Shown: one piece after another, positions 1-20,000 of the stretch
Layout of the letters: each line of letters opens with the position of its first letter
How positions within the stretch are numbered: position 1 is the stretch's first letter
From: an uncultured virus (IMG/VR IMGVR_UViG_3300029787_000004)
Taxonomy: Duplodnaviria > Heunggongvirae > Uroviricota > Caudoviricetes
Virus record (IMG/VR): IMGVR_UViG_3300029787_000004
Reading direction: 5' to 3' (one strand)
Length of the DNA stretch: 20,000 nucleotides
The notes under the pieces: generated by a model
What the model saw: the letters and a program-made list of their open reading frames with translations, nothing else
What the model was told of the DNA's origin: nothing
The model's database searches: none
Made by a program: the position numbers and the translations under genes

Positions 1-1
1 G

Positions 2-769
2 GAGTTAGATGGTGGTTTGAGTGATTTAGACTCAAAAATTAATAATGAAAATCTTAAAGAATCTCAATACAACAAACTCTCTCAGGAGGTATCTACCCTA
101 AACAATGAAGTTTCTAAAAACACTATTCGGGTTTCAGGATTACAACGTCAGTGCCGAGACTTGGAATCGGAAATTCAAAGAATTACCGATCAATTGGCGA
201 ACAGAAATTCTGAGCACGAAAAGTTAAATGAGTTTAATGAAACTTTACAGGGGACGTATGAAGATCTAGCAACTAAAACTGAATCAATAAAGAATCACGA
301 TTTTGCTTACTCCTTATTGAAGGATGGGGGAGTTAAAACTAAAATTATTAAACAGTACCTCCCCCTAATCAACAAACAAGTTAATCGCTATCTTCAAATG
401 ATGGATTTCTTTATCAACTTTACGCTTGATGAAGAATTTAACGAGACAGTTCAATCACCAATACATGATAATTTCTCATACGCCTCTTTTAGTGAAGGAG
501 AAAAAATGAGAATTGACTTAGCACTACTCTTTACTTGGCGTGAAGTTGCTGCATTTAAAAATTCTATTAGCACAAACCTCTTGATCATGGATGAGGTATT
601 CGACAGTTCTCTTGATGGTCTTGGAACCGAAGAGTTTTTGAAGATCATCCGGTACGTCATTAAAGGTGCTAATGTCTTTATCATATCCCATAAAGAATCT
701 TTGTTTGATAAGTTTGAAAACGTGCTAAGATTCGAGAAAGTCAAAGGTTTTTCCCGCAAAGCACCATGA
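2..769 (+). CDS. gp46: T4 gp46-like recombination endonuclease subunit (SbcC/Rad50-like ABC ATPase), 5'-truncated by window edge
   Basis: Frame open from position 2; coiled coil, then ABC signature FSEGE, Walker B LLIMDEVFDSSLD and H-loop IISH. Confidence 0.95.
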   Translation, partial: ELDGGLSDLDSKINNENLKESQYNKLSQEVSTLNNEVSKNTIRVSGLQRQCRDLESEIQRITDQLANRNSEHEKLNEFNETLQGTYEDLATKTESIKNHDFAYSLLKDGGVKTKIIKQYLPLINKQVNRYLQMMDFFINFTLDEEFNETVQSPIHDNFSYASFSEGEKMRIDLALLFTWREVAAFKNSISTNLLIMDEVFDSSLDGLGTEEFLKIIRYVIKGANVFIISHKESLFDKFENVLRFEKVKGFSRKAP

Positions 770-945
770 GAGAACAGATCCGCCGTCCAGTTGACATCTC
801 CAAAGAATTCAAACAAAATGGTATGACGTTAATCACCGACCCTGCATCTGACAGGTATCTCAATGCATACTCCAAACTGGCAACATCACAGCAAAAAGGA
901 ACAGAAGAGAAAACTCAAACCACAAGCGATGAGGGCACGACGTGA
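766..945 (+). CDS. Hypothetical 59-aa protein (MREQIRRPVDISKEFKQNGMTLITDPASDRYLNAYSKLATSQQKGTEEKTQTTSDEGTT), not in ORF track
   Basis: ATGA overlap with gp46 stop (translational coupling); hand-translated; fills the gap after gp46. Confidence 0.65.
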   Translation: MREQIRRPVDISKEFKQNGMTLITDPASDRYLNAYSKLATSQQKGTEEKTQTTSDEGTT

Positions 946-1048
946 AGCACTGAGCCACTTTAAGAAGCGGTACACCAACCTCCCCAAGCGGGAGGTTTCG
1001 TCGTATTATGGGTACATACCTGAGAGAACTGTATGTCTGTCAACCTAG
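863..1048 (+). CDS. Small basic hypothetical protein (PNWQHHSKKEQKRKLKPQA type, recalled as common in cyanomyoviruses)
   Basis: 61-aa Lys/Arg-rich ORF between gp46 and the peptidase gene. Confidence 0.65.
   Translation: MHTPNWQHHSKKEQKRKLKPQAMRARREALSHFKKRYTNLPKREVSSYYGYIPERTVCLST
977..1009 (+). promoter_or_regulatory. Hairpin followed by a sigma70-like -10 box upstream of the peptidase/VWA gene
   Basis: AACCTCCC(977-984)-CAAGC-GGGAGGTT(990-997), then TATTAT at 1004-1009; ATG at 1033. Confidence 0.5.
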
Positions 1049-3132
1049 AAGTCAAGGGTACGGTCGCCAAACTTTTGGCACAAGAGAATTTGATTGTCGA
1101 ACACAAAAACGTTCAGACAGCTCAGTTCAACGTTGATACCCGTGTTCTTACTCTCCCTGTATGGGAGCGTGCAAGCGAAGAGATCTTTGATCTTCTAGTT
1201 GCTCATGAGGTTGGACATGCTCTCTACACTCCCAATGTAGATCCTCCTAAGAATGTTCCACATGCTTTTATTAATGTGGTGGAGGATGTTCGGATTGAAA
1301 AACTTATCAAACGTAGATTTGGTGGTCTTTCTAAAACTTTCTATAAAGGATATCAAGAGTTTCATGATATGGATTTCTTCTCCACTAAGGGAGAAGATTT
1401 TACCAAGATGTCTCTTGCAGATCGTGTGAATCTACACTTCAAGGTTGGTCCTTTCCTTGGTATCAAGTTCGCTCTTGAAGAGCAACCAATCGTTCAATCT
1501 ATTCAAAACTCTGAAACTTGGGAAGATGTCCTCACTGCCGCTAAACTTCTCTACCTATTCGACAAAGAGAAAGCTCAACAACCAAAGAAAGAAAATGACT
1601 CGGAGAGTGAGGAAATTACTTCGGGATCGCAGGTGGGGAACAGCACTGATGGTGACGATAGGGGTGATAGCGATGATAACTCTGAGTCCGATCCTATTGA
1701 TAGTTGGGATGATCCTGATCAAAGCGATATGGATCCTGACGATTCTGATACTCGCCAGAATCCTTCTGAGCCTTCTGTAAATACTGCTGAATCTGAAAGT
1801 GGAGCAATCAAAAATTTAGCAAGTTTTGGTGGTAGGGAATCTCGCTATGTTCAAATCCCTGATATTCCTATTGAAAAGGTAGTCATTCCTAACAAAGAGA
1901 TTGATAAAAGACTTACTTTATTTTGGGACATCATGTATAGAGATATTGATGATCGTTGTAATCCAATAACTTATCTTAAAAATGAATATGTAAAGTATAA
2001 AAAGTCTGTGCAGAAAGAAGTAAATTATATGGTCAAAGAGTTTGAGTGTCGCAAATCAGCTGATGCTTACTCACGTGCTTCAACCAGTAGAACTGGTGTG
2101 CTGGATTGTGGTAAACTTCACACTTACAAATTCAATGAGGATCTATTCAAAAAAGTAACTACGATTCCTGATGGAAAAAATCATGGACTAATTTTCATTC
2201 TCGATTGGTCTGGGTCTATGGGAGCATGTCTTGAAGAGACTGCCAAGCAATTGTTCAACCTTGCTTGGTTCTGTCGTAAAGTTAATATTCCCTTTCGAGT
2301 CTACGCATTCACAAACTGTTGGCATGAAGAAGTAGATGAAAGTAATCATGTCAGCAGTTTGATTGATGATCCCAAACCTAATGAGTTGTGGATTGAGAAA
2401 ACTTTTCGTCTTCTTGAATTCATCAACAGTGATTGCAACGCTATGGAATTTGAAAAGCAATGCCTTAACTTTTGGAATTTGTCCGCAGGATATCAGAGAG
2501 TTCATCTCCCTATGGGATTTCGTCTTAGCGGAACTCCTCTTAATGAAGTGATTATGTGTCTTCATAATATTATTCCTGAGTTTAAATCTCAGAAGCGACT
2601 TCAAAAAGTTCATACTGTTATCCTAACTGACGGAGAATCTCAGTTTCTTACTTTTGGAAGAATGCGTACTACCTATCAAGGAGATGAGGTATGTGTTCCA
2701 TCATCACTTAATTTCAATACTAATGTTTATCTTCGCGACCCCGTTCTTCGAACAACTTACAAACTGGACAAGTGGGATAGTGTAGATGATTTGATCAAAA
2801 ACTTTACTGATAGAAATCCTGATGTAAATGTTATTGGTATAAGGTTATCTAGCACTAGTGAACTCAATAAGTTTCTAAAATGTAAAATTAATAACCCAGA
2901 TGTTATATCAAAATATGTAAAAACATTTGTGAAACAAAAATCCGTTTCCGTTGATGTTCCTGCTTATTCCAAGATGTTTGTGATGAATCAAACAAACATG
3001 CATAACACTGTCGATTTTGACGTTGCTGAGGGTGCGAACAAGTCAACTATCCGTGCTGCGTTCAAAAAATCATTGACAAAATCCAAGTTTAATCGTAAAA
3101 TTCTATCAGAGTTCGTGGAGTTGGTTGCGTGA
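1033..3132 (+). CDS. HExxH metallopeptidase-like domain + acidic linker + VWA/MIDAS domain protein (CobT-like partner of phage CobS)
   Basis: HEVGH near N-terminus, NVVEDVRIE downstream, D/S/E-rich linker, MIDAS elements DWSGS...GTP...TDGE. Confidence 0.88.
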   Translation: MSVNLEVKGTVAKLLAQENLIVEHKNVQTAQFNVDTRVLTLPVWERASEEIFDLLVAHEVGHALYTPNVDPPKNVPHAFINVVEDVRIEKLIKRRFGGLSKTFYKGYQEFHDMDFFSTKGEDFTKMSLADRVNLHFKVGPFLGIKFALEEQPIVQSIQNSETWEDVLTAAKLLYLFDKEKAQQPKKENDSESEEITSGSQVGNSTDGDDRGDSDDNSESDPIDSWDDPDQSDMDPDDSDTRQNPSEPSVNTAESESGAIKNLASFGGRESRYVQIPDIPIEKVVIPNKEIDKRLTLFWDIMYRDIDDRCNPITYLKNEYVKYKKSVQKEVNYMVKEFECRKSADAYSRASTSRTGVLDCGKLHTYKFNEDLFKKVTTIPDGKNHGLIFILDWSGSMGACLEETAKQLFNLAWFCRKVNIPFRVYAFTNCWHEEVDESNHVSSLIDDPKPNELWIEKTFRLLEFINSDCNAMEFEKQCLNFWNLSAGYQRVHLPMGFRLSGTPLNEVIMCLHNIIPEFKSQKRLQKVHTVILTDGESQFLTFGRMRTTYQGDEVCVPSSLNFNTNVYLRDPVLRTTYKLDKWDSVDDLIKNFTDRNPDVNVIGIRLSSTSELNKFLKCKINNPDVISKYVKTFVKQKSVSVDVPAYSKMFVMNQTNMHNTVDFDVAEGANKSTIRAAFKKSLTKSKFNRKILSEFVELVA

Positions 3133-3656
3133 ACATTTTTGTGACTGACCCTAGTCCCTGGCAATCTGCCATGGTTCTACCTGACAAACACATTGTCAAG
3201 ATGCCATTAGAGACTTGTCAGATGCTTGCCATTGTATGTTCTGATAAATGGGGTCATGGGTTTGGTAGTCTCCCCAGAGCAGACGGTACTCCCTATGCTA
3301 CTGAGAAGGGTGCTTTTCGTAATCATCCCTGCACTATCTGGGCAAATGAGTTTGTGACCAATTGGCAGTGGTTGCTTGCTCATGGACTTGCTATGTGTGA
3401 TGAGTATACTGCTCGCTATGGTAAGGTCCATACTTGCCAGAAGACGCTTCTAGCAGCAAAGGAGATACTTCCCACCGCAGACCCACAAGGTCGCAGTGGA
3501 AAGGATACAACACCCTTTGTCTTTGCAGGACCTGATGAGTTCAAGTATGATACGAGCATTGATATCTTCACTGCCTACAAGATGTATATTGCATCTAAAC
3601 CATGGGTAAAGGATAATTACCTTCGTCTCCCACATCGTAAACCAGATTGGATTTAA
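3129..3656 (+). CDS. Pyrimidine-dimer DNA glycosylase / endonuclease V-like protein
   Basis: MNIFVTD...DKHIVKMPLETCQML N-terminus, NHPCTIW, EYTARYGKVH; GTG start overlapping upstream stop. Confidence 0.75.
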   Translation: MNIFVTDPSPWQSAMVLPDKHIVKMPLETCQMLAIVCSDKWGHGFGSLPRADGTPYATEKGAFRNHPCTIWANEFVTNWQWLLAHGLAMCDEYTARYGKVHTCQKTLLAAKEILPTADPQGRSGKDTTPFVFAGPDEFKYDTSIDIFTAYKMYIASKPWVKDNYLRLPHRKPDWI

Positions 3657-3659
3657 TTA

Positions 3660-4070
3660 ATGAAACACATTCTATTCACTCTCTACGATTGTGATAAAAA
3701 TCTTCTTAACGATAGAATATACATTGAGAATGTTTTATATCAGACCTCGGTGCAATGTGGTGCCACCTGGTTAAATACAGTATCACATCAATTTACTCCT
3801 CAGGGAGTAACAGCTGTAACTCTCCTGGCAGAAAGTCATATTAGTATTCATACTTGGCCTGAAAAACAAATGGCAGTATGTGATATCTTTACTTGTGGAG
3901 AGTGTGATCCCACAGTTGGTTATGAATTTATGATTGGAAAGTTCAATGCTGCCAAAACGGTTCATCATGAGTACATAAGACCGTTCGAGGACAAACCCAC
4001 TGTGACACTTCGGAAACCTAACTACCCACCTTCCCATAGCAACCCATCCTCAGTTATAATTACGGAGTAA
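3660..4070 (+). CDS. speD: S-adenosylmethionine decarboxylase proenzyme (class 1B, pyruvoyl-dependent)
   Basis: HQFTPQGVTAVTLLAESHISIHTWPE with E-S autocleavage site; DIFTCG. Confidence 0.92.
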   Translation: MKHILFTLYDCDKNLLNDRIYIENVLYQTSVQCGATWLNTVSHQFTPQGVTAVTLLAESHISIHTWPEKQMAVCDIFTCGECDPTVGYEFMIGKFNAAKTVHHEYIRPFEDKPTVTLRKPNYPPSHSNPSSVIITE

Positions 4071-4083
4071 ACAAAACAAAACA
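4031..4083 (+). promoter_or_regulatory. Sigma70-like early promoter and SD-less AC-rich leader for cobS
   Basis: TATAAT at 4055-4060, weak -35 TTCCCA at 4031-4036, leader AAACAAAACAAAACA directly before ATG 4084. Confidence 0.55.
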
Positions 4084-5139
4084 ATGTCTCAATCCACAGA
4101 ACATATTCTTGACAATCTAAGAAATCTATATGGTGATGAGATTGTTGCTGCTGATGTTAGAGGATACTGTGCATCGAATGACATCTCATATCAAACAATT
4201 ACCAAGCGTCTTGATCAGTACAAAGTAGGACGTGGTAAGTGGAATCTGACAGTACAACAAAAGTTAGAGAAAAGTTATCAAGCACCTCCTGCAATTCCTG
4301 CTGTGGAGCAAAACCTTATCCCTTCAAAAGATGATACCTTCGTCAGCTTTGGTAACTTCGCTGATATTAAAAAGATTATTAAGTCCAATCTGTTTTATCC
4401 AACGTTCATCACGGGTCTTTCTGGTAACGGTAAAACGTTCGGAGTTGAGCAAGCGTGTGCAGCGTTGGGTAGAGAACTTATCCGTGTCAATATCACAGTA
4501 GAAACCGATGAAGACGACCTTATTGGTGGGTTCCGCCTTATTAATGGCGAAACAGTATGGCACAATGGTCCAGTTATTGAAGCCCTGGAACGCGGCGCAA
4601 TCCTGCTTTTGGATGAAGTGGACCTTGCATCTAATAAAATTCTTTGCTTGCAGTCCATCCTTGAAGGTAAGGGAGTTTTCTTGAAGAAGATTGGTAAGTT
4701 CGTCTCCCCCAAAGCAGGATTCAATGTAATTGCTACTGCAAACACAAAAGGTAAAGGTTCAGATGATGGACGCTTCATCGGCACTAATGTTCTGAATGAG
4801 GCATTTCTTGAACGTTTCCCTGTAACTTTTGAGCAGGAATATCCTACTGCTACTACTGAACAAAAAATTCTCGGTAAGATTTGTAGTGATGAAGACTTCT
4901 GCAAGCGTCTCTGTGATTGGGCAGATATCATCCGTAAAACTTTTTATGATGGTGGTGTTGATGAGTTAATCAGCACACGCCGTCTAGTTCACATCGTTAA
5001 TGCCTATGCTATTTTTCAAGACAAAGCAAAATCTATCGAAGTATGTCTGAATCGTTTTGATGATGAAACCAAACAAGCTTTCATGGATCTATACGATAAG
5101 GTTGACATCGACGTACAGTTTGATGTAGAATCTGTATGA
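4084..5139 (+). CDS. cobS: CobS/MoxR-like AAA+ ATPase
   Basis: Walker A GLSGNGKT, Walker B LLLDEVD, ATANTKG sensor, NEAFLERF arginine finger, ISTRRL. Confidence 0.92.
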   Translation: MSQSTEHILDNLRNLYGDEIVAADVRGYCASNDISYQTITKRLDQYKVGRGKWNLTVQQKLEKSYQAPPAIPAVEQNLIPSKDDTFVSFGNFADIKKIIKSNLFYPTFITGLSGNGKTFGVEQACAALGRELIRVNITVETDEDDLIGGFRLINGETVWHNGPVIEALERGAILLLDEVDLASNKILCLQSILEGKGVFLKKIGKFVSPKAGFNVIATANTKGKGSDDGRFIGTNVLNEAFLERFPVTFEQEYPTATTEQKILGKICSDEDFCKRLCDWADIIRKTFYDGGVDELISTRRLVHIVNAYAIFQDKAKSIEVCLNRFDDETKQAFMDLYDKVDIDVQFDVESV

Positions 5140-5663
5140 CAAACTCTTGGTCTCTACTATATGATGCTATGAACTACAAAATTAATGAATTCGATCTCCC
5201 TGACACGGACACTGCTTCCAACATCTTTGAATACAGTTTCAATGAACATGGACCGGTAGCTGCTGGTCAAGTGTACCCCTCTTCTTATTGTGAAGACACC
5301 ATCACTTTTGATCTTTGCCAAGATGAGGTGGGGATTCCTGATCTCCCAACAACCGATAATGCAAACAAACGATGGAAGTACAATGAAGATGTAATCCTTA
5401 AAGAAGTTCGTGATTATCTGGGAATGACCTATCGCTCCCACTACACTTCAAAAGAGTCAAAGACTCAGACTCTTGATCTTATTGAAGGAATTGGTGATGC
5501 AGAACCTTTCTGTCGATCCAATGCCATCAAATACCTTTCTCGCTTCGGTAAGAAAGATGGAAAGTCCAAACAGGATATCCTAAAAGCAATTCACTATTGC
5601 ATCCTTCTATACCACTTCTCTGGTCTCTGTAATGACAACCCCCAACCGTATGAAACTTTCTGA
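5136..5663 (+). CDS. DUF3310-like protein (T7 gp1.7/SaV-like C-terminal domain) with acidic N-terminal extension
   Basis: HY...QTLDLIE...FCRSNAIKYLSRFGKKDG...DILKAIHY pattern. Confidence 0.7.
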   Translation: MTNSWSLLYDAMNYKINEFDLPDTDTASNIFEYSFNEHGPVAAGQVYPSSYCEDTITFDLCQDEVGIPDLPTTDNANKRWKYNEDVILKEVRDYLGMTYRSHYTSKESKTQTLDLIEGIGDAEPFCRSNAIKYLSRFGKKDGKSKQDILKAIHYCILLYHFSGLCNDNPQPYETF

Positions 5664-6321
5664 TTCAACTCTCTCACTGCTTAAAAATTTCAGTAACATT
5701 AATCAGTCTTTGTTGTTCAAGGAAGGCAATTCACTTCGCACTATTAGTGTGATGAAGAACATTCTTGCAGAGGCAACTATTGACGAGGAGTTCCCCAAAG
5801 ACTTTGGTATCTATGATCTGAACCAGTTCCTAAACGGAATGCAACTGCACAGGACTGTTCCTGATCTTGACTTTACTAATGAGAGTTATGTTGTGGTTCG
5901 GGAAGGAAAGTCGCGATCAAAGTATTTCTTTGCTGATCCCAATGTTATCATCACCCCTCCCGAGAAGTCTCTCACACTGCCCTCTGAGGACGTTTGTTTC
6001 GTGCTTAGTACCCAAGACCTAGATCGTCTGCTTAAAGCAGCTGGTGTCTATCAGGTGCCCGATCTGTCTGCTATTGGTGGCAATGGTGTTGTCAAGATGG
6101 TAGCACGTGATAAGAAGAATGATACTTCTAATACCTACGAGATTGTAGTTGGTGAGACTACGGAAACTTTTGAGTTCAACTTCAAGGTTGAAAACATCAA
6201 GGTGATTCCTGGTTCTTATGGAGTTGTCATCTCCAAGTCTGGTCTCGCAAAATTTACTAGTCAGGATCGTAACCTGACTTATTACATCGCTCTTGAACCT
6301 GATCTAACTTATGAGTCCTAA
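5650..6321 (+). CDS. gp45: Sliding clamp (start MKLSDSTL at 5650 preferred over 5632)
   Basis: MKLS..TL.LLKNFS.IN, FGIYDLNQFL, YYIALE; directly upstream of gp44. Confidence 0.95.
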   Translation: MKLSDSTLSLLKNFSNINQSLLFKEGNSLRTISVMKNILAEATIDEEFPKDFGIYDLNQFLNGMQLHRTVPDLDFTNESYVVVREGKSRSKYFFADPNVIITPPEKSLTLPSEDVCFVLSTQDLDRLLKAAGVYQVPDLSAIGGNGVVKMVARDKKNDTSNTYEIVVGETTETFEFNFKVENIKVIPGSYGVVISKSGLAKFTSQDRNLTYYIALEPDLTYES

Positions 6322-7264
6322 AAGTGATTTTCTTTGGGTCGAGAAGTATCGTCCCAAAGAAGTTGATGATTGTATTCTCCCCGATTCTATCAAGAAAACA
6401 TTCCAAGAATTTGTGAATGGGGGAGAGATTCCTAACTTATTGCTAGCAGGTCCTGCTGGTTGTGGTAAGACAACTATTGCCCGAGCTCTTTGTGAACAAC
6501 TCGGATGTGACTACATAATCATAAACGGATCCGATGAAGGACGATTTCTGGACACAGTACGGAACCAGGCAAAGAACTTTGCTTCGACCGTTTCACTTCA
6601 AGCAATTGGCGCAAAGCACAAAGTCATCATTATTGACGAAGCTGACAACACTACCCATGACGTACAGCTCCTCTTACGGGCGAATATTGAGGCATTTTAT
6701 AACAACTGCCGATTCATCTTCACCTGTAATTACAAGAACAAAATTATCGAACCTCTCCACTCCCGATGTGCGGTGGTCGAGTTCGGAATTACAAACAAAC
6801 AAAAACCAGCAATCGCTGCCAAGTTCTTCAAAAGACTACAAACAATCTTGGATACGGAGAATATTGCATATGATCCAAAAGTTCTGATAGAACTGATCAA
6901 TAAGCACTTCCCTGATTGGAGACGTGTTCTTAATGAGTGTCAACGGTATTCTACCGGGGGCAATATTGATACAGCAATTCTTGCACAATTTAGTGATGTA
7001 AACATCAATGAACTTATCAAGGTTCTTAAAGAGAAAAACTTTACGGAGGTTCGTAAGTGGGTCGTTTCTAATTTGGACAACGATCCTAGTGTATTACTGC
7101 GTCGTGTTTATGATGCTCTGGTGGAGTCCCTTGAAGGTCCTAGCATTGCTGCTGCTGTGTTGCTTATTGCTAAGTATCAATATCAAATTGCGTTCGTAGC
7201 TGATCAAGAGATTAATCTTATAGCAGCATTGACTGAGATTATGGTGGAGTGTGAATTCAAATGA
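6311..7264 (+). CDS. gp44: Clamp loader large subunit
   Basis: LWVEKYRP, Walker A GPAGCGKTT, IIIDEAD, SRC motif. Confidence 0.97.
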   Translation: MSPKSDFLWVEKYRPKEVDDCILPDSIKKTFQEFVNGGEIPNLLLAGPAGCGKTTIARALCEQLGCDYIIINGSDEGRFLDTVRNQAKNFASTVSLQAIGAKHKVIIIDEADNTTHDVQLLLRANIEAFYNNCRFIFTCNYKNKIIEPLHSRCAVVEFGITNKQKPAIAAKFFKRLQTILDTENIAYDPKVLIELINKHFPDWRRVLNECQRYSTGGNIDTAILAQFSDVNINELIKVLKEKNFTEVRKWVVSNLDNDPSVLLRRVYDALVESLEGPSIAAAVLLIAKYQYQIAFVADQEINLIAALTEIMVECEFK

Positions 7265-7803
7265 TATACCAGATCCTGGAAAATCCAAAGACCGAAGAAT
7301 ATTGTCAACTCAAAAATCATATTTTAAGTCATGAGTTTAATTGGTTTTACAATCCAAGCACTATTGGTCTAGATCCAGGAGATGGTTATAGTGCCAACTA
7401 TGTCTACGGACATAAGATTCTAGAAGGTCCTAGCAATAATAGATATTTTCCAGAAGTATTTTCTGAGAAACTAATTGGTCATGGTGTAAAAATTGTAGAA
7501 CAAATTCTTAATCATAATAATATTAAATTTACATTCATTTATAGAATGGTTGTTAATTCTACGTTCTATGATGATGGACTGCCATCTCCACCACATTTAG
7601 ATCATGATAATTTTTTTCATAAAAATCTAATCGTATATCTAAATGAATTTGATGGGGGTAATATTGACATTTTTGATGATGATGGTACAATGTATTCATA
7701 CAAACCACATGAAGATGACATAATAACTTTTGACTTCAAGAAACATTCTGTAAATCAACCTACTAGTGGTAGGCGTGTTGTATTCGTAGCAACTTATTTG
7801 TAA
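7261..7803 (+). CDS. 2OG-Fe(II) oxygenase superfamily protein
   Basis: HxD (PHLDHD), IVYLN, distal His (KKHSV), RRVVFV; AT-rich. Confidence 0.75.
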   Translation: MIYQILENPKTEEYCQLKNHILSHEFNWFYNPSTIGLDPGDGYSANYVYGHKILEGPSNNRYFPEVFSEKLIGHGVKIVEQILNHNNIKFTFIYRMVVNSTFYDDGLPSPPHLDHDNFFHKNLIVYLNEFDGGNIDIFDDDGTMYSYKPHEDDIITFDFKKHSVNQPTSGRRVVFVATYL

Positions 7804-8003
7804 TGAAAACTAAAATTAAAGCACAAGTAAAGTCTAAGTGGTATTACATTTTCTGGGGCACTGCCACGGTATCTGTGGTTCTTGGACAACTGTATGTGGG
7901 CACTGGATATCGTCTCATGCATGGAAGTATGCTAGACTTGGTGGATAAAGTTGATGGAGTTCTTCTCCGCGCAGAACCTTATGATGGACCAAATTATCTC
8001 TGA
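7803..8003 (+). CDS. Small predicted single-pass membrane protein
   Basis: Basic N-terminus then hydrophobic WYYIFWGTATVSVVLGQLYVGTGY; stop/start overlaps on both sides. Confidence 0.7.
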   Translation: MKTKIKAQVKSKWYYIFWGTATVSVVLGQLYVGTGYRLMHGSMLDLVDKVDGVLLRAEPYDGPNYL

Positions 8004-8833
8004 TGACATCACTTAAAACACCACTTAGATATCCTGGCGGCAAGTCTCGTGCATGTAAAAAAATTGCACCATACTTTCCAGATCTTAGTAAGTACAATGA
8101 ATACCGTGAACCATTTCTTGGTGGTGGATCAGTTGCAATTTATATCACACAAAGATACCCCAACTTAGATGTTTGGGTTAATGATCTGTACGAACCACTG
8201 ACTAATTTTTGGGAACAACTGAGAGACAATAGTAATGAAATTAAAAGACAGTTACAAGAACTTAAACAAAGGCACCCTGACCCCGTGTCGGCTAAATCCC
8301 TTTTCTTGGATTCAAAAGACTATCTCGGCAAAGACCCCGGAGGGTGTGACCTTACGGCTCGTGCTGTCGCTTTCTATATTGTCAACAAGTGCTCTTTTTC
8401 TGGTCTCTCTGAGTCCTCATCCTTTTCTCCCCAAGCATCTGACTCCAACTTCTCCACAAGGGGTATTGAGAAGTTGCCCTTCTATGGACAACTAATTAGA
8501 AACTGGAAGATTACTAATAAATCTTACGAACAACTTCTTCCCGAGAGAGATGACATCTTCACCTATCTAGATCCTCCATATGAAATTGGAAGTAATCTTT
8601 ATGGACGTAAGGGGAACATGCATAATACATTCAATCACGATAGTTTTGCTACGATTTGTGATCGATTTAATAATGCACCTCAACTCATTTCTTATAACTC
8701 ATCTCAACTTATCAAAGAAAGATTCCAAAATTGGAAAGCAGCAGAATTTGAATTGACTTACACCATGCGTTCTGTTGGTGAGTATATGAAGGACCAAAAG
8801 GAACGTAAAGAACTTATCTTGATGAATTATTGA
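8003..8833 (+). CDS. dam: Dam-like N6-adenine DNA methyltransferase (D12 class)
   Basis: LRYPGGKS, EPFLGGGS (SAM binding), VNDL, YLDPPY catalytic motif, ISYN. Confidence 0.9.
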   Translation: MTSLKTPLRYPGGKSRACKKIAPYFPDLSKYNEYREPFLGGGSVAIYITQRYPNLDVWVNDLYEPLTNFWEQLRDNSNEIKRQLQELKQRHPDPVSAKSLFLDSKDYLGKDPGGCDLTARAVAFYIVNKCSFSGLSESSSFSPQASDSNFSTRGIEKLPFYGQLIRNWKITNKSYEQLLPERDDIFTYLDPPYEIGSNLYGRKGNMHNTFNHDSFATICDRFNNAPQLISYNSSQLIKERFQNWKAAEFELTYTMRSVGEYMKDQKERKELILMNY

Positions 8834-8837
8834 AAAT

Positions 8838-9212
8838 ATGGAACTAAAAGATTGGATGAACTCTATAAATTATAATAAAGAGGACATCGCCACAAATGAA
8901 ACAATTGGCTCTTACCCTCCATATATCGTTAATCGCTGTTTGTCTAGTCACGTTGACAGTATCATGTTCTCTAATGAGATGAATCTTAATCATCATCTCT
9001 CCAAAGACATGCAATATAAATTTTATCTAAATAGTCTGAGGAAAAGGAAGAGATTCTCTCCTTGGATAAAGAAAGATAAAGTAGAAAACCTTGATATTGT
9101 CAAACGGTATTATGGTTATAGTAATGAGAAAGCATCTCAGGCACTAAAAATTTTATCTAAACAACAACTGGATTACATTAAACAACGACTTGATGTTGGA
9201 GGAATGAGATGA
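8838..9212 (+). CDS. gp62: Clamp loader small subunit
   Basis: YPPYIVNRCLS, NEMN, RKRKRFSPW, YYGYSNEKA; directly upstream of regA. Confidence 0.93.
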   Translation: MELKDWMNSINYNKEDIATNETIGSYPPYIVNRCLSSHVDSIMFSNEMNLNHHLSKDMQYKFYLNSLRKRKRFSPWIKKDKVENLDIVKRYYGYSNEKASQALKILSKQQLDYIKQRLDVGGMR

Positions 9213-9637
9213 GTACCGTGAGAGAGCCTGAGGTTCAGTGGTCACAAGACCAAATGATTGAAGTTAGGTTGAGAGAACCTGATGATTTTCTTAAAGTAAG
9301 AGAAACGCTAACACGTATTGGTGTTGCGTCTCGTAAAGAGAAGAAGTTATATCAGTCATGTCACATCCTACATAAACAGGGACGATATTTTATCGTTCAT
9401 TTTAAAGAACTGTTTGCATTGGATGGGAAGCACGCTAATCTTACTCCTAATGACGTTCAGCGTAGGAATCGTATTACTCAACTTCTTTCTGACTGGGGTC
9501 TCATTGAGGTAGTCAATGCCGAGACTATTACTGAGATTGCTCCTTTGAATCAGATCAAGGTGCTTTCCTTCAAAGAAAAAAATGAGTGGACGTTAGAGAC
9601 TAAGTATAATATTGGCAAAAAGAAAACTCAGGAATGA
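9209..9637 (+). CDS. regA: RegA translational repressor
   Basis: DDFLKVRETLTRIGVAS, LYQSCHILHKQGRYFIVHFKELFALDG. Confidence 0.97.
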   Translation: MSTVREPEVQWSQDQMIEVRLREPDDFLKVRETLTRIGVASRKEKKLYQSCHILHKQGRYFIVHFKELFALDGKHANLTPNDVQRRNRITQLLSDWGLIEVVNAETITEIAPLNQIKVLSFKEKNEWTLETKYNIGKKKTQE

Positions 9638-10191
9638 AGAGGCAAATCTTAAAAGATTGTGTATATAAAACCAGAGTAAAAGATCACAAAGAAGTAAAAA
9701 AGGTTATCCTCAACTATATTGAGGACCAACCTTTTCTTGCTCAAAATTCTTACATTGATAATATATCAAAGTTTGATTGGCCTCAGGGTAGTGATTTTGA
9801 GAGACCATGGGTGCAATATTTTTTACCTCACTTCGAAAAAAGTATAGGAGAACTATGTGCTAACATCGGAGTTTCTCGTATAAGATCTTTGGATGCAATT
9901 TGGTTTCAACAATATGTTGAAGGAAGTTCTCATGGATGGCATATACATGATGGTCAATTCACTGGTGTATACTATTTGGAATTACCAGAAAATTCTCCAC
10001 GCACCGAGTTCATGCATCCGTTCACTGGAAATATTGATAAGGTAAAAGCAAAAGAAGGTGACATTATATTTTTTCCAAGTCACATCATACACAGAGCATC
10101 CTCAAACAAAAATCAAAGAAAGACAATAATTAGTTACAACTTCAATATTCTAGATCGTATCATGAGAAGTGATTTAGAAAATACATTATAA
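9634..10191 (+). CDS. Putative 2OG-Fe(II) oxygenase
   Basis: WFQQY...HGWHIH...FTGVYYL...EGDIIFFPSHIIH...RKTIISYN double-stranded beta-helix pattern. Confidence 0.8.
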   Translation: MKRQILKDCVYKTRVKDHKEVKKVILNYIEDQPFLAQNSYIDNISKFDWPQGSDFERPWVQYFLPHFEKSIGELCANIGVSRIRSLDAIWFQQYVEGSSHGWHIHDGQFTGVYYLELPENSPRTEFMHPFTGNIDKVKAKEGDIIFFPSHIIHRASSNKNQRKTIISYNFNILDRIMRSDLENTL

Positions 10192-10194
10192 ATA
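10187..10194 (+). promoter_or_regulatory. T4-type late promoter TATAAATA
   Basis: Exact consensus overlapping the oxygenase stop codon. Confidence 0.8.
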
Positions 10195-10195
10195 A

Positions 10196-10275
10196 ACCTG
10201 AGACCTTTCGTGCGGTCTCTACGAAAGTCGGAACACCATATAAAGAGGTTCGGTTACTACCGTTCCTCTTTTTTT
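10196..10275 (+). ncRNA. Candidate late small RNA 1 (~80 nt), family not recognised
   Basis: Bounded by TATAAATA and an intrinsic terminator; GC-rich structured core GAGACC/GGTCTC and CTTTCGT/ACGAAAG; no ATG-initiated ORF. Confidence 0.6.
10242..10275. terminator. Intrinsic terminator, probably bidirectional
   Basis: AAAGAGG-TT-CGGT-tact-ACCG-TT-CCTC followed by T7 on +; followed by TTTATAT on -; lies at the convergence with the minus-strand operon. Confidence 0.8.
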
Positions 10276-10406
10276 ATGCCATCAGTTGATACAGAATTGA
10301 TGAGCAACCAGAATTCTTCTGGGTTTTTGAGTGCCCACGTAGCAATTTTTTCTGCTGTCTTCTTATCTCCAAACATGTTTTGGAGTTTCATGCAAGGTAC
10401 TAGCAT
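10257..10406 (-). CDS. Hypothetical 49-aa protein (MLVPCMKLQNMFGDKKTAEKIATWALKNPEEFWLLINSVSTDGIKKEER), not in ORF track
   Basis: ATG 1 nt after the stop of the 70-aa ORF; GAGAGGA SD upstream; stop falls in the terminator loop. Confidence 0.55.
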   Translation of the reverse strand: MLVPCMKLQNMFGDKKTAEKIATWALKNPEEFWLLINSVSTDGIKKEER

Positions 10407-10407
10407 A

Positions 10408-10620
10408 TTATTTCCTCTCTGCCTTCTCTACAAAAGAGAGCATATTGTCTGCTACTTGTTTTATTTCCACCTCAGTTGGAAATGTTGGATAGGGACCTGT
10501 TTCTTCTCCTTTTTCTTGCAATGATTGCCAGCGATTTACTTCTGCTTCGTGTCTATTTAATAGACGGGTTTCTGCATTCTGGAAAACTTCCCAGCGCATT
10601 TCATATGGATTAAAACCCAT
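10408..10620 (-). CDS. Small helical hypothetical protein (PYE.R...YPTFPT..EI...A....FV type)
   Basis: Strong SD AAGGAG 6 nt before ATG; own late promoter; protein-like composition. Confidence 0.85.
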   Translation of the reverse strand: MGFNPYEMRWEVFQNAETRLLNRHEAEVNRWQSLQEKGEETGPYPTFPTEVEIKQVADNMLSFVEKAERK

Positions 10621-10730
10621 TTGATACTCCTTTTGTGTTATTATGATCTGTGTCTGTCTGTATGTTGTGTGTACCCTGTGTGTATGCCTTGCGGCGGTTG
10701 GGATATACTTACATTCACAAATCTTGTTTC

Positions 10731-10738
10731 TATTTATA
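10731..10738 (-). promoter_or_regulatory. T4-type late promoter TATAAATA (minus strand)
   Basis: TATTTATA on +; about 110 nt upstream of the ATG at 10620. Confidence 0.8.
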
Positions 10739-10774
10739 AGGTAGAGTTTTCCACACCTACTTTTTTATAAGATG

Positions 10775-10844
10775 TGCTACTATATACTACGGATGCCTTT
10801 GGGGTCCACAAAACACAAACTCGCTTTTAAAGGAGCTAAGAATC
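10775..10844 (+). promoter_or_regulatory. hsp20 promoter and structured 5' leader
   Basis: TGc-TACTAT extended -10 (10775-10783) overlapping late-like CTATATA; hairpin 10791-10807; CA linker; CTCGCTTTTAAAGGAG hairpin containing the SD. Confidence 0.65.
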
Positions 10845-11297
10845 ATGGGTAACCTTAATACCTACAAATATGGTGCGTCTGATCTTCCTGCGTTGATGGA
10901 ACGCCTAAATAAACATAGTATTGGTATGGATCAATATTTTGACAAACTGTTTACTCTACAAGAAACACAGTCAAACTATCCCCCATACAATTTAATTCAA
11001 GTTAGTAGCACAGAGTCGCTCCTTGAATTAGCACTAGCAGGATTTAAAAAAGAAGAAGTAAATGTCTACACACAAGACGGTAAACTCTTTGTCGAAGGAC
11101 AAAGGGAGGATACCGAATCCGAAAAAACCTATGTCCATAGAGGAATGGCTCAACGATCTTTCACTAGATCATGGACCCTTAGTGACGAGACGGAAGTTAG
11201 ATCAGTTAGCTTTGAGGATGGGTTGCTGAGTATTACACTTGGTAGAATTGCACCAGAACATCATCAAAGAAAGGTTTGGTTTGGAAATACTGACTGA
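10845..11297 (+). CDS. hsp20: Small heat shock protein (alpha-crystallin domain)
   Basis: NYPPYNL, LELALAGF, YVHRGMAQRSFTRSWTL, FEDGLLSI. Confidence 0.96.
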   Translation: MGNLNTYKYGASDLPALMERLNKHSIGMDQYFDKLFTLQETQSNYPPYNLIQVSSTESLLELALAGFKKEEVNVYTQDGKLFVEGQREDTESEKTYVHRGMAQRSFTRSWTLSDETEVRSVSFEDGLLSITLGRIAPEHHQRKVWFGNTD

Positions 11298-11310
11298 ATT
11301 TAGATGTGGT

Positions 11311-11340
11311 TGATACAAAAGTGTATCACTGTGATACACT
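11311..11340. repeat. Triple alternating TGATACA half-site including a 21-bp palindrome
   Basis: TGATACA 11311-11317, TGTATCA 11322-11328, TGATACA 11332-11338; AGTGTATCAC-T-GTGATACACT at 11320-11340. Confidence 0.85.
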
Positions 11341-11345
11341 AATTT

Positions 11346-11352
11346 CTAAATA
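11346..11352 (+). promoter_or_regulatory. Late promoter variant CTAAATA
   Basis: Intergenic TAAATA core upstream of AGGAGG and ATG 11379. Confidence 0.65.
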
Positions 11353-11378
11353 ATTTTGTAATCGATTAGGAGGCATCA

Positions 11379-11462
11379 ATGAACTTCACGACCACTGCCC
11401 TAGCAGCTGGAACTTTAATGACTATTTTTATTGGAGTTCCCATTACTACATTTGTTTCTTAG
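11379..11462 (+). CDS. 27-aa hydrophobic microprotein MNFTTTALAAGTLMTIFIGVPITTFVS
   Basis: Perfect SD AGGAGG at 11368-11373, late promoter upstream, uncharged TM-like sequence. Confidence 0.7.
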   Translation: MNFTTTALAAGTLMTIFIGVPITTFVS

Positions 11463-11465
11463 CAT

Positions 11466-11540
11466 ATGGAAATCTTAGCAACCCTAGCCATTTTTGGAGC
11501 AGTGATGAGTGGAGCATTTGCACTCACACCTAAAAAGTAA
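11466..11540 (+). CDS. 24-aa hydrophobic microprotein MEILATLAIFGAVMSGAFALTPKK
   Basis: Starts 3 nt after preceding stop; TM-like helix with acidic N-terminus and KK C-terminus. Confidence 0.6.
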   Translation: MEILATLAIFGAVMSGAFALTPKK

Positions 11541-11550
11541 ATACTAAATA
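11537..11550 (+). promoter_or_regulatory. Tandem late-promoter-like boxes GTAAATA / CTAAATA
   Basis: GTAAATA 11537-11543 and CTAAATA 11544-11550. Confidence 0.6.
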
Positions 11551-11551
11551 A

Positions 11552-11612
11552 AACTGAATATCGTCGCCGCAGAGGGGCAACTGGCACAATCCAGTTGACG
11601 CCCCTCTTTTTT
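11552..11612 (+). ncRNA. Candidate late small RNA 2 (~60 nt)
   Basis: Late box, then unpaired AACTGAATATCGTCGCCGC, then long hairpin and T6; no ORF. Confidence 0.5.
11571..11612 (+). terminator. Intrinsic terminator
   Basis: AGAGGGGC-AACTGG-cacaat-CCAGTT-gac-GCCCCTCT running into a T6 tract (11607-11612). Confidence 0.85.
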
Positions 11613-11623
11613 CTTGCTATAAT
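11595..11623 (+). promoter_or_regulatory. Near-consensus sigma70 promoter for the Sm-like/gp43 operon
   Basis: TTGACG (11595-11600), 17-nt spacer, TATAAT (11618-11623), with extended -10 TG. Confidence 0.85.
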
Positions 11624-11644
11624 GTATTCGAGATGTATTGACCT

Positions 11645-11974
11645 ATGATCAAGTTAGCAGTATTGAAGTCAGGTGAGGATGTCATCGCAGACGTTAGTGA
11701 AATGCTAATGGGTGAGCGTGTGATTGGATACACATTCAAGAACCCTGCCACAGTAAGATTTCTAGATCCTCAGGCGTTGTATGAACATCGAGACCTAGAT
11801 ATTGTTTTTGCCCCATGGATTCCTCTGACAAGTCAGAAAGAGATCCCTGTTGCCCCAGACTGGATTATAACTCTGGTCGATCCCATTCCACAAGTAACTC
11901 AAAAGTATAAAGAAGGTATTAAAGATGATCAAACTTCTAGTTCTGACAAATCAGATTCTGATCTCACAGATTGA
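11645..11974 (+). CDS. Sm/LSm-like fold protein (cyanophage Sm_like family)
   Basis: IKLAVLKSGEDVIADV...KNP...FAPWIPLT..KEIPV..DWIITLVDP....Y resembles, from memory, the cyanophage Sm-like protein ECX21941. Confidence 0.7.
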   Translation: MIKLAVLKSGEDVIADVSEMLMGERVIGYTFKNPATVRFLDPQALYEHRDLDIVFAPWIPLTSQKEIPVAPDWIITLVDPIPQVTQKYKEGIKDDQTSSSDKSDSDLTD

Positions 11975-12167
11975 AGAGGTGGGTTCTGAATTAGGAGAAC
12001 CAGATTGTAAATTGATTGAACCCTATGTGGTAGAATCAACTGGTATTGCTCCGTGGTTGATGGAGCACACTATTCAGAGTGAATTTATGATTAGTTCTGA
12101 CAAAGTTTTGACGATGGCAGAACCAAATAATCAACTACTTGAAAAATATAAAGAAGTTCTTTCTTAA
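11925..12167 (+). CDS. Second, shorter Sm-like paralog
   Basis: Same layout: MIKLLVL...LISQIEEV...LIEP...APW...EFMISSDKVLTMAEP...EKY; TAATG-coupled to gp43. Confidence 0.6.
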   Translation: MIKLLVLTNQILISQIEEVGSELGEPDCKLIEPYVVESTGIAPWLMEHTIQSEFMISSDKVLTMAEPNNQLLEKYKEVLS

Positions 12168-14677
12168 TGAGATTCTACACTAACGTTCAACTTGTTGGGA
12201 ACCAGTTTCTGGTTCGTGGTTATGATAATGGTGAGAGCTTTTCTTTAAGAGAAGAGTATCTCCCAACACTCTTTGTTGATAGCAAGAAGACAACATCCAA
12301 GTATAAGACCTTGGATGGTAAAATAGTAGAACCTGTTCAACCTGGATTTGTAAGAGATTGTCGTGACTTCCTTAAAAAGTATGAGGGAGTTGAGGGATTT
12401 AATATCTATGGCAATGAGCGTTACATCTATCAATATATTTCTGATAAGTATCCTCAGGAACATATTGAGTTTGATATCTCAAAGATCAAACTTACTACGC
12501 TTGATATTGAGACCACTACTGAGTATGGATTCCCCGATATTGAGTCTTGTCGTGAAGAGATACAAACGATTACGATTCAGGATTACACAACTAAGGAAAT
12601 TACTACGTGGGGAGTTCACCCATTCTTAGTAAAACAACGTAACGTAAAGTACGTTCAGTGTCTTGATGAACTTGATTTGCTTAACAAGTTCATTTGTTAT
12701 TGGGAGAATAATCCACCTGAGGTTATCACAGGATGGAACCTTCAATTATTTGACATCCCATACATCGCTGGACGCCTCAGGAAGGTGCTTGGCGAGAAAC
12801 GTATGAAGAGACTGTCTCCTTGGGGTCTAGTGACCGAGAAGGAAGTCTATATCAAAGGAAGAAAGCACCTATCAATTGATATTGGTGGTGTGACGCAGTT
12901 AGATTATCTTGATCTGTATAAGAAATTTACATATAAGGCACAAGAATCATATCGTCTAGATCACATTGCGAATGTTGAGTTAGGTCAGAAGAAGTTAGAC
13001 CACTCTGAGTTTGATACTTTTAAGGATTTCTATACTGGCAACTGGCAAAAGTTTGTTGAGTACAACATTAAAGACGTGGAACTTGTTGACCGGTTGGAAG
13101 ACAAGATGAAGTTGATTGAGTTGGCACTTACAATGGCATATGATGCCAAGGTAAACTTTACTGATGTGTTTTATCAGGTAAGGATGTGGGATGCTATCAT
13201 CTACAACTATCTCAAAAAGAAAAACATTGTCATTCCACCCAAGGTAGGTGCCAAGAAAGATGAAAAGTATGCTGGTGCATATGTCAAAGAACCCATTCCT
13301 GGTAGCTATGATTGGGTAGTTTCTTTTGACTTGAATAGTCTGTATCCGCATTTGATCATGCAATACAATATCTCACCAGAAACTCTGATGGATGAACCAC
13401 ATCCACGATGTTCTGTTGATAAGATTTTGTCTGGTTCCTTTATTGCTGATGGTCGTTATGCCACAGCAGCAAATGGTGCCATGTATCGTAAGGACAAACG
13501 TGGATTCTTGCCTGAGTTGATGGATAAGATCTATCAAGAACGCACGATTTATAAAAAGAGGATGCTAACTGCTAGCCAGAAGATAGAAAACTTGTCGGAT
13601 GGTGAGTGGCATCTTAAATCTGACTTGGAAAAGGAAGTGTCTAGATGCAACAACATCCAAATGGCACGTAAGATTCAACTTAACTCTGCTTATGGTGCCA
13701 TTGGTAACCAATATTTCCGATATTATAAGTTGGAAAACGCTGAGGCAATCACTCTGTCTGGTCAAGCATCAATCCGATGGATTGAGAATAAGATGAATGA
13801 TTATCTAAATAAACTCTTGTCTACACAGGAAGAGGATTACGTCATTGCATCCGACACTGACTCAATTTATCTTAACCTCGGACCTCTTGTTACTAAATTT
13901 CTTGGTAGTAAGTCTGGTGATAAGATTAAAGTTGTGGAGTTACTTGACAAAATCTGTCAAGATAAGTTGGAACCATTCATCGAAAAGTCTTACAAGGAAC
14001 TGGCAGACTATGTTGCGGCATATGAACAAAAAATGGTGATGAAGCGTGAGAATATTGCTGATCGCGGTATCTGGACTGCGAAGAAGCGATACATTCTCAA
14101 CGTATGGAACAGTGAGGGTGTTCAGTATGCTGAACCTAAACTCAAAGTCATGGGTATTGAGGCAGTCAAGTCTTCCACACCTGCACCTTGCCGCAAGATG
14201 TTGAAGGATGCCTTTAAAATTATGATGACGGGTAGTGAGAATGATGTGATTGATTACATCGATAAGTGTAGATCTGAATTTAAGAGTCTCAATCCTGAGG
14301 ACGTTTCTTTTCCACGTTCTATATCTGATGTTGAGAAATATAAATCATCTTCCGAGATATATTCAAAGGGGACTCCTATTCATAGTCGTGGCGCATTGTT
14401 ATTCAACTTCTATATCAAGCAAAATAAACTAACCAATAAATATTCTCTGATTAAGAATGGAGAAAAGATTAAGTTTTTGTATTTAAAAAAACCAAATCCT
14501 ATTCATGAAAATGTGCTTTCATTTATAAATGAATGGCCAAAAGAATTGGATCTCAATCAGTACATAGATTACGATCTTCAATTCAGTAAAGCATTCTTAG
14601 AACCATTAAAGATCATCCTAGATTCTATCGGATGGTCTGTTGAAAAAACCGCTAACTTGGAGGCATTCTTCTCATGA
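12167..14677 (+). CDS. gp43: Family B DNA polymerase
   Basis: ExoI DIETT, ExoII WN...FD, motif A SFDLNSLYP, motif B KIQLNSAYG, motif C SDTDS, KKRY, C-terminal clamp-binding LEAFF. Confidence 0.98.
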   Translation: MRFYTNVQLVGNQFLVRGYDNGESFSLREEYLPTLFVDSKKTTSKYKTLDGKIVEPVQPGFVRDCRDFLKKYEGVEGFNIYGNERYIYQYISDKYPQEHIEFDISKIKLTTLDIETTTEYGFPDIESCREEIQTITIQDYTTKEITTWGVHPFLVKQRNVKYVQCLDELDLLNKFICYWENNPPEVITGWNLQLFDIPYIAGRLRKVLGEKRMKRLSPWGLVTEKEVYIKGRKHLSIDIGGVTQLDYLDLYKKFTYKAQESYRLDHIANVELGQKKLDHSEFDTFKDFYTGNWQKFVEYNIKDVELVDRLEDKMKLIELALTMAYDAKVNFTDVFYQVRMWDAIIYNYLKKKNIVIPPKVGAKKDEKYAGAYVKEPIPGSYDWVVSFDLNSLYPHLIMQYNISPETLMDEPHPRCSVDKILSGSFIADGRYATAANGAMYRKDKRGFLPELMDKIYQERTIYKKRMLTASQKIENLSDGEWHLKSDLEKEVSRCNNIQMARKIQLNSAYGAIGNQYFRYYKLENAEAITLSGQASIRWIENKMNDYLNKLLSTQEEDYVIASDTDSIYLNLGPLVTKFLGSKSGDKIKVVELLDKICQDKLEPFIEKSYKELADYVAAYEQKMVMKRENIADRGIWTAKKRYILNVWNSEGVQYAEPKLKVMGIEAVKSSTPAPCRKMLKDAFKIMMTGSENDVIDYIDKCRSEFKSLNPEDVSFPRSISDVEKYKSSSEIYSKGTPIHSRGALLFNFYIKQNKLTNKYSLIKNGEKIKFLYLKKPNPIHENVLSFINEWPKELDLNQYIDYDLQFSKAFLEPLKIILDSIGWSVEKTANLEAFFS

Positions 14678-14871
14678 AGGATCAGAATAGTATTGAAGAC
14701 TGTGAAGGTAAAAGGGAAAAATGGAATCGTGGTCTTGACATTTTTATTGAATCTGTGCATAAACCAGATTCTTCACTTAGGCAGTGTGCCCACAATCAAA
14801 AGTGTTACCATGAATTGATGGATGTTAGGAAAGATGTGCTAGAATATCTCAATACACTTAGGTGGAACTGA
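14674..14871 (+). CDS. Hypothetical protein
   Basis: 65 aa, ATGA-coupled to gp43; KWNRGLDIFIESV...LRQCAHNQKCYHELM. Confidence 0.75.
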   Translation: MKDQNSIEDCEGKREKWNRGLDIFIESVHKPDSSLRQCAHNQKCYHELMDVRKDVLEYLNTLRWN

Positions 14872-15065
14872 TGGATCTTCCAATCGACAAGAAGGAACTT
14901 GATGAAATTATTGATGCTCTATGTTGTGAGCATGTAGTGCCATCCAAGAGAGAGTATCGAGACAAATTACATCATAAATTAAAAGTCATTCAACAAATTA
15001 TGGACGATCATCCGCACGGTCCATATAAAAAAATTGCGAGGGAACAGTTTGGTTTTGTATTGTAA
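14871..15065 (+). CDS. Hypothetical protein (start MDLPID preferred)
   Basis: TGATG overlap with upstream ORF and TAATG overlap with downstream ORF. Confidence 0.7.
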   Translation: MDLPIDKKELDEIIDALCCEHVVPSKREYRDKLHHKLKVIQQIMDDHPHGPYKKIAREQFGFVL

Positions 15066-15556
15066 TGAAATCAATTTATTATGATGAGAACTCTATAAAG
15101 AAAAAAGATTGTCAGTTTCTCATTGATTACTTTCATAAACATTATATTGGAGAACATTCTCACGCACCATACCTTACTCTCGCTTTAAATTCACATAGGA
15201 AACTTCCCTGGTATCATCACTTTCATGTAAGAGTAAATTCCATTCGTAGATCCTACATAAAAAGAATGGAAAAATACATGGGTTTGAAGTTTGCATATGA
15301 CCAAATTATATACTATCCCAATGGATGTGATATGAATATGCATTGGGATGAACCAATTGTTACGCCATGGGTTTCTATCTGCAATTTGAATGATGATTTT
15401 GGTGGAGGTTACTCCATCATAGAAAATAATCGCATACCTCCAAAGACTGGACTATCTGTTATCTTTGAGGGTGCAAAACTCTTACATGGAGTTGACAAAG
15501 TTGCCGGAAACCGGTATATTCACATAACTTGGTGGACAAAAAATGGACTTCCTTAA
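15065..15556 (+). CDS. 2OG-Fe(II) oxygenase (prolyl 4-hydroxylase-like)
   Basis: HWD, ICNLNDDFGGG, LHGV..V.GNRY. Confidence 0.82.
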   Translation: MKSIYYDENSIKKKDCQFLIDYFHKHYIGEHSHAPYLTLALNSHRKLPWYHHFHVRVNSIRRSYIKRMEKYMGLKFAYDQIIYYPNGCDMNMHWDEPIVTPWVSICNLNDDFGGGYSIIENNRIPPKTGLSVIFEGAKLLHGVDKVAGNRYIHITWWTKNGLP

Positions 15557-16550
15557 AGAAATTGTAAAAGAAATAGGTAATGAGTTTACCCAACTTGGAT
15601 CAGACATCGACGACACAGAAAATTACGTGGACACGGGTTCGTACATCTTTAACGGGCTTTGTTCAGGTAGTATATTTGGTGGTGTATCTGGGAATAAGAT
15701 TACTGCCATTGCTGGCGAGTCTTCTACTGGCAAAACTTTCTTCTCTCTCGCTGTCGTCAAAAATTATCTTGACTCTAATCCCGATGGGTATTGCTTATAT
15801 TTTGACACTGAGGCTGCTATTAACAAGTCTCTACTCACAAGTCGTGGGATAGATACAGATCGGTTTATTCATTTACAAGTTGTTACTGTTGAGCAGTTTA
15901 GACAATCTGCACTGAAAGCAGTGGATATATATTTAAAAAAACCCGAAGAAGAACGCAAACCATGTATGTTTGTGCTAGACTCTTTGGGAATGCTTTCCAC
16001 AGAGAAGGAGATCAACGACGCACTGAATGATAAACAAGTTCGGGACATGACTAAATCCCAACTCATCAAAGGTGCATTCAGAATGTTGACACTGAAACTG
16101 GGGCAGGCTAACATTCCAATGATCGTTACCAATCATACCTACGATGTTATCGGTGCCTACGTGCCTACAAAAGAAATGGGTGGAGGTAGTGGTCTCAAAT
16201 ATGCTGCGTCTACGATTATCCATCTTAGTAAGAAGAAAGAAAAAGATGGAACGGCAGTTGTCGGAAATCTTATCAAAGCAAAGACTGCTAAGTCGCGTTT
16301 AAGTAAGGAGAACAAAGATGTTACCATACGTCTCTATTACGATGAGCGTGGTCTTGATCGATATTTTGGTCTTCTTGAACTGGGTGAACTGGGAGGTCTC
16401 TGGAAAAATGTTGCAGGTCGTTATGAGATGAATGGTAAGAAGGTTTATGCCAAAGCAATCTTGAAAGATCCTGAGGAATACTTTACACCAGAGGTTATGG
16501 AAAAATTAGATCAAATTGCAAGGAAGGAGTTTAGTTATGGAGAAAGTTGA
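15543..16550 (+). CDS. uvsX: RecA-like recombinase
   Basis: DTGSYIFN, Walker A GESSTGKT, FDTE, VLDSLG, MGGGSGLKY. Confidence 0.96.
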   Translation: MDFLKEIVKEIGNEFTQLGSDIDDTENYVDTGSYIFNGLCSGSIFGGVSGNKITAIAGESSTGKTFFSLAVVKNYLDSNPDGYCLYFDTEAAINKSLLTSRGIDTDRFIHLQVVTVEQFRQSALKAVDIYLKKPEEERKPCMFVLDSLGMLSTEKEINDALNDKQVRDMTKSQLIKGAFRMLTLKLGQANIPMIVTNHTYDVIGAYVPTKEMGGGSGLKYAASTIIHLSKKKEKDGTAVVGNLIKAKTAKSRLSKENKDVTIRLYYDERGLDRYFGLLELGELGGLWKNVAGRYEMNGKKVYAKAILKDPEEYFTPEVMEKLDQIARKEFSYGES

Positions 16551-17916
16551 GAATCTAGTTCTCAAAAATCTCATTCATAATGAAGAGTATGCACGAAAAG
16601 TTATTCCTTTTATTCAGAAAGAATACTTTGAGGACCAACCAAGTCGTATTTTATATGAAGAAATCTCTAAATTCATCATTAACTACGATCAACTACCAAC
16701 AAGAGAAGCAGTATCTATTGAGATAGAAAATCGAGAGGATTTGAATGAGCAAACATTCAAAGAACTCAGTCAAACTCTTTCGTATCTGGACAAAGAACCT
16801 GCTGATTTCTTTTGGTTATTAGATACCACAGAAAGATGGTGCCGTGACCGTGCTATATACCTGGCGCTCATGGAATCCATTGCTCTTGCAGACGGTAAGG
16901 ATGAAAGGAAAGGTCGTGATGCCATCCCTTCTATCTTATCTGATGCATTGTCAGTGTCTTTTGATAATCATGTTGGACACAATTACCTAGAAGATTACGA
17001 AGAACGCTATGCTCTCTACCATCGAAAAGAAGAAAAGATCCCATTCGACCTTGAATATCTTAACAAAATTACCAAAGGTGGGCTCCCTAATAAGACTCTC
17101 AACATCGCTCTTGCTGGCACAGGTGTCGGGAAAAGTTTATTCATGTGCCACGTCGCTAGTTCCGCCCTCATGCAGGGGAGGAACGTACTCTACATTACAT
17201 GTGAGATGGCAGAGGAAAAAATTGCTGAACGAATTGATGCAAACTTATTGAATACAAATATTCAGGATCTTGTTGACCTTCCTAAACAAATCTTTGATAA
17301 GAAGGTCAATGCTATCGCTAAGAAAACTCAGGGTCAGTTAATCATTAAAGAATACCCAACTGCTAGTGCTCACAGTGGACATTTTAAGTCACTTCTTAAC
17401 GAACTTGCACTTAAAAAATCTTTTCGACCTGATATTGTATTCGTGGATTATCTCAATATTTGTGCCTCTTCGCGTTACAAAGGGTCTTCCAATATCAATT
17501 CCTATACTCTTGTTAAGTCGATTGCTGAGGAGCTTAGAGGACTTGCTGTCGAAGCGAACGTACCTATCATATCTGCCACCCAGACCACTCGTTCTGGTTA
17601 TGGTAGCAGTGATGTTGAGCTTACTGATACTAGTGAGTCCTTTGGTCTCCCTGCTACTGCTGATCTTATGTTTGCCCTTATTTCAACAGAGGAATTGGAA
17701 GAGTTGGGACAGATTATGGTGAAACAATTGAAGAATCGGTACAATGATAACAACGTACATAAGAGATTTGTAGTTGGTATCGACCGTGCCAAGATGAGAT
17801 TGTATGACTGTGAGCAGACTGCACAGAATGATATCCTTGACAATGGCAAGGATGAGGAGTATACTTATGAAGATAAAACTGACTTGAAGAAAAAGTTCTC
17901 TGCCCTTAATTTCTAA
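16537..17916 (+). CDS. gp41: Replicative DNA helicase (start MEKVENL at 16537)
   Basis: Walker A AGTGVGKS, EM, VDYLNI, ATQTTR, SESFGLPATAD, KQLKNRY; SD AAGGAG at 16524-16529. Confidence 0.97.
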   Translation: MEKVENLVLKNLIHNEEYARKVIPFIQKEYFEDQPSRILYEEISKFIINYDQLPTREAVSIEIENREDLNEQTFKELSQTLSYLDKEPADFFWLLDTTERWCRDRAIYLALMESIALADGKDERKGRDAIPSILSDALSVSFDNHVGHNYLEDYEERYALYHRKEEKIPFDLEYLNKITKGGLPNKTLNIALAGTGVGKSLFMCHVASSALMQGRNVLYITCEMAEEKIAERIDANLLNTNIQDLVDLPKQIFDKKVNAIAKKTQGQLIIKEYPTASAHSGHFKSLLNELALKKSFRPDIVFVDYLNICASSRYKGSSNINSYTLVKSIAEELRGLAVEANVPIISATQTTRSGYGSSDVELTDTSESFGLPATADLMFALISTEELEELGQIMVKQLKNRYNDNNVHKRFVVGIDRAKMRLYDCEQTAQNDILDNGKDEEYTYEDKTDLKKKFSALNF

Positions 17917-18341
17917 TGATTGATACTGAAAAGTCCTTTGTTGATACAGAAAAGTACGTTGAATTTGTAAAAGAAGTTACTAGTGATCCATCTTTGGATT
18001 ATGCTGCCTTTCTTTCTCGTACTAACAAACTTGAACTTGAAGATGATACGAACGTTACTCAACTCCTGACGGCTGCCCTTGGATTGTCAGCAGAGGCAGG
18101 TGAGTTTACTGAGGTTGTAAAGAAGATTATCTTTCAAGGAAAGGATTATAATGAAGATAATGTGTTTCACATGAAGCGTGAACTGGGTGATATCTGTTGG
18201 TATCTTGCTCAGGCATGTATGGCACTTGATACTTCGTTTGATGAGATTCTTGCTATGAATGTAGAGAAACTCAAAGCACGTTATCCTGGTGGTGAATTTG
18301 ATGTTCACTATTCTGAAAACCGTGTGGAGGGAGATCTCTGA
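17916..18341 (+). CDS. mazG: MazG-like nucleoside triphosphate pyrophosphohydrolase
   Basis: LGLSAEAGEFTEVVKK, RELGDICWY, NVEKLKARYP. Confidence 0.93.
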   Translation: MIDTEKSFVDTEKYVEFVKEVTSDPSLDYAAFLSRTNKLELEDDTNVTQLLTAALGLSAEAGEFTEVVKKIIFQGKDYNEDNVFHMKRELGDICWYLAQACMALDTSFDEILAMNVEKLKARYPGGEFDVHYSENRVEGDL

Positions 18342-18457
18342 TGGATGGAGCAGTTAATGCCTGGAATACCATGAGTTATGGAGAAGGATTCCTTTTCTCC
18401 CTATGGTTACTGGGAATGTATTATGTTAAACTTAGAATGGATAGGTATTTCAAATGA
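18341..18457 (+). CDS. 38-aa predicted membrane peptide MDGAVNAWNTMSYGEGFLFSLWLLGMYYVKLRMDRYFK, not in ORF track
   Basis: TGATG overlap with mazG (GGAGG upstream) and ATGA overlap with next gene; hydrophobic core plus basic tail. Confidence 0.75.
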   Translation: MDGAVNAWNTMSYGEGFLFSLWLLGMYYVKLRMDRYFK

Positions 18458-18681
18458 AACTATTGACACTTGATGATTACATCGAAGCAGGAGAAAAATT
18501 CTTTCCCAAGTATTATTATGTAATGGGTGAGATGGGTGAAGATGCTAAACCAGAAGACGTTCTTAAAGTTATGGAAGCAGTTGGTGGTCTTGCATTAAAG
18601 ATGCGTCTTGACAAAGATGATGAAGTAGGACCTTTTGGATTCAATAAGAAGAAAGAAGAAGAAAAGGAAGAGTCTAAATAG
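18454..18681 (+). CDS. Hypothetical protein
   Basis: 75-aa ORF coupled to upstream peptide. Confidence 0.75.
   Translation: MKLLTLDDYIEAGEKFFPKYYYVMGEMGEDAKPEDVLKVMEAVGGLALKMRLDKDDEVGPFGFNKKKEEEKEESK
18674..18680 (+). promoter_or_regulatory. Late promoter variant CTAAATA
   Basis: Overlaps upstream stop codon, 13 nt before ATG 18694. Confidence 0.6.
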
Positions 18682-18693
18682 TTAAAAAGTGTG

Positions 18694-19958
18694 ATGGCAA
18701 AGGTTAGTGACGCAACCTATACACAAATGCAAGAACTTGGATCAGCTTGGGTTTTTAAACGAGCGATCCAAGATAATGTCACTTTCAATAGTGCAGATGA
18801 TATTTTAAAAGATAAAAAAACTTTTGACGAAATAAAAAAAGTATGGAAGACTGTTGGTAAGGTTGAGTTTGGCACTCAACCACAAGATTTTTCCTGGATA
18901 GATGCCTTTTACAAACAACAAAAAACTCTGCTTACAAAAATAGGCAAACCAAATTTCACTGAGTTTTGTCGTAGTGGTGACTACGTTCTTCCTGGATCAC
19001 AGAAAGGTGAGACATTTATGGAATGGGTTTCTGATTATGTTAAAGATGAATTTGGTATTAGTCAAAAAGATAATTGGAATCCTGCTGACATTTGGTTGAT
19101 TCAGAATGAAAAGAAATGGAGAAATGAAATAAAGAAAGCATTTGACAATAGAAATGTAAATAAAGCAGCAACTATTGAATCAGAACTTGCTAAGTTCAAC
19201 GCAATTTTTAGAGGACTGTTCGTATCTAGACAAATTGTGGGGATATCTCTCAAAAAAATTAGTGGTAAAACAGCACAGTGGAAAGAAGTTAATGTCACTG
19301 GAAAGTTCTTTAAGAAATTAGACGCAACACATATGGAGCTTACCGAGGTCAAGTGTTTGCTCGGTAATAAAAGAATCGATCCTCAAAAGGCAATGAAGGA
19401 TAAGGCGAGAGGGAAGTTTAGAGGAGCACCCGGAGCAGCAACTCTTACTCAGGATACTGTTTTACTTATTGTAGATCCTGGTCTTGCTGATGATCCTGGA
19501 TCAAAATATAAAGTTCAGATTAAAGCAAATGACTCTACAAAGTTCTCAAATTTAAAATGGGAACCAACAATTACCTCTGNNNNNNNNNNNNNNNNNNNNN
19601 NNNNNNNNNNNNNNNNNNNNNNNNNNNNNNNNNNNNNNNTAAAACGTATCCAAGAAATAAAACAGAATTTGAAAAAGTTGAAAAAGATTATCGCGATATA
19701 ATTAGTGAATTAATCAATGATAGATTTGTTGATCTTGGAACTGGTGTTGACGTAGAAACTGCTATTGTAAATATAAAGGAGACGTTTGATATTTACAGAG
19801 GACAACCATGGGTTGCAGTATCAAAGTTGCAACAACTTAGATTCTTGTATGCTCTCATGACATTATCTGATAGAGATAGAAATGATTTCTGCACATCATT
19901 AATTTTTACTGCTGAGAAAGCAGGTAAAAGATATGGACCTTATGGAAAATTATACTGA
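18694..19958 (+). CDS. Large hypothetical protein, possible PD-(D/E)xK-like nuclease; probably one gene spanning the N gap
   Basis: WNPADIWL and IVGISLKK motifs; open frame up to the gap, and a different frame open from the gap to TGA 19956-19958. Confidence 0.55.
19580..19639. other. Assembly gap (60 N)
   Basis: Run of n characters. Confidence 0.99.
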
Positions 19959-19959
19959 C

Positions 19960-20000
19960 ATGAGCATATTTAATAGAGTAAAAAGATATAGAAAACCTCT
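19960..20000 (+). CDS. Start of next ORF (MSIFNRVKRYRKP...), truncated by window edge
   Basis: ATG 1 nt after preceding stop; open to the window end. Confidence 0.45.
   Translation, partial: MSIFNRVKRYRKP

Follow-up and report, generated by a model that had tools for sequence, protein, structure and literature searches.

Several described systems come close to the two elements considered here. Promoter-early stem-loops (PeSLs) have been reported from T4-like phages (Arbiol 2010, PMC2839356; Comeau 2014, PMC4122927); the available text of the latter paper presents them as a series of copies per genome, defined by a stem-loop and a promoter only, and cyanophages have 0 occurrences in that text. 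Small RNAs of the Hfq type are found in bacteria and phages (e.g. lambda OOP), and among cyanophage RNAs the available part of a review (PMC12197685) gives a proposed function for CfrI only.

The T4 spacer between regA and gene 43 occupies the same position in the replication module, after regA and before the polymerase operon. It carries a G/C-rich hairpin (AAGGGGC...GCCCCTT), a T-rich run and TATAAT; a further hairpin, whose loop has 8 nt, precedes gene 43. These parts are labelled ‘terminator’, ‘promoter’ and ‘operator’, in part after the accessible portion of PMC3014915.

The stretch of DNA analysed here (20 000 nt, ‘the window’) is the replication module of a T4-like cyanomyovirus. Between its regA and DNA polymerase genes lie two elements, E1 (10187–10275) and E2 (11545–11623), uncatalogued structured phage RNA elements that probably are late small RNAs and serve as operon punctuation as well. 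Both stand in the replication gene cluster.

E2 resembles a PeSL in that a stem-loop terminator is fused to a near-consensus sigma-70 promoter, and in its location at borders where related phages differ in gene content. It differs in being single-copy, in its conservation across genera and in having an invariant 15-nt single-stranded segment and an upstream TAAATA box; in E1 the sigma-70 promoter is lacking. Like the T4 hairpin, the outer stem of E2 (GAGGGGC/GCCCCTC) is G/C-rich, and T6 and TATAAT follow it. In cyanophages, however, hsp20 and two Sm-like genes (D1 and D2) are located between regA and gene 43, E1 and E2 have TAAATA boxes of their own and conserved cores unlike the T4 spacer, and there is no operator hairpin, because the start of the polymerase gene overlaps the D2 stop. 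Like Hfq-type small RNAs, the elements are short (57–76 nt), with a conserved unpaired segment, a dedicated promoter-like box and a rho-independent terminator with a U-tail; unlike them, their promoter would be of the T4 late type, and the RNAs are predicted from sequence.

Genes of the window

Coordinates of the features are given in Table 1. The regA gene, expected upstream by the original prediction, was borne out (Pfam Translat_reg, 6e-47), and regA is the immediate upstream gene of E1 in 74/113 contexts. The oxygenase gene is an insertion between regA and E1 in this lineage, with its stop codon within the E1 box. No family in Pfam or PHROG was found for the two minus-strand ORFs that follow; the block 10276–10789 is skipped in one contig of run X3 and is missing from S-RIM44. 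A TATAAATA is located on the minus strand (10738–10731). A plus-strand ORF of 104 aa (10210–10524) was read as spurious, since it is antisense to the two minus-strand ORFs.

The hsp20 gene is commonly found between the elements, downstream of E1 in 67/85 contexts and upstream of E2 in 55/118. The tiny hydrophobic ORFs belong to an insertion of ∼250 nt, missing from G001 and S-SM2, and relatives of the second one precede E2 in other contigs. The gene syntenic to the polymerase gene carries the gp43 annotation in S-SM2, S-RIM44, S-PM2 and P-SSM2. Two leaders that had been called structured are indeed CA-rich, but they fold no better than shuffled sequences (z −0.95 and −1.55); of the leader structures only a small hairpin in the hsp20 leader recurs, in S-RIM44.

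Table 1. Features of the window between regA and the DNA polymerase gene
Feature	Position	Strand	Basis or remark
regA, translational repressor gene	9209..9637	+	Pfam PF01818 (Translat_reg), 6.4e-47; PHROG 242, 4e-66
2OG-Fe(II) oxygenase gene	9634..10191	+	Pfam PF13759, 5.9e-9; PHROG 81, 3.7e-31
E1 late-promoter-like box, TATAAATA	10187..10194	+	exact; the window (20 kb) has just 2 such matches
E1 RNA core	10200..10275	+	hairpin, linker, terminator hairpin, U-run
E1 5′ hairpin	10200–10219	+	6 bp, loop UUUCGUGC
E1 single-stranded linker	10220–10241	+	contains conserved GUCGGAA
E1 terminator hairpin	10242–10271, U-run to 10275	+	intrinsic terminator
Two ORFs, 70 aa and 49 aa	10257..10620	−	block missing from some relatives
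hsp20 gene	10845..11297	+	Pfam HSP20, 6e-16; PHROG 432, 1e-52
Two very small ORFs (27 aa, 24 aa), hydrophobic	11379..11540	+	translation; same frame, TAG between
E2 TAAATA box	11545..11550	+	in 117/118 distinct E2 contexts
E2 RNA core	11556..11612	+	single-stranded segment, bulged terminator hairpin, U-run
E2 conserved single-stranded 5′ segment, GAAUAUCGUCGCCGC	11556–11570	+	
E2 bulged terminator hairpin	11571–11607, U-run to 11612	+	
Sigma-70-type promoter, TTGACG-17-TATAAT, TG extension	11595..11623	+	11/12 consensus positions
D1, Sm-like-fold protein, DUF6561, 109 aa	11645..11974	+	PF20198, 30.7 bits (cut-off 27)
D2, Sm-like-fold paralogue, DUF6561, 80 aa	11925..12167	+	PF20198, 105 bits
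DNA polymerase gp43 gene	12167..14677	+	836-aa ORF; last gene of the putative E2-promoted unit

Structure and conservation of E1 and E2

E1 and E2 have a common layout: a TAAATA late-promoter-like box, a variable spacer of 4–5 nt, a conserved core and a covarying intrinsic terminator. The original prediction of two ORF-free promoter-to-terminator units holds as to the places, folding and conservation of the units, where ‘promoter’ means a T4-type late box assigned by sequence; ‘ORF-free’ has to be qualified, as the 104-aa ORF and the final codons of the 49-aa ORF overlap E1. Both cores folded better than all 200 shuffles (E1, MFE −25.4 kcal/mol, z −3.97; E2, MFE −22 kcal/mol, z −3.46).

TAAATA was present in 65/65 distinct E1 contexts, at fixed spacing in 63/65, and doubles as the upstream stop codon in only 36/65. 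The E2 box, which does so in 68/118 contexts, precedes the searched core pattern by 4 nt and the conserved GAAUAUCG segment by 5 nt in 112/117; CTAAATA is the form of roughly every second E2 box, as against the T4-type late promoter form ATAAATA or TATAAATA. In both elements conservation sets in at the expected start of a T4-type late transcript.

Conservation of the elements (identity mostly 80–95% by blastn) is far above that of the flanking genes, which went undetected by megablast. Contigs of relatives match only 11545–11623 or 10188–10275 and then diverge; the same elements occur between different genes in different phages, with their sequence kept behind unrelated upstream genes. Both are single-copy and confined to phage DNA: blastn gave 233 places in 233 phage records for E1 and 290 places in 290 for E2, one each. 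In IMG/VR the 36-nt E1 core was matched exactly 114 times, and E2 had at least 120 matches. In the genome collection the E1 core had 0 matches and E2 had 3, all on metagenome-assembled (MAG) contigs with cyanophage hsp20, regA or DUF6561 genes. One model match was seen in 4/5 genomes, and no Rfam family matched in the E1/E2 region. The RNA runs are contigs of marine metatranscriptomes, in which transcript ends are not visible and DNA may be present.

The stems covary and the spacers vary, while loops and single-stranded segments show almost no change. Invariance of the core is circular in alignments A5 and A6, which were collected with exact core patterns; alignments A7 and A8 are independent and were fitted to the structure of the model. 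None of 500 shuffles reached the covariation score observed in the pattern-collected alignments, and covariation was stronger in loci collected via protein D2, independently of the RNAs. In samples collected independently, pairs changed on both sides amounted to 6/6 in the E1 hairpin, 10/12 in the E1 terminator and 10/13 in E2 (93% of cells paired); the E1 loop UUUCGUGC and the GUCGGAA segment were ≥90% conserved, as was the E2 5′ segment, GAAUAUCGUCG-N-CGC, save for one variable position. G-U and U-G pairs arise only in the plus-strand reading. In E2 conservation is much higher in the apical palindrome ACTGG-N6-CCAGT, which overlaps the −35 box, than in the outer stem; still, the apical stem covaries, with AU replaced by CG in 14 rows of the independent sample.

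The promoter that had been proposed inside the second hairpin was found there, with −35 TTGACG (11595–11600) in the 3′ arm of the E2 hairpin and the TG-extended −10 running to 11623. Both boxes are conserved in the E2 alignments, and this is the window's only 11/12 match adjoining a terminator hairpin. It would drive the two overlapping DUF6561 genes and gp43. In E2 variants without the sigma-70 promoter the 5′ segment is kept while the hairpin with its apical palindrome is replaced.

As to possible targets, near-matches to the reverse complement of the E2 5′ segment were no more frequent than those of a reversed control in 5 complete phage genomes, and complementary targets within the window were found for neither element.

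The Sm-like proteins and synteny

The expectation of two Sm-like genes was confirmed by AlphaFold2 and Foldseek, with the 3by7 Sm-like structure predicted for both. D1 (pLDDT 88) also matches 3by7 by sequence (E 1e-4) and aligns to it with TM 0.90 and rmsd 1.3–1.8 Å; D2 (pLDDT 93.8, TM about 0.8) matches D1 in hhalign with probability 98%. D1 and D2 share 50 nt, and the stop codon of D2 overlaps the beginning of gp43. Judging by the models, the two are true Sm-fold paralogues related to the crystallised 3by7 protein: they match PF20198 and superpose at TM 0.8–0.9, differing in that here two tandem paralogues occur in overlapping reading frames, with about 23–27% identity to 3by7. PDB entry 3by7 has 5 chains and is described as a pentamer in the available text of PMC3710371. 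Unlike canonical Sm/Hfq proteins, whose helix is N-terminal according to the accessible part of PMC12152347, D1 and D2 have a C-terminal helix. No match to Pfam LSM or Hfq was seen for D1 or D2 at E up to 1, and no RNA-binding data for the DUF6561 family were found.

E2 is directly upstream of D1 in 69/80 loci of the window's clade. This adjacency follows from E2 carrying the sigma-70 promoter of that operon, and a link between RNA and protein is not needed for it. Elsewhere adjacency is lost: E2 lies about 24–31 kb from the Sm-like pair in S-RIM8, S-RIM12, S-RIM44, S-PM2 and P-SSM7. In S-PM2 the pair occurs with E2 but E1 is missing, and in P-SSM2 the pair is present without a convincing E1 or E2. 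Synteny, one of the checks suggested earlier, leaves a partnership unsupported. Co-occurrence, another, is uninformative, because every one of the 7 complete genomes examined has the DUF6561 pair (detected in 5 through family search, in P-SSM2 and S-PM2 through tblastn and annotation). D1 and D2 are a conserved feature separate from E1 and E2, and nothing yet ties the proteins to the RNAs.

Alternative explanations and proposed roles

The original prediction took E1 and E2 to be RNA ligands of a D1+D2 Sm-like ring, a phage-encoded sRNA-chaperone system. Its components stand, as conserved, structured, U-tailed RNAs and Sm-fold proteins do exist, but the partnership was drawn from an adjacency that is not conserved, and we consider it unlikely. 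The predicted 3by7-like fold of both proteins, the hairpin, U-tail and conserved single-stranded segments of both RNAs and the position of E2 before D1 in the clade speak for it, as does the reported lack of Hfq in 10/12 sequenced Prochlorococcus strains (available text of PMC2518516). These points are countered by the five phages with distant E2, by the pairs without E1 or without either element, by the promoter role that accounts for adjacency where it is kept, and by the negative LSM/Hfq and RNA-binding searches. In a possible, if doubtful, explanation, E1 and E2 would be no more than cassettes of a terminator, or of a terminator plus promoter, comparable to the PeSLs of other T4-like phages; recombination at the cassette borders would keep their sequence uniform, and there would be no trans-acting RNA. 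E2 does have the PeSL layout, in which a strong sigma-70 promoter adjoins a stem-loop terminator (as given in the available text of PMC4122927), the T4 regA-43 spacer has the same order of hairpin, T-rich run and TATAAT, flanking genes vary between phages and contigs of relatives diverge beyond the elements. Yet PeSLs are described as copy series, while each element has a single place in every record (290/290 for E2, 233/233 for E1), and 4/5 genomes have one model match; moreover, the best-conserved parts (E1 loop and linker, E2 5′ segment) are dispensable for termination or promoter function, the E2 segment outlasts promoter loss, and E1 has no sigma-70 promoter to begin with.

That the elements are cis-acting 3′ ends of upstream mRNAs, serving stability, RNase E processing or as decoys or operators for RegA or gp43, seems quite improbable. 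In over half of the contexts the TAAATA box shares bases with the upstream stop codon, so that the elements begin exactly at the coding end, E1 often follows regA, and in T4 the operator hairpin is located in the regA-43 spacer, gp43 binding a hairpin-containing RNA operator and RegA sites being A+U-rich (accessible portion of PMC3014915). The same portion describes RegA sites as unstructured and overlapping start codons, however, the E1 loop is unlike the T4 operator loop, and the element sequence is kept behind unrelated upstream genes. Least credible, to the point of being very nearly dismissed, are DNA-level sites such as a replication origin, a hotspot of recombination or, at ACTGG-N6-CCAGT, an operator to which a DNA-binding protein attaches. 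The strong conservation of this palindrome relative to the outer stem, its replacement when the sigma-70 promoter is missing and the position within the replication gene cluster would fit, but many compensatory G-U/U-G pairs would be A-C mismatches on the other strand, the apical stem covaries and a T-run follows each hairpin on the plus strand only.

The explanation that we prefer, with a probability somewhat above even, is that T4-like cyanophages have in E1 and E2 two structured RNA elements, single-copy and phage-specific, each having two roles, small RNA and operon punctuation. It is favoured by the TAAATA box being kept also in contexts in which the upstream stop codon lies elsewhere; against it are the many CTAAATA forms among E2 boxes, the fact that no complementary target stands out, and the part of the conservation for which terminator and promoter already account. 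Early in infection, the hairpins of E1 and E2 would end the regA-operon and hsp20 transcripts, and the E2 promoter would start the D1-D2-gp43 operon. In the late phase, the TAAATA boxes would serve for gp55-directed transcription of RNAs of ∼76 nt (E1) and ∼57 nt (E2), whose conserved unpaired segments may function in base pairing or in binding a protein.

Anatomy and surroundings of the two RNA elements

The window is the replication module of a T4-like cyanomyovirus, with nearly all genes on the + strand (Pfam, PHROG and ORF calls). The original prediction placed two ORF-free promoter-to-terminator units at 10196-10275 and 11552-11612, with regA close by; both units were confirmed at these places, and so was regA, upstream of the first. 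We refer to the two short structured RNA elements as E1 (10187-10275) and E2 (11545-11623), and to the tandem DUF6561 (PF20198) genes between E2 and gp43 as D1 and D2.

Features of the replication module around E1 and E2
Feature	Position	Strand	Description
Sliding clamp gp45, clamp loader gp44, Dam methylase	5' part of gene order		Pfam/PHROG/ORF calls
gp62	8838-9212	+	Pfam/PHROG/ORF calls
regA	9209-9637	+	Pfam/PHROG/ORF calls
2OG-Fe(II) oxygenase	9634-10191	+	Pfam/PHROG/ORF calls
E1 box	10187-10194	+	TATAAATA, overlapping oxygenase stop codon
E1 5' hairpin	10200-10219	+	6 bp, 8-nt loop
E1 linker	between 5' hairpin and terminator	+	22 nt
E1 terminator hairpin with T-run	10242-10275	+	
hsp20	10845-11297	+	Pfam/PHROG/ORF calls
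E2 box	11545-11550	+	TAAATA
E2 unpaired segment	11556-11570	+	15 nt
E2 long hairpin	11571-11607	+	3-nt bulge; followed by T6
Sigma-70-type promoter match	11595-11623	+	11 of 12, TG-extended
D1, DUF6561 gene	11645-11974	+	Pfam/PHROG/ORF calls
D2, DUF6561 gene	11925-12167	+	Pfam/PHROG/ORF calls
DNA polymerase gp43	12167-14677	+	followed by UvsX, gp41, MazG

E1 and E2 are built to a common plan, in which an invariant TAAATA and a variable spacer precede a conserved core, and the terminator, whose sequence varies, leads into a T-run; a rho-independent terminator and a conserved unpaired segment are present in both. Folded as RNA, E1 reaches -25.4 kcal/mol (z -3.97) and E2 -22 kcal/mol (z -3.46), and none of 200 shuffled sequences folded as well as either. 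Covariance model searches of the whole window gave no Rfam match to E1 or E2 at E up to 1; the only match at this threshold was weak, unrelated and located at 18580-18685.

Two neighboring leaders had been described as CA-rich and structured; the first property was found, the second was not (z -0.95 and -1.55). Despite a hairpin at 10791-10807 of the window and ~3110-3130 of L007 (GGAUGCC-UUY-GGGGUCC), kept in S-RIM44 and in metatranscriptome contigs, the hsp20 leader overall is not unusually stable.

A pseudoknot or alternative stem between the loop and the linker of E1 (CUUUCGU with ACGAAAG) was rejected: variants in its 3' half (G to A, A to U) have no compensation and, by geometric reasoning only, its loops would also be too short. 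A short ORF in E2 was rejected as well, being unconserved because insertions shift its frame. In many copies of E2, 4-10 nt are inserted 3' of the invariant segment (columns 34-43 of A6, the first E2 alignment); the insertion is able to pair back onto this segment, e.g. GGC...GCC or CGTC...GACG, and the segment's single variable base differs between insertion types.

The record nearest to the window is a 41-kb fragment (G001), 97-98% identical over E1 and E2. Three lineage-specific insertions surround the elements in the window: the oxygenase gene, a minus-strand block at 10276-10789 and ~250 nt with two tiny ORFs. The block has two minus-strand ORFs (70 and 49 aa) with no family and a perfect TATAAATA on the minus strand (10738-10731); it is missing in relatives, as seen from the 10275-to-10790 joint in a metatranscriptome contig and likewise in S-RIM44. 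The block resembles an inserted late-gene cassette, with a candidate terminator in the 5' hairpin of E1 as read on the minus strand. The tiny ORFs (27 and 24 aa; 11379-11540) are hydrophobic and lie in one frame with a single TAG between them; possible readings are two mini-genes, one split gene or a candidate for read-through, and the second ORF, with C-terminal TPKK, recurs immediately 5' of E2 in other viral contigs. Shortly 3' of hsp20, a perfect 10-bp palindrome with a 1-nt center (11320-11340) falls within the ~250-nt insertion, which is missing from G001 and S-SM2.

Covariation, conservation and distribution

In the alignments collected by exact core patterns (A5, 99 sequences; A6, 122 sequences) the named structures were 88% and 94% paired, respectively; the observed covariation score was reached by none of 500 shuffles, and slid controls scored far lower. 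Invariance of the cores in A5 and A6 is circular, as the sequences were gathered with these same patterns. We also used an independent sample of 80 loci, collected via protein D2 alone and then searched with covariance models, which yielded 65 distinct rows for E2 and 29 for E1, in alignments fitted to the model and favoring its structure. Here changes on both sides were seen in 10 of 13 pairs of E2, three of the six apical pairs included; in E1 they affect the 5' hairpin in all six pairs and the terminator in 10 of 12. Among the hairpin arms of E1, variants noted by eye include GAGUCU/AGACUC, GCGAUC/GGUCGC and GUGCC/GGCAC. There are many G-U and U-G pairs; since these would be A-C mismatches on the opposite strand, selection acts on the + strand RNA. 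The best-kept columns of the independent sample are unpaired, namely the E1 loop UUUCGUGC, GUCGGAA in the E1 linker and GAAUAUCGUCG-N-CGC in E2, while the spacers 3' of the box are poorly conserved. As judged from the alignments, E1 and E2 are + strand RNA structures under selection with the anatomy of intrinsic terminators, and at E2 a predicted promoter overlaps a terminator. The two units were largely rightly observed in the original prediction, and are more solid than the sequence alone could tell.

Both elements are conserved far better at the nucleotide level than the surrounding genes; megablast of the whole region returned little besides pieces of hsp20 and these two intergenic stretches. 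With sensitive blastn, E2 was found at 290 places in 290 phage records (246 at 80-90% identity) and E1 at 233 places in 233 phage records (113 at 90-95%, mostly over the first 50 nt). These are nearly all Synechococcus phages, with Prochlorococcus-phage records numbering four for E2 and eight for E1. Against a rough denominator of ~438 regA-bearing records (377 'Synechococcus' and 61 'Cyanophage'), more than half carry E2 (285) and more than half carry E1 (223). IMG/VR contains the exact 36-nt core of E1 in 114 stretches and an E2 pattern in at least 120.

We rejected a host origin, or mimicry, of the elements. In a collection of 185 579 species, each represented by a single genome, the E1 core had no match, and the three matches of E2, all in MAG contigs, are cyanophage DNA: these contigs also carry cyanophage hsp20 (3/3), regA (2/3) and D1 (2/3). 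Cyanophage regA-hsp20-E2-DUF6561 modules (L253, L254, L255) were seen in bins labeled Thermoplasmata archaeon, Acidibacter and Psychromonas, probably as phage DNA mis-binned or mis-assembled into MAGs.

Genomic contexts and TAAATA boxes

The usual order is regA-E1-hsp20-E2-D1-D2-gp43. By our own ORF calls and blast clustering, E1 has regA upstream in 74 of 113 contexts and hsp20 downstream in 67 of 85; E2 has hsp20 upstream in 55 of 118 and a DUF6561-like protein downstream in 76 of 102. Other placements were seen in S-RIM12, where E1 is positioned 5' of nrdC, and in S-RIM8 and P-SSM7, where E2 sits in the hli/psbA region, 3' of a DUF7191 gene and 5' of unrelated genes. In P-SSM2 (L336 2085-3234) DUF2997 and DUF1257 genes stand directly 5' of D1-D2-gp43 in one tight operon, and the same two genes are found in the psbA region of P-SSM7 (L005 3575-4127), directly behind E2; E2 may have moved along with part of this operon. 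Four loci have E2 variants that lack the sigma-70 promoter, with the 5' segment kept and a different hairpin.

The T4-type late promoter is TATAAATA, or ATAAATA as used for cyanophages, at about -10. All 65 distinct E1 contexts and 117 of the 118 for E2 have TAAATA, and its spacing hardly varies; as it serves as the stop codon of the upstream gene in only 36/65 and 68/118, respectively, the stop codon alone does not explain its conservation. The E1 box of the window is an exact TATAAATA; the box form is NATAAATA in 54 of the 65 E1 contexts and 57 of the 118 E2 contexts, and NCTAAATA in the remainder. The position of the box, too, resembles that of a late promoter, with conservation starting at the expected transcript start. 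Logan contigs of four RNA runs (three marine oligo-dT metatranscriptomes, one of uncertain kind) cover E1/E2; such contigs are blind to starts, ends, strand and level and thus give no evidence of transcription of the elements.

The Sm-like proteins D1 and D2

The Sm fold is a strongly bent five-stranded antiparallel beta-sheet, and proteins of the Sm/LSm/Hfq superfamily form ring oligomers that bind U-rich single-stranded RNA. D2 (105 bits) and D1 (30.7 bits) both score above the curated gathering cut-off of PF20198 (27 bits); they are paralogues (hhalign probability 98%), and the tandem pair was matched in 5/5 complete cyanomyovirus genomes and in none of 14 control genomes. By sequence, D1 matches 3by7, the crystallized Sm-like protein of likely cyanophage origin, with E 1e-4, and D2 only with E 0.85. 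For D1 and D2, with 68 and 64 aligned sequences as input, AlphaFold2 gave models with pLDDT 88 and 93.8, respectively; these contain five to six strands and, at the C-terminus, a helix. The best natural Foldseek match of both is 3by7 (TM 0.90 for D1, about 0.8 for D2), rank 1 for D2 being a chain of the engineered TIP60 nanoparticle that is itself sequence-matched to 3by7; canonical Sm, LSm and SmAP chains follow (E 0.02-0.1, TM 0.4-0.6). These superpositions confirm, at the level of models, the Sm-like fold proposed for both ORFs, for which Foldseek had been named as a check. No Pfam LSM or Hfq match representing the Sm1/Sm2 motifs was found in D1 or D2 at E up to 1, and the models have no N-terminal helix as in Sm proteins, the helix being C-terminal instead. 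A ring state is known from 3by7 alone (5 chains); complex prediction for D1 with D2 (score 0.02 versus a mark of 0.32) weighs neither for nor against binding.

An earlier account of the Sm-like family and its likely cyanophage origin was reportedly given by Das in 2009. Both are already known according to two papers (PMC3710371, PMC12152347).

A third, weaker DUF6561-like frame lies 14-23 kb upstream of D1/D2 in 5/5 complete genomes (W01:112104-112364 and equivalents in W02-W05), so that there may be three Sm-like paralogues per phage. In S-RIM8 (L247:1230-1300) and P-SSM7 (L248:1245-1300) a 76-aa gene stands in front of the pair, and its leader has a conserved hairpin (GAAGAGACCC...GGGTCTC) and then a T-run directly 5' of the ribosome-binding site; this hairpin differs from E2.

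Punctuation, small RNAs and the Sm partnership

In the original prediction the promoter of the Sm-like genes was situated within the hairpin of the second RNA. We found it there, as TTGACG-17-TATAAT with the -35 element in the bulge and 3' arm of the E2 hairpin. The main rival to a role as RNAs is that E1 and E2 are only punctuation of the PeSL type (promoter-early stem-loop cassettes of T4-like phages). E2 resembles a PeSL in its stem-loop terminator with T-run directly beside a strong sigma-70-like promoter and in its location at borders of insertions, deletions or gene replacements, where flanking genes vary among phages and the points of divergence in contigs of relatives are exactly 11545 and 11623; punctuation accounts for this layout and for the variable neighbors. 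PeSLs, in contrast, come as series of similar copies per genome, while E2 has one place in each of the 290 records; the E2 model matched once in four of five complete genomes and twice in S-RIM44. The window has five further 11-of-12 promoter matches, and no terminator hairpin adjoins any of them. Punctuation does not explain why each genome has one copy, why segments that belong to neither terminator nor promoter are invariant, and why they are retained after promoter loss; we regard it as a rather unlikely full account. The layout of E2 recurs in the T4 regA-43 spacer, where a G/C-rich hairpin is followed by a T-rich run and TATAAT; hence the terminator/promoter function of E2 is probably ancestral and ordinary. 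In T4 the hairpin known as the gp43 operator then follows, according to a T4 review (PMC3014915). The novelty lies in the conserved RNA cores.

The original prediction further held that E1 and E2 are partners of the Sm-like proteins. The RNA elements and the Sm-fold proteins withstood the analysis; the partnership is unsupported, and we consider it improbable. In the clade of the window, 69 of 80 loci have E2 immediately 5' of D1 (at least four of the other 11 have too little upstream DNA), and such adjacency, where found, is explained by E2 being the promoter of the D1-D2-gp43 unit. Loss of co-conservation had been named beforehand as a refutation, and synteny of the RNAs and Sm-like genes is not conserved: E2 is ~25-31 kb from the pair in S-RIM8, S-RIM12, S-RIM44 and S-PM2 (four of the five complete genomes searched with the model) and ~24 kb in P-SSM7 (blastn and family search). 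The sole E2 model match in P-SSM2 had 22.9 bits (E 0.07), and model searches of complete genomes found no E1 in S-PM2 and P-SSM2. As the pair is present in 7/7 complete genomes examined, its co-occurrence with E1/E2 is uninformative; a tblastn census of the Sm-like gene (128 records) was too insensitive, missing S-RIM8 and P-SSM7, which carry it. Many of the hosts, including most Prochlorococcus, lack an Hfq. One study reports it absent from 10 of 12 sequenced Prochlorococcus strains (PMC2518516). We find it improbable that T4-like cyanophages carry an Hfq-like system in which a ring of D1 and D2, which are made together with the DNA polymerase, would load E1 and E2 as late small RNAs by their U-tails and reprogram phage or host mRNAs via the invariant unpaired segments.

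As a mechanism for E1 and E2 as small RNAs, we propose that early in infection host RNA polymerase would stop at both elements and restart at E2's promoter; late, transcription from the TAAATA boxes would yield RNAs of 76 nt (E1) and 57 nt (E2), which may act via their invariant unpaired segments. No long antisense target of either was found in the window, and near-complementary sites to the 5' segment of E2 showed no excess over the reversed control in five phage genomes. A full-text search of mostly open-access literature returned no prior description of the cores; nor do they appear in the searched passages of Sullivan 2010, a 2025 phage sRNA review and a 2023 survey of viral structured RNAs. 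One review names a single cyanophage RNA for which a function has been proposed, CfrI (PMC12197685), and the T4 review states that the T4-like lineage has no functionally characterized trans-acting small RNA (PMC3014915).

Few viruses of the ocean's main primary producers are as abundant as T4-like cyanophages, yet almost no regulatory RNA is known from them; E1 and E2 show the pattern expected for functional RNAs. Should they prove to be late small RNAs, the T4-like lineage would gain its first defined genes of this kind. They also provide two concrete candidate ligands for the long-orphaned Sm-like proteins of cyanophages. Even on the plainer reading, E1 and E2 mark conserved operon borders that current genome annotation misses.

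Follow-up and report, generated by a model that had tools for sequence, protein, structure and literature searches.

Positions 10187-10275 of the window, the whole 20,000-nt stretch of viral DNA analysed here, very probably hold a real, independently selected small RNA gene, as judged from the comparison of sequences. On balance we favour the reading that this gene stands alone and encodes a structured non-coding RNA about 75 nt long, made late in infection and acting in trans through invariant elements. We read the stretch as a small RNA gene because of a promoter match, a fixed spacing between promoter motif and hairpin, a stem that is strand-specific, a terminator whose sequence is free, and two gene contexts in which no gene on the same strand follows. 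The RNA would represent a new family of phage small RNAs, apparently undescribed.

The window comes from the genome of a T4-like cyanomyovirus. Its gene order is clamp-loader gene, regA, 2OG-Fe(II) oxygenase, RNA element, hsp20, gp43, with the following landmarks.

8838-9209: clamp-loader gene (PHROG match)
9209-9634: regA (PHROG match)
9634-10191: 2OG-Fe(II) oxygenase gene, an ORF that includes its TAA stop at 10189-10191 (PHROG match)
10257-10406 and 10408-10620, minus strand: two small ORFs downstream of the element
10845-11294: hsp20 (PHROG match)
Start at 12167: candidate gp43 (DNA polymerase), an 836-aa ORF, assigned on its position and on the annotated order in S-RIM44

The element lies between the oxygenase gene, which intervenes between it and regA, and the two small minus-strand ORFs. 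Read-through from the element would be antisense to both of these, as the first-pass annotation had pointed out. In the window, a 0.5-kb minus-strand cassette comes between the element and the leader of hsp20. The terminator in relatives is directly followed by a promoter motif and by the stretch beginning at window position 10791. The start of gp43 overlaps the stop of the preceding ORF and lies about 1.9 kb beyond the element. The element itself is made of the following parts.

10187-10194, plus strand: late-promoter motif TATAAATA (family form NTAAATA), overlapping the oxygenase stop codon
10200-10205 and 10214-10219, plus strand: arms GAGACC and GGUCUC of the 5' hairpin H1 (helix 1), enclosing the 8-nt loop UUUCGUGC at 10206-10213, from folds and covariation
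10219-10222, plus strand: conserved CUAC just 3' of the hairpin, with UAC in 90 of the 95 distinct variants listed
10221-10227, plus strand: ACGAAAG, the 3' strand of helix 2, lineage-specific and complementary to CTTTCGT at 10205-10211
10228-10234, plus strand: single-stranded tail motif UCGGAAC, its invariant part CGGAA at 10229-10233
10242-10275, plus strand: intrinsic terminator, an interrupted hairpin at 10242-10271 and a run of 7 T at 10269-10275, from folds

The first-pass annotation had named TATAAATA, both complementary pairs and the terminator, and all were recovered at these positions. It had also described the core as GC-rich and free of any credible ORF, and both descriptions agree with our counts. 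The 45 nt from 10196 to 10240 are 51% G+C, versus 38% for the whole window. The sole ORF through the core starts at a GTG and runs from 10210 to 10524, crossing the terminator and lying antisense to another ORF. ATG is absent from the unit. In relatives, anything from 4 to 11 nt separates the hairpin from CGGAA, which breaks any frame, so the stretch is not coding.

The RNA from 10200 to 10275 folds into a 5' hairpin, an open middle and the terminator (-25.4 kcal/mol, z = -3.97), and versions of 76-83 nt fold with z = -3.7 to -4.0. Six out of six divergent members fold alike, with the CGGAA tail unpaired in every one. A simple terminator scan of the window did not pick up the terminator at 10242-10275, which the fold shows; the scan missed it because of its internal mismatches.

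A BLAST search with a 121-nt query matched 233 phage records, in one place each. The matches extend over window positions 10188-10237, the longest over 10188-10278, and the flanks are unmatched. They come from Synechococcus and Prochlorococcus phages throughout, plus two records named just 'Marine virus', and the nearest record (G001) carries the element at 98% identity. A 'hypothetical protein' is annotated over the element in several records. In IMG/VR the element was found in at least 120 loci by each of three different patterns. Pattern 1 consisted of the exact interleaved repeats and demanded neither promoter nor CGGAA, while patterns 2 and 3 used TAAATA, TTCGTGCG and CGGAA as anchors and left out the stem type of the window itself. 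Within the window, the interleaved-repeat pattern occurs once, and it occurred in 0/200 shuffles.

Exactly one strong copy was present in each of the five complete genomes tested with model R1. Divergent forms occur in Bellamy, S-SM2, Syn19, S-T4, S-SM1, P-SSM4 and others. Among 80 regA-centred IMG/VR loci, 19 have the element at most 2.5 kb downstream of regA, with 13 strong and 6 weak matches, the weak ones being a divergent type of the element; no element was detected in that interval in the other 61. Model R1, which is dominated by the type found in the window, gave no convincing match in Syn9, S-PM2, P-SSM2 and S-SKS1, a result that is not proof of absence because R1 scores the divergent type D at 17-20 bits. 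The RNA appears not to be universal among T4-like cyanophages. As far as sequence comparison reaches, the element is a conserved, single-copy, mobile module.

The first-pass annotation had proposed a comparison of homologues for covariation in both helices, and in this comparison the stem of helix 1 does covary, albeit in rows picked beforehand for at least 4 pairs. Among the loci listed, 108 distinct combinations matched the anchor, and 95 of them have at least 4 pairs beside the loop; the remaining 13 are mostly chance matches that have neither CUAC nor terminator. Stems are 5-8 bp long across the family and come in many types: GAGACC/GGUCUC, GUGCC/GGCAC, GUGCU/GGCAC, GUGUC/GGCAC, GUCGC/GCGAC, GUCAC/GUGAC, GAGAUC/GAUCUC, GACAUC/GAUGUC, GAUAUC/GAUAUC, GCGAUC/GGUCGC and GAGUGACC/GGUCACUC. 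Pairs were counted on 32 distinct hairpins of 22 nt, aligned without gaps. These comprise every hairpin with an 8-nt loop, apart from one locus (L255) that had none of the other features and was dropped; another (L004) was replaced by the identical row of the window. MAFFT alignments put the variable stem arms out of register and were not used for this purpose.

Five of the six pairs of H1 are altered on both sides among these 32 hairpins. Two-sided changes amount to 44 cells versus 14.6 in shuffles, and 0/500 shuffles reach 44. Paired cells make up 94.3% versus 71.9% in shuffles (again reached by 0/500), and 19-56% when the partner is slid; because the rows were chosen for at least 4 pairs beside the loop, this percentage is partly built in. 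The selection does not account for the variety of pair types. In H1, 8 + 4 + 2 cells hold U.G pairs, and on the other strand they would give C.A mismatches. They fit the plus strand only, which points to the plus-strand RNA as the selected molecule.

The loop holds a near-invariant UUUCGUG, the family form being (N0-3)UUCGUGC. Exceptions are the P-SSM4-type and a few others, which alter or pair its last bases, and type C, in which the first U of the loop is replaced by A without compensation. Scans of 2.9 million viral contigs for non-consensus bases at loop positions C10 and G11 gave 44 and 35 matches, respectively, all of them chance. On the 3' side of the stem, the order is (N)CUAC, then 1-6 mostly A/U bases, then [U/A]CGGAA[C/U/A], with CGGAA beginning 4-11 nt past the stem in the 95 distinct variants listed. 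CGGAA is present in 120/120 of the IMG/VR loci listed, found by a pattern that did not require it, and also in 20 model matches behind regA. The flanks of CGGAA vary: among the variants listed there are 55 UCGGAAC, 19 ACGGAAU, 14 UCGGAAA, and others.

The first-pass annotation had seen in the core a two-state or pseudoknot-like structure formed by the two complementary pairs, and as a conserved feature this did not hold. Helix 2 reaches at least 6 bp in 5 of the 95 distinct variants listed, all five belonging to the stem type and lineage of the window, and has at most 4 bp in 89. Its 3' strand is missing from P-HM2, S-RIM8, S-PRM1 and P-SSM4, and S-RIM2 has a C.A mismatch in the middle of the helix. 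In the window's own RNA, helix 1 is worth -9.5 versus -5.8 kcal/mol for helix 2, with pair probabilities of 0.79 versus 0.21. By these calculations a minor second state is thermodynamically possible in the window's lineage, where helix 2 is a perfect 7 bp and takes about 0.21 of the ensemble, and it is not a family trait. It is quite improbable that the core works as a compact pseudoknot or bistable switch, whether through helix 2, which most lineages do without, or through a distal pairing between UUUCG in the loop and CGGAA. The distal pairing has in its favour that it can form in every member, that UUCG and CGGA are complementary and invariant, that they are the sole consensus pairs kept by RNAalifold in a rough alignment of 27 members, and that linkers of 0-3, 0-3 and 4-11 nt (the last A-rich) would leave enough room for an H-type knot. 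Against it, both sides are invariant and the covariation term is 0, no natural variant exists at loop C10 or G11, the helix would have just 4-5 bp including a wobble, and the U to A change at the start of the type C loop is uncompensated.

Upstream of the hairpin, the distance from the end of TAAATA to the first hairpin base is 5 nt in 118 and 4 nt in 2 of the 120 IMG/VR loci listed. This spacing was counted in loci found by a pattern without the promoter. The base preceding TAAATA is A in 98, C in 21 and G in 1 of the same 120. By itself TATAAATA does not occur in the window beyond chance (2 found versus 1.3 expected); the fixed spacing between TAAATA and hairpin in 120/120 unrelated loci listed is beyond chance. 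The upstream gene often has its stop codon within TAAATA, which may be another reason why the motif is conserved. In T4, late transcription starts about 6 nt past the last A of the promoter motif. By analogy with this spacing, the predicted +1 would be G10200, the first G of the hairpin. The motif of the element equals NATAAATA, which an excerpt of PMC2984593 reports as the cyanomyovirus late promoter; the evidence here is the motif match alone.

At the other end, a terminator, defined as at least 4 T immediately after a hairpin that folds with -7 kcal/mol or better, was found in 281 of the 288 distinct family members listed, with 162 different hairpin sequences. It lies 22-45 nt behind CGGAA, and the predicted RNA is 58-81 nt long (median 74). 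One 151-nt contig from an RNA library covers window positions 10188-10275 and comes from a relative with regA directly upstream. This contig shows neither the start nor the end of a transcript, and DNA carry-over is possible.

The first-pass annotation had taken the element for a stand-alone unit, and the comparison of gene contexts bears this out: promoter motif, hairpin, tail motif and terminator move together into at least three of them. The element is directly behind regA with hsp20 next in S-RIM44, between a gp222-like gene and nrdC in S-RIM2, S-RIM8 and S-B64, and behind gp32, facing opposing genes, in P-HM2. Over the 29 nt farther upstream of TAAATA, the 120 IMG/VR loci listed fall into 43 clusters. 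In the window and in P-HM2 no same-strand gene comes after the element, which is therefore not simply a leader.

From these observations a course of events can be proposed for the trans-acting small RNA that we favour. NTAAATA would be read by the phage gp55/gp33-modified RNA polymerase, giving a start at the first G of the hairpin, and the intrinsic terminator would end the RNA about 75 nt after the start. The 5' hairpin and the terminator may protect the RNA ends. The RNA would then display two invariant unpaired elements, the loop UUUCGUG(C) and the tail formed by CUAC, an A-rich spacer and CGGAA, and these would serve as contact surfaces when it acts in trans late in infection. The invariance of about 15 unpaired bases implies a conserved partner. 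For the mechanism, we rank base pairing in trans first, protein binding second and a cis leader third. Our tentative first choice is that it pairs with an RNA, of the host or the phage, that is itself conserved. When duplex energies were crudely screened at 77 four-way orthologous start regions of four phage genomes, no consistent target emerged; anti-seed words showed no enrichment in the same four genomes, and word matches within the window were uninformative for targets. A search of genome contigs for hsp20 brought up no cyanobacterium; what it matched were MAGs whose hsp20 is phage-like, and distant Hsp20s.

It is rather unlikely that the small RNA instead binds a protein as a decoy or sequestering agent, the candidate being the phage DNA polymerase and the recognition site the loop together with CGGAA. 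Such binding would fit a loop and tail that are frozen while the stem changes freely, which is typical of sequence-specific protein sites, and also the lack of an RNA target in the phage genomes screened. It would find a parallel in the T4 regA-43 intergenic hairpin, which we take to be the translational operator of gene 43, bound by DNA polymerase. The T4 RNA has a 5-bp stem, an 8-nt loop and, about 9 nt past the stem in a single-stranded stretch, GGAA; the cyanophage element has a stem of 5-8 bp, an 8-nt loop and a CGGAA that begins 4-11 nt past the stem, its GGAA one base on, and it often lies directly behind regA, within the order clamp loader - regA - ... - gp43. The two regions, however, have no sequence likeness: model R1, run on the T4 regA-43 region with filters off, gave at best 8.5-9.7 bits, with no match on the operator hairpin. 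Unlike the T4 operator, the element has its own late promoter and, in place of a start codon behind it, a terminator, and it does not overlap the start of gene 43; in many phages it is also distant from regA and gp43. We therefore treat the parallel as an analogy and a lead, not as membership. A still more specific version has little probability: in it, the RNA would be an operator-like decoy, derived from or analogous to the T4 gene 43 operator but standing free, and still situated behind regA in many genomes. Made only late in infection, it would bind and titrate the phage DNA polymerase, or some other conserved protein of replication or translation. If true, such a decoy would help to switch the infected cell from replication to packaging.

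Two further readings tie the element to its neighbours or to the DNA itself. The unit could be a cis module, with a late promoter and a leaky terminator acting as a leader or attenuator, maybe controlled by a ligand or protein, that sets the late expression of hsp20 or nrdC. Promoter, structured leader, terminator and gene do make up an attenuator layout, and a Shine-Dalgarno sequence with ATG lies at most 45 nt past the terminator in 11 of the 289 distinct sequences listed, 8 of which, in the nrdC context, have no promoter motif in between. We nonetheless consider it improbable, because 233 of these 289 have a fresh TAAATA or TATAAT motif at most 60 nt past the terminator, and because the element is fully conserved in the window and P-HM2, where the next genes are on the opposite strand. 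Moreover, there is no conserved anti-terminator pairing, the terminator sequence is free to vary, and no Rfam riboswitch matches. A cis role is plausible only where nrdC directly follows (the 11 of 289 sequences listed), and there the unit could also act as an nrdC late leader. Highly improbable is the view that no RNA gene of its own exists, the element being either a site that acts as DNA or the structured 3' end of the operon before it, serving there as stabiliser and terminator. This view can point to the constant position of the element at the end of the upstream gene, with the stop codon often inside TAAATA. Yet the TAAATA spacing is exact even though the upstream gene differs (regA, 2OG-Fe(II) oxygenase, gp222-like, gp32), the covariation with its strand-specific U.G pairs argues for a plus-strand RNA, and a 3' stabiliser alone needs no invariant loop and tail.

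With regard to known RNAs, the first-pass annotation had noted no likeness to the wcaG, manA, glnA/Downstream-peptide or PhotoRC-II motifs, in agreement with Rfam 15: neither these nor any other family reached its gathering score anywhere in the 20-kb window. At E values up to 10, the 301 nt around the element gave two chance-level matches, to RatA (18 bits) and to GibS (17.8 bits), both well short of threshold. The searchable literature, queried also with the sequence itself, held no description of the element (subscription papers and supplements lay outside this scope). Excerpts of PMC9964418 and PMC12197685 name CfrI, PhotoRC-II, wcaG, manA, glnA and abiF as cyanophage non-coding RNAs.

Short phage small RNAs with their own promoter and terminator are described in an excerpt of PMC12197685, namely OOP of λ (77 nt) and sar of P22 (68/69 nt). 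The element resembles them in size class, in being a stand-alone unit squeezed between genes, and, in the window, in its antisense read-through. OOP and sar each have one constant neighbour to which they are antisense in cis, whereas the element keeps its sequence while its neighbours change, which points to a partner in trans. CfrI of S-PM2, according to an excerpt of PMC2984593 the earliest report of an antisense RNA from T4-like phages, is likewise a non-coding RNA of a T4-like cyanophage. It differs in its length of about 225 nt and in the genes to which it is antisense, psbA and one for a homing endonuclease, and S-PM2 itself gave no match to the element. The general architecture, a 5' hairpin, an invariant single-stranded motif and a terminator hairpin, is like that of the cyanobacterial Yfr1-type small RNAs, in which two hairpins flank an invariant unpaired motif. 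The motif of the element is a different one, however, its gene is viral, and no Yfr family matched at E values up to 10.

A large proportion of the Synechococcus and Prochlorococcus in the sea fall victim to T4-like cyanophages. With the element, the known non-coding RNAs of these phages would include one more, a small RNA that is single-copy, late and stand-alone, carried by hundreds of isolates and metagenomic contigs and found with phages of both host genera. Given the 'hypothetical protein' calls mentioned above, it would also make a clean annotation marker, and it would provide a compact, easily mutated handle on the control of late infection.

Locus L102, one of the other loci that carry the sRNA gene, was compared with window positions 10160-10275. 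The end of the upstream gene and the promoter are common to both, whereas the end of the tail and the terminator differ from those of the window and are of the kind found in another such locus, L007. This mosaic of a window-like upstream part and an L007-like tail end and terminator suggests, from sequence comparison, that the sRNA gene recombined inside its conserved core.

Local repeats were also seen within the family. In loci carrying the divergent form of the element, type D (L129, 3490-3566, and others), a direct repeat, ACGCUAC ... ACGCUAC, lies on both sides of the CGGAAUAU motif. In S-PRM1 (L126, 1477-1540), the 5' arm of the hairpin nearly duplicates the loop sequence (UUUCGUGC-U-UUUCGUGC), and judging from this pattern the stem looks as if it had been rebuilt through local duplication.

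Several GenBank records have a CDS annotated across the element, as a "hypothetical protein", "DUF680" or "glutaredoxin" (KX349293.1, KJ019156.1 and KJ019030.1 are examples among the phage records). These are likely over-calls, or annotations running on across a non-coding gene. A weak match to the covariance model was obtained in Syn9 (L456, record 58084-58126), where a late-promoter motif precedes a hairpin of 5 bp with GGAAC in its 8-nt loop; a gene begins shortly downstream. This match is probably unrelated to the element.

From the sRNA terminator to the start codon of hsp20, the window contains the following features:

10257-10790, minus strand: two small ORFs, of 49 and 70 aa, separating the sRNA terminator from the hsp20 leader
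10738-10731, minus strand: TATAAATA, within the 10257-10790 region
10791-10844: hsp20 5' leader, opening with a conserved hairpin, GGAUGCC-loop-GGGUCC

The 49-aa ORF ends within the loop of the sRNA terminator, and the 70-aa ORF has an annotated homologue in Synechococcus phage Sf-CH1b (49% identity); a PHROG search gave no match for either ORF. In relatives, the sequence from 10791 almost directly adjoins the terminator.

An hsp20 with 68-75% identity to the cyanophage protein is also encoded in three MAG records (L575-L577), which carry the labels Thermoplasmata (a 5.2-Mb "chromosome"), Formosa and Acidibacter; cyanophage DNA binned into these assemblies is the likely source. Immediately upstream of the hsp20 leader, relatives have either TATAAATA or a TATAAT motif. 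The tetraloop of the leader hairpin is variable, being UUUG in the window and UUCG, GAAA or GUAA among relatives, and a conserved ACAAAACACAAACUCGCUU stretch is located 3' of the hairpin and 5' of the SD and ATG (10845). The hairpin could be an RNA stabiliser, or make this a thermosensor-like leader.
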